Shown here: positions 1 through 64,000 of the stretch, one piece after another
Layout: each line of letters starts with the position of its first letter
Position numbering within the stretch: position 1 is the stretch's first letter
Virus record (IMG/VR): IMGVR_UViG_3300028887_000077
Coordinates: 86,028-150,027 of that record
Reading direction: 5' to 3' (one strand)
DNA from: a virus
Taxonomy: Duplodnaviria > Caudoviricetes
Length of the DNA: 64,000 nucleotides
Notes under the pieces: model-generated
Database searches by the model: none
What the model saw: the letters and a program-made list of their open reading frames with translations, nothing else
Told to the model about the DNA's origin: nothing
Program-made: the position numbers and the translations under genes

Positions 1-18
1 GCGAAAGACAAGGATGAC

Positions 19-402
19 ATGTGTATCTTTGGAAACTATGGCGAAGACGACAAATATAACCTATTTACATTGCCAGTGGGGCATGTGGTTTACGTCATCG
101 ACAAAGAGGACGGCAACTGGACCTGGTTCGAAGAGCACATCATTATGACCGAAGTCCAAATGGACGCGGTTTACAGCAAGATGACCATTTATACCCAAGA
201 GGGCAATAAGTATACGTGGGAGGTCGACGCGTTCATGACCGTACAGGGCGCAATGGCAGCGGTAGAGGAGCGCGAGGCCTTCGACATGCAGCAGCGTGAT
301 ATCAAACACATGAACAAGCTAATCGACGAAAAGGACCGTGAAATCAATTTGCTCAATTTTCAGATTGACCTCAATAAACCAAAGAGATATCCAGATGATT
401 AA
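19..402 (+). CDS. hypothetical phage protein
   Basis: 127-aa ORF, AAGGA upstream, coiled-coil-like C-terminus; near window edge. Confidence 0.7.
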   Translation: MCIFGNYGEDDKYNLFTLPVGHVVYVIDKEDGNWTWFEEHIIMTEVQMDAVYSKMTIYTQEGNKYTWEVDAFMTVQGAMAAVEEREAFDMQQRDIKHMNKLIDEKDREINLLNFQIDLNKPKRYPDD

Positions 403-412
403 GGATGAACAC

Positions 413-661
413 ATGAACAAATCAAAACGCATTTCATTTCCAGTCGAACCCGGCGACACGATCTGGACCCTGGAGAATCCCCCCGGAAAGCGCACCGTCG
501 TTCCCAAGATGGTCAAAGTGACCTTCGTAATGGCAACGGCCGAAGGGAAATACCTTGGTGTTGACACAGGTGCCATTCTACGCTCTGACGACCTCTGGTT
601 CTATACGGAGGAAGAAGCGAAGATCAGCAGCAAACAGATCAACTGTATGATCGAACCCTGA
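413..661 (+). CDS. hypothetical phage protein
   Basis: AAGGA SD 7 nt before ATG413; 'FPVEPGDTIW' is a common small phage protein start motif. Confidence 0.7.
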   Translation: MNKSKRISFPVEPGDTIWTLENPPGKRTVVPKMVKVTFVMATAEGKYLGVDTGAILRSDDLWFYTEEEAKISSKQINCMIEP

Positions 662-668
662 TTCCCAC

Positions 669-697
669 CCCGGTACTAACTGTGCCGGGGATTTTTA
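669..697 (+). terminator. intrinsic terminator
   Basis: CCCGGTAC-taact-GTGCCGGG hairpin followed by a T-run. Confidence 0.7.
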
Positions 698-757
698 ATG
701 CCCTATCCGTGTAGGGAAAAAATATCCCCCGAAAAATAAAAAAAATCCCCAAAACTC

Positions 758-786
758 TTGACAAATCAAGAATAATGCGGTATAAT
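758..786 (+). promoter_or_regulatory. sigma70/sigmaA-type promoter
   Basis: Exact TTGACA(758-763)-17 nt-TATAAT(781-786), A-rich UP region. Confidence 0.9.
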
Positions 787-822
787 TGTTATACTAAAAG
801 AAAAGAAAAGAAAAGAAGGGAG

Positions 823-1173
823 ATGGCTCAAAAAATGACCAGAAAAGAGATCCTTGCACTCCCAGTGCGTAAAATGACCGTGGAAGAGTCGAACCGTCCT
901 ATCACCGGCGTCTGCGGTTTGTGGCTGGTGCCCACACGCAAAAAGCACGCAAGTGGCTGGATGTGCATGCGGGTTATTGTGACCTTTAAGGACGGACGCG
1001 ATCCGGTGACCGTGAGCGACATTGTCGATGACATCCAGTTTACTGGTGCGCACTTCCGCCTGGACTGCGATTACCCGTCTGGTATCGTACATATCTGGAA
1101 TGGCGGACGTGCCAATACGTTTAGGGTGCGCGAGGGCTGGTGTTCCAGCATCGATCTCGAGGAGGAAAAGTGA
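823..1173 (+). CDS. hypothetical protein
   Basis: ORF directly downstream of the promoter, purine-rich leader. Confidence 0.75.
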   Translation: MAQKMTRKEILALPVRKMTVEESNRPITGVCGLWLVPTRKKHASGWMCMRVIVTFKDGRDPVTVSDIVDDIQFTGAHFRLDCDYPSGIVHIWNGGRANTFRVREGWCSSIDLEEEK

Positions 1174-1376
1174 TGGAAAAGAATCAGGTTCGAATTTACA
1201 TTGATAAAACCCTCAGCAGGTGCGACGACTGTCCGTTTGTCGATTGGGACGGAGACTTTGGTCTGTACGTCTGCCGTCGTGAAGACGCTTGGGACCCGGA
1301 TGGGCCTGTTAAGATCGATCAGGCGAACTTCGTCATTCCACACAATTGTCCGTTCAGGAAGGAGAATAAACAATGA
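1173..1376 (+). CDS. small Cys-rich hypothetical protein
   Basis: GGAGG SD, TGATG overlap, CxxCPF...C...CPF motif. Confidence 0.75.
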   Translation: MEKNQVRIYIDKTLSRCDDCPFVDWDGDFGLYVCRREDAWDPDGPVKIDQANFVIPHNCPFRKENKQ

Positions 1377-1723
1377 TTCCGAGAGAGGTAAATGTTCCCG
1401 AGTCCCGGATATTCAGACTCGTCGACGATGCCATCCAAAAGGCGCTTGACGGTTGGTTTGTTTTTATCGGCTTTGCGGCCAACGATGTTAGCGACGAGGC
1501 TCTCGACTCATTTACACAAAAGTTTTGTGACATCGTCGTTTCTCACACAGACCACGATACCGCCCTCAAGCTGGAGGTTGCCGTAGAGCCGCCCGTTTTT
1601 TCCATTGGCAGGCGTTTATTCCTTACCCGGAGAGAGACCTGCGATCTGTCTTATCGCGCTGGCGAGTCACCTTATCGCATTGTTGGTGTGGGCAAGGACG
1701 GACTGGAATATGAGCGAGTATAA
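1373..1723 (+). CDS. hypothetical protein
   Basis: AAGGAG SD, ATGA overlap with previous gene. Confidence 0.75.
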   Translation: MIPREVNVPESRIFRLVDDAIQKALDGWFVFIGFAANDVSDEALDSFTQKFCDIVVSHTDHDTALKLEVAVEPPVFSIGRRLFLTRRETCDLSYRAGESPYRIVGVGKDGLEYERV

Positions 1724-2009
1724 GCCTATCGGCTATGCGCTGGCGCTTTACGCCCCCAACACGCCTACGAAGTATTTGCGGCTGCTCAGCGCCGGGAGGT
1801 TTGAGTGGGTAGAGCATATCATGACAAACGTGACCGTTCCGCCCGTCACACTCTTCAGATCCTACATATCCGCCCTCTCATACGCCGACAAGCACTTCCC
1901 CATCCTTTCGTCGTATATGGACGTGGAGCCGGTTTATGAGTTTATCGGCCGCGGCTGCTTGAAATCCTATATCCCCGACTATCACTTCTACGAGGAGGCC
2001 AATCAATGA
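1710..2009 (+). CDS. hypothetical protein
   Basis: Coupled ORF in operon. Confidence 0.65.
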   Translation: MSEYKPIGYALALYAPNTPTKYLRLLSAGRFEWVEHIMTNVTVPPVTLFRSYISALSYADKHFPILSSYMDVEPVYEFIGRGCLKSYIPDYHFYEEANQ

Positions 2010-2314
2010 AAAGCAACTCCAACCATAACCATATCCCCTGTGCCATGTGGGGCATTATCTACTACGACCAGGTCACCGGTCCCTTCAATATACTCATGTA
2101 TCCATTCCCCGAAGACACCGACTATATGAAGTGGCACCGGCTTGCATCTGTCCCGTTCTTTATCGATGTCTACAACGTCCCCGGCGCACCTATGCTGTTC
2201 TCCTCCAAGGATAAGGCCGCAGCCTATATTGCCAACGAGGGCTTGGACAAATTCCAGAACACCCCTCGCCCCGTTACGGTCTACGTTTATAAGGAGGTAA
2301 AGGTAAATCAATGA
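2006..2314 (+). CDS. hypothetical protein
   Basis: GGAGG SD, ATGA overlap. Confidence 0.75.
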   Translation: MKSNSNHNHIPCAMWGIIYYDQVTGPFNILMYPFPEDTDYMKWHRLASVPFFIDVYNVPGAPMLFSSKDKAAAYIANEGLDKFQNTPRPVTVYVYKEVKVNQ

Positions 2315-2559
2315 TCTATCCGTTCCACGTTTATCGCGCCTATACCGGGGACGATTTCTTCTGGGTCGCAGCGTCCGACGTTGTTCTCGGTTGTGTCGGC
2401 CAGGGCCGCACGGCTCGCGCAGCGATCAGGGAATTGCGTGGGAATGAGAGGGCGTGGATCAAATTCGCCAAGTCCTACAAGGACGAGATCCGCATCCCCA
2501 CAGTTCCGATCGTCAGTTTGGACGACGATAGTGTCCTTCAGGCGAACCCAAAAATTTAA
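2311..2559 (+). CDS. HicB-like antitoxin domain protein (orphan)
   Basis: MIYPF...FWVA...GCVGQGRTARAAIREL...W...IP matches the HicB N-terminal pattern (GCxxQGxTxxEA); no HTH/RHH and no adjacent hicA. Confidence 0.75.
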   Translation: MIYPFHVYRAYTGDDFFWVAASDVVLGCVGQGRTARAAIRELRGNERAWIKFAKSYKDEIRIPTVPIVSLDDDSVLQANPKI

Positions 2560-2566
2560 TAAGTAA

Positions 2567-2592
2567 GAGGGAGGGCTTCGGCCCTCTTTTTT
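2567..2592 (+). terminator. intrinsic terminator
   Basis: GAGGGC-TTCG-GCCCTC + T6. Confidence 0.9.
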
Positions 2593-3045
2593 ATGCCCTC
2601 TCCCACACACACTCGCCAGGCGCCGTCTGTTAAATGCATAATACGCATAAACATGCAAATATATTGTATGGCATCGCAGGGTATAACGCCGCACCGTTAT
2701 AAAACGCCCCTCCCTACTAAAAAAAATAGCCCCCGCTTAAAAAAATATGGCCCATTCGGATAAATATGAAATATTCGTGAACAGATTTTTGGGTCTATTT
2801 TAAGTAGAGGACGGTGGTCCACGGTCATCCACGGTCATCCAGCGGAGTTTTACCCGGGTTTTGGGGAAATGAAAAATTCCACCGGAATTTTTAGGGTGGG
2901 TGTGTGTGGGGATGGTGGGTGGGTGTGAGTAAAAAAATGGGTGGGTTAATATAAAAAATAGTTGCCCGGTGAATTAATGGGTGGGCTGTGCGAAATAATG
3001 GGTTGGGTGTGTGTGGTGTGGATGATTAGTCATCCATCACACAAT
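2593..3045. other. non-coding convergence region with C-rich/G-rich strand asymmetry (candidate genome terminus or packaging region)
   Basis: No credible ORF; left half C-runs plus A-tracts, right half GGGT/GTGT-rich; lies between convergent transcription units. Confidence 0.5.
2811..2840. repeat. 3x tandem 10-mer
   Basis: ACGGTGGTCC ACGGTCATCC ACGGTCATCC. Confidence 0.9.
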
Positions 3046-3049
3046 TACC

Positions 3050-3127
3050 TCATTTCCTTATTCTTCCGCAGGAAATAATAAAGAAGATAAAGGCAATTAT
3101 GACTGCAGCAACCATTAGAATTGCCAT
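3050..3127 (-). CDS. 25-aa single-TM peptide
   Basis: AAGGAGG SD; MAILMVAAVIIAFIFFIISCGRIRK; below the ORF-track cutoff. Confidence 0.65.
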   Translation of the reverse strand: MAILMVAAVIIAFIFFIISCGRIRK

Positions 3128-3145
3128 TTTATCGCCTCCTTTTTT

Positions 3146-3406
3146 TTATTTTGACCCCATATATAGATATATTGCAATTAAAACTGCTCCACATATAGGG
3201 CAAAACAAAACTCCGCACAGCAAATAAAACCAGAAGTCTTCTTTGCCGGCGCCCATAATTGCCCACATTCCACCCGAACATGCGGTTGCAACCAGAGCGC
3301 TAACAATGCTTCTTTTGAGTTTGCTGCGTTTGTCCATAAGCGCATAAGCGCAAAGGAATGGAATTGCCCAAAGAAGCGATATGGCAATCAGTGGTGTTAC
3401 AATCAT
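3146..3406 (-). CDS. small membrane protein
   Basis: GGAGGTG SD; about 3 hydrophobic helices. Confidence 0.75.
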   Translation of the reverse strand: MIVTPLIAISLLWAIPFLCAYALMDKRSKLKRSIVSALVATACSGGMWAIMGAGKEDFWFYLLCGVLFCPICGAVLIAIYLYMGSK

Positions 3407-4102
3407 TCACATCACCTCCTTTCCATATCTTTCGACGATCGCCTTCATCGCGTCGGGGACGTACTGGTATTCGTCCGCAGCATAAACTCCAACGAGTCGT
3501 TTGACATACTTTTCTGCCTCCTTCGGAACGCGACCGTGCTCAAATCTCTCGGTGGGTGTTCCGAGAATATACCCGAGACGCAAAGGAGCTCCGCAAACGC
3601 CGCACGTAAAGAGATGCGGATGCTCGACAGACCTGCATACGCGGAATTGTTTGTAGGTCTTTGAGCACCTCGTGCAACAAAGTGTATACGGCTGCTCGTT
3701 CGGCTTTGTCGTCAGGACTCCGCAACGCGTTACGGTAATCCCCCAGCGTTTGCCAATCTTGTCGCCAGCACGTTTCCACTTGGCGCCGTGGTGATCTCTC
3801 GGTTCGACTGCATGAGCAACCTCGTGAATGAGCGTATCGCGTATTTCCTTTGATGATCGCGAATACATGCACCTGTTGATGCAGATTGCGCTGAGAACCT
3901 TTCCACACACCACATCGTGACGACACTGGCCGAGAATGCGATGCGCGTGATTCTCGTAAAGAGTCAGGTCGAGGTTCGCCGTGGAGTTGGGATAGATATC
4001 CTCACACACACGAAGCACCTCATCCCACATCTTCAGGGTTTTTGCATCCTTGCACTTCTTCCATGTGCGCGCGATAAGGTTGTGCTTTTTTTGTTTTGCC
4101 AT
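3407..4102 (-). CDS. SprT-like zinc metalloprotease domain protein
   Basis: DTLIHEVAH(A) HExxH, then HHGAKWK and CxxC...CxxCG Zn ribbon. Confidence 0.85.
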   Translation of the reverse strand: MAKQKKHNLIARTWKKCKDAKTLKMWDEVLRVCEDIYPNSTANLDLTLYENHAHRILGQCRHDVVCGKVLSAICINRCMYSRSSKEIRDTLIHEVAHAVEPRDHHGAKWKRAGDKIGKRWGITVTRCGVLTTKPNEQPYTLCCTRCSKTYKQFRVCRSVEHPHLFTCGVCGAPLRLGYILGTPTERFEHGRVPKEAEKYVKRLVGVYAADEYQYVPDAMKAIVERYGKEVM

Positions 4103-4581
4103 CAACTTTCACCCCGATCTTCATCGGTGATATCGCCGATCCTCGTGATGTTCTCGATCTTGATGTCGAACGTGTCGACGGCGGTTTTGTTCCAGTAGCT
4201 CGGAGGTGTGACCGCCTTCACGCTTTCAACATCGACAATGTTTCCGTCGATCTTGTAGACAGTCTTTTGGTTCGGGATCTTCGACGTCTGTACATTCAGA
4301 TACTTGACTCCACTGGAAAGAGCTTCTTTGATGTAGTGCTCGTATCCAGGGACCCATTTCCACCACGCCTTGTACTCCTTGGGAGGATTCTCTTCGCGTC
4401 TCTTGATAACGTCGGCGATGTGCGAGTACTGGCAGCCAAGACGAACGGTCATCTGCACCTCTTTGGTGATATTGAGGTCTTTGTAGGCTGCAGCGGGCTT
4501 GACTTCCGTGGTGTAGTCAATCCGGACAAACCTCCCTGATGCGGTGGACTTGATTGCCTTTTGAACATACGTGTACTTCAT
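4102..4581 (-). CDS. hypothetical protein
   Basis: AAAGGAG SD, 159 aa, strong codon bias. Confidence 0.8.
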   Translation of the reverse strand: MKYTYVQKAIKSTASGRFVRIDYTTEVKPAAAYKDLNITKEVQMTVRLGCQYSHIADVIKRREENPPKEYKAWWKWVPGYEHYIKEALSSGVKYLNVQTSKIPNQKTVYKIDGNIVDVESVKAVTPPSYWNKTAVDTFDIKIENITRIGDITDEDRGES

Positions 4582-4611
4582 GACTTTATCTCCTTTCTTG
4601 TTTTGTTTGTT

Positions 4612-5202
4612 TTACCAGCCGCCTTGACATTCGTTTGCGAAGCGAACGGTCTTGGTGTATTCCTTCTTGGTCATATATGGCTTCTCGCCTTTGCGCTTAG
4701 CTTCTTTGACGAGCTTCTTTATGCGCAGAATGATGTCTTTGTCGAGCTCGTCGGGCGATTGCTGCCTTCTTCTTTGCGAGTGATAGAAATTTTCCCAGTA
4801 GACACCGCCAACACCACGGATGCGTCGTGAAATGATCGCATATTTGAACGCATAGTAAATGCGCTTGCGAACTGCGACAAACGCTCGTTTGATTCTGCTG
4901 ATTGTGTCGAGTTTTGCGCACTTTTTGCATTCTTGATATGAAATAGAGTCCCATCCGTCGATGGTGTAGAAGTAATGCGTGCTAACGTAAAGCGTCTTAA
5001 ACTCTTTGTGGCAGCTTTCGCAATTGCACTTGTACCCCATTTTGGTCTTGACCAGTTGTTCGTCGGCCGGGATATCGAGAGCATAAAAATCAAGCTCACC
5101 ATAGTCGTTTTCGGGACCTTGCAGAATGGGAAGCTGTGCGATTTCCGCAGTGGTCATATCGGAGTAGTCGGTGCGCATTTTGCGCTTTTTGGTTTTTGCC
5201 AT
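4612..5202 (-). CDS. hypothetical protein with CxxC pairs
   Basis: GGAGGTG SD; CESC...CKKC. Confidence 0.75.
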   Translation of the reverse strand: MAKTKKRKMRTDYSDMTTAEIAQLPILQGPENDYGELDFYALDIPADEQLVKTKMGYKCNCESCHKEFKTLYVSTHYFYTIDGWDSISYQECKKCAKLDTISRIKRAFVAVRKRIYYAFKYAIISRRIRGVGGVYWENFYHSQRRRQQSPDELDKDIILRIKKLVKEAKRKGEKPYMTKKEYTKTVRFANECQGGW

Positions 5203-5203
5203 A

Positions 5204-5491
5204 TTATTCACCTCCTTTCTCTTTTGCTTCCTTTTTAACTTCGGCAATCAACCCGATACGACCACTGTAAATGCAGTCGATGGCACGTTCGCAATCGTTC
5301 TCATTCATTTGCCAAATTCGACGAAGACCAACGTAGTGTTTGTACTCATTGGTTTCGGGGGATTCGCATAACTCAACGATCTTCTTTTCGGCCTTGTTTC
5401 GCTCGTCTTTGCAGTGTATCGAATGTGCAATGAGAATATGAAGAATATTGGTAAGATCGTCGGTTTCGTGTCTCTCTTTCTCTTCGCACAT
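5204..5491 (-). CDS. hypothetical protein
   Basis: GGAGGTG SD, coupled. Confidence 0.75.
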   Translation of the reverse strand: MCEEKERHETDDLTNILHILIAHSIHCKDERNKAEKKIVELCESPETNEYKHYVGLRRIWQMNENDCERAIDCIYSGRIGLIAEVKKEAKEKGGE

Positions 5492-5492
5492 A

Positions 5493-5828
5493 TTACTTCA
5501 CCTCCTTTCCATTGACAGACAACACCTCGAAGACGAAGTTGTAAACACACCATCCAAACTCGTCGGACAGCATGTCGCACACGCGTTCGTTGGCTTCGTC
5601 CCATCCTTCCCAGGTGTCTTCGACGTTAATAGTGTATTCGCGTTCTCTGGGAAGGTCTTGCACGATTTTCGCCGCCTTGTCGTCTCCGAGCTCTTCGTCA
5701 CTGGTGTCCCACCAGATTTTGCTTACTCTGACGACGGCTTCGACAGTTTTTCCGGTGTAGTTCGCATGCGTGATTTCGTTAAACTCGTCGCACCATTCGG
5801 GGTTGTAAATGCTCTTTTTGTTGCTCAT
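5493..5828 (-). CDS. acidic hypothetical protein
   Basis: AAAGGAGG SD; D/E-rich. Confidence 0.75.
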   Translation of the reverse strand: MSNKKSIYNPEWCDEFNEITHANYTGKTVEAVVRVSKIWWDTSDEELGDDKAAKIVQDLPREREYTINVEDTWEGWDEANERVCDMLSDEFGWCVYNFVFEVLSVNGKEVK

Positions 5829-5842
5829 GATCTCGCCTCCTT

Positions 5843-6019
5843 TCATTCATAGTTCCATTCGGTGTTGCATCTGAGGTCGCCGTTGAGCATATTGTCAAGA
5901 AAATCGTCGATATACTCTTCTTTGTCTCTGTCTGGCGGAACGGGTATCATCATGTATGCGGACGGTTTCGTGTTGTTCCCAAAATACAAACCGATTTTGA
6001 CAAACTTGAAACTATCCAT
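5843..6019 (-). CDS. 58-aa hypothetical protein
   Basis: AAAGGAGG SD; MDSFKFVKIGLYFG...WNYE; fills the gap exactly. Confidence 0.7.
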   Translation of the reverse strand: MDSFKFVKIGLYFGNNTKPSAYMMIPVPPDRDKEEYIDDFLDNMLNGDLRCNTEWNYE

Positions 6020-6020
6020 A

Positions 6021-6767
6021 TCAATTGCCTCCTTTCTTGATTCTCTTTCCGGAATGATCGTACACCGCGACGACGTGCCCGTTGTTTTTGCGCCAGCAGA
6101 TTCCGCACTTGTCGCACGTCACTCCGGTCTCGCTTCCGTCTTTGGCAATGGCGGGACAGTGCGTGACCTTTTCGAGCTCGGGGTTCGTGTGGTCGTCGTA
6201 AACAAACCGATTAAGCCCATGCAGATCGTATCCGGCCGTGTTCCCGTTCCATTCGGAAATATTCACGACGAGATTTTCGGGAAACTTCCCGTTCTCTTTG
6301 AGATATTTCTCGATGAACGAGAACCTTTTCGTGTAGAAGTAGAAGTGGACGTTCGGAAGGTTTTTTGCGAGACCGACCATATGCTCGAGGTACGAGTAAG
6401 ACTCGATCTCTCCCGAACTGTGGTATCGCAGAAGTTTGACGTCATGTTTCGTCAATTCTTCTTTGATCTGCCGGAAAGCGCCGTCGAGATCGTTGCGAAC
6501 GATCAGCGTGTTATTTCCCCACGCGGGAATGTTGACGTTGTGGTGACACTGTGCAGACCGGATGGCATAGCAGTAGCGCTCGCATCCATCGCAACAGCCG
6601 GTGCAGGTGCCAACGACGTTCGTGAGGTCCCCCTTGTCCTTCGTGGAGATAGGTTTGTCTCCTGGGAGCAGGTTAAAGTTGTAGATCTTTCCGATCTTCC
6701 TGTTCCCCTTCGAGAGCTTGATGCGCATCCCATTGGTGTAATGAAGGTCATACGGTGTTTTTGACAT
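6021..6767 (-). CDS. GP88-like (radical-SAM-like, Cys-rich) phage protein
   Basis: KLSKGNRKIG, CTGCCDGCERYCYA, RYHSSGE, YFYTK, CP...CDKCGICW...H motifs of the gene product 88 family. Confidence 0.8.
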   Translation of the reverse strand: MSKTPYDLHYTNGMRIKLSKGNRKIGKIYNFNLLPGDKPISTKDKGDLTNVVGTCTGCCDGCERYCYAIRSAQCHHNVNIPAWGNNTLIVRNDLDGAFRQIKEELTKHDVKLLRYHSSGEIESYSYLEHMVGLAKNLPNVHFYFYTKRFSFIEKYLKENGKFPENLVVNISEWNGNTAGYDLHGLNRFVYDDHTNPELEKVTHCPAIAKDGSETGVTCDKCGICWRKNNGHVVAVYDHSGKRIKKGGN

Positions 6768-6784
6768 TGATGACTTCTCCTTTC

Positions 6785-6982
6785 TTATTTCAAAATGCCG
6801 TAGACATCATCAACGTACCAGCCCGCGAACGGGTTGTATATCGCAGAGCATTTAACCCCGCGATACATCGCCACATACGCGTTCTTGCCGACGTCGGGCT
6901 TTTCGAGGATGGTGGCCTCGGCGAGACCACCATTCAGCGAATGGATATGTGCTGTTACCGTCTGATTGATTACTTGTTTCAT
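6785..6982 (-). CDS. hypothetical protein
   Basis: SD plus ATGA coupling; CSAIYNPF...YVDDVYG. Confidence 0.75.
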   Translation of the reverse strand: MKQVINQTVTAHIHSLNGGLAEATILEKPDVGKNAYVAMYRGVKCSAIYNPFAGWYVDDVYGILK

Positions 6983-7284
6983 TTGTTTACCTCCTTTCTG
7001 ATAATGCAGATGTCGTAGTTCGCATCCCAGTTGTCCTGATGGTCGCGGAACATCTTCGTTGTGGATATGCCATGTTGTTCAAGATTTTGAAAAACGTCGT
7101 CGGGCGTCCTCCAGATGTCGCCCTCATCCATGACAAATCTGTTCTTTTTGCCCTTTTCGATTCTGGAATCCGCCCACTTGATGGCCCTTTCTGCGTCATC
7201 AAATACGCACAAATCGGTAATGGCGTCGATCTCGTCGCAAAGACGTGGGCAGTTGCTTTCGAAACATACATACACGACTTCCAT
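6979..7284 (-). CDS. hypothetical protein (paralog of 7299-7640)
   Basis: AAAGGAGG SD; shares VYVC.../A..W/QDN.D motifs with its neighbour. Confidence 0.75.
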   Translation of the reverse strand: MEVVYVCFESNCPRLCDEIDAITDLCVFDDAERAIKWADSRIEKGKKNRFVMDEGDIWRTPDDVFQNLEQHGISTTKMFRDHQDNWDANYDICIIRKEVNK

Positions 7285-7298
7285 TGTGTCTCCTCCTT

Positions 7299-7640
7299 TC
7301 ATTCAACGTTCTTGATTTCGATGACAATATCAGAATACGAATCGTAGTTATCCTGATATTCGTCATAGACGCGAATGTAAACTCCATGATTTGTATAGAG
7401 CATCATCCTAGCTATCTCGTAATAGACAGAGCCGCCCGCCTTGACACACAGGTTGTTTTCGTCAAAAACAACGGTGTAATCATTTTCTTTTGCGATTTCG
7501 AATTCGGTCTCTACCTCTTTGGTTAGCCACGCCATCGCTTTGTCTTCGTTGTCGAGCACGACCATGTCGCCAACATAGTCGCCGTTGATGTCTGCACGCT
7601 TGCCTTGCCACTGGCGATAGCACACATAGACTTCCTTCAT
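7299..7640 (-). CDS. hypothetical protein (paralog of 6979-7284)
   Basis: GGAGGTG SD; shared motifs. Confidence 0.75.
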   Translation of the reverse strand: MKEVYVCYRQWQGKRADINGDYVGDMVVLDNEDKAMAWLTKEVETEFEIAKENDYTVVFDENNLCVKAGGSVYYEIARMMLYTNHGVYIRVYDEYQDNYDSYSDIVIEIKNVE

Positions 7641-7642
7641 GT

Positions 7643-7879
7643 TTACTCACCTCCTTTCTCTTCGTCGTCATCTGCGTCGGGGTAGTAGCCATATTCGTCG
7701 CTCTCGGATTCCTCCTCGATTTCTACGCGCTCCAAGCACTGCGAGGCCTGTTCTGCGCGTTCATAATCTGGGTTCTCTCCATTGAGGTCAATCACTTCAA
7801 CGCTTACATACTCCGGAAAGTCGGAGTAAACCGTGATTAGACCTCCTTCGAGGGTGATAACTACTTTCGGCTTTGTCAT
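7643..7879 (-). CDS. small highly acidic protein
   Basis: KVVITLEGGL start; D/E-rich tail. Confidence 0.75.
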   Translation of the reverse strand: MTKPKVVITLEGGLITVYSDFPEYVSVEVIDLNGENPDYERAEQASQCLERVEIEEESESDEYGYYPDADDDEEKGGE

Positions 7880-7898
7880 ATCCTTCTCCTTTCTTTCT

Positions 7899-8387
7899 TC
7901 AGTTTTGAATGCAATCTGGAGTTAAGAGTTTGCAAGCGCCATAAGCAATCGGCGGAATTACTACGGCGTTCAACTCTTGCGCGCGGCGTTCGTTTTTGAT
8001 GAGATTCTTGAATTGATTTTCGGTGATATGAGACCCACCACGAACGAAAGTCTCTGCAGTCTTTTCCAGTGTATAAAACGTTTCCATCAACTCAAGCAAC
8101 TGCCAGATTTCTTTATCGGTCAAGGGCGTTTCCTCGAAAAACTCGGTAAACATCGAATGGCAGTCTTTGGGTCCATTCAAGAATAGATAGTCAAAATGCT
8201 GATGAGAAGTAATATCGCGTGAAATCGAAGGGTTAGCGTCACAGGTATAAGTTTCGACATAACCGAACCCCCAATACCAGTCACAGTCCCACGACGGCTC
8301 TTCCAACCAGTAATGACAACCATCCTTGCCGCGGCCAAGCAAATATACCTTTTTTTTGCCAAATGCATGCGTTACTATTTTTTGCAT
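7899..8387 (-). CDS. hypothetical phage protein
   Basis: YWLEEPSWDCDWYWGFGY...HQHFD motif; GGAGGTG SD. Confidence 0.8.
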   Translation of the reverse strand: MQKIVTHAFGKKKVYLLGRGKDGCHYWLEEPSWDCDWYWGFGYVETYTCDANPSISRDITSHQHFDYLFLNGPKDCHSMFTEFFEETPLTDKEIWQLLELMETFYTLEKTAETFVRGGSHITENQFKNLIKNERRAQELNAVVIPPIAYGACKLLTPDCIQN

Positions 8388-8419
8388 GTTATTCACCTCC
8401 TTTGATTTTTCTCCTTTCT

Positions 8420-8698
8420 TTAATCTTCAAAGTTGTAGTCGTCTCTTTTGCCCAGTAGATAAGCAAGAGAGTGAGGACGACGTTCCATATTAGGGCTATA
8501 TTTTTGGTATATCACCCTATTTCCGCCCCCGTCGATGTTCCGCACAAGGAACCATACAGACAGACAAACGAGTCCATCGCTATCAATGTGAATTGCGTAA
8601 AACCACACTTTGTATCCGTCTAGATCGTATCTCGGAAATACGACATGACACCTGCGATTGAATTCTTCCTCCGGTAAGGAGGTCTTATTGTGTTCCAT
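8420..8698 (-). CDS. hypothetical protein
   Basis: GGAGG SD. Confidence 0.65.
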   Translation of the reverse strand: MEHNKTSLPEEEFNRRCHVVFPRYDLDGYKVWFYAIHIDSDGLVCLSVWFLVRNIDGGGNRVIYQKYSPNMERRPHSLAYLLGKRDDYNFED

Positions 8699-8708
8699 TT
8701 TTTATTAT

Positions 8709-9011
8709 TCAACCTCCATAGTTTTTGAGTTCTTTGGTCTGCGGTTCTTCCTCGCGAGCGTAGTCCAGCCCGAACACCCTTTTCATGACATCACATACCA
8801 TCGCTCTGATCGAGTCGGCACTGACGTTGATACTCATCGACTTTTCAGGGTTGGCATTGACGATCTCGACAGTTTCCGGATACCTGCGGGCCACAGGATT
8901 CTTCTCGTCCAGATACTGAACGTCCTTGATGCCGAGCCCTGCGTTGATAAGCAGGGGTTTCAGCAGGTTGTTGACATATGCGCGTTTTCCTTCGTGATTG
9001 TTTTCGTACAT
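8709..9011 (-). CDS. hypothetical protein
   Basis: GGAGGTG SD; INVSADS..AM..DV motif shared with 12496-12807. Confidence 0.75.
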   Translation of the reverse strand: MYENNHEGKRAYVNNLLKPLLINAGLGIKDVQYLDEKNPVARRYPETVEIVNANPEKSMSINVSADSIRAMVCDVMKRVFGLDYAREEEPQTKELKNYGG

Positions 9012-9013
9012 TT

Positions 9014-9544
9014 TTATTCACCTCCTTCCGTTTTCTTTTTGATGCGATCTGCAAGAACCTCATCGACGTTTTCTTCGGGAAAGCCGTATTGCAGCAGGTC
9101 GCCCCGTCCCCATCCGCGTTCGCAGAGATCGTTGATGGTTTCGTGATAACCGAGTTTGTCGATGCGCTCGGCAATCACTTGTTCGCAGAACTCAATTTTC
9201 TTGAGTTCCACTGCGTCGCAAACGTCCATGGTGGTTCCCTCAATTTCAACGCTGATGTGGTCATCGGCATATGACCCGTCCCGGTACATCACAAACGACT
9301 TATCACCTTCTTCGATAACAACGCCGTCCTCGTCCGTGAGACGGTCGTTCTTTTTGATGTACCCGACATTTTCTTTGAAGATTCTCTTCGCTTCTTCTTC
9401 GTCGAAGCTGGCTCCGAGAACACAGGTTTCGGTTCTTCCTTCGTCCACGTACTCTTCTACGACGGCCAGAAGGAGCCCGTTTACCTTCTGGTGCTGCGGA
9501 TATTTGTCACAACAAACGGATTTTAACGGATACATTTTTCTCAT
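9014..9544 (-). CDS. acidic hypothetical protein
   Basis: GGAGGTG SD. Confidence 0.75.
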   Translation of the reverse strand: MRKMYPLKSVCCDKYPQHQKVNGLLLAVVEEYVDEGRTETCVLGASFDEEEAKRIFKENVGYIKKNDRLTDEDGVVIEEGDKSFVMYRDGSYADDHISVEIEGTTMDVCDAVELKKIEFCEQVIAERIDKLGYHETINDLCERGWGRGDLLQYGFPEENVDEVLADRIKKKTEGGE

Positions 9545-9564
9545 GGTGCTTTCACCTCCTTTCT

Positions 9565-10017
9565 TCAATAACAGGTTTTGGTTGCATACTCTGGATTGCC
9601 CAGCATGTCAGAGGCTTTACGCGTCGACTGCCTGTCGAGATCAATGCTTTGTGCGTCGTTTTTGGTGATGATCACGGAATACGCCGTCAAATACCGTAGT
9701 TTTTCGTGTCCTACCTCGGTAATGATGATGGCGTCTCCGTCGACGATCAGCTTTTGAAGCTCTTGGATAAACAGATCGTACTCGGTTCCTTCAAAATCTT
9801 CGTCCTCATCGTCGTCGTTGTTGTTTTCAACGGGACAAATCCCGATAATCGAACTGTATCCTCCGAATGCGAAAACGCGATTACCGTCTTCGTCTTTGTT
9901 TTCCCACAGTTCGATGTTTCCCTCGTCCGAAACAACGCGGCCGATGAGCTTTTTGAGCCCTTCGGGATCGTTGACGTGGAAATAGTTGGTTCTGGTCATT
10001 CCGTAATAGTTTGCCAT
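9565..10017 (-). CDS. hypothetical phage/MGE protein
   Basis: MANYYGMTRTNYFHV...EVGHEKLRYL motif. Confidence 0.8.
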   Translation of the reverse strand: MANYYGMTRTNYFHVNDPEGLKKLIGRVVSDEGNIELWENKDEDGNRVFAFGGYSSIIGICPVENNNDDDEDEDFEGTEYDLFIQELQKLIVDGDAIIITEVGHEKLRYLTAYSVIITKNDAQSIDLDRQSTRKASDMLGNPEYATKTCY

Positions 10018-10051
10018 TTTTTAATCCCCCTTTCAACTTTCTTGTCTCATT

Positions 10052-10396
10052 TCAGACGCGAATTTTGGTTGGTGCGACGAACGCCGTAGCCGCCTCGTGC
10101 GTGTTAAGCAACCTATCGCATTCTGCTTCTGCGTTGTTGATATTGATGTAGGTCTTAAACGACCACTTGCCAGAGTTAATTTCGGAATATACGACGATAT
10201 ATCCGTCTGCTCCGTCTTCGGGGTCGTCGTCGTCGCAAATCCATGCATCGTCGAGCTCAACGCTCTTTTCGTTGTGCGGTTCATCGGTCGCGGTGCCGAT
10301 GACGCTTGCGAGATAGTCGATCGTACCGATATTGCACTCTTTGGCTTTGGCGTCGTCGACATTGAGAACGGCGATGACTTTACGTTTTTCCTGCAT
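10052..10396 (-). CDS. acidic hypothetical protein
   Basis: AAAGGGGG SD. Confidence 0.7.
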   Translation of the reverse strand: MQEKRKVIAVLNVDDAKAKECNIGTIDYLASVIGTATDEPHNEKSVELDDAWICDDDDPEDGADGYIVVYSEINSGKWSFKTYININNAEAECDRLLNTHEAATAFVAPTKIRV

Positions 10397-10787
10397 ATTG
10401 TTTACCCCCTTTCTTTTCATTCATTGCGAGAAAATAGTCAAGCCATACGTCGAACGACTTGTCGTAGTACTGTTCGGCGCTGTCGATGCTTTTGCCGAGC
10501 TGAACGACAATCGAGTTGCAATGACAACTGAGGCTTTCGTCTTTCATTGCGATTTCGAGGGCCCTCCACAGTTTGTAATAGAAATCGTGGCAGACTCCTT
10601 TCGTTACAGGAGGAGCTTCTGGGTCGACCGCCGTATTTGACGAATCAACCATTTCTAGGTCGCTGTAGTCGATTTCGTTTCTAGCGTTTTGCCTGTCAAA
10701 CTCCTCAAGGGCGCCCTCTTCGTTTTCTGCTTCCACATAGTAAGTGCCGATCAGCTCTTCGCGATGAACAATCTTCCATTCTTTCAT
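10380..10787 (-). CDS. DpnD/PcfM-like N-terminal domain protein
   Basis: MKEWKIVHREELIGTYYVEAENEEGALE resembles the PcfM 'V.VEA.S.EEA' pattern. Confidence 0.6.
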   Translation of the reverse strand: MKEWKIVHREELIGTYYVEAENEEGALEEFDRQNARNEIDYSDLEMVDSSNTAVDPEAPPVTKGVCHDFYYKLWRALEIAMKDESLSCHCNSIVVQLGKSIDSAEQYYDKSFDVWLDYFLAMNEKKGGKQYAGKT

Positions 10788-10793
10788 CTTATT

Positions 10794-11210
10794 TCACCTC
10801 CTTCCGATACTCGCGAGACACCCGTGCTCCATCAGAGTAATAACATCCTCTTTGAGCCTGGAAATATTCGTGCAATGGTTCGGACCACCGTGATAGTCCT
10901 TTTCGTCTTTCATCGTACGGATCAAAATGTCTGTTGCCCATTCGTCTTGCCAGTACCTGATGTCGCTGATCTTGATATATACGAATTTGCCATCGGCGCT
11001 TTTTACGGTTGCGTATAATTCGTAATATCCCTTACGAACGTCGATCTCGTAGATGCCGGACCACAGCTTTTTGAGCCAGTCGCGATATCTTCTCAGGAAC
11101 AATTTTGCGTCATCGCCCCCATATGCGAAGACGTGTCCATAGTATTGTTTGAGACATAGCGGAATATCTGCGGTGTTCATTTCTCCGGCTCTTGTCCACA
11201 CCTTGCTCAT
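10794..11210 (-). CDS. hypothetical phage protein
   Basis: GKFVYI..SD.RY...W...ILIRT...KDY.GG.N motif. Confidence 0.8.
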   Translation of the reverse strand: MSKVWTRAGEMNTADIPLCLKQYYGHVFAYGGDDAKLFLRRYRDWLKKLWSGIYEIDVRKGYYELYATVKSADGKFVYIKISDIRYWQDEWATDILIRTMKDEKDYHGGPNHCTNISRLKEDVITLMEHGCLASIGRR

Positions 11211-11224
11211 GTTTTCACCTCCTT

Positions 11225-11752
11225 TTACCATCCATAAACTTTTGCGACGTACGGATGCAGACTTTTGGTATACTTTTGGATCATGTTGTCCGTCATCCCT
11301 TTGCCATCTTCAAGACGATCTTCGAGGTGGTCAACGTTGACCCCGGGCTTGATCAACCGATATGTCAGATGGTCGGTCCCGTCGTGGTGGATCATCGTGG
11401 CGCGAATGTTCTTTCCGTCCGAATACCACTCGCAGTAATCGCAATCGGAGTAGAGAATGTCGCTGAGCTTCTTTTTGCGCATGATACTAAAGCCAGTTAC
11501 GCGCCCCATCCACGTCCCGAGGTCTCCGATGACGAGGATGTCTCCGACGTACTGATTGAGGTTGGCGCGCTCGTCGTCGATATAATGATCGTTGAGCTCA
11601 CGCGCCCACTCGAGTACATCGTACTCGTCGGGCTCTTCCGGGACGTCTTCGCCGCTGTCCGCCATTTCCTCCTTGTAGCCGTCGACCCAGTCTTCGTACT
11701 TGATGTCGATGTTGCTCCAGATAGTGTGATGCTGTTGTTTTTTGGTTGCCAT
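11225..11752 (-). CDS. acidic hypothetical phage protein
   Basis: IGDLGTWMGR...HHDGT motifs; AAAGGAG SD. Confidence 0.8.
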   Translation of the reverse strand: MATKKQQHHTIWSNIDIKYEDWVDGYKEEMADSGEDVPEEPDEYDVLEWARELNDHYIDDERANLNQYVGDILVIGDLGTWMGRVTGFSIMRKKKLSDILYSDCDYCEWYSDGKNIRATMIHHDGTDHLTYRLIKPGVNVDHLEDRLEDGKGMTDNMIQKYTKSLHPYVAKVYGW

Positions 11753-11776
11753 TTTTGTCTCCTTTCATTAAAAGTT

Positions 11777-11989
11777 TCAGGTGATCGCCCAGTCGATCAT
11801 GTACAGGTAGTCGTTCGCGGCCTCGAACGCTTCGTCCACGGTTTTAAACCAGTGCCATCTGTTGTCAATTCTTGTGTGACACTTGTACCCGTATCTGACC
11901 GTGCCGGTTGACCATGTGCGAGCCCTGATTTTGATCCATGTCTCTCCGTGGTTTTCGACAAGTTTTTTGTTGGCCTCTTCAACGGTCAT
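11777..11989 (-). CDS. hypothetical protein
   Basis: GGAGGTG SD. Confidence 0.7.
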   Translation of the reverse strand: MTVEEANKKLVENHGETWIKIRARTWSTGTVRYGYKCHTRIDNRWHWFKTVDEAFEAANDYLYMIDWAIT

Positions 11990-12006
11990 GACCGCACCTC
12001 CTTTCG

Positions 12007-12480
12007 TTAAAAATCGACCTCTGCGAATCTTTCAGGCATGAGGATGATTTCGATATGCGTGCCATTGTTGTAGGTGTTGGGCACACGGCGCTCTTCTTCC
12101 TCTCTGTACTTCTCGCTGTCTTTGGCGGCCAGCAGGGTTTTGTACAGATCTTCCGCAACCCGTTCTAGACACTCGTCTGTATTGCGAGAGTACCGTTCGA
12201 GCCTCTCCATCCACGTATTTTGCAGATCGTCCATATAGACATCGAGAGAATATCTTTCGTTAACAACCTGCGTTTTAATGTAGCGGTGTGGGAAGAATGG
12301 GTTGTCATCGATCTGAAAATAGTACATATATCCGTTCAAAACGAAGCGGATATAGTTGAAGTACGAATCGTGTTCTTTGACTTTTCCTCCGGCTTTTTCA
12401 ACAATCTTTTTCAGATTGTCAAGAATAACCCTTGCGTCTTGACGGAACGTAGTCCGTTCATGCGGATAAACCAGAGCCAT
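12007..12480 (-). CDS. hypothetical phage protein
   Basis: YYFQIDDNPFF...VPNTYNNGTH; GGAGGTG SD. Confidence 0.8.
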   Translation of the reverse strand: MALVYPHERTTFRQDARVILDNLKKIVEKAGGKVKEHDSYFNYIRFVLNGYMYYFQIDDNPFFPHRYIKTQVVNERYSLDVYMDDLQNTWMERLERYSRNTDECLERVAEDLYKTLLAAKDSEKYREEEERRVPNTYNNGTHIEIILMPERFAEVDF

Positions 12481-12495
12481 TATGTTCACCTCCTT

Positions 12496-12807
12496 TCAGC
12501 AAATATTATCAATCACGTCGAGCATGATTGCCGTGAGTGAATCAAGGGTGACGCAGACGTAGTTTCCTTCCGTGGGATCGTTCTCGTTGTAGCCAAGAAC
12601 GACATACTCGAAATAATATCCGTCTTTGAGTTTCATCAGGTAGTAACGAGCGGATTTCCATCCGCAGTTGCTGGCGATGATTGCGGGCTCGAGGTACTTG
12701 CTGACGAACTTCCTCTTGTTTTTCTGCTCGTCGGAATACTCGATTTCGTCCGCAAAAGTGAATCCGTTTTGAGTTAGCACGAATTTGGAAACCGGAACTT
12801 GTTTCAT
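12496..12807 (-). CDS. hypothetical protein
   Basis: GGAGGTG SD; VCVTLDS..AI..DV. Confidence 0.75.
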   Translation of the reverse strand: MKQVPVSKFVLTQNGFTFADEIEYSDEQKNKRKFVSKYLEPAIIASNCGWKSARYYLMKLKDGYYFEYVVLGYNENDPTEGNYVCVTLDSLTAIMLDVIDNIC

Positions 12808-12819
12808 ATTTTCACCTCC

Positions 12820-13011
12820 TTAAAACACATTGTCGTCGAAGAGCATACCAGATTCAAAACCGAGATACTCACACATAGCCCTGGCGGTCAATTCTTCGTC
12901 AGAGTAGTCTTGACTGTCGAATGTGTACATGGATCCGTTGACAACGACGTCGACTCCGCCATCGTCATATCTCGTGATTTTGACGTTGTATTTCGTTTCA
13001 TTTTGTACCAT
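12820..13011 (-). CDS. small acidic protein
   Basis: GGAGGTG SD. Confidence 0.7.
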   Translation of the reverse strand: MVQNETKYNVKITRYDDGGVDVVVNGSMYTFDSQDYSDEELTARAMCEYLGFESGMLFDDNVF

Positions 13012-13635
13012 TTATTCCACCTCCTTTCTGTCTTCATCGCAATCAAGGACATATCCGTAGCCGAAGTGCTCAATTTCATCATCGGTCAATCCGATGTCGT
13101 TCCGAAGATGATTGAGCGTTTCGCTCGGCATTTCGTTAATAACCGGATCTGCCACGGAAAGGTTAATCGCGTTGTCTGCGATTTCTTCTAGCCGCTTATA
13201 CGACGGTTTGTTGTCCCCGACGTCATATTCGAGATTTCGCGACATCCACACAAACATGTCGAGCGCCGGAAGCCGGGACAGATGTTTTGCATAAATGGCG
13301 ATGTCCTTTGCGAAATTATCCGCAATCAACGAATTGCCTCTGACGTTCTCTCTGATTTCGTCATAAGACACTTTCTTGAAGATATCGTTGCCAACATCGA
13401 CCAAGTGCACAATCGCGAGACGTAGCGCCATCTCATTCTCCCGCTTCATAGCGCTAAGAATAGCGTCGATAAACTTATATGAACCGACAGGTCCGATCTT
13501 GGCGACGGTGTTGTCATACTCTTCCGGCGTAAGGTAAGAGTACGACTTGAGGAACTCCTCTTTGTTGAGGATAAGCATGTCAAGGAGTTTCTCGACGTCG
13601 TTGGTGAAGGGGTATGCGGGTTTGTTGTTGTTCAT
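13012..13635 (-). CDS. hypothetical protein
   Basis: KEEFLKSYSYLTPEEYD motif; AAGGAGG SD. Confidence 0.8.
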   Translation of the reverse strand: MNNNKPAYPFTNDVEKLLDMLILNKEEFLKSYSYLTPEEYDNTVAKIGPVGSYKFIDAILSAMKRENEMALRLAIVHLVDVGNDIFKKVSYDEIRENVRGNSLIADNFAKDIAIYAKHLSRLPALDMFVWMSRNLEYDVGDNKPSYKRLEEIADNAINLSVADPVINEMPSETLNHLRNDIGLTDDEIEHFGYGYVLDCDEDRKEVE

Positions 13636-13653
13636 TTTGGTTCCTCCTTTTTT

Positions 13654-14136
13654 TTATTTAAGCTTTGGATGCTCTTCAAAGAACTCTTTGTTTTCCCAGT
13701 CGACCCAGTTAGAATTTGTTTCCCCTCCGAAAAGACGACTGTATACCACAGTACGGCCTCTTAGCCCTTCCTTGTATCCTATGGGTTCATACATAACAAC
13801 AACGTTCTTGTTGTAGGTGATGGCCTCACAGATATCTTCGATAAGGTCATGAAGCGTATCTGCTTTACAAGACGGAAGCGCCGGAACCTTCATGCTCCCA
13901 ACGATAAGAGGGTCTTCTTTGAACGAGCTCACATAGAGCCTGAACGGACGATAGTGGTCTGGGTTTTTGACAGATTCGACAAGAATTTTGTCTCTGTCTG
14001 GCACTGAGATCTTCATACTAGGATCAAGCTGTTTTCCGCAACGCATTAGATATTCGATGCCGAATGCGATGGTGTCTTTGGGGACGTCTTCAAACGAATC
14101 AACCTCGAATGTGATTCTATATTTTTCGGTTGCCAT
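13654..14136 (-). CDS. hypothetical protein
   Basis: AAAGGAGG SD. Confidence 0.75.
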   Translation of the reverse strand: MATEKYRITFEVDSFEDVPKDTIAFGIEYLMRCGKQLDPSMKISVPDRDKILVESVKNPDHYRPFRLYVSSFKEDPLIVGSMKVPALPSCKADTLHDLIEDICEAITYNKNVVVMYEPIGYKEGLRGRTVVYSRLFGGETNSNWVDWENKEFFEEHPKLK

Positions 14137-14138
14137 TC

Positions 14139-14294
14139 TTATTCCTCCTTTATATATTCGATATAGGGGTCTTTTTTAAGCACTACGGTATGCAGACCAT
14201 ACATATACTTTTCCTGAAACCTGATCAAAAGGCAGGTCTCTGTCTCTCTTTCGATAACACAGAGACTGCCATTATACTTGATGTAGCGCGGCAT
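14139..14294 (-). CDS. 51-aa hypothetical protein
   Basis: MPRYIKYNG...YIKEE fills the gap; contains a terminator-like hairpin. Confidence 0.5.
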   Translation of the reverse strand: MPRYIKYNGSLCVIERETETCLLIRFQEKYMYGLHTVVLKKDPYIEYIKEE

Positions 14295-14295
14295 A

Positions 14296-14478
14296 TTAGT
14301 CTTCAGGCGGGAGCCACTCGTTCCAGTGCTCCCAGATCATGTTGTACTCTTCTTCTGTGAGACCACCGTCGTTCACATCGCACTGAAGGCGGATTTTAAG
14401 GCTGTAGTAATTGGCCGCCTGCCGAGCCTCGTTCTGAAATAGTGCTTTGACTTCTTCGACTCTTTTTTCTGTGATCAT
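14296..14478 (-). CDS. hypothetical protein
   Basis: GGAGGTG SD, ATGA overlap. Confidence 0.7.
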   Translation of the reverse strand: MITEKRVEEVKALFQNEARQAANYYSLKIRLQCDVNDGGLTEEEYNMIWEHWNEWLPPED

Positions 14479-14975
14479 GCCTTCACCTCCTTTGCAAGAA
14501 GTTGTCGCTCGATATCTTCTTGCACCCTTTTTTTGAACGCAAGAAACGCCGCAAGGAAGCCGAGAATATCCTTGAGGTTTGCTTGATTGTGGCGTTCATA
14601 TGACGGTCCGGAAACATGAATTCTGAAGGTGTCGCAGCATCGACGACTTTCGTAATCGTACGAATACGTGCTGTGGTATATGTCTCCGAGATCGTCAATA
14701 TAAAACATCCGCTCGTCAGTGATGTTGTGCTTACGCGCATACTTCAACAGCCTCCACGATTCGTCGGCACAAATCTCTTCGCCGATCATTTTCTTGTTTC
14801 CCTTGAAGTACTCTTCGACCAGCAGACCGTTTCTCTTTGCTGCGATCAAGAGATCAATGGTGTCTTTGATGTCGTCGGCGAGATCTTTGACTGTGTTGAT
14901 GGCCTTTCTGAGCGCGTCTCCGGTAATGTTTGCGGTTGCCTTCATTCTTTCGATCAGATTTTGCGTGTTGCTCAT
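14475..14975 (-). CDS. hypothetical protein
   Basis: 166 aa, SD present. Confidence 0.75.
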   Translation of the reverse strand: MSNTQNLIERMKATANITGDALRKAINTVKDLADDIKDTIDLLIAAKRNGLLVEEYFKGNKKMIGEEICADESWRLLKYARKHNITDERMFYIDDLGDIYHSTYSYDYESRRCCDTFRIHVSGPSYERHNQANLKDILGFLAAFLAFKKRVQEDIERQLLAKEVKA

Positions 14976-14978
14976 TGT

Positions 14979-15134
14979 TTATTCTTCCTCTCCTTCTTCG
15001 AGAATTTTTGTTCGAATTGAATCGGGCTCGATACGATACGCTTCTTCTTTAGCGCGTTTGATTGCATCTTTTTTATTTTTGGCTTCCACATACACGATGT
15101 GCTTTTCAACGACCTCGACGGTATATTCTCTCAT
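14979..15134 (-). CDS. small DpnD/PcfM-like protein
   Basis: MREYTVEVVEKHIVYVEAKNKKDAIKRA; GGAGGTG SD; below track cutoff. Confidence 0.6.
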   Translation of the reverse strand: MREYTVEVVEKHIVYVEAKNKKDAIKRAKEEAYRIEPDSIRTKILEEGEEE

Positions 15135-15346
15135 CGGTTTTCACCTCCTTCCTCAATAGGCTCAAACGAGAAAAATGTTGTTTCGCTGCGAAGTTTATGC
15201 AATCTTAGATCTTCGATCGAAATACAGTCGTGGCATGGGACTTCCGTGGTGAGTTTGTTATGATGTTTGCATAATTTGCAAGGCGAACGATCAAATCCGT
15301 CATCATCAACAAACCCTTTTCTTGGTTTTGGTCTCATAATTTCCAT
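15131..15346 (-). CDS. small Cys-rich protein
   Basis: CKLCKH...PCHDC. Confidence 0.7.
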   Translation of the reverse strand: MEIMRPKPRKGFVDDDGFDRSPCKLCKHHNKLTTEVPCHDCISIEDLRLHKLRSETTFFSFEPIEEGGENR

Positions 15347-15897
15347 TAATTTTCACCACCTTTCTCTTCGGTTGCTTTCTTGTTCGCGGGATGGTTCTCG
15401 TCCCAGAACGTGACGCTATCTATATATAGACCGTCTTTTCTCGCCGCGTTCATGCACCAGACGAAGAGGTCCGTGATTTCAACGAAGTTGTCTTCCTCGG
15501 TGTAATAATCGAGGTCTTCGTCAGTTTCTTTGCCGTTAATATCCCCGTCTGCGACACCATCACAGAGCCAGTAGTTGAGACAGATATCCTCGTCGTTAAT
15601 AGATCTTGCAAGGAAATCCATCGCGCGTATTGCATCTGCGCGAGCGTGCATGTTGCTCGGAATTACGCCGATCTCTTTGTTTGTCCTCGCGCAACGTACG
15701 ACTTCCGCGAACAACAGATAAAGCCTGTTGAGCTCCTCCGTTTCGACGTTCTTTGCGTCGTCGACATTGATCTCCGGCCAGATGACGTCACAAGACGCCG
15801 GTTCAATAATCGGAATGAGCATGGTCATATATTTGACCATATCATACCTCTCTTCGACGTTGCTTTTGATGTATTTAAATTTTTCTTCGCAGTACAT
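15346..15897 (-). CDS. acidic hypothetical protein
   Basis: AMDFLARSINDE...W...GVADGD motif. Confidence 0.75.
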   Translation of the reverse strand: MYCEEKFKYIKSNVEERYDMVKYMTMLIPIIEPASCDVIWPEINVDDAKNVETEELNRLYLLFAEVVRCARTNKEIGVIPSNMHARADAIRAMDFLARSINDEDICLNYWLCDGVADGDINGKETDEDLDYYTEEDNFVEITDLFVWCMNAARKDGLYIDSVTFWDENHPANKKATEEKGGEN

Positions 15898-15932
15898 GTT
15901 TTATCTCCTTTCGTTTTTCAATGGTCCTACCT

Positions 15933-16199
15933 TCAGATTTTATAACCACAAAGCATTTGTGAAACGAGACGATTTTCTTTCGCGGCAACTTCGAGTGCTT
16001 CGGATTCGGTTTTTGCCTCATATACACCGAGGAACATATCTCCGTTGCGGTCGATCCATGCGCCATCGTCATTGTCGAGGAAATCCCAGATATCCTCATC
16101 GTCCTCCCAGTCAATGCCCTCGTTTTCGGCGGAGAGGCAGTCTGCGATTTGGGTGTCCCTCGTGTAAACCTCTTTGATGCAAACAACATATTTGTTCAT
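15933..16199 (-). CDS. small acidic protein
   Basis: AAGGAGG SD; D/E-rich. Confidence 0.75.
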   Translation of the reverse strand: MNKYVVCIKEVYTRDTQIADCLSAENEGIDWEDDEDIWDFLDNDDGAWIDRNGDMFLGVYEAKTESEALEVAAKENRLVSQMLCGYKI

Positions 16200-16215
16200 T
16201 TTCTGTTTCCTCCTT

Positions 16216-16514
16216 TTATTTTTTCAGATACTCAAGAATTGCTTTGCTCAGACAATGCCAGTGGATGTTCCAGTAGGTGTCGTAGTCGCAGAGACGATCA
16301 TGAAAGTCGGAAGAGATCTTTTCGATATCATGATCGTTAAGGTTTTGATGTCAATTGCCTCGGAAAGGTCTTCGTCTTGTTGGATCAGATTGTCAATGTC
16401 CTCTTTCAGATATTTACGTTCTTTCTCGCGATAGATCACCTCCTTCTCCTCAGAAGTTAGGGTGATGACGATGTCAATGTTTACACCGTCCTGTTCGATA
16501 GTACGCTTGATCAT
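16216..16514 (-). pseudogene. frameshifted hypothetical gene
   Basis: Adding one A to the A4 run at 16343-16346 gives ...DIKNLNDHDIEKISSDFHDRLCDYDTYWNIHWHCLSKAILEYLKK*, ending right at the next gene's SD. Confidence 0.6.
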
Positions 16515-16759
16515 TTGAATCCTCTCCTTTCTTTTTTAAGATACTTGCAATACTTTTTACGACCGCGTTTTCCGTCGTGACCGGTAAAGTCCTTGAGGAA
16601 TTTATCGAAGTCGTAATATTCCTGAATTGGTCCGTTTTCTCCTCCGATAATCCAAACGTCTTCGAACCCGTCACCGTTTTCGATGTCTTCCTGGGACGCA
16701 CACTCTTTGACGCGACATGAGTACTGTGCCCAGTATTTCTGCTTTTTCTTCCGAAACAC
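16511..16759 (-). CDS. hypothetical protein
   Basis: GGAGGTG SD with GTG start. Confidence 0.7.
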   Translation of the reverse strand: MFRKKKQKYWAQYSCRVKECASQEDIENGDGFEDVWIIGGENGPIQEYYDFDKFLKDFTGHDGKRGRKKYCKYLKKERRGFK

Positions 16760-16774
16760 TTATATCACCTCCTT

Positions 16775-19006
16775 TTAATAAAGTTCAGATTCGGGAAGCG
16801 TGCAATTGCAATCACCATAGCTATGCCCTGTACACAACAAAATACTTTTGTCGCAACGGATTTTATGGTCGAGGAAATAGTGGTATGCAAACCGCATCGC
16901 GTCGGGGTCGTTACCGATCCACTTGTTGCCGAATCCGTGAATCTGTACAACGTAAGGACCATCGCCGATACCCCTGACCTCAATCGTGTAATACGACTTA
17001 TCGGGGGTTTCGTTGGTGCGAAGGAAAAGGATCGTGGTTGAGCGCTCAAGATGTCTCGTCGCATATCCACCGACGCAATGATGAAGCATCTGTCCCTCGT
17101 TCGTGATCTCGGCTTCAGTCATCGGGACGACAATTCTGAAGCTTTCGCCGATATATTCGTAGTTTTCACGAAGAAGCTCCAGCGCCTTTTTCGCCTTTCT
17201 TTCAAATTCTGCTTGTTCGGCGAGCGTTCTCTGCTTGTCATAGTATCCTCCGCGCTGATTGTAGCGAGCGTTTCGAATTTCGACAAGATGATCGTGCAGA
17301 ACCTGAAAATCGTGCGGCGTACGAAGTGTGGTTGCGATACCATTTTGTCCGTAGAATCCTTCCGCGTTCCAATGATTTTCTTGCATCCACATATTGATGG
17401 TATCTTTGAAGTAGTTTAAACGTCCTAGGGTGTGCGGCTTCCTCAATTCCTGCACATACATTTTGATGATACGCACAAGATTTTTGTATTTCTGAGAATC
17501 AGGATATTCCAAAATGTTATAATTATTCCAATACGGCATTGCGGGGTAATGGTCATCTCCATACACCCAGTCTACGAAAATGTCAAAGTCGTTGCTTAAA
17601 CGCTTTGAAAGTTCGTTGACACCAAACAGACGACGCAATATAACAACGATTGATTCGGTCATTCCCAGATTTGAGTAAGAATAACGATACTCGTTGTTGT
17701 TGCGAGGGGCCGTTCTGCGTAATTTTTCGTCGATATATTCGGCTTGTTTTCTGGAGATTCCATAGGCTTTGAGAACGCTTGTGTTTTCTTTGAGGTAGTC
17801 GATGTTGAACGCGTAGTTTGTTCTGTTGGTTGTAAACGAACCGCCGTACAAACATCCTTCTGCGGCGTATGGTAATCCCATTTTTACGAATTGTTCAACG
17901 GGATATGCCTTTTCAAGCGCTGGAATTTGATCCGGACGAATGCGCGAAAAACACGGAAGCTCCGTAATCCACGAAAGCTTGGGATGGTCTTTAAAGATCT
18001 GGATGGCGCCGTGAATGTTAATTTCGGAACTAAGTTCGACATTTTGGTTTTGCACATATTCAACGGTCTTTTCGTTTCTATCAATCAAGAACGAGGTTGT
18101 TTTCTTTCCGTTGATTAACGTCGCATATACTATTTGCCTACTATCCACGTAGACATGGTTCATATATCCACTCCACGTTGACGGCCAATAGAACATATAA
18201 ACCTTTCCGATCTTTTCGGACCTCATATGGAGTCCTTCGGGATGACAAGACGACAGGATTTTATCGACGTCAATAAGTTTTCTCATTGCGTCAATTTCTT
18301 TTTCGCGATCAGTCTTTCCCCCAGTCGGGACGGATTGACGTTGTTGCGAGATTGCAAGTTTTACCAACCATATAGGGTATACACAGCGTCCACTCGCAAC
18401 TTCTTTGCATATCCAGTCCTGAGTGGTTTTCTTATATGTGTTTGTGATAAAATTCCATAGCTCCAACATCCTCTCCGGTGCCGGACGGCAATTGTACACA
18501 TTCATAGACGATAAAAGCCGCCTCATACCGCAGGTTGTCCATGCAAAATATGGAAAGTTCACCTTAGAAATCGGCTTGCACGTCCCGTCCTCGAAATATG
18601 CTCGTCCGCCCGGTCTTAGATCAATATACGCCTTGGTATATTGTGCGCCGTAAATTCCGATTTCCTCCGGTTTCAACGTGGTCCATTTTCTTTTAGCCAC
18701 GTTCGGTTCGGTTTTCGATCCGGGGAGTTTCAGAATTTGTATTCTGAGAAAATCGTCTCCGACGTCGAAGTCGAGGCCATAATGCCAGGAACGAGGCATT
18801 ATGTCTTTTTCCCATTGCCATCTGTAACCCTCAATTGTCGCGCCATACAGACAACAAAGATCGTCTTTGGTTACTTCATCGGATCTCTTCCTTTTGCTGT
18901 CAATCCTCATGATGATGGGCAATTGGGAGCATCCCTTGTGCTCCCGGTCGAACTTCTTGATTTTTGCGATGGCTTCTTTGGGTGTCATTTGTGCGACCTT
19001 TTTCAT
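16775..19006 (-). CDS. PcfJ domain-containing protein (743 aa)
   Basis: C-terminal HD...P....EI..EGQMLHHCVGGYA..H....TTILFLR....PDKSYYTIEV...VQIHGFGN. Confidence 0.85.
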   Translation of the reverse strand: MKKVAQMTPKEAIAKIKKFDREHKGCSQLPIIMRIDSKRKRSDEVTKDDLCCLYGATIEGYRWQWEKDIMPRSWHYGLDFDVGDDFLRIQILKLPGSKTEPNVAKRKWTTLKPEEIGIYGAQYTKAYIDLRPGGRAYFEDGTCKPISKVNFPYFAWTTCGMRRLLSSMNVYNCRPAPERMLELWNFITNTYKKTTQDWICKEVASGRCVYPIWLVKLAISQQRQSVPTGGKTDREKEIDAMRKLIDVDKILSSCHPEGLHMRSEKIGKVYMFYWPSTWSGYMNHVYVDSRQIVYATLINGKKTTSFLIDRNEKTVEYVQNQNVELSSEINIHGAIQIFKDHPKLSWITELPCFSRIRPDQIPALEKAYPVEQFVKMGLPYAAEGCLYGGSFTTNRTNYAFNIDYLKENTSVLKAYGISRKQAEYIDEKLRRTAPRNNNEYRYSYSNLGMTESIVVILRRLFGVNELSKRLSNDFDIFVDWVYGDDHYPAMPYWNNYNILEYPDSQKYKNLVRIIKMYVQELRKPHTLGRLNYFKDTINMWMQENHWNAEGFYGQNGIATTLRTPHDFQVLHDHLVEIRNARYNQRGGYYDKQRTLAEQAEFERKAKKALELLRENYEYIGESFRIVVPMTEAEITNEGQMLHHCVGGYATRHLERSTTILFLRTNETPDKSYYTIEVRGIGDGPYVVQIHGFGNKWIGNDPDAMRFAYHYFLDHKIRCDKSILLCTGHSYGDCNCTLPESELY

Positions 19007-19023
19007 TTTAGTTGCTCCTTTCT

Positions 19024-21186
19024 TTAATCTTCGTCGGTTAATATCGATTCGTCAAGCATGTTTGTGTCATATCCCACATACCCGCTCGACGTGCGCAAAA
19101 GGATATATTTGTCACACTCCACATTATGCGACTTAAAGTAACGATACAGGAATATTGCGGCGTCAGGATCGTTACCGACCCACTTGTTGTAGACACCATG
19201 CACCTGCGCAACTCGGTAATGACGACCTTCGTGAGCGCGAATCTCAATGGTGTAAAATGAAGTGTCGATTTCTTCATTCTTTCTTAAGAACAAAATTGTG
19301 GTCTCGTTCTTAAGATGCCTTTCGGCGTATCCACCGACACAGTGATGCAAAGAATCCCCTTCTTGCCTTACGTCGGAGAGCTTCATTGGGAACAGGACAG
19401 AGAATTTTTCATTCGAAAACTCCCATTTTTCTTTGCGCTTTTTGTTTTCCCCTTCCAGACTTTCCCAATACTTTTGTCGCTCTTCATCTCTTTTTCGTTC
19501 AGCATCTTTTGAGTTTTCTCTGCATTTTTCCGTATAAAAATCGTGCTTTCTTATGATGTCTTGATATGAGTGGATTGTCGGCATTACCTCGAGCCAGAAT
19601 TCCTTTGGTACGGCATGCGGCGCACAAACAAGAGATATATTTGTGAAACCGGTTTCTTCATATTTGAAATTCTGCACATACATGTCAACAAGATCGTATG
19701 AGATCCTGCCATATTGCTTGTCTATTAGCCTCAGAAACTTTTTCTTTTGGTCCATTATAATGTCTTGCTCAGCTTTTGTGATTGTTTCCGCGACGTAATA
19801 TGGGGTTGAAAATACATTACGAAGATCTGACCAGGACCAACTGCGCCAACGACGCAGATCTTTCATACATCCAAAGATGGTTTCAAAGTCTTTTTCTTTG
19901 GAAACGCTTTCGGAAAAACAAAAGAACCCGTTAATAGTCTCGAAAAGGCTTTCAGCCGACTCCTTTGATATATATGTTTCTTCAAAATATTTATCAATGA
20001 CCTCGGCTTGCTTTTTGGTCATCCCGTAATATTTTAACACGTTGCCGGTTTTTCGATTTCCGCCATGAAGCAACATGTGGATGTGAAGAAGATTGTATAG
20101 CCCCATCTTTGAAAGCTGTTCGTAGAAAACATTAGATATGCTCCTCACAAGCACCACAGGATCAACCTTCTCACTTTCGTTGTTTAGCATCTTGCTCACC
20201 CATCCAATATCAGGATCGCCGGCAAAGACAGACAGTTTTTCTGCAGTAAGTTTATATTCCTTATCAGAAGGCACGTCGTTGATACGAATTTTTTCGCCAT
20301 AATTCAAGGAGAACGCACAGTATTCTTTGCCGACAAGATACAAAACTGGGGCCTTCCATGAGTTATAAAAAAATATTTGATAAACGTTTTTACCATCATA
20401 TTGCTCGGGTATTTTATATACATACGCTCCTTTTGTTTGTTTATATCTGTTTGCGTGCGCCCACGACCAACAAAACGCGTTGCGCTTTTCAATGTCTGTT
20501 CTGGCGCCATTATAAATTGTCGGTTTCGTAAGAAAATATGCCACCATGCGTTCAAAATCATCCGTGTTTCTTACATCGTACCAGCACGACAGATCACATC
20601 CGACGTTTCTTAGACCGCTTTTCACAACAGGCAGGTTTGAATAGCACACCTGTTTCATTTCCTTAAACGTAGCAAGCTTTCTGCGTATGGACAAGATTCC
20701 TTTGTAATAGGAGGTGTTGTTTTTTGGTTTAATGCACGGAAATATTTTGTCAGATTTCCGAACGGTGTTCCCGTTTTTGTCATAAATTTTATTGGTTAAG
20801 ACATCGATGTAGATTTCAAAATCGGCCTTTTGCCAATAAACATGAGTTTTCCAATAAGCATTGTATATATTCTTGCTCCCTCTCAAATCCGGAATGTCTG
20901 CCTTGATTTCATACATGCAAACTAAGCCGATATATTCGTCAATATCGACCATCATACCATAGACGCATTTGGGAGGAATTGCATTGGACGACCAGGAGTA
21001 ACTGTGCCCATTGTAACTACTGCCAAAATGCCTTTGTTCGGCCATGTATGTGATTTTTCCGTTTTTTTCCTTAATCTCGTATTTATACATAGGGATGTAT
21101 GCGCTCGGACCAAAACAGTCGCATTCGGCTTCCGGGATAGGGTGTTTTTCTTTGTACCTTTCTATTTTCTCTTTGATAGTCATCAT
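19024..21186 (-). CDS. PcfJ domain-containing protein (720 aa)
   Basis: C-terminal HD...EGDSLHHCVGGYAERH....TTILFLR....SFYTIEI...QVHGVYN; tandem paralog. Confidence 0.85.
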   Translation of the reverse strand: MMTIKEKIERYKEKHPIPEAECDCFGPSAYIPMYKYEIKEKNGKITYMAEQRHFGSSYNGHSYSWSSNAIPPKCVYGMMVDIDEYIGLVCMYEIKADIPDLRGSKNIYNAYWKTHVYWQKADFEIYIDVLTNKIYDKNGNTVRKSDKIFPCIKPKNNTSYYKGILSIRRKLATFKEMKQVCYSNLPVVKSGLRNVGCDLSCWYDVRNTDDFERMVAYFLTKPTIYNGARTDIEKRNAFCWSWAHANRYKQTKGAYVYKIPEQYDGKNVYQIFFYNSWKAPVLYLVGKEYCAFSLNYGEKIRINDVPSDKEYKLTAEKLSVFAGDPDIGWVSKMLNNESEKVDPVVLVRSISNVFYEQLSKMGLYNLLHIHMLLHGGNRKTGNVLKYYGMTKKQAEVIDKYFEETYISKESAESLFETINGFFCFSESVSKEKDFETIFGCMKDLRRWRSWSWSDLRNVFSTPYYVAETITKAEQDIIMDQKKKFLRLIDKQYGRISYDLVDMYVQNFKYEETGFTNISLVCAPHAVPKEFWLEVMPTIHSYQDIIRKHDFYTEKCRENSKDAERKRDEERQKYWESLEGENKKRKEKWEFSNEKFSVLFPMKLSDVRQEGDSLHHCVGGYAERHLKNETTILFLRKNEEIDTSFYTIEIRAHEGRHYRVAQVHGVYNKWVGNDPDAAIFLYRYFKSHNVECDKYILLRTSSGYVGYDTNMLDESILTDED

Positions 21187-21220
21187 GATGATGACCTCCT
21201 TTTTAATTTTGGTTTTTGTG

Positions 21221-21251
21221 AAAAGGGAGAGGCATTTCTGCCCCTCCCTTG
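21221..21251 (-). terminator. intrinsic terminator
   Basis: AAGGGAGGGGCA-GAAA-TGCCTCTCCCTT followed by T's on the minus strand. Confidence 0.8.
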
Positions 21252-21267
21252 CTGAGGTGTGTGTGAG

Positions 21268-21735
21268 TTACCGGGCGAGTTTCACGCGGTCGATCAGGAT
21301 GTTCTTGATTGCCTCGTTGGGAAGCTCGACGTCGCCGAGATCTTTCAGGTCCGCAACGACCTTCCCGCAAAGGGAGCGGGCGTTGCGTTCGGTGTAGTCG
21401 ATGATGATGTCGGCGGCTCCAACCTTGATCTGCTCGAGCGCACAGGTGGCGACGAGACCGGCATCACTCAGTTTCGCAATCTGCGTGAGCTTGTCGACCG
21501 CTTCCCGGGTGGTCTCGCTTCCGTCGACGGCTTCCTGAATGGCCTTTTCCATAGCTTCGCGATCGGCCTCGGACGTGTACCCGGCGCATCCAACGGTCTG
21601 TCCGTTGATGCTGATCATCGTGAACTTCGTGCCGGTCTCGCTGATCTTCTGGAGCAGTTCAACCGTGTTCTTCTTGGTTTCAGTCTTGGTGATGTTGATG
21701 CCCTTGTTGGTGTTGTTGGTGTTCTGGTTTGCCAT
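21268..21735 (-). CDS. hypothetical protein, probably highly expressed
   Basis: AAAGGAG SD with A/C-rich enhancer-like leader; strong C/G-ending codon bias; own terminator. Confidence 0.8.
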   Translation of the reverse strand: MANQNTNNTNKGINITKTETKKNTVELLQKISETGTKFTMISINGQTVGCAGYTSEADREAMEKAIQEAVDGSETTREAVDKLTQIAKLSDAGLVATCALEQIKVGAADIIIDYTERNARSLCGKVVADLKDLGDVELPNEAIKNILIDRVKLAR

Positions 21736-21907
21736 GATTTGTGTCTCCTTTTGTTTTGTTTTTGTTTTGTCCAAATTGTGAATCGGTGTAAGTTGTCCCT
21801 TCTGAACAACCCCACACATCCAGTCGTCTCTCTTATTTTTATGTTGCCACATTGTGTGGCCCAGAGACCGTGATGCATGTCTTGTTTACGCCGAACGGAT
21901 AACTGAA

Positions 21908-22105
21908 TTACGGAAGGATTCTACGTTTTTCTCCGCCGATATTACGACGGTTGTGGCCATCCTTCCACGGGACGCGCTTCTTTTTGAATTCGCGTCTTTC
22001 GTACTCAACCGGATCTTTCGATCTCTTGGGGCGATCGACCTGGCTGAGACAGTCCATGCTGAGGTTTTCAATTGTCAGGTTTTCGACGATGATTTTGATT
22101 TTCAT
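21908..22105 (-). CDS. small basic protein
   Basis: GGGAG SD; K/R-rich. Confidence 0.6.
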   Translation of the reverse strand: MKIKIIVENLTIENLSMDCLSQVDRPKRSKDPVEYERREFKKKRVPWKDGHNRRNIGGEKRRILP

Positions 22106-22985
22106 CTTTCTTCACTCCCTCATTGAGAATTTTGATGACTTCTTCTCGTGTAAGAATACGTTGCGGAATAATCCAGCGAGCGCACCTTTTGCTGGAGCCC
22201 ATTCCTCCCTTTTGTTCATTTGACACTTCGCATTCCGCGATTACGAAGTCCTTGCCGTATTCTCCGTAGTAGTAATCGAAGATTTCGAAGAGATTTGTGC
22301 AATAATGGAGGCCGTTTTCGCAAAGCGTAAGTATTCCTTTCACAAAAGATCTTCTTCCGACCCTGTATGTCTTGTTACGACAAACAAGACTACCGTCTGG
22401 CGACAAGCCAAAAGCTTTATAGTTTTTACGAGCGGACTTTAAATAGGTTCTATAAAACGCACCAAGGCCGATACTCATAACCCCACTCCCGATGACGATC
22501 GTCTTCAGTTTAGAACACTCTCGGAACGCGCCGTGTCCAACGCTCACGACGCTGTCAGGAATGGCGATCGAGGTCAGACTAGAACAACCGTAAAACGCGG
22601 CGTCTCCAATATCCGTAACGCTGTTTCCAATGGCGATCGATTTCAACCTTGCGCAGCCGTAGAATGCCCAGTCTCCAATACTCGTAACGCTGTTGCCAAT
22701 GGCGATTGAGGCAAGACCGCCACAACCGAAGAAGGCATGATGGCCAATACTGGTAACGCTGTCAGGGATTGTAATCGAGGTTAGACCGTAACAGCCGCGG
22801 AACGAATGATGTTCGATACTCGTTACGCTCTCGGGGATGGTGACTGAGGTCATTTTGTAGCTGATACCGTACGCATCGAACGCCCATTCTCCGATGCTGG
22901 TGATACCGTCAGGAATGATAAATCTTCCATCTTCCGGGATATCATCATCCAATACGTTTGTGAGCACTCCATTTTTAATGTCCAT
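22068..22985 (-). CDS. BspA-type leucine-rich repeat protein with C-terminal DUF7666-like domain
   Basis: ~23-aa SVTSIG..AF.GC..LTSI.IP repeats; C-terminal YKAF...L.CR...Y..G...LC.NGLHYC...F.YY...ECEV. Confidence 0.85.
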   Translation of the reverse strand: MDIKNGVLTNVLDDDIPEDGRFIIPDGITSIGEWAFDAYGISYKMTSVTIPESVTSIEHHSFRGCYGLTSITIPDSVTSIGHHAFFGCGGLASIAIGNSVTSIGDWAFYGCARLKSIAIGNSVTDIGDAAFYGCSSLTSIAIPDSVVSVGHGAFRECSKLKTIVIGSGVMSIGLGAFYRTYLKSARKNYKAFGLSPDGSLVCRNKTYRVGRRSFVKGILTLCENGLHYCTNLFEIFDYYYGEYGKDFVIAECEVSNEQKGGMGSSKRCARWIIPQRILTREEVIKILNEGVKKDENQNHRRKPDN

Positions 22986-22995
22986 TTCTTTTACC

Positions 22996-23142
22996 TCACT
23001 TTTCGTTATTAAACAGGAGATAGTATACCCATGTGGGCATTTCTCCAATCGGTTTGTTTGCGTATTTTGCAAATAAGTAGACCCATGCAACGACAGAGAC
23101 AACCACGACGAGGACGAAAATGAATGCTACGAATTTTTTCAT
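22996..23142 (-). CDS. 48-aa membrane protein
   Basis: GGAGGTG SD; MKKFVAFIFVLVVVVSVVAWVYLFAKY...; below track cutoff. Confidence 0.65.
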   Translation of the reverse strand: MKKFVAFIFVLVVVVSVVAWVYLFAKYANKPIGEMPTWVYYLLFNNEK

Positions 23143-24134
23143 TTCTTTGCACCTCCTTCATTAAGAATTTTAATAACTTCTTCTCTGGTAAGAATGCGCT
23201 GTGGGACGATCCAACGAGCACACCTCTTGCTGGAGTCCCGTTCTCTTTTTTGCTCCTTCGATACTTCGCACTCGGCGATTACGAAATTTTTGCCATACTC
23301 CCCATAGTAGTAGTTGAAGATTTCAAAGAGATTCGTACAGTAATGAATCCCATTAGCGCAAAGTATAAGTTCGTCCTCAACGGAAGCTTTCTCGCCGAGT
23401 TTATACGGCTTTGTACGGCAGACAAGCTCGCCATCCGGCTGAAGCCGAAAAGCCTTATAATTTTTACGAACTGATTTCAAAGGAGTGGAGTAAAACGCAT
23501 CTTCTCCGACACTCGTGACGCTATCTGGGATGATGATTGAGGTTAGCCTGTAACACCCCTTGAACGCAGAGCTTCCGATACTCGTGACACTGACGGGGAT
23601 GGTGATCGAGGTCAGATTAGAGCAACAGGCGAACGCAGAGTCTCCGATGTCGGTAACACCATTGCCGATGGTGATCTCGGTCAGCCCGGAGCAACCTTCG
23701 AACGCCCAGGCTCCGATGCTCGTGACACTGTCGGGGATGGTGACCGAGGTCAGCCCGCTACGACCACAAAACGCATAGTCTGCGATTCTCGTTCCGCTTG
23801 TAATCACGACGGTCCGCAGATTGGCTTTAGGGATCGAGAAGATCGCAGTTGAGGGAATGGTTGCCGACGTGATTGCATAGCAACCGTTGAATGCACCACG
23901 ACCGATTATCGTGACGCTTTCAGGTATGGTGATTGAGGGGAGCCCAGAGCAACCATCGAACGCAAAGTCCCCGATACTCGTGACGCTTTCTGGAATGGTG
24001 ATCGAGGTCAGATTAGTGCGGTTGGAGAACGCACAGCATCCGATGATGGTGACATCGTCAGGAACGACAAACCTCCCGTTTTTCGGGATGTCTTCGGACA
24101 ACACGCTTGTGAGCACTCCGTTTTCAATTCTCAT
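23139..24134 (-). CDS. BspA-type leucine-rich repeat protein with C-terminal DUF7666-like domain (paralog)
   Basis: Same repeat unit and a very similar C-terminal domain (HYCTNLFEIF.YYYGEYGK...SSKRCARWI.PQRILTREEVIKILNEG). Confidence 0.85.
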   Translation of the reverse strand: MRIENGVLTSVLSEDIPKNGRFVVPDDVTIIGCCAFSNRTNLTSITIPESVTSIGDFAFDGCSGLPSITIPESVTIIGRGAFNGCYAITSATIPSTAIFSIPKANLRTVVITSGTRIADYAFCGRSGLTSVTIPDSVTSIGAWAFEGCSGLTEITIGNGVTDIGDSAFACCSNLTSITIPVSVTSIGSSAFKGCYRLTSIIIPDSVTSVGEDAFYSTPLKSVRKNYKAFRLQPDGELVCRTKPYKLGEKASVEDELILCANGIHYCTNLFEIFNYYYGEYGKNFVIAECEVSKEQKRERDSSKRCARWIVPQRILTREEVIKILNEGGAKK

Positions 24135-24283
24135 CTCTTCTTTTTACCTTTCTTTTTCTTTTTGTTATTCTTTTGCTTGTGCTTGGCAAAATAGCCGGCA
24201 CGCGCAGAGTTGCCCGCCATACGGAGTTCTTTTTCTATGCGGGCAAACTCTGTAATGGAATACGGTCCGGTGTTAAACGCCAT
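24131..24283 (-). CDS. 50-aa Lys-rich protein
   Basis: GGGGGTG SD; MAFNTGPYS...KKKKKGKKKR; ATGA overlap. Confidence 0.6.
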   Translation of the reverse strand: MAFNTGPYSITEFARIEKELRMAGNSARAGYFAKHKQKNNKKKKKGKKKR

Positions 24284-24290
24284 ACTCACT

Positions 24291-24839
24291 TCACCCCCTT
24301 CTCATTGTGAGAATTCGTTCGTACTCGAGATTCTCGGCAATTCGCTGATCCTGCTGAAGGATCCACTCGCGGATTACCCGCTCTTTCCCATCGTCGGTCT
24401 TTTTGTCCTGCGCCTGCAGAACACCGGCGCGGACCGTGGTAAATCCGCATTGACGAATCATTGATTTGAGTTTGTCGCGCAGAATAGGGCCGAATCCTTC
24501 CACACGTCGCTCTTTGCCGCAAACAACCTCGGTGTGCCCGATTGCGATCAGATCTTCGAGAACTCGAACCTGTTCTTCGGGCGTAGGCTCCTTGTGAATC
24601 AGCATATGTTTCGCCGTGCGATACACGACGTCAAACCTGCTGTAGTCGATGTGACCATAACAGGTCTGCTTGAAGCGCAACATGCTGGGGGCTCCGGTCT
24701 TGAGCTCACTCTCGCATTGTTTTAGAATGAACTCTTTCCCGCGCTCCGAAAGGTTCTTGTCAAGAACCTTTTCGAATTCGGGTGATGTGATCATTCTCAA
24801 GATTCGTACGGTGAGCGGGGTTTCTTTTTTGCGTTTCAT
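24291..24839 (-). CDS. hypothetical protein
   Basis: AAAGGAG SD. Confidence 0.75.
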   Translation of the reverse strand: MKRKKETPLTVRILRMITSPEFEKVLDKNLSERGKEFILKQCESELKTGAPSMLRFKQTCYGHIDYSRFDVVYRTAKHMLIHKEPTPEEQVRVLEDLIAIGHTEVVCGKERRVEGFGPILRDKLKSMIRQCGFTTVRAGVLQAQDKKTDDGKERVIREWILQQDQRIAENLEYERILTMRRG

Positions 24840-24852
24840 GATGTTTTCTCCT

Positions 24853-25176
24853 TTAACAATCACATTCGATAAATTGAACGGTGATCGGTTTAATTATTTG
24901 TGACTCTTCAAAGTTTTGTCTTTTGACAAAGTCGTTGTGTTTTTCGATCTCCTCGTTGATTTCGCTTTTCAGCTTTTCAACGACGGTTCCGGCCCTACCG
25001 ATCCAGTGACCCGGAAGATTGGTGCAGATCGTAATGGTACTGTTCTCTTTGTCATAGTACCACAACGAATATACGCGCAAGGCGCACTTCGGGGCGCTGC
25101 TGGGGTTGAAGCTTTTCGCATATCTTTTGATAATGTGATGAATAGCCGGCAGCGGCATATACGGAGACATGCTCAT
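24853..25176 (-). CDS. stand-alone KH-domain (ribosomal S3-type) protein
   Basis: ITICTNLPGHWIGRAGTVVEKLKSEI resembles S3 KH 'ITIHTARPG.VIG..G..IEKL'; GxxG loop intact. Confidence 0.7.
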   Translation of the reverse strand: MSMSPYMPLPAIHHIIKRYAKSFNPSSAPKCALRVYSLWYYDKENSTITICTNLPGHWIGRAGTVVEKLKSEINEEIEKHNDFVKRQNFEESQIIKPITVQFIECDC

Positions 25177-25177
25177 A

Positions 25178-25447
25178 TCAGTTCACCTCCTCATATTCAA
25201 TCCATTCTTTGCGCGGGAGCTTCACGAGCTTAACCGGCCCGCAGACTTCTTTGCGAAGAATTTTGAGATCCTCTTTGGCGTCTTTTTTGTCGTAGTATTT
25301 CCACGACCAAGAGTCGTTGCGATCGTACCACATAGGCATCAGCTTGCCGCTGATGACGTGTACGCCATGACCGCCGTAGTACCCGACGAGGTTGCCGTTC
25401 TTGTCATTATGGGCGATCATCCATTTGCGGAACACTTTCTTTTTCAT
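25178..25447 (-). CDS. hypothetical protein
   Basis: AAGGAG SD. Confidence 0.7.
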   Translation of the reverse strand: MKKKVFRKWMIAHNDKNGNLVGYYGGHGVHVISGKLMPMWYDRNDSWSWKYYDKKDAKEDLKILRKEVCGPVKLVKLPRKEWIEYEEVN

Positions 25448-25836
25448 TGTTCTTTCTCCTTGCATTTGAAATACACCCTTCCTTGCTGCGTCCCTTGGAA
25501 ATAGAAAATCGGTATTCCGATGATCGCGAAACCGTGTTCTTTGACGATCTTTGCGATCTCTTCCGAAATAGCGTGGGCGAGTTCGCTGCTTTGTTCGCCG
25601 GTGAGTTCACGCGTTGTGCCTCGCCAAAGTCCGGCGTAACCAAATTTGCCCGTTTCTGCAACGGAAAAATTGATTACGAATTCAGATTCTCCGTTTTCGA
25701 TCTGATTAACGACAAGGGTTTCAACCATTTTCTCGTCAAGGGTGCATTTAATCCAATTGACGGCATCCTCGCGAATGGTTGCCATGTCTTTTGCTCTGCA
25801 GTCGAGCATTTCTTTCATTTTGTCGTTGAGATTCAT
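25444..25836 (-). CDS. hypothetical protein
   Basis: AAGGAG SD. Confidence 0.75.
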   Translation of the reverse strand: MNLNDKMKEMLDCRAKDMATIREDAVNWIKCTLDEKMVETLVVNQIENGESEFVINFSVAETGKFGYAGLWRGTTRELTGEQSSELAHAISEEIAKIVKEHGFAIIGIPIFYFQGTQQGRVYFKCKEKEQ

Positions 25837-25851
25837 TGTTTTCTCTCCTTT

Positions 25852-26097
25852 TTATTCATATAAGACTTCAAGTCTCTTTTTATCGAAGTCGTCGGCAAGA
25901 CTGCAACGGGTCCAGTCTCCCAGAGTGGCCCGTTCGACTTCTTCAAACTTTTTATCAGTTTGATAATCGTTGAGGTTAAACTTGTTTTTAACCTCTTGGG
26001 TCGTTTTGTCGATTTGCCGATAAATATCGACATACGCATCATCGATAATAATGTCTCCGACGGATTTTGTTCTGAGAATTATGTAGGTTCTTTTCAT
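25852..26097 (-). CDS. hypothetical protein
   Basis: GAGG SD. Confidence 0.7.
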   Translation of the reverse strand: MKRTYIILRTKSVGDIIIDDAYVDIYRQIDKTTQEVKNKFNLNDYQTDKKFEEVERATLGDWTRCSLADDFDKKRLEVLYE

Positions 26098-26115
26098 TTT
26101 GCGCCTCTCTTTTTT

Positions 26116-26307
26116 TTATTTTTCAATGATATTTCCGCCGAAATAGATATACGAATCATTAGGGACGTTCAGATCCCGTTTTGCTTTCCATTTCAGCGTT
26201 GCTGTGGCTCGACGAACATTTTCGGCCGTGGTTCCTCCAGACCACACGCCGAGATCGTTGTCCCGCTCGTCGAAGACGTGACCGGAATAGGTGTACGTGT
26301 GCACCAT
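26116..26307 (-). CDS. hypothetical protein
   Basis: YTYSGHV.......W...T.A....A...L...AK pattern. Confidence 0.7.
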   Translation of the reverse strand: MVHTYTYSGHVFDERDNDLGVWSGGTTAENVRRATATLKWKAKRDLNVPNDSYIYFGGNIIEK

Positions 26308-26310
26308 CCT

Positions 26311-26769
26311 TCACCACCTTTCATTATATTCGTCGAGCATATACTCGGCGATGGTTTTACGTTTGTAGCGGAGCGTAGTTTTCTCCGCATAAACGATTGC
26401 GGCCTGAACAGAGGTGATTTCCTCCGGAACGCCGCACTTATGCGCGATTTCCATGAAGTATTTTTTAGCAAGACCCCTCATAGAGATGTTCTTGCTATTA
26501 TACTTCCTTCGGAGAAGCGCATAAAGCGCCTGGATGGTCTTTGCGTTGTGATTGCGACCATCTGCGTGTTTGTTGGTCCGGCCGATCTGCTTTGCTTTCG
26601 CCGTCGTGCTGGGATGCTTTTCTTTCCAGAGTTGACGAATAAGTTCGTCATGGCCCCAGGTGCATCCTGCGCAAGATCTGCGATAGCACGTTTCGCATTT
26701 TTCGTTAATGCGTTTAACAGCTTCGTCAGCAGTTTCTGCGGTTTCAAGAATATTTTCTTGTAGTGTCAT
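26311..26769 (-). CDS. hypothetical protein
   Basis: AAAGGA SD; CxxC...CxxC. Confidence 0.7.
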   Translation of the reverse strand: MTLQENILETAETADEAVKRINEKCETCYRRSCAGCTWGHDELIRQLWKEKHPSTTAKAKQIGRTNKHADGRNHNAKTIQALYALLRRKYNSKNISMRGLAKKYFMEIAHKCGVPEEITSVQAAIVYAEKTTLRYKRKTIAEYMLDEYNERW

Positions 26770-26837
26770 TTCAGAGGTCCTTTCTTTATCCTCGTTCTCC
26801 CCTACTCTCACTCGGGTGCGATCTCTGTTGTGCAACC

Positions 26838-27038
26838 TTATTTCTTTGTTTGTTCGCACAAACGCAAGAAATCTTCTCGGGTTTTTTCTTTGATTTCCGC
26901 CTCGACTGCCGGATCGCAAAGCTCGTGGGTAAACAGGGGTCTGCCCAGCTTTTCTTCGACATATTTGTGCATATCGGGAAAATCACACATTAATACGCCG
27001 GTGTATGCGGAAACGATCACCCGTTCCTCTTGTGTCAT
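26838..27038 (-). CDS. small phage protein
   Basis: IVSAYTGVLMCDF..MHKYVEEKLGRP..THE motif; GGAGGTG SD. Confidence 0.8.
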   Translation of the reverse strand: MTQEERVIVSAYTGVLMCDFPDMHKYVEEKLGRPLFTHELCDPAVEAEIKEKTREDFLRLCEQTKK

Positions 27039-27066
27039 ATTTGTTCACCTCCTTCATAAGCCCGGC

Positions 27067-27468
27067 TTATGCACGGGTATTAATCATCTTTTCGATCGCG
27101 GCTGCGGCAGCGACGAGCCCATCTTCGTCGGGTTTGACGAAGGGGACAACCTCGCCTTCAAGCGTGGTGTAGCCGCCCTTCAGCCACGCGAGGTATTCGA
27201 GGAACGAATCCTCTTCGAAGGGAGACAGGACGTTCGTCACGTCGGTACTGTCGTAGAGGTTGTCGAGCCCTTCAATGACTTTGTCGATGAGGGGTGCCTT
27301 GATCGGCTTACTCCCGTCGAGGCGCATGATCAGTCCCACGACGAGTTCGTTGCGGGTCGCTGGCGCCGTTCTCGCGAGAAAATAGTTTACGACAGTGTCG
27401 TTTTTGACCAACGGGTAGGCGCCCGTGATCGCGATGGTGGTGGTTTCGAAATCGAAAACGTTTCCCAT
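27067..27468 (-). CDS. hypothetical protein
   Basis: AAAGGA SD before ATG27468; strong codon bias. Confidence 0.75.
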   Translation of the reverse strand: MGNVFDFETTTIAITGAYPLVKNDTVVNYFLARTAPATRNELVVGLIMRLDGSKPIKAPLIDKVIEGLDNLYDSTDVTNVLSPFEEDSFLEYLAWLKGGYTTLEGEVVPFVKPDEDGLVAAAAAIEKMINTRA

Positions 27469-27622
27469 GGTTCTTCCTTTCCCCACTAAGGCAGGGTACT
27501 CCATAAAATATTTGAGCTTTCGCTCTTGTTGGGGGTCTTGTCCGGGAATCCCCCTAAGCCGGTCCACTCTATTGAATGGAAATGCAGTTTTCTGTTCCCG
27601 GGATCACCGTAAACCCGGAGGG

Positions 27623-27790
27623 TCAGAGATTTACCTTTAAACCTCTAACCCTCAACTCTTTCACGATCTTCGCGATCTCGTCACAGTGTGCTTTGATCTG
27701 CGAAACTTCGCAAACTTCAATGGAAGCTTTAATCCTCTCAAGTTGTCTGCGAAGTTAAATAGCAGAAAGAGAAGAATAACCATTTTTCAT
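27623..27790 (-). pseudogene. 55-codon ORF with one in-frame TAA
   Basis: AAAGGA SD; MKNGYSSLSAI*LRRQLERIKASIEVCEVSQIKAHCDEIAKIVKELRVRGLKVNL*; TAA at 27755-27757. Confidence 0.55.
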
Positions 27791-27930
27791 AGCAATTTCC
27801 TTTCTTTTTTTTGTAGGGTCTACCAGAAACCTCTTTTACATTTATGAGGATTCTCTTTGACTCTTATTTCTCATTATCCGATATACCCACACACAAAAAA
27901 TCAAAAAAATCAAAAAACCCCACCCCCCCA

Positions 27931-27959
27931 ACAAAAAAACCGGCGACCCAGTCGCCAGT
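27931..27959 (-). terminator. intrinsic terminator
   Basis: ACTGGCGAC-tgg-GTCGCCGGT + T-run on the minus strand. Confidence 0.85.
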
Positions 27960-27963
27960 TTCT

Positions 27964-28329
27964 TTACTCTTCTCCCAACTCATTCACCTCAAAATACGGC
28001 CTAAACGTACCATCCCCATCCGCAAAGAACGACAGCGTTTCCGAGTGTCCGATCTCCCCATCTTTCTGCATAACGTCGAGAAGCTTCAGGAACCGCTCCA
28101 TCCACCATCTGGTCATCTTACATGTGATCGTACAGGTCATCGGGTCCTCGTCTTTATCGTCTGGCCCTCTTTCGAGACCAAAATAGACGATATGCCGGAC
28201 GCTCGGGCAGAAGCATATTTTCTTAATCCACTCCAAATCTCTGTTTCTCTCTTTGGGAAAATGGGCTTTGCGCAGTTTCTCTTCGTCTTCGGGCGTAGGG
28301 TATTCGGTGTCGATAAAAGTATCGTTCAT
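27964..28329 (-). CDS. hypothetical phage protein
   Basis: C-terminal W...FL..L..M...G..G.S....FFADGDG.FRP.F motif. Confidence 0.75.
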   Translation of the reverse strand: MNDTFIDTEYPTPEDEEKLRKAHFPKERNRDLEWIKKICFCPSVRHIVYFGLERGPDDKDEDPMTCTITCKMTRWWMERFLKLLDVMQKDGEIGHSETLSFFADGDGTFRPYFEVNELGEE

Positions 28330-28335
28330 ATTAAA

Positions 28336-28599
28336 TTAACAATCCTTTCTTGAAAAGACCGTATTGGAGACCTTTTGGTAAGCGTCAACGTAGAACTCTT
28401 CCTTGTCTCCATCATATGTGCATTCGTAAATGTGTACGGGGCCGGGGCCGGGGATACACATAATGCACTTGTAATTCTGGAGCGTTTTTGAGTACCAGAC
28501 TAACTGAACGTCCGATGGAAGCGCGTCAACGTCAAACTCTTTCTTTGCGACGGTGAGCACGTGGTTGCGGCATCTGGAAATAAACTCTTCTGTTGTCAT
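28336..28599 (-). CDS. DUF6275-like protein
   Basis: VWYSKTLQNYK...YECTYDGDKEEFYVDAYQKVSN. Confidence 0.8.
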   Translation of the reverse strand: MTTEEFISRCRNHVLTVAKKEFDVDALPSDVQLVWYSKTLQNYKCIMCIPGPGPVHIYECTYDGDKEEFYVDAYQKVSNTVFSRKDC

Positions 28600-28624
28600 G
28601 TTTTGTCCTCCTTGTTCGCTGTAA

Positions 28625-29047
28625 TCATTTTACTTCTCCTCGTTTCTGACGATCTATTTCGGCGTCTCTGGGGTCTTGTTGTTCGGTGGGCTCTGGATCC
28701 GATGGTCTGAGGCCGTTTGCGACCTCATTGCGGTACTTAAGCCTTTCTTCTGCGCGCTTGATACCTTCTTCGCTCCAGTCAATTGAGAAATTAGTACCGT
28801 TCGAATATACGGCAATGAAAACTTCGTATTTTAACAGAAGTAGGTCTTCTGTAAGCGCTTTTCGTACCGGATCTGGTAAACTGAAATCTTCATCCCATCT
28901 GACGCTTGTCAGGCCGTATTTCTCGTTTGCCTCGTTGATCTTGTTTTGGATGATGGTCATGTATTTAACGTAATACTCGCCGTCGCGACGCTCAAGGTCT
29001 TCGACGCATCGTTTGTGGTTTGCAAGTGCTTCTTCTGCTGTAATCAT
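28625..29047 (-). CDS. hypothetical protein (MITAxEA family)
   Basis: GGAG SD; MITAEEA...I...INEA...IDW. Confidence 0.75.
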   Translation of the reverse strand: MITAEEALANHKRCVEDLERRDGEYYVKYMTIIQNKINEANEKYGLTSVRWDEDFSLPDPVRKALTEDLLLLKYEVFIAVYSNGTNFSIDWSEEGIKRAEERLKYRNEVANGLRPSDPEPTEQQDPRDAEIDRQKRGEVK

Positions 29048-29082
29048 TTCTTCTCCCGTTCTTGTTTCTGTTTCTGCGATCC

Positions 29083-29358
29083 TCACCAACTTGCTTTCAA
29101 TTTGCCGGATTCGTAGAAGTAAGCCGCGTTTGGGTTTTTGTATATCTCAGAAACAAACCCCTTGCTGATCAACTCTTCCTTTACTTTGTTTGCACGGGCA
29201 AGTTGCACTTCGTCTTTCATGTCAAAACAGATCTCTGCAACGGCCTTCTCGCATTTCGCCATTTTTTCAATTTCTGCGCACATCTTTTCCCTGAGCTTTT
29301 TTAACTCGTTGTCACCTGCGATCTTAACCATTTTTCTTGCCTCTTTTGCCGTAATCAT
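29083..29358 (-). CDS. hypothetical protein (MITAxEA family)
   Basis: GGAGG SD; MITAKEA...IEKMA...L..KGF...ASW. Confidence 0.75.
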   Translation of the reverse strand: MITAKEARKMVKIAGDNELKKLREKMCAEIEKMAKCEKAVAEICFDMKDEVQLARANKVKEELISKGFVSEIYKNPNAAYFYESGKLKASW

Positions 29359-29362
29359 TTTT

Positions 29363-29629
29363 TTATTGTCCTCCCCACCTAATCCATAGCTCGTGAGAGC
29401 TACTTCCTTCTTGATATTTTTTGATTTCAGTTCTATACCCACGTTTGTCGAAATAGTCTTTTACGTTCTGGATACACTTTACGTCGACCCAAACCGTACA
29501 AGCAGTACCGCCACGACCGGACGTATCCTTAATCTCTTGCAGGGCCTTGCGGATCGCCAGCTTTTCTTTCTTCTTCATGGCTTTCAGGTTTGCTCGGTTC
29601 GTTCTTTTAAGTGCTTTTTCTGCCCTCAT
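29363..29629 (-). CDS. hypothetical protein (MxAxxA family)
   Basis: GGAG SD; MRAEKA...I...S..G...F..RGY...IRW. Confidence 0.75.
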   Translation of the reverse strand: MRAEKALKRTNRANLKAMKKKEKLAIRKALQEIKDTSGRGGTACTVWVDVKCIQNVKDYFDKRGYRTEIKKYQEGSSSHELWIRWGGQ

Positions 29630-29664
29630 TGTTTATCTCCGTTATTGTTTTATTTTATTTTATT

Positions 29665-30456
29665 TTATTTTATATTAGTTGTGCCGGCTATATTTAACGA
29701 CTTTTCGGGATTTTCCTTATAGTACTTCTGAATATAATACTTTTCTCGCTCCAAGATATTTTCGTCCTTAGGTACGATTTCCAAAACTTCAAACTGATAA
29801 TCAGTAATCGAGCTGATCGGGAATCTTTCGGTCTTCAGATGCTGCCCCCATCTAAAAATAGGCGCATATACTGTTTGACCGATGTAAAATTCTCCTGTCG
29901 ACTTTTTCGAAATCTTATAGATATACCCGGCGCACTCGTTAGAAAACATGTCTCTGGTAACGAAAAACTCGGTGTCCTGATCAGGGCTTAGCTTTTTTGT
30001 TTCTCTCTGTCTGTATTTTTCTTTGCACGCATAGCAACAAAACTTTTTAGTTCTATATTCTTGGATGTTAAAAAAGTCGTACTTTACTTCGTAGTTGGCG
30101 AACTCTATATATTTTCGCAGATACGTCGTAACTTGGGACCCGCAGTTATCACAGACAAATGAAATTTTTTGAAAGTACCGCTCTGTGTCATAGCAGTGTT
30201 CACCAATTATAACACAGTACAAATCGCCAGCTTTGAGATTTTTGCTGAATCGAAAAGAAATATTTTCGCCGTATTCGTCACGGATAATTGACTTGAACTG
30301 CTCTCGGTCATCACAAACAAGGCAGTCCATAGTCAGTTCCTTGTTGCACATTTTACTTATGCTGTTAAACCCGAAAACTTCTACCCCCGATTGTAGTGCT
30401 TTCTCCTGCTCTTCCGCAGAAGACACCTCGTAGATTCGGTACAAAACTTCAATCAT
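29665..30456 (-). CDS. protein with C-terminal GIY-YIG nuclease domain and central Zn-binding motif
   Basis: GYIYKI...EFYIGQT...RW..H...FEVLE...ERE.YYI...N; CDNCG...FCCYAC. Confidence 0.8.
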   Translation of the reverse strand: MIEVLYRIYEVSSAEEQEKALQSGVEVFGFNSISKMCNKELTMDCLVCDDREQFKSIIRDEYGENISFRFSKNLKAGDLYCVIIGEHCYDTERYFQKISFVCDNCGSQVTTYLRKYIEFANYEVKYDFFNIQEYRTKKFCCYACKEKYRQRETKKLSPDQDTEFFVTRDMFSNECAGYIYKISKKSTGEFYIGQTVYAPIFRWGQHLKTERFPISSITDYQFEVLEIVPKDENILEREKYYIQKYYKENPEKSLNIAGTTNIK

Positions 30457-30468
30457 AAATAGTTACCG

Positions 30469-30711
30469 TTAGTCTTTGTTCTCCTTAAAATACTTGCACT
30501 TGTGCAGTAGTTTTTCAAAAAATCCGGCAGGGCACATACACACGCAATGACCGTACCTCTTAGATGTGTGTTCACAACTGTCGCAGTCCGGGCTTTGATT
30601 GAGGCATACCTTACCTTCGTTTACCTCATAAACGCACTTTTGACATAAAGTTTTACGAAAAACAGACTCTCGCCAATTTTTAATTTTAGTCCCATTGAGG
30701 CTCTTAAACAT
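30469..30711 (-). CDS. Cys-rich hypothetical protein
   Basis: GAGGAG SD; 8 Cys. Confidence 0.7.
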   Translation of the reverse strand: MFKSLNGTKIKNWRESVFRKTLCQKCVYEVNEGKVCLNQSPDCDSCEHTSKRYGHCVCMCPAGFFEKLLHKCKYFKENKD

Positions 30712-30994
30712 TTTCTTTCTCCTCGTTTCTAACGATTGCGATCTGATTTGGGGTAAGCGGATGTGTCTGTGCAAGCAGGAAACGATACGGAAGTTTCTCC
30801 GGAATCGTTAGCTTCATATGTTCTATTAATCCTATTGGACGTGCGACGACCAGATCACCAAACTGTTCTTTAAAAAGCGCCTCGGCAAACGCTTTCATAA
30901 ACTTTTCTTTCGTTTCGCAAACTTCTGCTTCTTTATGATATAACCCGCAGCTTTCCGAGACGACAGGTTTAAACGGGCAATCGGTACAATTCAC
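30704..30994 (-). CDS. hypothetical protein
   Basis: GGAGG SD; CTDCPF. Confidence 0.7.
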   Translation of the reverse strand: MNCTDCPFKPVVSESCGLYHKEAEVCETKEKFMKAFAEALFKEQFGDLVVARPIGLIEHMKLTIPEKLPYRFLLAQTHPLTPNQIAIVRNEEKENV

Positions 30995-30999
30995 GCAGC

Positions 31000-31524
31000 T
31001 TATCCCTCCGCAAGCGGCACCCTAACATACTTGTCGGGAGACATGGTGCGGAAGTATACACAACTTCTACAATATTCGGATCTCCAAATATAATAGTCGT
31101 CAGTAACTCCGTCATGTTCTCTCATATAGTTAATCTCGCTCGAACCTAATTCAACAATCTTCGCCTGTTCCCAGTCGTAATATCCAACGTCGCAGCCCTT
31201 GTCTATGTCTAACTCATGTATAATATTATCGATTGCATTGACATGATTAGCAATCTCCTCTATCTCTGGATAGAATCTCATTGTGTCGCACTCAAGAAAT
31301 GGTTCGTATCCGCTGTTATGAGCGCTTTCAAAGGCGGCTTCTTGAGTTGGAAATACGTCTTCGAGCCAATGGCCGCCAAACAAGTTGTCTGTATTGATGC
31401 TAATACCGCTTTCATTCACAAAAAGGCCCCTAACCTTCTCCTTATAAATGCGCCCATCAAACCGAGACCAGCGAATATAAACCTCATCTCCGATAGAGCA
31501 CGGGAGTTTTATTGTTTCAACCAT
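31000..31524 (-). CDS. hypothetical protein
   Basis: KLPCSIGDEVY...VF.T.E.A pattern common in small phage proteins. Confidence 0.75.
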   Translation of the reverse strand: MVETIKLPCSIGDEVYIRWSRFDGRIYKEKVRGLFVNESGISINTDNLFGGHWLEDVFPTQEAAFESAHNSGYEPFLECDTMRFYPEIEEIANHVNAIDNIIHELDIDKGCDVGYYDWEQAKIVELGSSEINYMREHDGVTDDYYIWRSEYCRSCVYFRTMSPDKYVRVPLAEG

Positions 31525-31786
31525 TTTCTTCCTCCTTATATTTGGGCATCGGAGCCCACGCAATTACATCGCAACACTTGTCGTTAACGACAAACCAGCC
31601 ATTTGATCCCCGGCGGTGATACTCGCCTTGTTTGACACGATAGACGGGGCGCTTTGACGTTCGAGGTTTAAGAACGCACAGCACCGGCCTCGAGCAACAA
31701 AGAACAGTTTCATAACGCAACAAGTAATGAAAAGGTGTGTCTGGCAACCTGTCTTCAACCTTAATCCACTTAATCTCGTTTGTCAT
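31517..31786 (-). CDS. DUF551-like protein
   Basis: WIKVEDRLP...VIAWAPMP. Confidence 0.75.
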   Translation of the reverse strand: MTNEIKWIKVEDRLPDTPFHYLLRYETVLCCSRPVLCVLKPRTSKRPVYRVKQGEYHRRGSNGWFVVNDKCCDVIAWAPMPKYKEEENG

Positions 31787-32004
31787 CTTTCTACCTCGCA
31801 AGAAATTCCGGTGTGTTTATTTGCCTCCGCAATTCTCTTTGCTTCGCATTCTTCGCATAGATAAACGGGTATTCTAAGCGGAGCAACACGGAACGGAACG
31901 CATGTTTCCGTAAAGAACTTAAAGTTGCGCCCGGCAGGTGCGAACGCTTTTCCGCAGTCACAACAACTAACAATGTTGTCTGTAACGACATATCCGTCTG
32001 TCAT
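31783..32004 (-). CDS. small Zn-finger protein
   Basis: CCDCGK...LCEEC. Confidence 0.7.
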   Translation of the reverse strand: MTDGYVVTDNIVSCCDCGKAFAPAGRNFKFFTETCVPFRVAPLRIPVYLCEECEAKRIAEANKHTGISCEVER

Positions 32005-32460
32005 TTAACCCCATCCTAATTTACGCATTTTTTTAAGGAACAGCATGTTTTCTTTGTAAGTAAGACCAACCGCCGTGTTACCAATTCCATTTTTGTCACA
32101 CAGGGTTGGGTCATAACTTTGGATCAGATGATTTCCGCTTGTTTTATGAAGAAGCGCGACTACATGCTGGTATCCATCGGTATTGCGTTTATAAATAACA
32201 CAAAGGTCGTTTTCCTCGGTTTTAACAAATCCGAGCTTCGAAATTTTTTTATCAATTCTGCTTTTCATTTTTATTTCGTCCTCCTTATTTGTGACAATTT
32301 TAACTGTAGTTTTTCCGGTTCTAATAAGTTCATCAAACCGAGCAGCGCAGGCACGCATCTCCTGTTTACATTTCTGACCTTCTTCGGATTCCCAAAACTC
32401 GCGAGACACCTTCTGTGCTTCTTCCCACTTTTTTGCGTCTACGATAAATACGTGAGGCAT
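32005..32460 (-). CDS. hypothetical protein (possible fusion of two small genes)
   Basis: AAGGAGG SD at start and a second in-frame AAGGAGG + ATG at 32268. Confidence 0.7.
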   Translation of the reverse strand: MPHVFIVDAKKWEEAQKVSREFWESEEGQKCKQEMRACAARFDELIRTGKTTVKIVTNKEDEIKMKSRIDKKISKLGFVKTEENDLCVIYKRNTDGYQHVVALLHKTSGNHLIQSYDPTLCDKNGIGNTAVGLTYKENMLFLKKMRKLGWG

Positions 32461-32600
32461 AACTTATCCTCCTTTATTCCTTTTGACATATTTCTCAATC
32501 GCGTTATAAACCTCTTTTACATTCATGACCCCGGGGCGGTTTCTTATATGTCTATATTGTACATATGTGTCCGCATTTTTGGTGTGGCGTTCAGAGTGTT

Positions 32601-32771
32601 TTATCTTTCTTCGATTCTCCCCCAAATGTCTCCGTTGCTTTCAACTGTTATAATTCCATCGGAAGTAACAACAGACACCCGGGCGTATTCTTCATTGGTT
32701 TCATTGTTATAAAAAACAATTCTTACGCGACGTTTCTCATCGCCCATTCTTCCGAACACAGTCTCGTTCAT
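32601..32771 (-). CDS. 56-aa hypothetical protein
   Basis: GGAGG SD; MNETVFGRMG...GRIEER. Confidence 0.6.
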   Translation of the reverse strand: MNETVFGRMGDEKRRVRIVFYNNETNEEYARVSVVTSDGIITVESNGDIWGRIEER

Positions 32772-32788
32772 ACCTTTCCTCCGTTACT

Positions 32789-32983
32789 TTAATAAGTTGC
32801 TTCGGCGTTTAACTTGCCCATCTTGTAACCTTCATCGAAACCTTCATCATACGCATCTTCGATGAATTCATTGAATTTATCGCACAACTCTTTGAGCTGG
32901 TATTCTTCTTCCGGAGTAAACACAAAGGCGTTTGGTTTGCCAAAGATATCTGCGATACGCTTTTTAAATTCCGTAAATTCCAT
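32789..32983 (-). CDS. hypothetical protein
   Basis: AYDEGFDEGYKMG repeat motif. Confidence 0.65.
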   Translation of the reverse strand: MEFTEFKKRIADIFGKPNAFVFTPEEEYQLKELCDKFNEFIEDAYDEGFDEGYKMGKLNAEATY

Positions 32984-33260
32984 TATGTCCACTTGAATTT
33001 TCCTCCTGCATGACGAGCCTCTTATATTCGTCCGCAATCTTTTGTGCATTCTCGTCTTCGAGGCTCGGAACATATACTTCTTCCCCGCACTTCATACAAT
33101 AAGCAAGGGGAAGGACAATGTCTACCCGCGTCTGATGGACGTCAAAATGCATCGGCGTATCTTTAATGCGGTAGGCGACGCGGTCGCGACAATTTGCGCA
33201 TATCACTTTGTTGTTGTCGTTACAGTCGGCAACGGCGCCTTTATTGATTTGGTAGCTCAT
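32964..33260 (-). CDS. YgiT/MqsA-type zinc-finger protein (no HTH)
   Basis: CANC...(beta hairpin)...AYCMKCGEEVYVPSLEDEN pattern. Confidence 0.7.
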   Translation of the reverse strand: MSYQINKGAVADCNDNNKVICANCRDRVAYRIKDTPMHFDVHQTRVDIVLPLAYCMKCGEEVYVPSLEDENAQKIADEYKRLVMQEENSSGHNGIYGI

Positions 33261-33296
33261 ATCCTTCTCCTTGACAGACGTTTTTGTTTTATCCCT

Positions 33297-33704
33297 TTAC
33301 TTTTTTGGTTCGTCTACGGAGTCAACCGGTTTTTCTTTCGCAACAACCTCCGGCTTCTGCGGCTGAACAATGCTGATACCCAACTGATCCCGCAGAAAGT
33401 CGAGAGCGGTCGGAATATTCATCTTCGAAAGAAGATCGAGAAAATTAAGCTTCGGGAGTTTCTGCTTGAAGGTGGTGATTGCCTCAACTCGCCGAATGAC
33501 CTGACCGTTGATCGTATTTTTCTTCTTGTTGACCTTTAAGCCGAATTGTTCGGCAATATCCATCATGCCTTGGACGTCAATCCAAACCGGTTCAGAATCG
33601 CCGTCTTGATGATCGGCGTAAACATAAATTTCATGGGTAGAGTCGTTACAGATAGCAACCCCGTTGACGTAAAACGTAGTGATCTGCTGGTAAAAACTCC
33701 TCAT
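33297..33704 (-). CDS. hypothetical protein
   Basis: ATGA coupling. Confidence 0.7.
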   Translation of the reverse strand: MRSFYQQITTFYVNGVAICNDSTHEIYVYADHQDGDSEPVWIDVQGMMDIAEQFGLKVNKKKNTINGQVIRRVEAITTFKQKLPKLNFLDLLSKMNIPTALDFLRDQLGISIVQPQKPEVVAKEKPVDSVDEPKK

Positions 33705-33970
33705 TGCTCTTCTTCCTCCATATTATCATATTCCTCTTCTTCGTCATCGCAAAGAGCGATGTATGGTCCGCCATAACCCTTATTGCGTTCGTTCGCGTAT
33801 GTGACCACATAGTTGCCGCAGTCTTCATATTTGAACCACACCTCTTGTTCGTTTTCGGTGTGAAAGCGCATTGCTGTCGCCACAGCTTCCCAGAATTTTT
33901 CTTCGGACTCATAGTTCTTTTTGCTCATTATATAAGATCCGGAATCCGAAGACGGGAAAACTTCTCGCAT
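33701..33970 (-). CDS. acidic hypothetical protein
   Basis: AGGAGG SD, first gene after the promoter. Confidence 0.7.
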   Translation of the reverse strand: MREVFPSSDSGSYIMSKKNYESEEKFWEAVATAMRFHTENEQEVWFKYEDCGNYVVTYANERNKGYGGPYIALCDDEEEEYDNMEEEEQ

Positions 33971-34005
33971 TTAAATAAAACCCTCCTTTTATTGGGGCTG
34001 CCTAT

Positions 34006-34034
34006 ATTATAACAGCCCCGCAAGCATTTGTCAA
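34006..34034 (-). promoter_or_regulatory. sigma70/sigmaA-type promoter inside an inverted repeat
   Basis: TTGACA-17-TATAAT on the minus strand; GGGGCTG/CAGCCCC arms (33994-34000, 34013-34019) flank the -10. Confidence 0.9.
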
Positions 34035-34054
34035 GTGTTTTTTAGTATTTTTTT

Positions 34055-34330
34055 TTACGATTCTTGGTTTTTACGAGCATTAATCTTATCTTCGCGGCCC
34101 TGATTGCGCACAATCGTACGCTCTTTATCTGCGTCATAATCCATAATGTTGTCGTCGCAGTCTATATCCATGCCGAGAGCTCCCTTTTCTACAAGCGACC
34201 GCGGAGATCTCTCTGCCCATTCCGGGTGATCGTGTGTTGCGCCGGCATTACCTGTCGTATTAATATATTTTTGCATCTCCTCAGGAGAGATGGTGTTTTC
34301 CTTCTTGGCCTTTTTAAATCTGTTAGACAT
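34055..34330 (-). CDS. hypothetical protein
   Basis: AAAGGA SD. Confidence 0.7.
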   Translation of the reverse strand: MSNRFKKAKKENTISPEEMQKYINTTGNAGATHDHPEWAERSPRSLVEKGALGMDIDCDDNIMDYDADKERTIVRNQGREDKINARKNQES

Positions 34331-34344
34331 ACATTGTCCTTTCT

Positions 34345-35025
34345 TTATCCGTTTGGATTAAAATCTTTGCCGTCAAAACCACTGTATTCAAACTGAAACG
34401 ATCCAGATACGGTTTTGCGAATATCGTCTTCGCTCGCCTGTGAGGCGCCAATAATAGACAACAAATCTTTCATGCCATCTTTAGACAAATCACAGGGATT
34501 ACGATTAATCTTAAGGTTGCGCCCACACGGTTTAAATTCAGTACAGACACCTCCGCGATATTCGCAGAGCGGAACCAGAAGTCCGTCAAATTCCGGACAG
34601 ACCTCGATTACCTGCCTGCACATTTCGGCCACGACTTCTCGTGTTTCTTTTGACGCTTGATTGCACAGGCGTTTATGTGCTATTGTCATAAGCTCTTCGG
34701 CGTTCATATACCACATCATGTCAACCGGTGCGTCCTGCGGAGCTTTGCGGCGGTCATAATCAGACTGCCTGTCGTTTCGCTGTGACTTAACAAATGGTGT
34801 CGCATGAACATGTCTGACCAAATGCGTTGACACCCAGTACGGCACGTCCGTGAGTCTAAAACAGAAATTCAGCGTCCGAATCGGGCTATGGCACGCAGCC
34901 AACAGCCGCTTCTTCCACTCGAGATCCGGTGGAGCAACCGGGGTTTTACCGATTGTTACGAGTGTACACTGTTTTGCTAACATCCAATCCTCATTGGTTG
35001 GATATTTAACAATTTCTACATTCAT
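34345..35025 (-). CDS. thyX: FAD-dependent thymidylate synthase (ThyX family)
   Basis: HSPIR...HLVRH......SQR...N..EL.....RLC.QAS.ETR...P.LVP.C motifs. Confidence 0.85.
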   Translation of the reverse strand: MNVEIVKYPTNEDWMLAKQCTLVTIGKTPVAPPDLEWKKRLLAACHSPIRTLNFCFRLTDVPYWVSTHLVRHVHATPFVKSQRNDRQSDYDRRKAPQDAPVDMMWYMNAEELMTIAHKRLCNQASKETREVVAEMCRQVIEVCPEFDGLLVPLCEYRGGVCTEFKPCGRNLKINRNPCDLSKDGMKDLLSIIGASQASEDDIRKTVSGSFQFEYSGFDGKDFNPNG

Positions 35026-35240
35026 TATTCACCCTCCTGCAAGAGAGCTTTAATCGCCTTTACTGTGTCTTCGTCTTCAACATACCACATGTCGTGTACC
35101 TTAAAGCTGAGCTTTCCAACAACGTCTCCGCCAAGATTGGAAAGAAACTGCCAAAACCTCTGATCTGGGCACCTAAGCCACAGTTGTTTAACCATGTCAA
35201 GAATTTCTGGAATACGATTAGGATCGCGCATCTTATTCAT
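35025..35240 (-). CDS. DUF1040/YihD-like small protein
   Basis: MRDPNRI..IL......W...PDQRF.Q...WYVED. Confidence 0.7.
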   Translation of the reverse strand: MNKMRDPNRIPEILDMVKQLWLRCPDQRFWQFLSNLGGDVVGKLSFKVHDMWYVEDEDTVKAIKALLQEGE

Positions 35241-35267
35241 CTCCTTTATATTTAGGCCCCGGTTATA

Positions 35268-36535
35268 TTATGTTTTCCGGGGCCTATTTTTTATTGCCAA
35301 TTCTGCACGAATATCTTCGACCATTTTTGCGAAGTCTTCGTCAGATATAATCTCCATTACCGGCGACTCGTATGGCAGATAATGTCCTTCGGTTGGTTCA
35401 TCCTTCTTCTCTGGTGGCTCCAAAGAAACCGGAGATAGAACATAATATCTACCAAGGAATTCAACAGCATTCGGATCGTCTGCCGTTGACTCCACGGGTG
35501 CGATCGGCATCTTTTGAGGAACACACGAAAGTATTTCCTCGTCTAAAAGCACCCACGCAAAGTCCCAGTTAAACTTCGTGTATGATTGTGAAAGCGCATA
35601 TATGTACGTGAGTCCGTCAAGAGTGTTGAGTTTAAGGTCCGCGTATTGTGCACGTATTTTTTCCGTCATAGAGTCGATCGCAGCGAACCTGAAGTCTTTA
35701 TACTCATCAGGATCAGCCCCGTCGAACACGCGAGAAACCGTTTGTAGATTTTTGTTCGAACTGAATGTTCGGTATATATCTCTCATCTTATGCAGCACAT
35801 CCGGATCGATTTTAAACGAATCAAGATCGTGGTGTGGAAGCATAGATATATTATGCTTATGGTAGTTGATGTCAAAATCGACAGATTCAAATTCTTTGCA
35901 TATTAGATTCATCGTACAATCGCTATTAATTACCGGTGAGAACCGCCTGTATCTTCTGATAAAAGTCCGTTCGAGTTCTGTTTTCTGCTCTTTCATTAAG
36001 AGCTTTTTAATTGGCATGCGGAACATGCACTTTGATGTCTCATTATACTTAGACTCATAACGCTTATACTTGGCATTAAGTTCTTGGTACAAGTACCGGA
36101 AGAAATATGGCTTCTTCGCTAGAACTAATGAGTTATGATAATATTTCGCTTGTCGTTCTGCGTCTGTATCGTCAGGAAGAATTTTTTGGATCTTCAACCA
36201 CTCGTCTTTTGGCGGGCCCTTTGCGTCGACACCCTTGATTCGGTCGATCTCTTGCCCGTTAATTTCTCTCAGGAGCTTTTTACGCAACAGTAATTCGTTG
36301 TCCTGCGGGGAGTCCTGTGCGAAGAGAGGGCGCATCGCCTCTATAATTGTCGAATAGTTAGAATATGTGCCGACCTTCGTACCAAACCCTCTGATGTCCG
36401 TTTCGACAAAGTTTCTGTGGCAAATTCGCTGAGATGGGACCGCTTCTTTGTCATATGAAATCGGATTCGTTACGTCCTTCATCGAGCCCTTTAATAAAAC
36501 CTCATTGTCAGAGCTCATAACTAAATCGCCATCAA
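35268..36535 (-). CDS. exon 2 of YonO-like single-subunit (RdRP-fold) RNA polymerase
   Basis: Begins TT-GAT-GGC-GAT (F|DGD); includes GTYSN, Q.IDRIKG and KPYFFRY.Y motifs. Confidence 0.9.
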
Positions 36536-36852
36536 CCAAAACACCCTCGGTTTCCCGATATTTATTAGGGGAGTAGACTATCTCTTCGGCTTACACCCTT
36601 TTAACAAATGTAAGTCGCTCGGCACTTTGGAAATACGAGTTTCACGCATTCCCTACTCTACTCGCTTCTTTTGCGTTGTGTTTCTCAACGCATATGCTTT
36701 CGATAGTCGTTACACCTTCTCAATTAAGAGCTTGGCACGGTATTATCATTTTACAAATTTCACCGTTAGCCGAACCGTTGGTTCGACACCCTGCTTTTGC
36801 AGGTTCACCGAGTTTACTACCGGTCGTCGCCGACCGGCGGACCCTGATCACT
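36536..36852 (-). ncRNA. group I self-splicing intron, 317 nt, no ORF
   Basis: 5' exon ends in U (GACU) pairing with GGUC (P1); P2 hairpin 36819-36838; P3 CUCGG/CCGAG; P7 GACUAUC (36702-36708)/GAUAGUC (36576-36582); P9 with GAAA loop; terminal G; removal restores the frame and DFDGD. Confidence 0.93.
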
Positions 36853-38527
36853 AGTCACTGTCTGAATGTCTTAATGTACTCAGATCATAAATCGAGTAAA
36901 TAATGCCGCTGTGTATGTGGGAGTACCACTTTCGTGCTTCGTCGCTTGAATAGAGCGTACAGTGATTCACCTCGTGCTTATCCAGCAGCGGCGAACGACA
37001 AAGCACAATCTCGTCTCCCGGACTTTTCCTCCGTTGCCAGAACTCCGAATAAATATGCTCACCGGGGATTTCTCCGTCCACCGGAAGCCGTAACGCAGCC
37101 CGGCACTGTGCGATCGGGTCAGAGATCATGAACGAGTAATTCCCTCTCACCCATATCTTACCGATTTTCGTTCGGTTAATAGTCTCTACAATATTTCGAT
37201 ATATTTTTTTCTGGACATATGCGTCCTTTAAGAAGTCTGGGTCTTTTACAACCGCCTTCATAGCGAGGTTTTGTGCTCGCACAAACACATCGTTGTATGT
37301 GACCAGGCGGTCTGAGGAAAACCCTCCGAGAGAATAAAGCAACGCATACACGTCATCGCCAGAACATATCTTATTGACCCAGTCGATTGTTGGGGCAACA
37401 AGTCGCTTAATATCATCCTTATTAATATTAAGCACTTGGATGATCTGGTAGTTTGCGAGAACATACTCGTCGTCTATGGCCCGATTATATCTAGAAACAC
37501 CCCAGCCGATGTTGTACTTGGTGGTGTATCTCAAATAGTCCTCATAAGACGAATAGTACTTGTACTGCTTAAACTGACTTTCTGAAAGCAGAACGTCGAT
37601 CTCGTCCACGTTGTGTGGGTTTCCCCATCGGTCGTATATGATTGATATGCCGTGCTCTTTGGCGTATGCACGAAAATCAAACGGTACCAGATTACCTTTT
37701 GTCCATATTGTTCGGACGACAAAGCTTGACGGGACATATTTAAGAGACATGTTTTCAGACCATCTCTTGGCCATATCCGGCGAAATAAGCCCCTGCCCGT
37801 CAAAGCTGTTCATCTTAATATCTACGACGCGCTCTTCTACAAGCTTTTTCGTCTTCGTTGTTCCGTCTGCAAGCACAACATCTTTGTTGACGATCCAGTC
37901 GAGCTTCTGATCCTTTAGCGTAGTAAATGCATCCGGGATAACACAAACCCTTGGTGTATCAACCCACATAACAGAGGATGTCGCCAGCGAAAAATACGCA
38001 GAAAGCTTCGCTATGTTAATTTCCTTAACGCGGTCCGTAAGCCCACACATCAATCGCTTTTGAAGCTCTTGATAGATCTCTGCGTTACAGAAAATAACGC
38101 AATTTCTTCGTATATTCCCGGCCGAGGCGCTAAATCTAACATACCGAACACCGTTTAAGTAAAACCCGTTCTTTGCCAGTCTTCTGTAGTCGGATTTTTT
38201 AAACACTTCAACGATCGCAAAGTCTTTTACATAGAGCGTCTTTGTCAAAAAGCTCCAATAAACCTTTGCGTTTTCGTTGTCCCCATCTCGTTTTGCTCTT
38301 CGTAAATTTTGCCTGATCTTTTGAACAAGAGCGAAGATTTCTTTCGGTGATCGATTGTCGCCTCTGATTTTTCGGGCTTGTGCAAATGCGATGTTGTCGC
38401 CGCACGAAACAATGCTGTTTGTTGGCGCCGCTTTCTGCAGCCCGAAACCCTGAATGTTTAAGTTGTTCTGACAGATGAAAGTAGAAGACAGTTTAACAAT
38501 CTGGTATAAAACCTGTTCTTGTATCAC
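36853..38527 (-). CDS. exon 1 of YonO-like single-subunit (RdRP-fold) RNA polymerase; spliced product ~980 aa
   Basis: KLSAYFSL, FDGQGLISP, R....KG, SQFK, CRSP and ...DSD|FDGD motifs of the cellular-RdRP/SPbeta YonO family. Confidence 0.9.
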
Positions 38528-38542
38528 CTTATAGTCTTCTCC

Positions 38543-39112
38543 TTAGTTGCTGTGAAAAAGTATTTCCTCTCCCATTGGAGACAAAAGAAATTTAGTGATC
38601 GTAGCAACATCCGTCTCCAACACGGACAAATTAAATTCGTTGTTAATAGTAAAATCTGCTTTATAATCGTTCATATCGACCTCAGACGCATGCTTCTTTT
38701 GTTCCTCTGTTAATCCGTTGTCGAAATTCGGCCGGACCACACGACAAACCGTGTATGTAAAATCCTTAAATCCGTTAGCCTCATTTTTATATCGACAATC
38801 TGGTATTAACATATAGTCTGCGTCAGAACCAAGAGCGATCTCACGACAGATATTTACCCAGCACATCGGATTGTTTTTTCGATAAGCCGTTCCTACATTT
38901 TGAAGAATGGTTCTTCCAACAGGTCCCTTATCGCCTACAATCCATCCGTAAGATGTGCTGCATAGCATTTTTAGTGGATCTGCAAAATGGTAAATAATAA
39001 CGCTTTTCCCGGCCTCTTCGAGAAACTTTTTCATAAACGAAGCGGTCGTGTCTTTTCCATGGCGAGCAGAGCCAGATAATAAAATGATTTTAGTATTTTT
39101 CATATGTGTCAA
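38543..39112 (-). CDS. deoxynucleoside monophosphate kinase
   Basis: P-loop GSARHGKDT, FADPLK, R..LQ..GT, IPDCRY.NE, H.SE. Confidence 0.85.
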   Translation of the reverse strand: MTHMKNTKIILLSGSARHGKDTTASFMKKFLEEAGKSVIIYHFADPLKMLCSTSYGWIVGDKGPVGRTILQNVGTAYRKNNPMCWVNICREIALGSDADYMLIPDCRYKNEANGFKDFTYTVCRVVRPNFDNGLTEEQKKHASEVDMNDYKADFTINNEFNLSVLETDVATITKFLLSPMGEEILFHSN

Positions 39113-39716
39113 CCCGCATTAGCTCTTTTTCCACAAGTGCGAACTCTAAAATTCTAATGATTTCTTTCCAGGTGTCAACAATATATAAATTATCCAAAAC
39201 GGCGGTCTGTTTGTTCCACTGTCTATCTATTCCGCGTTTATATAAAATCTTACAGTTCGCGTTCGTAGTTGCAAGTGCGTCAAACCGGTCGTCGATTTGG
39301 ATTCCGTTTGTCATATTAATATGTGATTTGTCGTAACAATTTACTTCTTTTGATAAAGCACATGGCAGGAAGGTTGCTTTTGAGAAATGCTTTTTTAAGA
39401 ACGCTTCCTTCCTTTTTAAATTAAGCGGTATGCCCTTCGAGACAAAAACAAAGTTGAAATGCCGTTTGTGATCGTGATAAAAACGCTTAAAGTCCGGATC
39501 AATCTGAACAATATCCCAAAACCTCTCCGATGCGAAGATTTCGTTTACGTTATCGAAATTGGCCCCGGAATAGATCGACCGGTATCCCCAGTCGGTAACG
39601 TCCTTTACGGTTTTATTTGTTCCGTATTTTTCGTTCATGATTTGAACGACGGCTTCGGACGAATGAAGCACTGTGTCGTCGACGTCTAAAAATAATGTAA
39701 TTTTTTCTTTGCCCAT
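39090..39716 (-). CDS. HAD-family 5'(3')-deoxyribonucleotidase-like protein
   Basis: LFLDVDDTV motif I; DKS...IQIDDR motif IV. Confidence 0.8.
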   Translation of the reverse strand: MGKEKITLFLDVDDTVLHSSEAVVQIMNEKYGTNKTVKDVTDWGYRSIYSGANFDNVNEIFASERFWDIVQIDPDFKRFYHDHKRHFNFVFVSKGIPLNLKRKEAFLKKHFSKATFLPCALSKEVNCYDKSHINMTNGIQIDDRFDALATTNANCKILYKRGIDRQWNKQTAVLDNLYIVDTWKEIIRILEFALVEKELMRVDTYEKY

Positions 39717-39785
39717 AATGTGTTAACGCATCAATATATGCCCTCCTTTATTTATAAAGGCCTTTCGGCCTCTGCTTTCGTGTAT

Positions 39786-39814
39786 ATTATATCATATACA
39801 TTGTAGGTTGTCAA
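39786..39814 (-). promoter_or_regulatory. promoter P1 (leftward; nucleotidase-kinase-RNAP operon)
   Basis: Exact TTGACA-17-TATAAT with TG extension. Confidence 0.9.
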
Positions 39815-39863
39815 GTGTTTTTTGGTAATTTTTCATGTTTTTTAAAAATTTTTTCATTTTCTA

Positions 39864-39892
39864 TTGACAAATCGAATTTGACGTGCTAAAAT
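39864..39892 (+). promoter_or_regulatory. promoter P2 (rightward, into the non-coding core)
   Basis: TTGACA-17-TAAAAT with TGn extended -10. Confidence 0.8.
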
Positions 39893-39960
39893 ATTTGGGT
39901 GGCGGGAGGGAATAGATGAATAAGACGAATAATAATATAATTATAATTAGTTTAATTACT

Positions 39961-40023
39961 ATTATACCTTATCAGGTATAAAAATATAATATATATATTG
40001 AATTATACCTTATTGGGTATAAT
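39961..40023. repeat. two related palindromes in an AT-rich core
   Basis: TATACCT-tatc-AGGTATA and ATTATACC-ttattg-GGTATAAT, 41 bp apart, sharing ATTATACCTTAT. Confidence 0.85.
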
Positions 40024-40076
40024 ATTTATATTACTTTTAAACTCCTTTTGTTTATCTTTTCCCGCCCACCACCCAT

Positions 40077-40105
40077 ATTATAACTCGGGGAAAACGATTT
40101 GTCAA
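40077..40105 (-). promoter_or_regulatory. promoter P3 (leftward, into the non-coding core)
   Basis: Exact TTGACA-17-TATAAT; shares TTGACAAATCG with P2. Confidence 0.85.
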
Positions 40106-40144
40106 GGGGTTTTGTAGAAAAAAATAAAAAATCTCGAAAAGGTC

Positions 40145-40173
40145 TTGACAAACCATAATCGATGATGTATAAT
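40145..40173 (+). promoter_or_regulatory. promoter P4 (rightward operon)
   Basis: Exact TTGACA-17-TATAAT. Confidence 0.9.
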
Positions 40174-40212
40174 AAAGACAACAAACCGGATGGTATCCGG
40201 GAAGGAGGATAT

Positions 40213-40434
40213 ATGCCAGATTTTAAATTCGGGAGTCGATTCGAGAAAGAAACGCGCGAGGAGCTGCTTGCGTACTTGAGAATGGTAAAGAACAAAAAAT
40301 CGTTCGGAGAAGTTGCTGCGTGGATTGTTGGATTTTGGCAATCCGCAACAGCAGAAGAAAACGAAATGTTCATCAGTGCGCTCGGAGACCGATCTTTCTG
40401 GGAGGAAATCTTAAAGGAGAATGACGATGCGTAA
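40213..40434 (+). CDS. hypothetical protein
   Basis: AAGGAGG SD. Confidence 0.75.
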   Translation: MPDFKFGSRFEKETREELLAYLRMVKNKKSFGEVAAWIVGFWQSATAEENEMFISALGDRSFWEEILKENDDA

Positions 40435-40972
40435 CAAAGAGATTGAACAATTAAAAGAGAGGTTTTATTCAGTTAAGAGCCCCAACGACCTGAAGGCCCT
40501 TGCAAACGAATTCTTCCTTTTTATTGAAGACACGCTCATGCGCGAGGAAATGATTTGTCGCGCATACGAAGAGTTCGAGGCAGAACAAAAAGAGATGCAT
40601 AAGTGCGTGCCGGTGTTCGCAAGGGAAATCGAATTCCTTAAGAGGATTGACGACAAAACCGACCGGCGCCTTATGTACGGACTGCTCTTTGCTCGCAAGT
40701 ATAACTATCACAAATCGGGATGGATCAAGCTCGACATGAACGAGCTTCGGTATCTTACGAGAATGCCGAAGCTGAAGTCTGAGGATTTGTCCGCGCTTAT
40801 TAAATACAGAATTGAGATGCGTGTCATCGGAAAGAGAGATTCGACCGTTACCTTTATGGATCCTGACATTCTGATCTACGGGTACACAGAAGAAACCTAT
40901 GACGATGATTCCTTCGGATTTCTGACGAAGGCGGATTGTCCGTACAAATTTGAGGATTTATGCTGCCAATAA
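40421..40972 (+). CDS. hypothetical protein, possible winged-helix DNA-binding protein
   Basis: AAGGAG SD; PV...EI...I.....RL.Y.LL..RK....GWI. Confidence 0.75.
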   Translation: MTMRNKEIEQLKERFYSVKSPNDLKALANEFFLFIEDTLMREEMICRAYEEFEAEQKEMHKCVPVFAREIEFLKRIDDKTDRRLMYGLLFARKYNYHKSGWIKLDMNELRYLTRMPKLKSEDLSALIKYRIEMRVIGKRDSTVTFMDPDILIYGYTEETYDDDSFGFLTKADCPYKFEDLCCQ

Positions 40973-41730
40973 ACAAGTCCGATGTCTGTAGGCGTATGCT
41001 GGACACCGGTAAATACCAGTTGTCTTCCAGCAAGATCGTTGAGGACGTATGGCTGATTGCGTGGCTGAAGTCAAAGGGTATCGGGTATGATGATGCGTTT
41101 GAAAAGTGGAAGCGTATTTACATCACCCGACACCCGGATGACGAAACTGCGAAGTCTGTGTTTGACAAGCTATGGATGAACTCGCGCCGAACACGGTTTA
41201 TCAATAAGTATAAGCCAATCGTTTTCTATCAACAAGAGATTGACGATATTGTTGCCGCCAACATTCCGGTGTGGCAAAAAGAAGCTATTGCGTTGATGTA
41301 TGCAGTAGCAAAAACGGTTGGATCATCTGAGTTAGATGTTTTGCCTATGTCTGACATTGTTCGTATGACATCTCTTGTATGTTATCATCATGGATATGAA
41401 ATTGACAGCGTATTAGAAAATGCACAAAAATTTGGTTTCGTGCGTTTTAAGACAACAAAGCTGTGGGATAACGCATCTGGGGAATACGATACATTTCTTC
41501 GTTATGCATTTCCTCATATACAAGTATCCGGAGACATATATAAAGAAATAAAGTCTGTATTAGATGTTCCAGAAAATATTTTCGAAGCGTTGTCTGTGTC
41601 TGTATGTGTAGACTGTGGTAGGTTGTTTAAACAAAAAATAATTGGCAGAAGGCAAAAAGAGCCAAGATGCCCTGAATGTTATGTACAATATGTACAAATA
41701 AAAGAGAAAAAAAGATTATCTCATTGTTAA
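40960..41730 (+). CDS. hypothetical protein with C-terminal Zn ribbon
   Basis: CVDCG...RCPEC; central segment resembles 40421-40972. Confidence 0.75.
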   Translation: MLPINKSDVCRRMLDTGKYQLSSSKIVEDVWLIAWLKSKGIGYDDAFEKWKRIYITRHPDDETAKSVFDKLWMNSRRTRFINKYKPIVFYQQEIDDIVAANIPVWQKEAIALMYAVAKTVGSSELDVLPMSDIVRMTSLVCYHHGYEIDSVLENAQKFGFVRFKTTKLWDNASGEYDTFLRYAFPHIQVSGDIYKEIKSVLDVPENIFEALSVSVCVDCGRLFKQKIIGRRQKEPRCPECYVQYVQIKEKKRLSHC

Positions 41731-41820
41731 AAACACAAAACAGAGCATTTACCCTAGATGGATATAGAATGAATAAATATCATATATATCTATTTGACGC
41801 TGCAATAGCGGCGTCTCTAT

Positions 41821-41896
41821 GCTTCTTTAGCTCAGTTGGCAGAGCAACGGTCTGTTAAACCGTGGGTCGTAGGTCCGAGCCCTACAGGAAGCGCCA
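41821..41896 (+). tRNA. trnN: tRNA-Asn(GTT)
   Basis: Cloverleaf: GCTTCTT/AGGAAGC acceptor, ACGGT-ctGTTaa-ACCGT anticodon arm, G73, encoded CCA; T-loop TCCGAGC. Confidence 0.92.
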
Positions 41897-42114
41897 GATA
41901 GAACCAGACAAGCCTCCTAACAATGCTCAAATCGTCTGGTCTTTCACCAATTACCCCAAAGGCCAAGGGGTCGGTTGGGTTTGCCCTCACTCGGTGGTAC
42001 CGATCAGCTGTCAAACCTCTGTACACGGGTCGCTCCCGGTGGTATATGTTCCCAAAGCAGCAGAAAGCCATCGTATTTGTAAAAAGGAATTATAGGATAG
42101 AAAAGGAGAGTTAT

Positions 42115-43368
42115 ATGATCGAAGAGGAATTTAGCATCCGGGACAATGAAACGGAAGAAGAGTATATCATGCGAGCTTGCAAGCTCGGCTTAGATCAAGG
42201 TATGACGTGGTGGGAAATCACCGACATCATTAACCGCGAAACAGAAAGAAACTCAGATGAAAGCACATACCGCAGGCGGTATAAAGCATACACAATGGGG
42301 TTAAAAGCGGCCAAGCAGCAAAGTGAAGATCAAATTCGAATCCCGGTTGAGGATGCTATTAACTCTAATGATACGACTGCTGATGATGACAAGGACGATG
42401 ATTACGTCTCCAAACTTTTTGAAGCACGCTTGTCTGCCCAGAAAGAGAAAGTCAAGCTCAGCGACGAAAGGGTGCAAATCAACGCATATATTCGTCGTTT
42501 GGCAAGAGAAGAGACGCTAAAAGAGCTCGGTTTGCAAGCGGCCGAGATGATGAATGATAAAAAGCTTCTGTCGCCGCTCTGTGTTTTTAAGAATAATGGT
42601 GTAAATTCTGCAGAACTGCTTATTTCTGATTGGCATCTGGGCATAGAGTTTGATAATTATATTAATTCTTATAATTTGGATATTGCCAAAAAGAGACTTT
42701 CCGATCTTCGCAATAAAGCAACACAAATTTGTCTTGATAATAACGTTAAAAGATTAAACGTTGTTAATTTATCAGATCTTATTGCCGGCAGGATCCATCT
42801 TCAAATCAGGTTGTCCAGCAGGATTGACGTTATTCAGCAAACACAGCTTGCTGCCGAACTTCTTGCCGAGATGCTTTCTGAGTTTGCCGATGAATTTGAG
42901 GTTCATTATTATGATTGCCTTGATAATCATAGTCGCGTTGAACCCAATAAAAAAGAGTCTATGAATTTAGAGTCGTTCGCGTTGTTTATTCCGTGGTACC
43001 TTAAAGGAAGAAAGGGAGTATGCGACAAAGGCGTTGTCATTCACGACAATAAGCTTGGGCCTGACATTATTACGTTTACAGAAAAAGGTCATAAAATTCT
43101 TGGTGTGCATGGCGATAAAGACGCTCTTAACGACATTGTTCGTAAGATGTCCACCATGACGCACGAGTATTATGATATGATTGTGACAGCTCATTTACAT
43201 CATTTTAATGCAGATGAGCAAAACGAAACCCTGATTGTCAGCAATGGTTCTTTGATGGGGACAGATGACTATGCTTATGACAAGCGATTGTCTAGCAAGC
43301 CATCTCAAACGCTGATTATTACAACCGACGACTGTGTGGCGCACGCTATTTATAGAATTGTTGTTTAA
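42115..43368 (+). CDS. calcineurin-like metallophosphoesterase (SPbeta YonJ-like) with N-terminal HTH-like region
   Basis: ISDWHLG, LSDLI.G, DNHSR, HGD, AHLHH, NGSL.GTD.YA; AAGGAG SD before ATG42115. Confidence 0.85.
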   Translation: MIEEEFSIRDNETEEEYIMRACKLGLDQGMTWWEITDIINRETERNSDESTYRRRYKAYTMGLKAAKQQSEDQIRIPVEDAINSNDTTADDDKDDDYVSKLFEARLSAQKEKVKLSDERVQINAYIRRLAREETLKELGLQAAEMMNDKKLLSPLCVFKNNGVNSAELLISDWHLGIEFDNYINSYNLDIAKKRLSDLRNKATQICLDNNVKRLNVVNLSDLIAGRIHLQIRLSSRIDVIQQTQLAAELLAEMLSEFADEFEVHYYDCLDNHSRVEPNKKESMNLESFALFIPWYLKGRKGVCDKGVVIHDNKLGPDIITFTEKGHKILGVHGDKDALNDIVRKMSTMTHEYYDMIVTAHLHHFNADEQNETLIVSNGSLMGTDDYAYDKRLSSKPSQTLIITTDDCVAHAIYRIVV

Positions 43369-43387
43369 GTTAATATAAGATATAAAC

Positions 43388-43444
43388 AATCGGGACAGGG
43401 ACTAGCTATCCTTTTTAACCGCCCAAACGGTTAAATTACCGATT
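43388..43444 (+). ncRNA. candidate three-way-junction RNA leader of the endonuclease gene
   Basis: AATCGG/CCGATT closing stem enclosing GGGA-ctagcta-TCCT and TTTAACCG-cccaaa-CGGTTAAA hairpins. Confidence 0.45.
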
Positions 43445-43479
43445 TTTTATTATATTTATTTTTTTTGGGGGAGATAAAT

Positions 43480-44223
43480 ATGGAAAATAATTCTGGAATA
43501 TATGGTATTATTAATTTAAAAAATAACAAGATTTATATTGGTTTGTCAACTCGTTTAAATGTGAGAAAGAAAAGTCACTTTAATGCATTAAAGAGAGGAA
43601 ACCATATAAACAAATATCTGCAAAGCGCGTTTAATAAATATGGGGAAGACGCGTTTTCTTTTATTGTTTTAGAATATTTAGAATCTGACAAAGAAAAATT
43701 AAAAGAAAGAGAAATTTATTGGATACACTATTATTTATCTAACAATCGTCTTTTTGGTTATAATATGACTTGTGGAGGAGATGGGGTTAGAGAACTAGAT
43801 GAAGATGCCAAAAACCGAATATCTATTGGAAGAACAAGACGCCGCGTTGTACAATTAGACAAAAATGGAAAATATATTGCCACATATCGGAACGCAAAAG
43901 AGGCTTCTGTTCATAATGGTATTCCGTTTGATAAAAATATATTTTTGTGTTGTCAGCATAGATATGGTTGTCAAACATGTTATGGATATATATGGATGTT
44001 TGAAGAAGATTATCTTAAAACGGGATGTGATGCGTCGAAATATGTACGCGGTTGTTTTAAGAAGCCTATAGAACAATATGATCTTAATGGTAATTTTATT
44101 GCGTCATACGAAAGTGCTCGAGACGCCGAAAGAAAAACCGGCATAGGATATAAAATGATTTCTCGTGTTTGTAATGGTGAAAGACCATATACGCATGGGT
44201 TTGTTTTTAAATTTTTAAACTAA
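43480..44223 (+). CDS. free-standing GIY-YIG homing endonuclease with two NUMOD1-like repeats
   Basis: SGIYGI.N..N.KIYIG.S..L..R...H...ERE.YWI...GYN.T.GG; two V/I.Q.D.NG.(Y/F)IA.Y.(N/S)A..A repeats; visibly AT-rich. Confidence 0.9.
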   Translation: MENNSGIYGIINLKNNKIYIGLSTRLNVRKKSHFNALKRGNHINKYLQSAFNKYGEDAFSFIVLEYLESDKEKLKEREIYWIHYYLSNNRLFGYNMTCGGDGVRELDEDAKNRISIGRTRRRVVQLDKNGKYIATYRNAKEASVHNGIPFDKNIFLCCQHRYGCQTCYGYIWMFEEDYLKTGCDASKYVRGCFKKPIEQYDLNGNFIASYESARDAERKTGIGYKMISRVCNGERPYTHGFVFKFLN

Positions 44224-44241
44224 AACAATAATGACGATCGT

Positions 44242-44274
44242 CCTGCGGTGTCCTACGGGCCCGCAGGCTTTTTT
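44242..44274 (+). terminator. intrinsic terminator
   Basis: CCTGCGG...CCGCAGG + T6. Confidence 0.75.
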
Positions 44275-44292
44275 ATATGAGATTAAAAAGGA

Positions 44293-45591
44293 GTGAAAAA
44301 GGTGGTTTATTCAAAGCGAATTAGCGACCGTAAGTATAAAAGCGGACCGGCAGAAATACCGGCGCTTCGCGCAGAGCCAATTACGCCTATGCATAACAAA
44401 TGTGCGAACTATAAGTGTAGGCTTTGTACGACTACTCGATCGCAGGAAGATTTTCCTAAAATTACTATGTTTGAACCAGATCTGTTTTTCACCGATTCTA
44501 CCGGAGAAAAAAGGGCTTGCATTTGTACGTATTGCTGCGGTGTATTCCTTAACCATTTAACAGAAAAGAATGGTGGAGATGTATATCTAGCCCTATACAG
44601 ACTGTGTTCTTTGATCGGTGTGTATTACGACGATAGTGTTGCCCATAAAGTCTATGAAGAAGAAGGATTTTATGAAGATGGGTCGCCTATCAGTCCTTAT
44701 ATACCGAAGTTTAACCTTTATTTAAGGTGTATGCAGGATAATTCTGCATATCATCAAACATTTACCAACGAAAAATGCGTACCGTTTGAAAAAATCGTGC
44801 GGGCGCAATATGATTCCGATACAGAAGACGACATGAACGAACAGGCCCGTCGCGATCGTAATGAAATTATCGAAAAATTCCATTATGACCCGTTTGACAA
44901 AGAGCCGTTTGCAGATCGTGGCCGCCTGTATTCGGATTTGCTTACTCTTTATGACGAAGCGATGGTGTCTGACCTTGTTCGTCAGCGTGCGGCTATAGAG
45001 ATTGTTAAAAGCTTTTATCGTATCGACTGTATGGGCCGGGCGATTCAAGAGCTTCAGAAGACAACCGGGTCTATGGTTGAAAACTCTAAAACCCTTAAGG
45101 AGCTTATAGATCAGAAGAAAAAGGAAACCGATATGGTTACCGCCTTCTCAAAGGACCACGGGTTTGCAGAGAGATATCAGATGGCACGCGCAAAGGGCGC
45201 CGGCACGCTTTCTAACATTGTTAGAGAGGGGTTAGACAGCAAGTTTGATAGATTGGCCGTCAATTTGTTTGATATTGATACGGCTAAGGCTATGCAGCAG
45301 GTCGCCGATATGAGCGCAGCTGCTATGTCAAATCAGATCCAACTTGGCATGGACGACTTTAGAGATATGGTAGAAAAACAGGCTGAAGAGCTTAGAAATC
45401 TTCGTCTGAAAGTCGACCAGTTACAAGAGGCTAACCGGATGCTTCGCGAGAAACAGGTTAAGCAAGAATTACTTAAAGAATATGTTGAGGAGCTTAAGGA
45501 AAAGGGCATTGATGATCCTACGATTATTAATGCTGCGTTGGAGAAGGCTTCTGTTAAGACATATTATTCAAGGGACGGTGAGCCCTCTTGA
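44293..45591 (+). CDS. probable terminase small subunit / packaging-associated protein
   Basis: N-terminal CxxC...CxxC, coiled-coil; overlaps the terL start; assignment mainly by position. Confidence 0.55.
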   Translation: MKKVVYSKRISDRKYKSGPAEIPALRAEPITPMHNKCANYKCRLCTTTRSQEDFPKITMFEPDLFFTDSTGEKRACICTYCCGVFLNHLTEKNGGDVYLALYRLCSLIGVYYDDSVAHKVYEEEGFYEDGSPISPYIPKFNLYLRCMQDNSAYHQTFTNEKCVPFEKIVRAQYDSDTEDDMNEQARRDRNEIIEKFHYDPFDKEPFADRGRLYSDLLTLYDEAMVSDLVRQRAAIEIVKSFYRIDCMGRAIQELQKTTGSMVENSKTLKELIDQKKKETDMVTAFSKDHGFAERYQMARAKGAGTLSNIVREGLDSKFDRLAVNLFDIDTAKAMQQVADMSAAAMSNQIQLGMDDFRDMVEKQAEELRNLRLKVDQLQEANRMLREKQVKQELLKEYVEELKEKGIDDPTIINAALEKASVKTYYSRDGEPS

Positions 45592-47483
45592 TTTCGATTT
45601 ATTATAAAGAATCGGATCTTGAGGTTAACGTTCGTAAATTAGAGCAGATTGAGCGCATGGGAAAAATAATCCAGTACGGTCGTGCAAACCCCGTCTGGTT
45701 TATTGAAAACATTCTGGGGTGCCCGTTGATGGATTTCCAGAAATATATGATTATGGGAGGCTGGACTTCGCAGAAGTCTGTGTATGTGCAGTCTCGTGCG
45801 AGCGGTAAGTCTTTTGTCGCCGCGCTTATCATTATGTCAAAGGTCATTTTATTCCCGGGCTATCGGGCGTATATATTGGCGCCTACACAGAGACAGTCGA
45901 GTCAGTTGTTCGAAAAAATTCAGGATATCGCTCTGAAAAATCTTCAGACCATTGTTGGTAACGATGTGTTTTTGGGAGAAACGGTAAAGACAAACGGTAA
46001 TGCAACCGGTTTTGTAACAGCATCGGGAGACCCTCATGTCGATCTGTATAACGGATCGTCTATTATAGCGCTTAACGGTAAGCCAAAGGGACTCGTTGCT
46101 ATTCGTGCGAACGGCCTGTTTTATGACGAGGCTGGGAAAATTTCTGAAGAAATGTTCGCGCTGACAGAACCGTTTATTACGGTTAGTTCTGACTTTAAGA
46201 CAAATATTGACATGTCTGTGTTTCCAAAGAATATTCCGAACCAGGCGTTTTATTTCTCTTCTGCTGAAGACACAACCACGCATCTCTGGACCCTTTATAA
46301 AGAAGGTGCAAAGAGGATGATGATGGGGTATGATGATTATTTTGTGTGTGATATCACGTGCGAAATGCCATTACACCCAACGATGAATGGTAAACCGTAT
46401 GCTCCGCTGCTTACACAGGCAGAAATCGACGCTGCTTTGCGGTCTAACGAGTATAAGGCCCGTCGAGAGTATTATAATATTTTCGACATTACCGGTGGTG
46501 AAGATGGTGTCGTATCTGCAGACTCTGTGTTCAGAAACGAACGGCAGTATTTACCGTTAACACAAAATCCGGATCCAAAATCAAAAAAGAAATATATCAT
46601 TGCGATTGACCCCGCGCATCAGGTTGATAACTCCTTCTGTTTGATCACAGAGGTGTGGAATGATTCTGAGCACGGAATTATGGGTAGACTCGTTAATGGT
46701 TACAATATGTTAAAAAGACTTCCTAATGGAGATAAGAAGCTCTATACAATGCCAGAAGCCGTCGATTTTATTCGAGATTTGATGGTGAGGTATAATGGCG
46801 ATGCTCCAGAGTGGGAGAACATTATTATGTTTGTTGACCCGGGTTCTGGAGGTGGTGGTCTGTTGATCGCGGACTACCTAAGACAGAGCTGGGTAGACAA
46901 ATATGGTAAAAAGCATTGTGGTGTTATCGACCTTAATGACGAACATAGCGCGCAGGAAAAATACAACTTTCCAGACGCTGTTGAGGGGGTTTTACATTTG
47001 TATTCTCCTCAAAAGTTTAAAAATGCTATGTTTGAGGCCATGCGTGAAATGGTGAGCCAAAACCTCATTCAGTTCCCGGCGCCGTGTCCAAGGGGCGATA
47101 CCGCTTACTTTGACGAAGGAGAGGTTGACGTCTCTCCGGACGACAGGCGTGCGTTAATAGAAATCGATCTGTTAAAGGAAGAGATTAAGCTAATTAGAAG
47201 GCTTGTGACTGATAAGGGCAATTTTAAGTATGGATTGCCCCCAACGCTAGATCATAAAATCCATGACGACAGGGCCTTCACCACGGCAGCTACCTGTTAT
47301 ATCATTTCCACAATGCGTAAGGATGATCAATTTGGCGGAATTGAGCGTCAATTTGATTTTATGAAAGTTTATGGCGCGTCACAACGCACACTAAACAGAA
47401 TAAACAAACAAAAGAATAGGAGCCCGTTTTCTGGAAAATCAAATCCATTTGGCGGGAAAAGGGGGATTAATGGGGGCTTTTGA
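45588..47483 (+). CDS. terL: terminase large subunit
   Basis: Walker A SRASGKS, Walker B FYDEAG, RNase H-like IAIDPA, D.GSGGGG, HDDRA. Confidence 0.9.
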   Translation: MISIYYKESDLEVNVRKLEQIERMGKIIQYGRANPVWFIENILGCPLMDFQKYMIMGGWTSQKSVYVQSRASGKSFVAALIIMSKVILFPGYRAYILAPTQRQSSQLFEKIQDIALKNLQTIVGNDVFLGETVKTNGNATGFVTASGDPHVDLYNGSSIIALNGKPKGLVAIRANGLFYDEAGKISEEMFALTEPFITVSSDFKTNIDMSVFPKNIPNQAFYFSSAEDTTTHLWTLYKEGAKRMMMGYDDYFVCDITCEMPLHPTMNGKPYAPLLTQAEIDAALRSNEYKARREYYNIFDITGGEDGVVSADSVFRNERQYLPLTQNPDPKSKKKYIIAIDPAHQVDNSFCLITEVWNDSEHGIMGRLVNGYNMLKRLPNGDKKLYTMPEAVDFIRDLMVRYNGDAPEWENIIMFVDPGSGGGGLLIADYLRQSWVDKYGKKHCGVIDLNDEHSAQEKYNFPDAVEGVLHLYSPQKFKNAMFEAMREMVSQNLIQFPAPCPRGDTAYFDEGEVDVSPDDRRALIEIDLLKEEIKLIRRLVTDKGNFKYGLPPTLDHKIHDDRAFTTAATCYIISTMRKDDQFGGIERQFDFMKVYGASQRTLNRINKQKNRSPFSGKSNPFGGKRGINGGF

Positions 47484-47865
47484 TCCTAAGTGTTATAAAT
47501 TACACTACGACACAAGCGCAATAAAACTATCGGAAGTAATGTCTTCGATAGAGTCGCTTGGGAGCATTGTGATTTATGAACGTTCTTTGTATATTTTTTT
47601 ACAAAATGGAAAAACCCAGTCTGACATCAGGAGGGCTCTTCCACAGAGCGTATCTGAAAACGTGTATTGTGAATTGGTCGCACCTGAATCGTGTGTAGAA
47701 CAGAAAAATTTTCTACAGATTTGGTTTAAAGAGCAATATGAGTCTGCTTTTTTGGAGTATGTAACAACAGAAAAACAGGATCAGCTTAAAAAGATTGTAA
47801 AAAATACACAAAAAGCAAATCAAAGAATCACAGAAAGAATAAATAATAGAGAGGAGGCTAAGTAA
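47470..47865 (+). CDS. hypothetical protein
   Basis: Coupled between terL and portal. Confidence 0.7.
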   Translation: MGAFDPKCYKLHYDTSAIKLSEVMSSIESLGSIVIYERSLYIFLQNGKTQSDIRRALPQSVSENVYCELVAPESCVEQKNFLQIWFKEQYESAFLEYVTTEKQDQLKKIVKNTQKANQRITERINNREEAK

Positions 47866-49850
47866 TGGCTACTACAGAAAAGAAAGATGCACCGAAGCGT
47901 AAACCCGGAAGGCCAAAAAAGATTGAAGTGTCGCCGGTCGTAAATGAGGCCGCCAATGGCGAGCCTACACAGATTGAAATGTCGAGCCCGGCAGTATCTC
48001 CTGCTAGTGCCATGCAAGGCCTCAGTTCTGTATGGAAGAGGATGCTTGGCAGTTCTAGTCAAAACGGATTGGTTTCTAACATATACAACCTGAATCAGTA
48101 TAATCCATTTTTACAGAACGACAGACTGAAGAGATTAAGTACGCTGCCCGCGACGATGTCTAGGGATAAGCTTATAAAGGCTCTTACCGAACCTCAAAAC
48201 AACGAAGAGGCGTTGCGTGCTGAGGCTTGGGCTATTTCGTCGTCTCAGTATATGTATTATAAGATTTTGCGTTTGGCATGCGATGTTCCCCTCTATAAAT
48301 GGTATGTGCTACCAGAGGCGTTTGGGGATAAATCCGACTACAAAAAGCCGGAATTCGTTAGCGACGATAAGTATGTCAACCAGTGGTTGCGCGTATTTGA
48401 CCTTCAAAATACCTTAAGACGCGTTGCCCTTGAGGTCAAACGCGAGGGTAAGGTTACTTATGTTTTGCGCAACAGTATTAGCGGAGAAGGTGATAAGCGC
48501 AAGGTTAATTATGCAATTTGGCAAAAGCTTCCGAGCAACTATGTGAAGCTTGTTAAGATAGGAGCGTACGGTTATATTGCCGCGTTTAATATGATGATCT
48601 TTTTAAACCCGGCGTTCTCGCCAGAGCAGTATCCTGATTTTATTCAGGATATTTGGCTGGATATGATTTCGCAGGGGGTTATTGTTAATAAACAAGATAA
48701 AACCTATGCGTTTGACGTAGATAAGGCCAGCGAGTTTTCTTATAGCTATAACGGAAATACGTTAACCGGTACAATCGAAACTATTACGGCAAAGCGGCTT
48801 GCAAAGATGGCTGGTTCGTCTTATATGTTTTGGGTGCAGCTCCCACAGGAACTGTGCTATACGTTCTGTAGCGACTCGTCAAATGCATGGGCAATTCCGG
48901 ATACGGCAGGCCTCTTGATGTCGCTCGACGAGCTTGCTGATTATGACGTCCTTCAGGGTCTTGTTGATAGTACCCCTCTGACCACTCTTTTAACGGCAGA
49001 GGCGGATTTAATCAAAGAACCGAGTCCTGGTCAAGACCAGACTGCTTTGAACCCAGAGACTATTTGTGGCCTTCAGAGTGATTTCAATGAAAAAACGTCT
49101 ACAAACCTTGAGGCGTTTTTTGCTCCTCTTAAAAACTTTAAGCTTTTGTCGTTGCCAGCCCAGCCAAATGGGTCGGATATTTCGGCTAATGCTACTAAGA
49201 ATGTTATCATTCGTGCTGGTCTTGGAGGACTTATGATCACAACCGACAAGCCCTCTGTGGCTCAGGTGAAGACAGCACAACTTCTTGCGGAAGCCGAGGC
49301 AGACTTTGTGACCCGTCAGTTTGAGTGTGTCTTAAATATGACGATTAACGAGCTGATTGGATGTAAATATCGGTGGGTTTTGAAGATTTGGGGAGGCAGA
49401 TTCTCTTTCTCAGACGAGGTTGCTCGCGATAAGGAACTTTTTGTTGCCGGCGCAGGTTTTGTTTTACCTAAACTCGCGTCTGCATACGATATGAGTTTGA
49501 GAGAGGTTAAATCTACACAAGAATATATTGATGTGCTTGGTATATATGACGGATTTAAGACCGTTACGCAGGTCCAGCAATTGAAAAATGCTATGCAACA
49601 AGCGCAGCAAACCGGTAAGGTTGGTCGCCCAAGTGTTTCTGACGACAAGGTTGATAATGACAATACCGCAGCGTCGAAGGATAGTGGGTTAGATACATCA
49701 GATACGAGAAGTTATGATGTGTTAGATGCGAGAGGTTATGTATCCAATTGCTTTGCAAAGGGAGAGTGCATAATTTGTCACAAACCGACAGACGACTTTA
49801 TTTGCGATGAATGTAAAGAAGAGTGTGGTGGAGGCGATGGCAATGCGTAA
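47865..49850 (+). CDS. portal protein (with C-terminal Cys-rich extension)
   Basis: Position after terL, size, LP..YVK.. and GKVGRP...D.DN tail typical of portals; CIIC...CDEC at the C-terminus. Confidence 0.75.
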   Translation: MATTEKKDAPKRKPGRPKKIEVSPVVNEAANGEPTQIEMSSPAVSPASAMQGLSSVWKRMLGSSSQNGLVSNIYNLNQYNPFLQNDRLKRLSTLPATMSRDKLIKALTEPQNNEEALRAEAWAISSSQYMYYKILRLACDVPLYKWYVLPEAFGDKSDYKKPEFVSDDKYVNQWLRVFDLQNTLRRVALEVKREGKVTYVLRNSISGEGDKRKVNYAIWQKLPSNYVKLVKIGAYGYIAAFNMMIFLNPAFSPEQYPDFIQDIWLDMISQGVIVNKQDKTYAFDVDKASEFSYSYNGNTLTGTIETITAKRLAKMAGSSYMFWVQLPQELCYTFCSDSSNAWAIPDTAGLLMSLDELADYDVLQGLVDSTPLTTLLTAEADLIKEPSPGQDQTALNPETICGLQSDFNEKTSTNLEAFFAPLKNFKLLSLPAQPNGSDISANATKNVIIRAGLGGLMITTDKPSVAQVKTAQLLAEAEADFVTRQFECVLNMTINELIGCKYRWVLKIWGGRFSFSDEVARDKELFVAGAGFVLPKLASAYDMSLREVKSTQEYIDVLGIYDGFKTVTQVQQLKNAMQQAQQTGKVGRPSVSDDKVDNDNTAASKDSGLDTSDTRSYDVLDARGYVSNCFAKGECIICHKPTDDFICDECKEECGGGDGNA

Positions 49851-50052
49851 GAAAAAGGAATGTTGCAATCACGACCCACAAGCGAAAGACACGTCTATTA
49901 TTATTCTTGATAAATTTACGACTATGGTCGCACCCGATAGAGACTACGGTGTTTGTCGGGTGTGCCGCAAGTCGTTTGAATTTATAAAACCTATCACGCA
50001 AAGAAAGGAGGAAAGCTTGTATGATTTTGATGTCGAACGAGACGATGGATAA
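49843..50052 (+). CDS. small Zn-binding protein
   Basis: GGAGG SD; CCNH...CRVC. Confidence 0.65.
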   Translation: MRKKKECCNHDPQAKDTSIIILDKFTTMVAPDRDYGVCRVCRKSFEFIKPITQRKEESLYDFDVERDDG

Positions 50053-50545
50053 ACTCAATAATGTTTTAACACATGCGTTTCTGTTAAACATGATTTGTGA
50101 CAATCTTGTCTATGAGATCGATTATGAAGTCTATCCTCAAACCGCTAGTCTTGTGCACGAATCTTATGCGCATTACTGGCCTGCTGTCGCCGACCAGATT
50201 AGTGACCTTATGATTCGTTTGAACGCACGTCCGCATCGTGGACCGATTTCTGACGATTATAAGGAGCATAATGGCGACTTGTCTGCTATTTTTGCAGATA
50301 TTGCTGCCGCGACAGAGAATTTCCGCAAGGATGTTATTGATTTAATTGACATTGCGGACATAAATGAAGATGCAGAGGTTCGTATTTTTGGAGAAGATTT
50401 GCTTGGGCAAATTACTCCATATCGGAAGCAGGCGGACATTTGGGCTGTTGAAGCCGAAAGGTATAAGGACAACTATCGTTCTTTTGACGCTCGAATTTGT
50501 AGTTTTACTACAATGATTCCTGTCTCTGGTGTCGACAAGAGTTGA
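50021..50545 (+). CDS. ferritin/Dps-like four-helix protein
   Basis: All-helical pattern; HESYAH....ADQI.D......RP.R resembles the ferritin-like fold. Confidence 0.5.
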   Translation: MILMSNETMDKLNNVLTHAFLLNMICDNLVYEIDYEVYPQTASLVHESYAHYWPAVADQISDLMIRLNARPHRGPISDDYKEHNGDLSAIFADIAAATENFRKDVIDLIDIADINEDAEVRIFGEDLLGQITPYRKQADIWAVEAERYKDNYRSFDARICSFTTMIPVSGVDKS

Positions 50546-50559
50546 AGGCGTAAAAATCT

Positions 50560-51330
50560 ATGGAAACTTTTCTTGAATTGATTAAGAACTATGGCGTTGT
50601 TGCTGTTATTATTGCACTTTTGTGTTATATTGTGAAAGACGCATATAGCAGCTGGAAGCAAAGGATTGAAAAAAGAGACAACGCCAAACTCGAGGCGGAC
50701 CGGAGAAAACAGGAGGACGACCGAGAGAGAGAAAGAACTGAGAGAGAAGATAAAAGGTATGAAAAAATATGTGACGCGATGAACGGGCTTAGCGGTCGGA
50801 TTGGTGGATCCGTTGCACACACTACAAAAGAACAGGCAGACGATGTTAAACTGTATGGTTTAGTTCAAACAGAATTGGACAGATTGGTTGATAACGGCGC
50901 ACAACATTCGTACTTCTTTTTGTTCCACAATGGAGGTAACAACATTTTGGGGCAGGGAATGTTAAAAATGACTGTTCAGGTTGAGAGTAGCGCAGACGGA
51001 AAATCTCGTTTATCCAGTTGGCAGGCTGTTCCGCGCTCAATGATGCAGCGCCTTTATGAAAAACTTGTTGAATACGGGGATTATTATATTGGAGATGTTG
51101 AAAAGATCGTTGATGATGATGTGAAAACATATGCGTTTCTTAAAGAATCACACTCCAAGTCGGCTTTTTTCAAGGCTGTAAAGAGAAGCGATGGTCTTGT
51201 CATCGGGTTTGTCGGTGCTGAATACAAGGACACTAAAGAGGTTTTTGACAACGAAAAGAAAGAAATTAGCCATGTAGCGGATAGGGTCGCAGGCGCGTTT
51301 CTTATGAACGAAGAAAACAAAAGAGACTGA
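50560..51330 (+). CDS. membrane protein with C-terminal GAF-like domain (T4 T-holin-like architecture)
   Basis: N-terminal TM, charged coiled-coil, FHNGG...KMT...E...IGFVG.EY. Confidence 0.55.
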   Translation: METFLELIKNYGVVAVIIALLCYIVKDAYSSWKQRIEKRDNAKLEADRRKQEDDRERERTEREDKRYEKICDAMNGLSGRIGGSVAHTTKEQADDVKLYGLVQTELDRLVDNGAQHSYFFLFHNGGNNILGQGMLKMTVQVESSADGKSRLSSWQAVPRSMMQRLYEKLVEYGDYYIGDVEKIVDDDVKTYAFLKESHSKSAFFKAVKRSDGLVIGFVGAEYKDTKEVFDNEKKEISHVADRVAGAFLMNEENKRD

Positions 51331-51342
51331 GGAGGCAGATAA

Positions 51343-53133
51343 ATGGATAATAATAATGTCTTGAAGTTTGATCTGACTCCCCGTCAGGTCAAATTTAAAA
51401 GCATCCTGAATAAGGAGTTTGTAGAGCTGGAAATTTACGCAATCAGTAATGCCGATCCAAATAGAAACGGCTCTCACTTTGTTGTCGACGGCATGAAAAA
51501 AGCCGTAGACGGGGGTGATTTCAAAAATAAGCCCATTGTAGGTTATTTTGAGCGTGGAGACTTCACAACCCACGAAGGTGTTGTTGGATACGACAAAGAG
51601 TTGGAAAAGGCGTACTGGGACACATCGAAAGGGGAGCGTATTCTCGGATGGATTCGCGAATCGGATTCTGTCGAACTTGTCGGAAGAGATGGTTTGATGT
51701 GGATCCGGTGCACATGTGCTCTGTGCGTCAAGTATTGTTATCAGCAGGTCAAACGTCTTTTAAAGGATAGAAAAAAGAAAGTTTCTGTCGAAATTACCGT
51801 TAATGAGCGTCTGCAACGCCCTGATGGAATTGAGGACATTATTGATTTTACCCTGAACGGAATTACCATTCTTGGTTCAAAGTATGGTAAACCCGTTGAG
51901 GAGGGGATCGAGGGTGCCCACCTCTCTATTTTGGAGCGGCTGTCTGGTGATGAGTTTAACGAACAAAAGAAAGTAGTATCGTTTGCTTATGATCATATGG
52001 ATGGAGGCGCCGAAAATAAAGTTGATGAAAAGGGGGTGAGTGCTATGGACGAGTATTCTATTAAAGTAAATAAGAGTAAGGACGCTGTCTCTGATAAATC
52101 GTGGGGCGATGTTGATAAGTCTGGTCTTCGTAAGAAGGTTATTGGAGCCAAGAACTTCGAAGAGATTGCTGGTGATATTTTTCTCGATCTTCGCGACGGA
52201 TGGAAAGACGGTATTGAAGGTGCCCTGAAATATCCCGTGATGTGTCTAGAAGACGACACTGCGGTTTATAATAGGGGGGCTCTTGCTTCTGCTCTTGCTT
52301 ATGCTAAAAAGAACAATGAAGACGAAGTTGTGAATAAGGTTGAAGCCATCTATAAGCATCTCGACTTAGAGATCGACGAAGTTGAAAGCAAGGATCTTGA
52401 ATATTGTGACCTTTATTGTGACGAACCGGAGCCCAAAGATCCGGATAGCACCATTAACGAAGGTGCTTCTTGTGGCGACGGCGACCCGGTAAACGAAGGG
52501 CAGCCCGCTTCTAGTTTGGAAATGAACGGAGACCCCGCGCAGGCAGCAGAACCAACCGGTTGCGCTTGCGGCGACGGTGGCGATCCAGAGCCCAGTTCGG
52601 ATCCTGATGATAATCAGTGTAAAATGACCGAACTCGAGCAAAAGATTTGCGAACTCGAAGAAATGTGCAAGACATACGAGGCCACGATCGAAGAACAGAA
52701 GGCGAAGATTGCCGAAGTGGAGTCTGCTTATGCAGAGTTCCAGGCTACTGCCGATGCTTCTGCGCAGACTGCTGCTGAAACCATTAAGAAACTCAATGAA
52801 GACGTCGCTGCCTTCCAGAAGCGTGCAGAAGAAGCGGAAGCAACCGTGCACGGATTCGTCGTTGAAAGACTGAAATCTTTTGCCATTTCTATTATGGCAA
52901 ATGAAAAGATTTCCAAGGAAGAGTACGACTGTATTATCGCAGATTGTGATGGTAAATATACAACCGAAGAGGAAATTAAGCGCGATGTTGCTTATGCCGT
53001 CTTTAATTCGCGTCCTGCCAAACAAGGGCAGTTCGGTGTTCCGATTGTTACAGCTCCAAAGCTTGACGCAGGCGAGTCGAACAAGTCTTATATGACACGC
53101 GAAGAGCGTATTGCGGCGCGGTGTCACAAATAA
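51343..53133 (+). CDS. prohead protease/scaffold protein (YonD-like)
   Basis: NRNGSHF...NKPIVG...VSVEI...ITILG N-terminal domain; acidic linker; coiled-coil; precedes capsid genes. Confidence 0.7.
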   Translation: MDNNNVLKFDLTPRQVKFKSILNKEFVELEIYAISNADPNRNGSHFVVDGMKKAVDGGDFKNKPIVGYFERGDFTTHEGVVGYDKELEKAYWDTSKGERILGWIRESDSVELVGRDGLMWIRCTCALCVKYCYQQVKRLLKDRKKKVSVEITVNERLQRPDGIEDIIDFTLNGITILGSKYGKPVEEGIEGAHLSILERLSGDEFNEQKKVVSFAYDHMDGGAENKVDEKGVSAMDEYSIKVNKSKDAVSDKSWGDVDKSGLRKKVIGAKNFEEIAGDIFLDLRDGWKDGIEGALKYPVMCLEDDTAVYNRGALASALAYAKKNNEDEVVNKVEAIYKHLDLEIDEVESKDLEYCDLYCDEPEPKDPDSTINEGASCGDGDPVNEGQPASSLEMNGDPAQAAEPTGCACGDGGDPEPSSDPDDNQCKMTELEQKICELEEMCKTYEATIEEQKAKIAEVESAYAEFQATADASAQTAAETIKKLNEDVAAFQKRAEEAEATVHGFVVERLKSFAISIMANEKISKEEYDCIIADCDGKYTTEEEIKRDVAYAVFNSRPAKQGQFGVPIVTAPKLDAGESNKSYMTREERIAARCHK

Positions 53134-53243
53134 AAAATATGGGTCTCCATTAACCCTGGGTTGAACCCCTAAAGAGATGAACTTTAATGCAACGGTGTTC
53201 CACTACCGAAAATGTGGGTTTTAATGTAATGTCAAGTATAAAT

Positions 53244-53276
53244 AAAATCGCCATTTTATTTATGGTGGTTTTTTTA
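53244..53276 (+). terminator. intrinsic terminator
   Basis: AAAATCGCCAT-tttattt-ATGGTGGTTTT + T-run. Confidence 0.65.
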
Positions 53277-53316
53277 TATAACAAAAAACAAATTTTTATA
53301 AAGGAGAATTGAAACT

Positions 53317-53904
53317 ATGGCTACTAAAGTTTTTGATGTCGGCTCTATGGTGTGCGAAGACATTCAGGCCTATGTGCGTTCCTGCAAGTTCGGTACGGGC
53401 ACTGACAATGCGTTTGTCCCCGCAACTGTTTCTGACGGCGCGTTTGTTGTGCTCGGCGGCCTCGCCGACGATACCACCTACACCGGTTCTGCTTATACCG
53501 GTATGAAGGACTGGAATGTGAAATATGCGTACGCCCCCGCGTCCGCGGCTCTGACCGCTGACGACGTTGTTGTTATCGATATCGACTCCGTGTCGAACGG
53601 TGTTATTGCTGGTAACAACTACAAAATTGGTAACAAGCTCGTCGACCTGCAGGTCGAGGCTGGCTACCCTGTTCGTTATCGTGTGATCAAGAAAGGTGAC
53701 ATGTTCTGGCTCGGGTCGGGCAACTTTGCGTCTGCTCCTACCGTTGGTCAGTATGCCAACCTGACTGCTAACAGCGTCCTTCTGACGCCCGCTGCGTCGA
53801 CCACTGCCAGTCGGCTCAACATCGCGATTCGTGCTGCTGTCCCCATGACCATTGGTACCACCGTGGCCTCTGGCGACTACAAGTACCTCGTGGAAGTGCT
53901 TTAA
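53317..53904 (+). CDS. head decoration/capsid-associated protein
   Basis: Directly before the MCP; beta-rich; highly expressed codon bias. Confidence 0.7.
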   Translation: MATKVFDVGSMVCEDIQAYVRSCKFGTGTDNAFVPATVSDGAFVVLGGLADDTTYTGSAYTGMKDWNVKYAYAPASAALTADDVVVIDIDSVSNGVIAGNNYKIGNKLVDLQVEAGYPVRYRVIKKGDMFWLGSGNFASAPTVGQYANLTANSVLLTPAASTTASRLNIAIRAAVPMTIGTTVASGDYKYLVEVL

Positions 53905-53926
53905 TTTAATAAGGAGGTAAACGGAT

Positions 53927-55009
53927 ATGACTATGTTCAATTATCGTCATGGTTCTGAGGCGTTCAATGACAATGTTGAAGAGACCGTCGCGTTTGCGGC
54001 CGCCCAGCTCGAAGGCAAAATTCTTGAAAACGCCGATGAGAGAAAAAAGAACCTGTGCTACTCTGTCTCGAAAGATATGCTCTCTGGCACCCGCTATGAG
54101 AAACTGTTCGAGGACAAGGGCCTTGATGCCATGAAGGATCCTCGCGTCATTAAGAATAGTGACGTTCAGGAGAACTTCAACGCGTTCATTGCCCAGATCA
54201 TCAACCCCATCCTTCCGATGGTTTCCAACCTTGATTTTGTTCGTTTCTTTGCCGAAGTTCGTCAGATCGGTTATGGCGACACTGCTCGCTTTATCGTTCG
54301 TTCCAACGAGCTCTACAAGGTTAACGAGATTGCCTCCGGTGTGAACCGCGGCATCCTGCAGCCCATTCACGATGATGAGATCACCGTCAACGCTTCTCCT
54401 ATCGAGATCGCTGCGGAGATCGACTTCTACGCTGTTGCGGCTGGCGTCTTCGATTTCGGCGATTTCGGTCTGCGTGCCGCTCGTTCGTTCGAGGCGTATA
54501 TCTTTGCGAAAGTTGTCGGCGCTATGACCTCGGCTACCACCAAGGCCGGCGCTGCGTATTCTGCGTCCGGGTTTAACAACGGGAACTGGTCCGGTCTTGC
54601 TCAGAAGGTTTCTGCGGCCGCTGGCGGCGCCGATGTGTTCGCGATTGGTACTCTCGCTGCGCTGAATAGCGTTATTCCTGCGACCGCTGGTCTGCAGTAT
54701 GGGCTCGGCCAGAAGATTGCTGATCAGGGTTACCTGGATCGGTATCTTGGCACCCGTATGATCTGCCTTGATCAGGCTCTGGCCTTCAACTCGGTCAATA
54801 CCACTGCTGACTTCGTTGTGCCGGACAACAAGATTTACATGCTGCCCGTGTACGGCGACAAGCCGATCAAGATCGTGTACGAAGGCGATCAGACCGTTGT
54901 TGAGAAGGCTCCCGACTACACGCCCGACCGTACTTACAGAATCCGCATCCAGATGCGCGTTGGCGTCGCCGCGATCGTTGGTTCGAAGTTCGGTACGATG
55001 ACCCTGTAA
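53927..55009 (+). CDS. major capsid protein
   Basis: 360 aa; FAEVRQIGYGDTARF and VPDNKIYMLP...KPIKIVYEG patterns; strongest codon bias; position. Confidence 0.85.
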   Translation: MTMFNYRHGSEAFNDNVEETVAFAAAQLEGKILENADERKKNLCYSVSKDMLSGTRYEKLFEDKGLDAMKDPRVIKNSDVQENFNAFIAQIINPILPMVSNLDFVRFFAEVRQIGYGDTARFIVRSNELYKVNEIASGVNRGILQPIHDDEITVNASPIEIAAEIDFYAVAAGVFDFGDFGLRAARSFEAYIFAKVVGAMTSATTKAGAAYSASGFNNGNWSGLAQKVSAAAGGADVFAIGTLAALNSVIPATAGLQYGLGQKIADQGYLDRYLGTRMICLDQALAFNSVNTTADFVVPDNKIYMLPVYGDKPIKIVYEGDQTVVEKAPDYTPDRTYRIRIQMRVGVAAIVGSKFGTMTL

Positions 55010-55055
55010 TAAGGATCATATTCTATAATTGTTGATATAAAAGGAGATTTAAAAG

Positions 55056-55778
55056 ATGGCTAACACCACTAATACTACCAAAAAGACTACTACGTCTTCT
55101 ACTAAGGCTGCAACGCAGCCGAAGGAACCTGCAACTTCTGTTAAGGCCGAATACGAGGCAAAGCTCGCGGCCCTCGAGAAGCAGAATGCAGAACTTCAGA
55201 GTCAGCTTTCATCTCTTATGAAGATGGTTGCTAATTCGAAAGATAAGCAGGCCGCTCCTGTTATGGAGCAGTCTTCGCTTAACGAAGAGGTGCGCATTGT
55301 GCACCTTATTCAGCGTGCATCCGGTCTTTCTACGTATATTCATCTTTCTACGATCGATATTTCGATGAGCGCGTTTGGTGAAGAGCGTACACTGGATCGC
55401 AGACAGGCGGAAGAGCTTGTCGGCAAATATCGTTATCTGTTCGACGAAGGCATTATCTCCTTCGGCGCTGGCAACGAAGATCTTGCCAAAAGACTTTCCG
55501 TTAAGAGCATGAATGCTTATGGATATATCGGTCCAGACTTTTTGAATAGCGTGGCCGAAATGTCCGCGTTGCAGCTCGAAGACCTTTATAAGAAGGTTTG
55601 TGATGGTCACAAAACGTTTCTGGTTGAGTATTTTAAGCGTAAGAACATCGAGAAAGACCCACGTTTTATGGATCCGTCGAAGATCGATGTGCTTAATCGC
55701 TTGAGTGGGAGAGCCATGTTTGACGTTCTCCTCGACCGCGAGCGCGATGAAGTGAACGCGGCAAAAGGCAACAAGTAA
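55056..55778 (+). CDS. hypothetical head-module protein
   Basis: Follows the MCP; AAGGAG SD. Confidence 0.7.
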   Translation: MANTTNTTKKTTTSSTKAATQPKEPATSVKAEYEAKLAALEKQNAELQSQLSSLMKMVANSKDKQAAPVMEQSSLNEEVRIVHLIQRASGLSTYIHLSTIDISMSAFGEERTLDRRQAEELVGKYRYLFDEGIISFGAGNEDLAKRLSVKSMNAYGYIGPDFLNSVAEMSALQLEDLYKKVCDGHKTFLVEYFKRKNIEKDPRFMDPSKIDVLNRLSGRAMFDVLLDRERDEVNAAKGNK

Positions 55779-55799
55779 TAAGATAAAGGAGGGTCGTCT

Positions 55800-56495
55800 A
55801 TGCTACCCTTTAAGGACGTATATGAAAAAGCGATAAACCTTTTTGACGACCCCAGAATTAAGAGGGCATATGTTGAAGACACCGTCCGCTGGGAAAGGCT
55901 CATGTATCCTTATTTGGAAAATGGTATTAATCAGTTTACGAATCCTACAAAGATTGCGTATTTACTGGTCGACCAAATTCCACCCAGTGGACAGGTCGAA
56001 ACGTTTGTAGGAGACGGCGGGAAGACATATACTTTGTCTTCCGGTTTTCAGCCGATGGAGGGGTCGGACTTTTCATTTATGGTTGGGAAATCGTATGACC
56101 GGTTTGCTACATATTCAGATGGCGTCGTCACGTTTTCCGAAGATGTTCCGGAAGGAACAAACTGTAAGGTGTCTTGGTATTACGCTGGTGCCTTCACTAC
56201 CGATTTTAGACCCGCAGAGAGTCCAACGACATCTGCTTCTGTAATCGCGTATAAAGTAAAAGATATTCTCGCGCACACATTACTTGTGGCGTGGGCTTCT
56301 AATGAAAGAGATTTCGTGCTTGATATCAAAAATAATTTGAACGATACAGACTTTAAGGTGTATTCGCCGGCAAACTCGGTCCGTGCAAAAACGGAGTGGG
56401 TTGCCCAGCTGAGAAAAGAACTCGACACACAAACAAACAAATTAGCCTGGGACGTTCGTTCGAGAAAATATCACGGAGGTTCCTACTATGGATAA
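55800..56495 (+). CDS. probable head-tail adaptor
   Basis: F.DVYE.....DD and D.DFKVYSPAN motifs; position. Confidence 0.6.
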   Translation: MLPFKDVYEKAINLFDDPRIKRAYVEDTVRWERLMYPYLENGINQFTNPTKIAYLLVDQIPPSGQVETFVGDGGKTYTLSSGFQPMEGSDFSFMVGKSYDRFATYSDGVVTFSEDVPEGTNCKVSWYYAGAFTTDFRPAESPTTSASVIAYKVKDILAHTLLVAWASNERDFVLDIKNNLNDTDFKVYSPANSVRAKTEWVAQLRKELDTQTNKLAWDVRSRKYHGGSYYG

Positions 56496-56817
56496 TGAAA
56501 GATGTTTGTTTGACGGGTTTTCTCTTACTAAAGAAGCAAAAAGGGAGTATCTTGTATCCCTAATCGGGAAGATTTACAAGGTGTTACACTTGTTTGAAGA
56601 AAGAAAAACAACCGGGTTTTCGCCCGAGTTTTTTATTTATGGTCAAATATGGGAGATCAATGCTGCGAACGGATGGTTTGATAACAAACTGACTCCGGTT
56701 CTCGTTAAGCTTAAAGGCATTTATGACGAGGTAAATTCTATTTCGTGCAAGTCTGTAAAAAAGCAGGTTTTCGAAATGGAAAGAATAGTAAAGTCCATTA
56801 TTGATGGTATGAATTGA
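56488..56817 (+). CDS. hypothetical virion morphogenesis protein
   Basis: KIYKVL.LFEE...VKKQVFE pattern. Confidence 0.7.
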   Translation: MDNERCLFDGFSLTKEAKREYLVSLIGKIYKVLHLFEERKTTGFSPEFFIYGQIWEINAANGWFDNKLTPVLVKLKGIYDEVNSISCKSVKKQVFEMERIVKSIIDGMN

Positions 56818-56826
56818 GGTGATCAC

Positions 56827-57954
56827 ATGCCCCTCTATGATATATCAAAAGAAAGGGATGCGTATCATTTATACTCCCAAACCCCACCCAATTTTACGCA
56901 AGACAACTACTATCTGAACACAATGCAGATGAAGGTTGATGCGGATTGGCCATATAGACCGAATCGTAAAGTAATCGAAGAAGAGATGACGTTTGGCGAA
57001 GAGAACTATTCCGAGCTTGAGGTTGTTATTCAGTCGGTGAAAAACGATAAGGGGGAAGTTATAAGCGACGACTGGTATCGTCTTGTTTTCCGGGATTGCT
57101 TTCGGAATAACAAAATTGGTAGGCGATATCGGTTTTCATACGATTATGATGCAAACGAACCAAATGCATCTAAGAATATATGGATCGGTTTAAACCATAC
57201 AACGCTTACGCCGACCTCTTCGCAGGTTGTGTGTAGGTGCAATGGCACCATCGGGTCGATATATGTCGATGAGAATGGTGCTACAAGCTATCACTACGAA
57301 CCTGCGATTCAGCCCAACAAGCTGAGTTCTACTGCGTTTGATTATAGTGAGGTGGCTATCGATCCTGATAGCAATATGATGTTGATTGTACAGGCTAACA
57401 AATATACTCGGCAATACTACATTAACGAGCGCTTCATTCTTGGAGAGGGCCGTGCGTATAAGGTTACGAATATCTATGACTTTGACTCACGTATAACTAG
57501 TGATCCGGCGTCTATTGGCGTCTATAAGATTTATCTTACAATAGATCAGGTTGGTGAGCTCGACGACATGGAAAACCGAATTGCGTACAATGGTAAGGAG
57601 GCAGATCCAAAGCCTTCTACGGAGTCTGGCGATTACGAGATGTTTATTTCGTCCCCGGAATCGATCCCAGAGATTATTCCGTCTGCTGGAATTCGTCTTG
57701 TGCCAACCGTTACAGACAACGGGGTGGTTGTTCAGAATGTAGAGTTTTCGGCTACTTGTAGGTTGGTTGGAGAAAAATCTGACCTTGCCGCGCCTTCTGA
57801 ATATTGTTCTGTTGTAGATAACGAAGACGGGTCGTTTACGATTACTCGTCAAAGAGTTTCTATGGACTGGAAGGCTATCATCACTTTTACGTCTGTTATT
57901 GATGGAAATAGCGGTCCTTCTTTGGAGGTCGCTTTTGCTTTGCGTCCGTTTTAA
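56827..57954 (+). CDS. probable head closure/neck protein with Ig-like C-terminus
   Basis: W......CRCNG...RFIL..RAYKV...DD.ENRIA pattern; position. Confidence 0.6.
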   Translation: MPLYDISKERDAYHLYSQTPPNFTQDNYYLNTMQMKVDADWPYRPNRKVIEEEMTFGEENYSELEVVIQSVKNDKGEVISDDWYRLVFRDCFRNNKIGRRYRFSYDYDANEPNASKNIWIGLNHTTLTPTSSQVVCRCNGTIGSIYVDENGATSYHYEPAIQPNKLSSTAFDYSEVAIDPDSNMMLIVQANKYTRQYYINERFILGEGRAYKVTNIYDFDSRITSDPASIGVYKIYLTIDQVGELDDMENRIAYNGKEADPKPSTESGDYEMFISSPESIPEIIPSAGIRLVPTVTDNGVVVQNVEFSATCRLVGEKSDLAAPSEYCSVVDNEDGSFTITRQRVSMDWKAIITFTSVIDGNSGPSLEVAFALRPF

Positions 57955-57985
57955 CGGCGTTGTGAAATGAAAGGAGATCCAAAGA

Positions 57986-58657
57986 ATGACACCGGTTGCC
58001 ATTGATAAAAATGCATATAATCGATTCGTAAACCTCGATAGTGTTGAATTTCGCATTATCGATTTTTTAGCCAAATCTGAAAACAAATACGCGGAAAATC
58101 TTTTTAAAATCTTAAAGTATAATTCGGAGGACTGTCTTCACAAAGACAATCTTTCGTACGAAGAAAAGATGTCGCTATTGTATAAAAACAACGGCGACGC
58201 TAGCGACGAACGTATTTATATGTCGCCATATATTGACGACGCGTACGTCGTTCAGTCGTCACATCTTCATATTTACGTTTACTCTGTTGTTCCTCAGAAT
58301 CATATTGTCTCTACTGTAAACATTGGTATTGAAACAATTGTTCACAATAAAATCTCCAACATCTATGGGGATGCTTCGCCATACAATTCGCAGTCAAACC
58401 CATCTGAGCTTGGTCCAAATGGAGAACCCATCATCATCTATAAGAGCAGAGCGAGTGAGCTTTTAAAGTGCGTTTTGTCGGCTCTTAATGGTTCCTTTGT
58501 TGCTGGGGTTGGTACTTTGCAGTTCAACTCACAGTTGACCGGATCAGAATCTAGGGCTAAGATGTCGCTTTGGAATGGGAAAAAGTTTTTTGGTCATATG
58601 ACCATTTTGTCTACGATGATGTCCGGTGCTTCTGTAACGCCGGGATGTGGTTATTGA
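57986..58657 (+). CDS. probable tail terminator/completion protein
   Basis: Position before the tail genes; LNG....GVG.LQF. Confidence 0.55.
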   Translation: MTPVAIDKNAYNRFVNLDSVEFRIIDFLAKSENKYAENLFKILKYNSEDCLHKDNLSYEEKMSLLYKNNGDASDERIYMSPYIDDAYVVQSSHLHIYVYSVVPQNHIVSTVNIGIETIVHNKISNIYGDASPYNSQSNPSELGPNGEPIIIYKSRASELLKCVLSALNGSFVAGVGTLQFNSQLTGSESRAKMSLWNGKKFFGHMTILSTMMSGASVTPGCGY

Positions 58658-58658
58658 T

Positions 58659-59570
58659 ATGCCTTTAAACGGAAAAGAAAAAGCAGAACTGGACTATATC
58701 GAACGAAGGTATTTTACCTACGATGATCCGGTCCCCTTTTGCGGCTTAAAAATTTATCCTGTAACAATGCGCGATCACGACGAATTTCTTCGTGTCGTTG
58801 ATTGTTTTTTATTAAACAAAAATGACGACATCAAAGGTTTAAAAATGACGCCCTTGGAATATATGTTGAGCAAAACAGATGATGAGAAAGATGGTCCGAT
58901 GTGGTCATACAAACTCTCTGTCTTGATTAAATTGTGCTTTCATGTAGAACCCGGGTTTAAATGTCATAAGTGTGGTAAGTTTATAAGCTATCCAGAATAT
59001 ATCGCGATGTTGCAAAATATAAATACGCAAGAAGATGCTGACAAGCTTGGAACTTGTCCGAATTGTCCAGGCGAGCACCTTGTGCCCTCTTTAACAAAAG
59101 AGGAAGGCGAAAATAAGCGTATGGTTTTGGTTATTGATGGACATAAAGTTACCAATAGCGATTTTACATTGCTAAAAATGATCGTCCTAAGACAGAATCT
59201 ACCGGACTATAAGGATGACTCTGGTCTCAGCAAAGAGTTGCGAGAGGATCAGGCGAAGCGTGCAGAGATCCTATCGAAAGATAAGGGCACTGCAAATACA
59301 GAAAGAAAGATGATGTGTCTTTCTGTCGCCACTGGTTATCCTTTGGATAAAATCTACGATTTAACAATGCGTAAATTCGACCAAATGTTATCAATCACTA
59401 ATGATCTTACGGAGTATAAAATTGCCAAGCAGGGACTTATGTCTGGCATGGTAAAGCTCAAAGACGGAGAGACTATTGATCACTGGATGTATAAGAAAGA
59501 ACGTAATCTCCTTGAAGGCGTTGTTGATGCGGATTCTTTCGCACAAAAGATTAAGAGTAACGGTATGTAA
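58659..59570 (+). CDS. probable tail assembly protein
   Basis: YPV.M.D...QN.PDY.D...LT.RKF...HW.Y; inserted CxxC..CxxC. Confidence 0.55.
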   Translation: MPLNGKEKAELDYIERRYFTYDDPVPFCGLKIYPVTMRDHDEFLRVVDCFLLNKNDDIKGLKMTPLEYMLSKTDDEKDGPMWSYKLSVLIKLCFHVEPGFKCHKCGKFISYPEYIAMLQNINTQEDADKLGTCPNCPGEHLVPSLTKEEGENKRMVLVIDGHKVTNSDFTLLKMIVLRQNLPDYKDDSGLSKELREDQAKRAEILSKDKGTANTERKMMCLSVATGYPLDKIYDLTMRKFDQMLSITNDLTEYKIAKQGLMSGMVKLKDGETIDHWMYKKERNLLEGVVDADSFAQKIKSNGM

Positions 59571-59678
59571 TTTTGATTTGGCAAAACACGGGGGAGCCCG
59601 TCAAAACTCGAATAAACATCGGGGAAGTCCCGGTTTTATTATAAAGTGAAATAAAATATAGTAAAGGAGAAAAAGACT

Positions 59679-60878
59679 ATGGCAAAAAGATTTTTGGCCT
59701 CCGTTGCGAACGTCGAGCTTTTCGAGCGCGTTAACGGTGAGCTTAAGCACTTTGCGTCTGCGCACACTCTGACCGATTCGTCCATTGGCTTCCAGATTTC
59801 GATGGAAGACGTCCGTGGTGGTCAGGGCGCTAAGCTGTTTGGTCGTTTCGGTCACACCACCGGTATGACCCTGCAGATGACCGACGCTATGTTCGATATC
59901 AACTATCTCCGTCTGAACCTCGGCGCTAAGCGCAGTGAAAGCACTATTACCTCTGTCCTTGCGAGCGAAGTTAAGACCTGGGATGGTTCAAGCGACATCA
60001 CCCTTGACAATACCGCCGTTTCTGTCGGTCACCTCTGCGGCCTCGACGATGTTCTCTGCTGGGCGCACAAGGTCGATTGCAAGGAGGGTACGAGCGCGGA
60101 TATTCCTCTGACGGTTTCCGGTACTCCCAACAAGACCATCGCTGCTGCTCAGCTTACCGGTAAATTCGTTGCTGGTGACGTTATCACCATTTCCTACTTC
60201 AAGAACGATCCGGCGTCGGTTCTTTATGACGTTTCGGCTACGTTTATTCCCGGCGAAGTCATGGCTGTTATGACCGCCAACGAGTATGCCGGCGACTCTG
60301 CGAACGTTACGACTGGTGAGGCCGTTGGTCAGCTCGTCGTTAAGATTCCTCGTCTGCAGCTCGACGGTCAGTTCGACCTCGGTCTGAACATGACTTCCGC
60401 GGCTACCATTTCGCTGAACGGTAGCGCTCTGGCTGCTATTGATTCTGCGACCGGTAAAGAGTACTATGCAGAGATCCTCGAAACCAACCATAGCGCGGAC
60501 TTCCGTTCCGGCCTGATTGGTGTCGCGATTGATCCGGCTTCGGCAACTACTGCTGACGCACCTGTTGTGTACGGTATCTACAATGATGGTACCTATAGAC
60601 CGATCGACAACGATAAGATTGCTTCGCAGCATATCGACAGCGCTTCCAACCCCGATGGTAAGGATGTTAACGGCTTCATCAAAATGGCCAGCGCTTCCTC
60701 TTACGTTCCTACCGCGCTCAGCGCTGGTAAGTGGGCGTCCACGGGCACTTGGTACGTCGCTATTTTCGCTCCTACTGTCAGCGATACGGACTATACCAAT
60801 ATTGATAGTGAGCTCGACGATGAACCCGTTGTTGGGTCCTTTGGCATCATCGGGTCTGACTCGCAGGTTATTTCGTAA
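59679..60878 (+). CDS. major tail (tube) protein
   Basis: EDVRGGQG and KIPRLQLDGQFDL.L.......L.GSALA; highly expressed codon bias. Confidence 0.75.
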   Translation: MAKRFLASVANVELFERVNGELKHFASAHTLTDSSIGFQISMEDVRGGQGAKLFGRFGHTTGMTLQMTDAMFDINYLRLNLGAKRSESTITSVLASEVKTWDGSSDITLDNTAVSVGHLCGLDDVLCWAHKVDCKEGTSADIPLTVSGTPNKTIAAAQLTGKFVAGDVITISYFKNDPASVLYDVSATFIPGEVMAVMTANEYAGDSANVTTGEAVGQLVVKIPRLQLDGQFDLGLNMTSAATISLNGSALAAIDSATGKEYYAEILETNHSADFRSGLIGVAIDPASATTADAPVVYGIYNDGTYRPIDNDKIASQHIDSASNPDGKDVNGFIKMASASSYVPTALSAGKWASTGTWYVAIFAPTVSDTDYTNIDSELDDEPVVGSFGIIGSDSQVIS

Positions 60879-60891
60879 TTCTACAGCTTTT

Positions 60892-60928
60892 AAATACGCT
60901 CCACCTACGGGTGGGGCGTATTTTTTTT
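60892..60928 (+). terminator. intrinsic terminator
   Basis: AAATACGCTCCACC-tacg-GGTGGGGCGTATTT + T-run. Confidence 0.9.
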
Positions 60929-60987
60929 ACGCTTTATGTTGAGAAAAGCACACAAAATTAAAATTTCATTATAAGGAGGTGGTTGTC

Positions 60988-63339
60988 GTGCCAAATATTC
61001 CGAAGGTAACAAGGCTTAAAATGAGCGATGGTGTTATATATACGATTTATGATGAAACTGCTCTTCATGAAGTTTCTATAATTACGTCTAAAGATCAGAT
61101 GTATGTTAAGTCTTCTGATGGGGAACAGGTTATGAAGGATATGCCGGTTTCGAATTCAGTCGGCAAGGATAGTGTTATTAACACGACAACCAACGATAAC
61201 ATTTCTCGTGCAAACATTGCTAACGGAGCATATTCTGTGGCTTTTGGATCAAGAAATGTCATCGGCGCAGATGCTTCAGAGTCTGGCGCTTTTGGTGGAG
61301 ATGTCCATATTAATTCGGAAAACACATATGGGTTTGGATACCATGTGTGGGCTCATTCAAACCAGAATCTTATTGGCGGCTATGATGTGGGGAGCAATGC
61401 AAAAGAGAGTTTTATTTTTGGTAATACAATAGGTGTTGACTGCACGCACAATAATAGCACTCACGAGTGGACTGCGAACAGCACTGCAGATGTTAACAAG
61501 TCGCGATACTTGGCTATTTTTGGGAAAAACCACATCATTGCAAGCAACTGTCAGTCTGATCTTGTGTACGGTATTGATAATAATATACCACAATATGTGT
61601 ATCGGTCTGCTATTGGGGGTAATGGAAATAGAATACAGGGAGCGCTTGATAACAGTTTTGTATTTGGGCAAGAGCATTATTTAGGATCGAATTCGTCAAA
61701 CTGGATCAATGTTTTTGGCTATAATAACAAAATTGGTCTGGCAGATCCGACTGGAAACTCTGATTCCTATTCTGGTGGAAATGAAGACGTTAATGTTTTT
61801 GGCTATCAAAACAGAGTTGGTGCTTGTTTGACAGATTCTACTGTTATAGGTTATTATAACAAAATAGCAGGCGGCTCAAGTACGAGCAGCAAAAACGAAT
61901 CTGTATACGCTATAGGATACTCGAATACAAACAAACCGTCTTCGACAGCCTACCAGCGAACATTTATGATCGGCGCCTATTTACGAGCCGAATCGGATGA
62001 TCGTGTTATTGTTGGGCGTTATAACGATGGCACCGGTATTAACGGTACATTTTTTGAGGTTGGATGTGGTAGTTCTGATGCAGCAAGAAGAACTGGATTT
62101 GCCGTTGGATATGAAAATTCTGAATATTTTGCATATCTTGGTCCTACAAGACTTGTCGGTTCGTCTGGTGGTCTTAAGGTTAATGGCACAACGGTGTCTT
62201 TAAGCGGCCACGCCCACAATAATGCAACCAGTAATAATAGTGGTTTTATGTCTGCAGAAGACAAGAAAAAACTTGACGATACTATTATATTACAAAATAA
62301 TGAATATTATTTAACAGATGGTACTAGATCAGTATCTATTGCTGATGTAATTACTCATATCACCACTTGTTTCCGAGGGGACACCTCATATGTTACAATG
62401 TATGATGGAACGACTAGGCTTATTTCTGAAGTTAAAGCTGGAGATTCAGTGCTTGGCTACGATGTAAATAAACAAGAGTATTGCGAAGCAATTGTTCTAG
62501 ACAATATTAAAACCGGCGAAAGCAATGAATTTGATTGTTATGTATTTGAAGATGGTACAACGGTAGATATTTATGGAAACGACAGTTTCTTAACTCATCA
62601 TATGTCTAATTTTGATAATCCAGAGGCTGCAAACAGTGACTGCTTTAGCGCTTGTTGGATAGATTATCTTTATAGTCGTAGTAGAGAGCATAAAGATTAT
62701 ATTAGAAAAGTTATTAAAAATACTGGCGGAAAAGATAATGGAGTTGCTGTAGTTTATAAACGGACTTTTAAATGTGCTGCTTCCACCGGAAGATATTGCA
62801 TTGATACTTCTAACGGTACTTGTTTTATAAATGGTTTATGTCAAGCGAGAAAGCCAGTTAATATGATTACTCGCTTAATGAAATACCATGAGACATTCGG
62901 TTCAAAAATTGATAGTATTTTTGCCGGTATTATTGCGCGTCATTCTGGAGGTATAGATGATCTTATTCCAGATGATCACATCGAAGATGTAGCCTCTGTC
63001 GAACTATTTAAAGAATGGAATAGCAACAAAGCAAGTATAACTATTAAAAAAGAATTTTTAAATAATACCGACTATAAGGCGATGAAGTATGCAGAGGGCG
63101 TACTTTCTGAAGAAGAATGGCTCCCGATTAAAGAACAGAGAATCGCGGCTAGAGCAGAAATTAATCGTATGGAGGAACGGAATGCCGAAATAATCCCGTT
63201 ACTAAAAGAAACCAATCCGTACTTTATGCATGAGTATGGAGACAAGTATGCGTGGGTCTATAGAAATAGAGAAGAAATGCTCGATTTTGCCGACCTAAAC
63301 AATATGCTTGAGGACGTCAGAGAGCACTTCAATTCATGA
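60988..63339 (+). CDS. fibre/adhesin-like protein: beta-roll repeats + Hint domain + chaperone-like C-terminus
   Basis: AAGGAGG SD before GTG60988; S..FG..N.I repeats, ATS..SGFMSAEDKKKLD fibre motif, CFRGDT..VTMYDG...I..VK.GD.V Hint block A, TDYKAMKYAEG..SEEEW..IK..R...R.EIN. Confidence 0.8.
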   Translation: MPNIPKVTRLKMSDGVIYTIYDETALHEVSIITSKDQMYVKSSDGEQVMKDMPVSNSVGKDSVINTTTNDNISRANIANGAYSVAFGSRNVIGADASESGAFGGDVHINSENTYGFGYHVWAHSNQNLIGGYDVGSNAKESFIFGNTIGVDCTHNNSTHEWTANSTADVNKSRYLAIFGKNHIIASNCQSDLVYGIDNNIPQYVYRSAIGGNGNRIQGALDNSFVFGQEHYLGSNSSNWINVFGYNNKIGLADPTGNSDSYSGGNEDVNVFGYQNRVGACLTDSTVIGYYNKIAGGSSTSSKNESVYAIGYSNTNKPSSTAYQRTFMIGAYLRAESDDRVIVGRYNDGTGINGTFFEVGCGSSDAARRTGFAVGYENSEYFAYLGPTRLVGSSGGLKVNGTTVSLSGHAHNNATSNNSGFMSAEDKKKLDDTIILQNNEYYLTDGTRSVSIADVITHITTCFRGDTSYVTMYDGTTRLISEVKAGDSVLGYDVNKQEYCEAIVLDNIKTGESNEFDCYVFEDGTTVDIYGNDSFLTHHMSNFDNPEAANSDCFSACWIDYLYSRSREHKDYIRKVIKNTGGKDNGVAVVYKRTFKCAASTGRYCIDTSNGTCFINGLCQARKPVNMITRLMKYHETFGSKIDSIFAGIIARHSGGIDDLIPDDHIEDVASVELFKEWNSNKASITIKKEFLNNTDYKAMKYAEGVLSEEEWLPIKEQRIAARAEINRMEERNAEIIPLLKETNPYFMHEYGDKYAWVYRNREEMLDFADLNNMLEDVREHFNS

Positions 63340-63436
63340 TTACGATAGATTTAGTAATAACCCGGCCCGGAGAGATCTTGGCCGGATTCGTTTTAAAATG
63401 TTGATTTTATTATTTTTTATAAGGAGGAAAACAAAA

Positions 63437-63943
63437 ATGATTAATTTACTTGAAGAGGAATATGATGCCGCGTCTGGTAAATATATTCTTCATTTGACCA
63501 TGGGAACAGGGGACACCACGTCTGATCTTCCGAGCGCTGAAAAGCCGTTTAATTCTTCCAATTATTCTTGCTTTTTTGATTATGGAGAACCGGCAGAAGA
63601 ATCTACCGCTGTGAATGAAATTACAGGCAAGTTGTACACCTACAGCGACGGCGAGTGGATTGACCCCGAACCCACGCCTCCGACTCCGGCGGAGACCAAA
63701 TGTGTTTTGGTAAAAACCCGCCCCTCTACCGATTTGCGGGTAAATGGTGAAGAACCCACCCCTATCGCAGAGGACGCAACCGCTTATATTATTGATATAG
63801 GTGATGTTCTGTCCTCGATCGATATTATTCTCTATATCGCATGTTACGATAAAGACGGGACAGAATTGCTTTCGGCAAACACGGGAGACACCCCAACCAT
63901 TACGATCCCCGAAAACACGTTCATAGCGACGATGTCACGATAA
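63437..63943 (+). CDS. acidic hypothetical (probably virion) protein with Pro-Thr linker
   Basis: AAGGAGG SD; PEPTPPTP linker; the 3' end may be frameshifted. Confidence 0.65.
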   Translation: MINLLEEEYDAASGKYILHLTMGTGDTTSDLPSAEKPFNSSNYSCFFDYGEPAEESTAVNEITGKLYTYSDGEWIDPEPTPPTPAETKCVLVKTRPSTDLRVNGEEPTPIAEDATAYIIDIGDVLSSIDIILYIACYDKDGTELLSANTGDTPTITIPENTFIATMSR

Positions 63944-63966
63944 CACCGGCACCCATTCACCGGAAT

Positions 63967-63976
63967 GGGGGGGGGG
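63967..63976 (+). repeat. G10 homopolymer
   Basis: Ten consecutive G. Confidence 0.9.
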
Positions 63977-64000
63977 TAATTTCAACACTGAAAGAAGTTG

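Follow-up and report, generated by a model that had tools for sequence, protein, structure and literature searches.

Phage group I introns of subgroup IA include the Twort, SPO1, phage K and A511 types of Gram-positive hosts as well as those of T4 td and nrdB. The P7.1 and P7.2 hairpins are the hallmark of this subgroup, and in IA2 introns both lie between P7 and P3' in an otherwise canonical helix order. A group I intron has also been described in an RNA polymerase gene of a phage: according to Birkholz et al. (Science 2024, PMC11620839), the virion RNA polymerase gene gp211/209 of PhiPA3 holds such an intron together with the HNH endonuclease gp210, and gp210 cuts the intron-less homologue in the related phage PhiKZ. 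DNA-dependent RNA synthesis and late-gene transcription have been established for SPbeta YonO alone, as given by Forrest et al. (2017, PMC5467207), where the change of its aspartate triad to asparagines abolished activity. For Clostridium phage c-st, an N-terminal fragment has been cited as a YonO-like enzyme (PMC7824862), and a Bacillus cereus-group intron gave a BLASTN match in this phage, the host gene being unnamed in that study (PMC2504315). The open-access literature searched contained no relevant report of an intron in a YonO-type gene.

Here we analyzed a window of 64,000 nucleotides from a phage of about 150 kb that came from a ruminant-gut-type metagenome, and in which a YonO-like polymerase gene is interrupted within its catalytic codons.

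A YonO-like polymerase gene divided in its catalytic motif

Two minus-strand open reading frames (ORFs), 38527-36851 (558 aa) and 36539-35268 (423 aa), were found to be the halves of one gene. The ORF at 36851..38527 ended with D-S-D and then a TAG stop; this in-frame TAG, to which the sequence-only reading had drawn attention, is located at 36853-36851 and straddles the proposed 5' junction. The same reading had held that the two ORFs give about 980 aa once 36536-36852 is removed. When 38527..36853 and 36535..35268 were joined by script, the result was 2943 nt in frame, encoding 980 aa with no internal stops, and residues 556-562 of the joined product read DSDFDGD, just as had been claimed.

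Exon 1 (36853..38527, minus strand; recognized by its ORF, PF05183 and PHROG 8308) comprises residues 1-558 and the first base of codon 559, terminating with D556-S-D558 and then the U before the 5' splice site. Exon 2 (35268..36535, minus strand; recognized by the joined frame and PHROG 8308) runs from the last two bases of the F559 codon through D560-G-D562 to the stop at 35270-35268. The insertion point is between the first and the second base of the Phe codon in D-F-D-G-D, and the 3' codons of the catalytic motif (TT of F559, GAT for D560, GGC for G561 and GAT for D562) are at 36525..36535 on the minus strand. The aspartate triad is divided, with D558 in exon 1 and both D560 and D562 in exon 2, and the D-x-D-G-D metal-binding triad is complete only in the joined frame. 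D556, D558, D560, G561 and D562 were invariant across 40 full-length relatives, and the joined motif aligned with DFDGD in the phages PMBT24 and TR-TP1, SPbeta YonO having DNDGD at this place.

Exon 1 matched the Pfam RdRP family PF05183 with 27.8 bits (E 1.4e-6; cut-off 23.8), and the PHROG 8308 profile (E 6.8e-80) was matched by exon 1 at positions 75-550 and by exon 2 at positions 551-725. By tblastn, matches were obtained to SPbeta yonO and to 39 further phage records; identity to SPBc2 yonO was 26% for residues 83-488 (E 2e-18), the best SPbeta-like record giving an E value of 7e-22. The exon 1 protein was 67-68% identical to its counterparts in five viral contigs, and the joined product aligned without a break to an intron-less relative, P0002 (975 aa), with 81.7% identity over 978 columns. 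This intron-less relative was used as the stand-in for the joined product in structure prediction, and its AF2 model (pLDDT 86.6, pTM 0.81) had RDR2 and QDE-1 as the top Foldseek matches (E 1e-18 to 4e-14, TM 0.38-0.47), followed by phage P74 gp62, P32 gp64 and the crAss phi14:2 polymerase. Exon 1, used as a sequence query against the PDB, returned one irrelevant match (E 0.009). The gene had been called a YonO-type RNA polymerase, an assignment upheld by the PF05183 match above cut-off, the tblastn match to SPbeta yonO and the resemblance of the P0002 fold to RDR2 and QDE-1. Judged from sequence and predicted fold, these results indicated that the interrupted gene encodes a two-barrel RNA polymerase with a single chain, belonging to the YonO/eukaryotic-RdRP clade.

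The group I intron and its helices

The insert, a group I intron of 317 nt at 36536..36852 on the minus strand according to RF00028, its fold, covariation and intron-less alleles, has an A as its first base at 36852, preceded by U36853, and a terminal G at 36536 that was also present in five related introns as delimited. It had been described as lacking an ORF, in keeping with a longest internal ORF of 43 aa, and no homing endonuclease gene was found in it. Rfam RF00028, searched on 801 nt, matched with 27.6 bits and an E value of 6.7e-5, a score below the gathering score of 50. Screening with a group I model, the check that the sequence-only reading had proposed, was positive by E value and fell short by score, and the whole-window scan at the gathering threshold did not detect the intron. 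That scan returned one tRNA and one abiF RNA. Within the RF00028 alignment, the J6/7-P7, P4-P6 and P7' boxes were good, and P1, P3 and the peripheral helices were poor.

None of 100 shuffles had a predicted fold as good as that of the intron (z = -3.8). Comparison with the introns of three related loci (L011, L012 and L014), made by separate alignments of the 5' and 3' parts, revealed 26 pairs with compensatory change in P2, P5, P6, P7.1, P7.2, P8 and two extra hairpins; three introns of this set are close to each other, and the 26 pairs represent few independent events.

All elements described below are on the minus strand. The internal guide sequence (36840..36848), read from the sequence, pairs in P1 through its bases 36843-36840 with 36856-36853, the four bases that end exon 1, placing U36853.G36843 at the splice site, and in P10 through its bases 36848-36844 with the first five exon-2 bases (36535-36531). 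All nine bases of the guide can pair with nine bases of the ligated junction, two G.U pairs included, and the guides of the L013 and L010 introns likewise fit their own exon ends. RNAalifold paired the exon end with 36847-36840, an arrangement that was rejected because the splice-site U would stay unpaired.

P2 (36820..36837) is a hairpin of 7 bp with a GNRA loop, in which five of the seven pairs change on both sides relative to L011, L012 and L014. The 5' strand of P3 (36807..36812), whose partner is 36623-36618, was invariant in four homologous introns, and inspection by eye found a different but fully complementary hexamer pair at the corresponding places in L010. The P3 5' strand chosen by Rfam (36775-36769) was discarded, as it forms a covarying local hairpin and is unable to pair with the P3 3' strand in L011 or L010. 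Two extra hairpins (36803-36790 and 36787-36769, spanning 36769..36803) lie between the P3 5' strand and J3/4, each with three compensatory pairs, and L010 has a longer, sequence-different hairpin in place of the second. To our knowledge, canonical group I introns have no hairpins between P3 and J3/4. Since P3 differs from that of Rfam and two hairpins stand before J3/4, activity of this intron should not be assumed.

The P4-P5-P6 domain (36719..36766), the best-aligned part of the Rfam match, has one compensatory pair in P5 and two in P6, and the P5 loop (about 36753-36747) is the site of an endonuclease-type ORF in relatives. The 5' strand of P7 (36702..36708, partner 36582-36576) agrees with the J6/7-P7 and P7' boxes of the Rfam consensus and forms 7 bp; six of these are invariant, and in the seventh a single partner changes. 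P7.1 (36692-36672) and P7.2 (36653-36629), which have five and four compensatory pairs, respectively, occupy 36629..36692, the stretch from P7 to the 3' strand of P3. Set against subgroup IA2, the intron has P7.1 and P7.2, both covarying, and besides these the two covarying hairpins between P3 and J3/4. The P3 3' strand (36623-36618) and P8 (36617-36587; three compensatory pairs) occupy 36587..36623, and a 45-nt 3' module at 36543..36587 contains J8/7, the P7 3' strand and the P9 hairpin with a GAAA loop. This module is almost unchanged in many phage introns: by megablast, it alone was matched at 88-100% identity in 198 records, which belong to Staphylococcus, Listeria, Enterococcus, Bacillus and Lactobacillus phages. 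In L013, 39 nt of it (intron 272-310) are identical while the rest of the intron is different, and in L010 it is 87.5% alike over 48 nt; it occurs once in the phage genome.

As for the helices named in advance, P1 with its U.G pair, P2 and P7 were all recovered, and so was P3, with a 5' strand other than that of the Rfam alignment; P9 is present as an invariant hairpin, on which covariation speaks neither for nor against. The U.G-bearing P1, the terminal G, the compensatory changes and the precise absence of the insert from intron-less alleles agreed with the original assignment and indicated, at the level of sequence, that the insert is a group I intron. We infer splicing, its chemistry, a history of homing and the lack of a regulatory role.

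Intron-less alleles, intron-bearing relatives and the nature of the element

DNA contigs from three gut-metagenome runs (X2, X3 and X5) carried a gene about 96% identical to that of the window and devoid of the intron, and one further loose end with the intron-less join was present in run X4. The intron-less contigs join 36533 to 36876 via 25 other letters, that is, 342 - 25 = 317 nt fewer, and on the gene strand these 25 letters encode T-L-R-H-S-D-S-D-F, the residues of the window's ligated exons. The proposed junction proved exact, since the intron-less alleles lack precisely these 317 nt; alignment with intron-less homologues, another proposed check, gave both the shorter alleles and colinearity of P0002 across the join. 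Compared with the intron-less sibling, the window differed at 9 of the 25 site bases, all synonymously, versus 113 of 2918 bases elsewhere (binomial 2e-7). Yet 22 of the 23 bases 5' of the intron were shared with L012 and L014, whose proteins are just 67% identical. Together, these two comparisons would constitute a co-conversion-like footprint.

The comparison at the DNA level covered 5 viral loci and 7 named phages. Introns were found in all five related viral contigs, four at the site used in the window and one at 5 nt downstream; these inserts measured 255-1174 nt and contained a NUMOD3 ORF, a LAGLIDADG_3 ORF or none. The homologous introns of L011, L012 and L014 have a NUMOD3 ORF (GIY-YIG-like by eye) in the P5 loop, the L010 intron has a LAGLIDADG_3 ORF, and the insert of MT835481 (L004) has a NUMOD4+HNH ORF (HNH_3). 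The last insert matched RF00028 with 14.2 bits (E 0.96), its intron status being drawn from its position and the HNH ORF, and Rfam gave no match at E <= 0.1 when four loci were scanned as one pool. The protein comparison gave 706 relatives. Among the best 120 cluster representatives, 77 were at least 900 aa long with a complete motif, and 41 were 524-595 aa long and stopped inside the motif, 27 of them breaking off after D-x-D and the other 14 after D-x-D-F-D. In the record of Clostridium phage c-st (AP008983), which marks no intron, CST179 is annotated as 'YonO-homolog, N-ter only' and CST178 as 'hypothetical protein'. The prediction that standard annotation would report fragments was borne out by the 41 relatives cut inside the motif and by the separate annotation of CST179 and CST178.

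We consider it very probable that the insert is an ORF-less selfish group I intron in YonO-like catalytic codons, whose splicing is needed and which serves no regulatory purpose. The primary transcript would have to splice to be useful: the guide sequence would align both exon ends via P1, with its U.G pair, and P10, an external guanosine would attack after U36853, and the freed exon end would then attack after the terminal G36536. The 980-aa enzyme, complete with its three metal-binding aspartates, would be encoded by the ligated mRNA alone, and unspliced RNA would end at the TAG straddling the 5' junction. The element would be a selfish homing intron whose endonuclease gene was lost or never present; as the window intron has no such gene, the word mobile rests on its relatives. 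Intron-less siblings, endonuclease ORFs in relatives and a second site 5 nt away together make a selfish-homing pattern, and the catalytic codons would be occupied because they are the most conserved target, where imprecise deletion kills the gene. It looks like an ordinary mobile intron of phages, of a type that is common in this gene family.

The sequence-only reading had gone further, proposing that splicing gates the phage transcription programme. An intron recruited to make the quantity or the timing of active polymerase depend on splicing (for example through GTP level, translation or folding conditions) would accord with a divided triad that makes active enzyme impossible without splicing, with an ORF-less intron that persists in near-identical copies (P0001, 99% identical, 13 member sequences) and with helices maintained through compensatory change. 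However, a selfish intron in a needed gene equally requires kept helices, no sensor-like element was seen in the intron, and the protein runs uninterrupted in 77 of the 120 best relatives. Sequence-different introns, three kinds of endonuclease-type ORF and two sites 5 nt apart are what independent invasions would be expected to leave, and homologous introns carry ORFs of the homing-endonuclease type. Because phages about 96% identical do without the intron, the gating claim is unsupported, and we regard such recruitment as very unlikely. Splicing would be needed for active enzyme, and rate-limiting or controlled splicing is unsupported; splicing efficiency may also modulate the enzyme level.

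It is very improbable that the intron has decayed to a non-splicing form and left the polymerase a pseudogene in this phage, given that both exons are open across 980 codons, that all nine site differences from the intron-less sibling are synonymous, that the core helices still pair after 26 double changes, and that the guide sequence still fits both exon ends in a viral record that is a complete genome with terminal repeats. Such decay would be in line with the sub-threshold Rfam score, an intron without an endonuclease gene, the atypical hairpins between P3 and P4 and the count of RNA runs, which was none among the 22 listed runs holding this DNA. Separate translation of the ORFs into a two-chain polymerase, with the insert as a spacer, is scarcely credible: the break falls inside a five-residue metal-binding loop and not at a domain border, and the intron-less alleles encode a single chain. 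The ORF at 36539..35268 does begin at TTG, with a purine-rich GAGGG 4 nt before the TTG at 36539, but this stretch is part of the 3' module conserved in introns of unrelated genes; split polymerase subunits are found in jumbo phages (PMC2919709).

We tentatively suggest a further possibility, itself doubtful, that the catalytic codons of this polymerase family are a live battleground of co-infecting gut phages and that the ORF-less window intron is an immunity allele breaking up the target. If so, the introns with NUMOD3/GIY-YIG-like, LAGLIDADG and HNH ORFs would cut intron-less alleles, like PhiPA3 gp210 on PhiKZ, the nine synonymous changes of the sibling would be a recoded cleavage-resistant target or a co-conversion scar, and the intron state would decide the winner of a mixed infection. 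The locus reveals no new kind of element and no new mode of regulation. It offers a compact natural series (no intron, an ORF-less intron, introns with three endonuclease types, and two sites 5 nt apart) in which homing, co-conversion and possible interference between phages can be studied at the active site of an RNA polymerase. The gene is broken up by gene callers, and c-st, a model toxin-converting phage, carries the split unannotated. In view of this and of the 41 motif-truncated proteins among the 120 best relatives in the collection searched, such fragments should be joined before single-chain two-barrel polymerases are counted or aligned.

Comparison with known systems

The window polymerase resembles SPbeta YonO in its single chain, its two-barrel architecture and its aspartate triad, and the motifs align; the SPbeta gene, in contrast, is uninterrupted and encodes 839 aa, and the 980-aa window protein is a distant relative. 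A late-gene role of the window polymerase would be a carry-over from SPbeta YonO. Phage c-st has, like the window, a 558-aa N-terminal ORF, which ends with D-M-D, and a continuation, G-D-A-V-I-S, which precedes the annotated ORF of 354 aa and is in frame with it. Its ORF-less insert of about 320 nt matched RF00028 with 25.4 bits, a match detected only when the 561-nt region was scanned alone. The c-st insert differs from the window intron in lying 5 nt downstream (D-x-D|G-D) and in a sequence unrelated outside the core boxes.

PhiPA3 and the window phage both have a group I intron in their own RNA polymerase gene, adjoining conserved aspartate codons, and in both the polymerase gene is annotated in fragments. 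In PhiPA3, however, which is a nucleus-forming jumbo phage, the interrupted gene encodes a beta-like subunit of a multisubunit enzyme, and its intron encodes an active nicking endonuclease, whereas the window intron, which has no endonuclease gene, is in a single-chain YonO-like gene at a site in the beta-prime-type D-x-D-G-D loop. With subgroup IA introns, the window intron shares P7.1 and P7.2 between P7 and P3', an insertion site at conserved codons within an essential gene, relatives with endonuclease ORFs in a peripheral loop and a 45-nt 3' module common to 198 phage records; it differs from them in two hairpins with no evident place in the standard scheme, located between the 5' strand of P3 and J3/4.

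The split polymerase gene and its product

The virus record is 150,027 bp long, bears direct terminal repeats and is rated complete, and the window is its right-hand 64 kb. On the minus strand, the ORF listing held a 558-aa ORF (38527..36851) ending in D-S-D and then TAG, and a 423-aa ORF (36539..35268) starting 311 nt past it. Joining exon 1 (38527..36853) to exon 2 (35268..36535) gave an open frame of 980 codons, with D-S-D-F-D-G-D at residues 556-562. Since the joined frame is open and the motif is restored, the coordinates and junction of the sequence-only reading were exact. The 317-nt insert removed (36852..36536, minus) is preceded by U, ends in G and has a longest ORF of 43 aa. Alignment to uninterrupted homologues places the join at the DFDGD of PMBT24 and TR-TP1 and at the DNDGD of YonO.

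Exon 1 passed the Pfam RdRP model PF05183 (27.8 bits versus a cut-off of 23.8), and exons 1 and 2 lie at positions 75-550 and 551-725, respectively, of the PHROG 8308 profile, so that the two halves abut. Forty phage records were matched by tblastn, including SPbeta yonO (26% identity), and D556, D558, D560, G561 and D562 are invariant in 40 full-length relatives out of 706 from the protein search. Structure prediction was performed on P0002, an intron-less database relative (975 aa), not on the window's own protein; P0002 aligns with the joined product at 81.7% identity, without a break across the join. Its model (pLDDT 86.6, pTM 0.81) retrieved plant RDR2 and fungal QDE-1 with Foldseek (E 1e-18 to 4e-14), followed by the phage single-chain polymerases P74 gp62, P32 gp64 and crAss phi14:2 gp66. 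Thus, on profile, tblastn, motif and fold evidence, the gene is a member of the YonO/RdRP branch of two-barrel polymerases, as had been proposed. For SPbeta YonO, asparagines in place of the aspartate triad left no RNA extension (PMC5467207). The uninterrupted homologue of Bacillus phage BUCT082 (L001 2492-5266) reads D-F-D-Y-D versus D-F-D-G-D elsewhere, placing Tyr for Gly in the metal-binding loop.

Nucleotide-metabolism genes flank the polymerase gene on the minus strand (34345-35025, 38543-39112 and 39090-39716); the matches are to ThyX-type thymidylate synthase (Thy1, E 7e-14), to deoxynucleotide monophosphate kinase (E 1.6e-13) and, weakly, to 5'-deoxynucleotidase (NT5C, 22.5 bits, below cut-off). 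In SPbeta, BUCT082, PMBT24, Perkons and TR-TP1 the yonO homologue is followed by an HU-like gene, which was not seen adjoining the window's polymerase gene.

RNA structure of the intron

The Rfam group I intron model RF00028 matched 36899-36554 with 27.6 bits and an E value of 6.7e-5 (801-nt search). In this Infernal check, which had been proposed, the score falls short of the gathering score of 50, and a default Rfam scan of the whole window reported no intron. Folding of the intron strand beat 100 of 100 shuffles (z = -3.8). A guide sequence (36848-36840, minus) pairs with both exon ends: its 3' four bases form P1 with the last four bases of exon 1, U36853 standing opposite G36843, and the remaining five, at its 5' end, are complementary to the opening five bases of exon 2, so that nine consecutive guide bases match the ligated junction.

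The introns of the related viral contigs L011, L012 and L014 are 74-79% identical to the window's over both its ends and carry 630-730 additional bases in the P5 loop. When these four sequences were compared with the P5-loop insert left out, 26 base pairs had changed on both sides, five each in P2 and P7.1, four in P7.2, three each in P8 and two extra hairpins, two in P6 and one in P5, although few independent events lie behind them because three of the four introns are close to each other. Together with the match, the fold, the guide sequence and the intron-less alleles described below, these changes uphold the assignment of the insert to group I. As to the helices named from sequence, P1 with its U.G pair, P2, P3, P7 and the terminal G were recovered, but P7 (36708-36702 with 36582-36576) and the P9 hairpin showed no compensatory change among the four homologous introns. 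The accepted P3 (36812-36807 with 36623-36618) is unchanged in all four, and the unrelated intron of contig L010 has, by eye, a different, fully complementary hexamer pair at the corresponding places. The P3 5' strand given by Rfam was rejected, as it allows no pairing in L011 or L010.

The presence of P7.1 and P7.2 would point to subgroup IA. Between the P3 5' strand and J3/4 there are two covarying hairpins (36769-36803, minus), at a place where canonical group I introns have just a short junction and the standard scheme has no hairpins; the second has a longer counterpart in the unrelated L010 intron. A 45-nt 3' module (36543-36587, minus; J8/7, P7 3' strand and P9 hairpin) recurs at 88-100% identity in 198 phage records spanning at least six host genera, a structural segment nearly invariant in nucleotides across distant phages. 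The copy in Enterococcus phages EH93P1 and relatives, which lies within the terminase large subunit gene, is 100% identical. The remainder of those introns gave no match to the window's at megablast sensitivity.

A second group I intron candidate lies outside the window (G000:C1:79153-79348, +, in the phage's own record; L008 1501-1696) and scored 39.1 bits on RF00028 (E 4e-8, 1.5-kb search). Its 5' part is overlapped by an HNH endonuclease ORF (L008 1073-1600; HNH_3, PHROG 14913), and the ORFs flanking it had no PHROG match. At 41821-41940 (+) of the window, a tRNA (64.5 bits) precedes by 10 nt a match to the abiF RNA motif (RF03085, 49.9 bits versus a gathering score of 37), which is named for an abortive-infection system.

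Intron-less alleles and recurrent insertion at the motif

None of the 22 runs listed as containing this DNA is recorded as RNA. Contigs of four gut-metagenome DNA runs (three studies) were compared with the gene. One contig each in X2, X3 and X5 spans 35268-36533 and 36876-38527 with 25 other letters between, and X4 has the same 25 letters as a loose end. The 342 skipped nt less 25 leave 317 nt, and translation of the 25 letters in gene orientation gives T-L-R-H-S-D-S-D-F, exactly as in the window's ligated exons. Because exactly 317 nt are missing and the residues across the join are identical, these contigs are independent DNA-level evidence for the intron borders and product. Against the window, the X2 sibling shows 113 differences over 2918 exon positions outside the site and 9 over the 25 letters within it, the latter all synonymous (binomial 2e-7). 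By contrast, L012 and L014, whose proteins are only 67% identical, match 22 of the 23 bases preceding the window's intron on its 5' side; identity to these relatives is 88-96% over the first 48 nt and declines to 46-71% beyond. Such a pattern would be expected from co-conversion of exon flanks during homing, and selection on intron-less alleles to escape an endonuclease could contribute. The 573-aa database protein P0001 shares 99% identity with exon 1 and continues past D-S-D for 15 residues that differ from the window; it therefore indicates a near-identical phage whose intron has a slightly different 5' end without the TAG.

All five related viral contigs found are interrupted. The window's site is occupied in four (L011-L014, inserts of 255-1047 nt), three with an ORF bearing a NUMOD3 motif and a GIY-YIG start (the latter by eye). 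The 1174-nt insert of L010, with a LAGLIDADG_3 ORF and a guide sequence fitting its own site, lies 5 nt downstream, between D-F-D and G-D. This downstream site is also used in fecal phage record MT835481 (~936 nt, NUMOD4+HNH_3 ORF) and in Clostridium phage c-st, whose insert between CST179 (558 aa) and CST178 scored 25.4 bits on RF00028. The gene is uninterrupted in BUCT082, PMBT24, SPBc2, Perkons and TR-TP1. Among the best 120 cluster representatives of the protein search, 77 have at least 900 aa and a complete D-x-D-G-D (67 DFDGD, 7 DWDGD, 2 DYDGD and 1 DHDGD), and two of 660-706 aa contain the motif; the others, of 524-595 aa, end within it, 27 after D-x-D and 14 after D-x-D-F-D (three of the 14 assigned by eye). 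Contig ends may account for some short proteins, whose last residues still place them at the motif.

In c-st, CST179 and CST178 appear to be the two exons of a single YonO-like gene split by an intron (AP008983 163456-169961, L003 2414-6347). They are entered as separate ORFs, CST179 as 'YonO-homolog, N-ter only', which bears out the expectation that standard annotation yields fragments. CST177 ('YonO-homolog, C-ter only') is a separate ORF after CST178, and 240-278-aa ORFs likewise follow the polymerase genes of BUCT082 and PMBT24; hence the C-terminal part of SPbeta YonO may be a separate protein in these three phages.

Role and origin of the intron

From this anatomy we infer that transcription would run through the intron, which would fold and splice via the usual two transesterifications, the polymerase being made from ligated mRNA only; on unspliced RNA, ribosomes would halt at the TAG whose T is the final base of the exon and whose AG opens the intron. 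The sequence-only reading went further, holding that splicing gates the phage's transcription programme. Although splicing is needed, the intron is missing from near-identical phages, the gene is unbroken in most relatives, the same few bases have been invaded by several unrelated introns and there is no sign of control, so that real regulatory control of the polymerase is very improbable. That the gene is dead we consider less probable still, and a two-chain enzyme working without splicing is scarcely credible.

The position on catalytic codons is instead the one that homing elements occupy according to reviews of phage introns: conserved active-site codons offer a stable target at which imprecise loss is lethal to the gene (PMC12908238). 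The window's copy could persist passively, could be mobilised by the endonucleases that related introns encode, or could be an allele that these cannot cut.

A search of openly accessible papers found no mention of an intron in a YonO-type gene; in one review (PMC7824862) the N-terminal fragment of c-st is listed among YonO-like enzymes, with both barrels present. The window's intron is a clean, well-supported example of a kind already known, from which annotation benefits, and the natural series of intron states is possible material for research on homing and on competition between phages. Among studied cases the nearest is PhiPA3, where the endonuclease gp210 of an intron in a virion RNA polymerase subunit gene nicks the intron-less PhiKZ gene beside conserved aspartate codons and reduces the yield of PhiKZ in mixed infection (PMC11620839). 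Unlike the PhiPA3 intron, the window's copy has no endonuclease gene.

Follow-up and report, generated by a model that had tools for sequence, protein, structure and literature searches.

G-rich transcript-primed origins are known from ColE1 (RNA II) and from mitochondria (CSB II). In herpesviruses, oriLyt is connected with G-quadruplexes and R-loops (PMC12599619; PMC11350156). The T4 origins oriF and oriG comprise ~100 bp with a promoter and an A+T-rich unwinding element (DUE), which suffices for origin function. The transcript forms a persistent R-loop, the RNA of which primes in one direction only, and heterologous unwinding elements can take the place of the DUE (PMC3016281). In the ceduoviruses (c2, bIL67 and 923) the origin is non-coding and is located in the gap between divergent gene blocks, bounded on its two sides by PE1 and PE2, the first early promoters, which are in tandem. 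The PE1 transcript is also non-coding and is thought to start replication, and when placed on a plasmid the ori works in the absence of phage proteins (PMC7150918).

The element considered here is found at a strand switch in a 64,000-nucleotide stretch of DNA (the window) from a bovine-gut phage of 150 kb, which encodes its own YonO-like RNA polymerase. At positions 39786–40173 of the window there are four consensus sigma-A/sigma-70 promoters in the order P1 (leftward), P2 (rightward), P3 (leftward) and P4 (rightward; Table 1). They thus form the two back-to-back pairs of the preliminary description, every listed feature of which was found in its place: the outer promoters point toward the two gene arms, while P2 and P3 converge with a separation of 184 bp, given earlier as ~185 bp. 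The four are the best among 11 promoter-like sites in 38500–41500, where a site is counted at 9/12 or better and shuffles of the same region give a mean of 8.6 (sd 3.1). The P1 arm carries an NT5C-like gene, a dNMP kinase gene and the split YonO-like RNA polymerase genes. No terminator-like site was found in the core between P2 and P3, which means that the transcripts would continue into the arms.

P2 and P3 are of the same class as the other early promoters of this genome, which is rich in near-identical promoters, and their A/T-rich upstream element is also present at ~17 other early-type promoters. All of the latter are followed by a Shine–Dalgarno sequence (SD) and a start codon, and only P2 and P3 have no conserved gene behind them.

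Table 1. Features of the four-promoter element in window coordinates; the last two rows refer to the relative G006.
Feature	Position	Strand	Remarks
P1	39814→39786	−	TTGACA-17-TATAAT, 12/12, with TG; outer promoter, minus arm
Downstream of P1		−	hairpin, then SD, then start of ORF 39090–39716
A/T-rich upstream region	39815–39863		common to back-to-back P1 and P2; same upstream-element pattern at other early-type promoters
P2	39864→39892	+	TTGACA-17-TAAAAT, 11/12, with TG; inner promoter, rightward into core
G-run A, GGGTGGCGGGAGGG	39897–39910	+	begins 4 nt past the P2 −10
Tract after G-run A, AATAGATGAATAAGA	39911–39925	+	holds motif positions 19–20 G, A (part of AGAT)
21-codon ORF, MNKTNNNIIIISLITIIPYQV	39916–39981	+	behind SD GGAGG (39905–39909); judged non-functional
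Palindrome 1	39962–39981		TTATACC-N6-GGTATAA, perfect
Spacer between palindromes	39982–40002		core centre; A/T-only except one G
Palindrome 2	40003–40022		TTATACC-N6-GGTATAA, perfect
Tract after G-run B, AAAAGATAAACAAAA	40046–40060	−	from sequence and arm alignment
G-run B, GGGTGGTGGGCGGG	40061–40074	−	begins 2 nt past the P3 −10
P3	40105→40077	−	12/12; inner promoter, leftward into core
P4	40145→40173	+	12/12; outer promoter, plus arm
Downstream of P4		+	hairpin, SD, ATG at 40213; 73-aa ORF 40213–40434 and genes beyond
P2 counterpart in G006	L207 9970–9998		
P3 counterpart in G006	L207 10182–10154		

Both P2 and P3 are followed by the same G-run motif, GGGTGGNGGGNGGG, at distances from the −10 that agree with the 2–4 nt proposed earlier, and the transcription start of P2 probably falls within G-run A. 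A scan of the 150,027-bp genome on both strands gives only two sites for the pattern GGG.GG.GGG.GGG, both of them in the element. The core (39911–40060, 150 bp) has a GC content of 0.16 (core values 0.13–0.16 overall) and is the second most AT-rich window of the genome at 100 as well as at 150 bp. As described before, it contains two palindromes 41 bp apart; both are perfect and flank an almost A/T-only spacer, as candidate repeated initiator-binding sites beside an AT-rich tract. There are no further perfect copies in the genome, and at up to two mismatches 10 matches are found, compared to a mean of 4.3 in 20 shuffles. Aligned to each other, the two arms of the element have a mean column identity of 80%. 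The anatomy given in the preliminary description is confirmed and is beyond chance. The similar purine tracts that it pointed out are indeed present but not distinctive, the purine fractions of 0.73 and 0.76 being matched by the other early leaders of the genome (0.56–0.82), and the tract was rejected as a signature.

The promoter-plus-G-run pattern has 9 viral (IMG/VR), 40 metagenome and 2 genome contig matches, which after pooling correspond to 42 distinct elements, the two of the window included, while a control motif in mirror order has none. Setting motif position 4 free in IMG/VR returned the same 9 loci, and the T at this position is thus invariant (9/9). The positions between the G tracts vary freely among the 42 elements, and of the 18 AT-rich elements (group A), 17 have a G at position 19 and 15 an A at position 20. 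Each of the five other phage records examined (28–157 kb) contains the exact motif once, with a second match at one mismatch in one of them; a control pattern gave one match in all five together. Judged from these comparisons, with members ranging from marine T5-like phages to gut Firmicute-type phages, promoter plus G-run is a specific conserved motif, the recurrence of which is not due to chance. That the T is invariant and that G and A are conserved argues for sequence-specific recognition, beyond a mere propensity to form G-quadruplexes.

In T5, SPbeta and c2 the motif is absent, with only two-mismatch matches at control level. When 1.4 kb and 76 nt of the element were compared by blastn with 50,697 phage records, the outcome was either no match or noise at E ≥ 0.2, and likewise one marine member had no match above noise. 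A cultured relative was not found among the searched phage records, nor were close relatives of the two flanking proteins in IMG/VR. The bare 14-mer occurs in at least 118 IMG/VR stretches, of which 117 were read, nearly all from GC-rich contigs with no upstream −10; the known members are absent among the matches listed, and the outcome was uninformative. The idea that the phage's own polymerase uses the G-run as its promoter was rejected, as there are 1–2 copies per genome and the G-run sits behind a host-type promoter.

Most members of the family are single-sided and lead directly into the next promoter and gene; L008, L024 and L030 show the form with a G-run promoter, an AT tract and a second tandem promoter. 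In the marine T5-like branch, perfect DnaA-box clusters adjoin the element in L007, L013, L022, L035 and L041, and one perfect and one near-perfect DnaA box are located by it in L026 and L052. Clustered DnaA boxes of the kind that define iteron/DnaA-box origins, found in several marine members, were not found around the G-runs of the window: at up to one mismatch to the consensus there is no DnaA box from 300 bp upstream to 400 bp downstream of either of them. Direct repeats of at least 20 nt follow the G-run in 17 of the 20 marine loci tested, compared to 11–23 nt in control windows. These repeats are mostly 40–47 bp apart; the palindromes of the window are spaced by 41 bp.

The preliminary description had suggested that related phages be searched for the same layout and named unconserved G-run symmetry as a refutation; this refutation fails, since mirrored G-run promoters were found in two other lineages. 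In the distant relative G006 the four promoters are all present, next to the same split genes for the phage RNA polymerase, whose products are 54% and 45% identical to those of this phage. The mirrored core is also present in a third lineage, the G001 group (six variants), with P2-, P3- and P4-like promoters. In this group there is hardly any variation in the promoters and G-runs, whereas the AT core differs by indels of 10–30 nt with its composition kept, and such variation means that the core there holds no fixed operator. Since the flanks differ around the conserved element, the upstream one being unrelated in L059 and the downstream one diverged in L017, the module behaves as a cassette. 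In G001 it is located 16–20 kb within a co-directional gene arm, off the skew minimum, and its reverse inner promoter reads antisense into the co-directional upstream gene. The mirror scans covered gaps of 100–161 nt and gave no match at gaps of 100–130 nt. What the sequence shows is the four promoters, the motif with its conservation and its single occurrence in each genome, the absence of a conserved gene and the AT-richness, and the element is best explained as a cis-acting non-coding module.

Like T4 oriF (uvsY) and oriG (34), the element has promoters, here P2 and P3, that point into an adjacent A+T-rich element within ~100–200 bp, here the core. In the T4 account the DUE sequence is unspecific, which fits the indel-rich AT cores of the G001 group, and origin use is tied to the early/middle transcription programme, with later reliance on recombination proteins. 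However, the T4 promoters are MotA-dependent middle promoters while those of the element are full host-consensus promoters, and the T4 units are single rather than head-to-head; the account describes no conserved G-run at the transcript start. The two have no sequence similarity, and the R-loops demonstrated in T4 are here proposed.

The likeness to the ceduoviruses concerns the layout, since P2 with P4 and P3 with P1 constitute two tandem pairs of the PE1–PE2 type at the strand switch. Among the ceduovirus ori types described, the sequence between the promoters differs and the layout is kept, as in the present family of elements. A c2-type ori would have no RBS or ORF behind its first promoter; of the two inner promoters of the element, P2 has an SD and the unconserved 21-codon ORF, and P3 has neither. 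The c2 origin (NC_001706) differs in being one unit of ~360 bp that is not mirrored, with a core that is not extremely AT-rich and a PE1 transcript that does not start with a G-run, the motif being absent at up to two mismatches. Its activity has been demonstrated on plasmids (PMC7150918), whereas origin activity of the element is proposed. Blastn against the phage collection gave no match to the c2, bIL67 or 923 ori types. Given this and the absence of the motif from c2, the element is an analogue and not a member of the c2-type ori.

With ColE1, CSB II and oriLyt, the common feature is that G-runs clustered in the non-template strand or the nascent RNA are tied to a persistent RNA–DNA hybrid at an origin. 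A G-quadruplex could in principle be formed by the four short G tracts of the element, which have loops of 1–2 nt. The G-run of those other systems is located well downstream of the promoter, in single units, whereas in the element it probably spans the transcription start, and the T that never varies, together with the conserved G and A of positions 19–20, points beyond G-quadruplex potential.

By analogy with these systems, the element could quite possibly be an origin that combines a promoter with an AT-rich unwinding element, similar to T4 oriF/oriG or the c2 ori and doubled head-to-head, and this is the reading that we tentatively prefer. Host RNA polymerase would then fire early in infection from the facing consensus promoters P2 and P3, with each transcript starting inside the four short G tracts and continuing into the ~150-bp core of 16% GC. 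The G-rich RNA start would favour a persistent RNA–DNA hybrid just behind the polymerase, and so would the non-template strand, which would be displaced, rich in G and perhaps folded into a G-quadruplex. The AT-rich core would act as the unwinding element, and the RNA of the hybrid could serve as a primer, or as a DNA opener, for leading-strand synthesis. Two such units head-to-head would send forks both ways, and the lineage-specific palindromes, at their spacing of 41 bp, might be sites for a phage-specific DNA-binding protein. We infer the firing of P2 and P3, the formation of an R-loop or G-quadruplex and the start of replication at this place. A broader proposal is a portable replication "ignition" module that needs no phage initiator, in which the ~14-base GGGTGGNGGGNGGG start of the transcript from a consensus host promoter would impose an R-loop or G-quadruplex where an unwinding element or a block of iterons begins. 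It would be common to marine T5-like siphoviruses and gut Firmicute-type phages with YonO-like polymerases, and doubled head-to-head here and in two other lineages, where host RNA polymerase would lay one primer per strand for bidirectional replication. We regard this generalization as doubtful.

The origin reading was already put forward in the preliminary description, and it fits the known promoter plus AT-rich DUE origins, the single occurrence per genome, the indel-variable AT core of the G001 group and the DnaA-box clusters and iteron-like repeats that adjoin the marine members. The GC-skew inflection suggested there as a check turned out to be no evidence. The skew minimum at the element coincides with the strand switch, and the inflection tracks transcription in related genomes too; because skew follows gene direction and the G001 element is located off the minimum, it lends no support. 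According to the twin-domain model, convergent transcription should overwind the DNA between the polymerases, so that transcription from P2 and P3 would disfavour melting of the core.

The genome also contains a second origin-like region at 83.8–84.5 kb of the genome, with its most AT-rich window (GC 0.04–0.10), iteron-like repeats and ~300 nt without C on one strand, and this region is arguably more classical as an origin than the element. The replication genes are ~58 kb from the element. The gene set, namely a DnaB-like helicase, a primase, a Sak4-like annealase and exonucleases, would be compatible with early origin firing followed by recombination-dependent replication as in T4; no family-A DNA polymerase was found in this genome. 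An RNase HI gene was found in none of the five records, and the host could supply this activity. The separate AT-rich region, the remote replication genes, the lack of a DnaA box near the G-runs of the window, the lack of RNase HI and the absence of the motif from T5, SPbeta and c2 speak against an origin at the element. That the T does not vary and the G and A are kept speaks against one that works by G-quadruplex alone. A packaging site was considered as well: no terminase gene is found within ~5 kb of the element in the clustered related loci, and that of the window is 5.5 kb away. An attP site was rejected, an integrase being located 0.8 kb from the element in the G001 group and L062 only.

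As the main rival reading, the element could be a regulatory hub that has no origin function, with P2 and P4, and P3 and P1, as tandem promoters for the two arms. The distal promoters would collide, the G-run leaders would act through pausing or backtracking, 5'-end protection or factor binding, and a phage protein on the two palindromes would gate read-through, thereby setting the timing or balance of the arms, notably of the RNA-polymerase operon. The G-run promoter is upstream of and aimed at the YonO-like polymerase genes in this phage, G006, the G005 group and L024 (the latter two may be one lineage), which also fits a role in gene expression and thus speaks against an origin. The order in the window is P3, P1 and then the polymerase gene (36851–38527), and in the G005 group and L024 the G-run promoter is ~680 nt upstream. 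The second tandem promoter past the AT tract in L008, L024 and L030, the lack of a terminator-like site in the core and the signs of sequence-specific recognition at the T and at positions 19–20 are likewise in line with a hub. There is also precedent in convergent-promoter switches, namely coliphage 186 pR/pL and pCF10 prgQ/prgX, where strong promoters face each other over 60–230 bp with overlapping, interfering transcripts. Those promoters, however, express genes or defined regulatory RNAs, whereas the overlap in the element is non-coding, AT-rich and accompanied by an outward promoter pair, and in G001 the reverse inner promoter serves no gene and yet is kept in all six variants. The polymerase gene is ~46 kb away in G001 and missing in the complete marine record G004, the G001 core varies by indels, and one occurrence per genome would be odd for a general leader device, the ~17 other early promoters having no such motif. 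On balance we find a hub rather unlikely.

Alternatively, P2 and P3 could produce a pair of trans-acting non-coding RNAs of ~180 nt, fully complementary to each other, that act as hairpins and dsRNA, or through their G-rich 5' ends as a decoy or seed against a host or phage target. Both strands fold to long hairpins (−63.2 and −62.3 kcal/mol, z ca −7.3 compared to shuffles), and the 5' motif is kept across very different phages, as expected of a seed region. However, the folds follow simply from the imperfect inverted repeat, neither arm ends in a terminator, the family is mostly single-sided and runs into the next promoter and gene, and the G001 interior is indel-rich and of low complexity. 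Rfam gave a best score of 31.7 bits for 38500–41500, compared to a gathering score of 73, only a tRNA and an abiF motif, both away from the element, for the whole window at the gathering threshold, and no match at E ≤ 0.1 for eight related loci. An RNA pair is improbable. A small-protein gene or type I toxin–antitoxin system, with a 21-aa hydrophobic peptide from P2 (39916–39981) and an antisense RNA from P3, was also considered. Type I systems typically have overlapping transcripts that converge, the GGAGG is 6 nt ahead of the ATG, and 21 codons are open despite the very AT-rich DNA. The earlier statement that there is no credible gene here thus holds because this ORF is not conserved and not because an ORF is absent. 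A start codon is missing from the first 13 nt past the G-run in 24 of the 42 elements, and the ORFs of the remaining 18, which range from 1 to 79 codons, seem unrelated when inspected by eye. G006 lacks an ATG at the corresponding place, and in the P3 arm an SD-like AAGGAG is not accompanied by a start codon. The region thus appears to be non-coding. As the hydrophobic stretch is just ~10 residues and the small ORF is absent or unrelated-looking in relatives, this candidate was rejected as most improbable. Finally, the promoters could be redundant, having arisen by duplication and inversion or cassette shuffling, with the G-rich start tuning promoter strength only. Promoter cassettes do move, since the P1 core alone (39783–39822) matches several otherwise unrelated contigs from other gut runs, and the genome has many near-identical promoters. 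The four-promoter layout nevertheless persists at ~50% protein identity of the neighbouring genes, the motif with its invariant T is kept from marine T5-like to gut Firmicute-type phages with no control matches, and it occurs once per genome, which makes a lack of dedicated function quite improbable.

Single-sided promoter plus DUE origins and PE1–non-coding–PE2 origins are known, and the earlier view that the architecture has no description stands in part, namely for the G-run and the head-to-head doubling, which were not found in the literature. Searches with six spellings of the G-run returned only unrelated work on human and mouse genes. The origins of nearly all uncultured large phages are unknown. 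Should the element prove to be an origin, the origins of many viral contigs, unrelated hosts included, could be read directly from sequence by a 14-nt motif located behind a consensus promoter. Bacterial viruses would then also have a counterpart of the origins that G-rich transcripts prime in ColE1, mitochondria and herpesviruses, and the element would offer a natural way for host RNA polymerase to prime in both directions. As a regulatory device, it would still be a widespread and undescribed motif in the initially transcribed region, and the invariant T with the G and A at positions 19–20 would imply that a conserved partner exists, be it RNA polymerase itself or some nucleic-acid structure.

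None of the 17 sequencing runs listed as holding the sequence is on record as RNA. Contigs of ~94–96% identity carry the element in other gut runs, and one of them (72.9 kb) spans 38500–41500 with 168 differences and no indel in 39860–40105.

Between the two gene arms of the window, one running leftward from about 39.7 kb and the other rightward from about 40.2 kb to the record end and round to about 88 kb of the genome, there are four promoters in the order P1<-, P2->, <-P3, P4->, matching TTGACA-17-TATAAT at 12, 11, 12 and 12 of 12 positions, respectively. The inner promoters, P2 and P3, share the sequence TTGACAAATCG and point towards one another with 184 bp from -10 to -10. Behind each comes a G-run, GGGTGG(C/T)GGG(A/C)GGG, which begins 4 nt past the -10 of P2 and 2 nt past that of P3 and is directly followed by the tract A-A-W-A-G-A-T. 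In the centre, where the GC content is 0.13-0.16, two perfect TTATACC-N6-GGTATAA palindromes lie 41 bp from each other, on either side of a spacer that is A/T throughout save one G. The anatomy given in the preliminary description is thereby borne out. In the whole genome, the G-run pattern occurs at the P2 and P3 sites only, and the perfect palindrome at these two places only. Other promoters of the same class (14 matching at 12/12 and three at 11/12) have an A/T-rich upstream element common to all, and behind each of these, at a distance of about 15-60 nt, come an SD and a start codon. P2 and P3 are clearly promoters of this class, yet they read into non-coding DNA.

Coordinates and gene order of features in the window and in related or compared records
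Feature	Coordinates	Strand or direction	Remark
Window	G000:C1:86028-150027		final 64 kb of the 150,027-bp virus record
Left arm, first genes		leftward	NT5C-like, then dNMP kinase
Left arm, next: YonO/RdRP-like single-subunit RNA polymerase, split	window 35268-38527	leftward (-)	558-aa and 423-aa ORFs; gap 36540-36850
Right arm, in order		rightward	three small/unknown ORFs, tRNA-Asn, SbcD-like exonuclease, GIY-YIG endonuclease, large terminase
P1 promoter core	window 39783-39822
tRNA-Asn	window 41821-41896
abiF RNA motif (Rfam RF03085)	window 41904-41940	+	49.9 bits, gathering score 37; directly after tRNA-Asn, overlaps start of SbcD-like exonuclease ORF
Homing-endonuclease gene	window 43465-44223	+	GIY-YIG and NUMOD1 Pfam matches; between SbcD-like exonuclease and terminase region
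Second homing-endonuclease gene	window 29665-30456	-	weak homing-endonuclease PHROG hits only
Early promoters with -35 hexamer in inverted-repeat loop (examples)	genome 36,500; 38,702; 63,423		outside the window
Second candidate origin	genome 83,800-84,450 (L185:3800-4450)		about 83.8-84.5 kb, just outside the window
Split polymerase of G006	L207 5490-8686		gap 6714-7015
G7 run in phage c2 ori	L180 1265-1285	-

The G-run promoter is a family and not an accident. Scanning for a consensus promoter with GGGTGGNGGGNGGG starting 2-4 nt behind it gave 9 loci in IMG/VR, 40 in metagenome contigs and 2 in 596 Gb of prokaryote genomes; together with the window's two this makes 53 occurrences. Downstream sequence of 60 nt or more is available for 52 of them, and the number of distinct elements is 42. 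A control with the mirrored G-tract order had no match in IMG/VR. Exactly the same 9 IMG/VR loci were returned when the T of the query was replaced by N, which means that this T is invariant; at motif positions 7 and 11, by contrast, three or four bases are seen. Each of five further phage records (28-157 kb) contains the exact motif once, one of them with an extra hit at one mismatch, and the control pattern gave one hit altogether in these records. No Rfam family matched the element or the related loci, and literature searches by motif spelling returned unrelated papers only. The element is real and conserved and, as a motif or as a mirrored layout, undescribed as far as searched.

The 42 distinct elements form two groups, of 18 and 24. 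In the smaller one, which includes both arms of the window's element, the DNA behind the motif is 77-98% A+T, position 19 is G in 17/18 and position 20 is A in 15/18, giving AGAT or AGAC. The larger one has GGGATA at positions 12-17, GC-richer DNA behind it, and consists mostly of marine metagenome contigs. Its only complete marine record, the 103-kb G004, carries a family-A DNA polymerase, SbcC, ribonucleotide reductase and siphovirus tail genes and looks T5-like. Direct repeats of at least 20 nt are found behind the element in 17 of the 20 marine loci tested, mostly 40-47 bp apart, compared to 11-23 nt in control windows. Clusters of two or three perfect DnaA boxes occur at L007, L013, L022, L035 and L041, while at L026 and at L052 a single perfect box is accompanied by a near-perfect one. 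Across the marine T5-like loci L006-L060 (for example L013, L022, L035 and L041), the G-run promoter is followed by the conserved GGGATA and often by the block AAAAGGGGACAAATGTCGCGCC, by paired direct repeats of 20-42 nt about 42 bp apart and by the DnaA-box clusters, and at 16 loci a polynucleotide-kinase-like gene is convergent on the element.

The mirrored layout of the window's element is shared by two other lineages. In G006, a distant relative (94 kb, 68% complete), all four promoters are present (P1 11/12, P2 11/12, P3 12/12, P4 11/12), with a G-run behind each inner one and an AT-rich core between, and the element adjoins, as in the window, two small genes and the same split polymerase, whose halves have 54% and 45% protein identity. 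The right-hand G-run is looser (four G tracts, 1-2-nt loops) and the TATACC palindromes are absent from the G006 element. In a third lineage, the G001 group (six variants, from records of at most 157 kb), P2-, P3- and P4-like promoters are present and two G-runs enclose a core of ~60-95 bp. Its promoters and G-runs are invariant or changed at loop positions only, and its core shows 10-30-nt indels between variants. The upstream flank is unrelated in one variant (L059) and the downstream flank divergent in another (L017). The reverse inner promoter of the G001 group points into the 3' end of a co-directional gene, and it therefore serves no gene. The loci L008, L024 and L030 are single-sided: AT-rich DNA of ~80-130 bp separates the G-run promoter from a second promoter, behind which comes a gene. 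This assignment covers the other AT-rich members with enough sequence; L044, L045, L055 and L061 end at a contig edge before 250 nt, and at L046 and L062 a second consensus promoter was not seen.

The preliminary description saw no credible gene between the inner promoters. P2 does have an SD and a 21-codon ORF, but this ORF is not conserved in the family. We also considered the element as a gene, and discarded this option: in 24 of the 42 distinct elements, the 13 nt next to the G-run contain no start codon, the ORFs of the remaining 18 have 1 to 79 codons and appear unrelated by eye, and G006 lacks an ATG at the position matching the start of the P2 ORF. Long hairpins are predicted on both strands (z about -7.3). 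Strong folds are expected of an imperfect inverted repeat of whatever kind, and the many indels inside the element in the G001 group make a structured RNA less likely.

We now turn to function, for which a transcription-primed bidirectional origin had been proposed. Our best reading, offered tentatively, is an early, host-polymerase-dependent replication origin, based on the likeness to T4 oriF/oriG, to the Ceduovirus origin and to the G-rich, transcript-linked hybrids at origins, such as that at mitochondrial CSB II. The G-run would promote an RNA-DNA hybrid, the AT core would unwind, and the head-to-head doubling would lay one primer per strand. The single-sided unit has its counterpart in the minimal origin of T4 oriF/oriG, a promoter that reads into an A+T-rich tract of ~100 bp without required sequence, for which a persistent R-loop of the transcript in the unwinding element is reported (PMC3016281). 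In position and tandem-promoter frame, the window's element matches the origin of the Lactococcus Ceduovirus, described as non-coding DNA that is bounded by the first two early promoters and separates divergent gene blocks, with a non-coding PE1 transcript and the ability to replicate plasmids without phage proteins (PMC7150918). G-rich, transcript-linked hybrids are reviewed for the ColE1 and T4 origins (PMC12599619) and likewise reported for herpesvirus oriLyt (PMC12599619, PMC11350156).

Several points weigh against an origin. The GC-skew inflection put forward as a check is of no help, as the minimum at the element cannot be told apart from an effect of the strand switch, and the G001 element lies well inside one gene arm, at a distance from the skew minimum. 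Convergent transcription is expected to overwind the DNA of the core, and the helicase-primase module is ~58 kb from the element. A regulatory role, only somewhat less probable, is a serious rival, since the G-run promoter is directed at phage polymerase genes in four phages, among which the G005 group and L024 may represent a single lineage, as their polymerase proteins fall into one cluster. The invariance of the T and the conservation of G and A at positions 19-20 suggest a recognition more specific than quadruplex-forming tendency. The once-per-genome count, the cassette behaviour and the AT-rich composition fit the origin reading, as do the iteron-like repeats and DnaA boxes seen in the marine branch. 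No other interpretation is better than that of an origin, though it is unproven, and the element would belong with the transcription-dependent phage origins or early-promoter modules.

Another non-coding region, of 650 bp, between a terminator and an early promoter at genome 83.8-84.5 kb, looks more classical and is a candidate for a rival or second origin. It includes the genome's most AT-rich window (GC 0.04 across 100 bp), ~300 nt without C on the plus strand, iteron-like repeats of the TGTGAG...ATATATGTGAG type, and two GGGTATA copies on the plus strand with one reversed (TATACCC); behind these comes a C/A-rich mirror segment. The half-site GGTATA is common to this region and the palindromes of the window.

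The 'terminal repeat' of the G000 record is only 47 nt, which suggests a circular or permuted assembly. The large terminase has less than 33% identity to that of any cultured phage, and a bovine gut metagenome is the best holder of the sequence among public sequencing runs. The two polymerase ORFs correspond to successive portions of phrog_8308, and the ~310 nt between them are GC-rich and look structured; no Rfam match at gathering score was found. The split and the gap recur in G006, and the G005 polymerase is a single ORF of 855-864 aa; the split may reflect an intron or a genuine two-subunit form.

At several early promoters, a GC-rich inverted repeat carries the -35 hexamer in its loop (e.g. 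ggcccc-TTGACA...-ggggcc), suggesting overlapping terminator-promoter units. Several contigs from four other gut runs match the P1 promoter core but are otherwise unrelated, with both flanks diverging, and promoter cassettes thus seem to be shared among gut phages. Finally, in the experimentally defined ori of phage c2, a G7 run with ATAAAA behind it (GAGGGGGGGATAAAA) lies within the region of the non-coding PE1 transcript, ~70 nt upstream of the EP2 -35 box. Its faint resemblance to the GGGATA of the marine group may be a coincidence.
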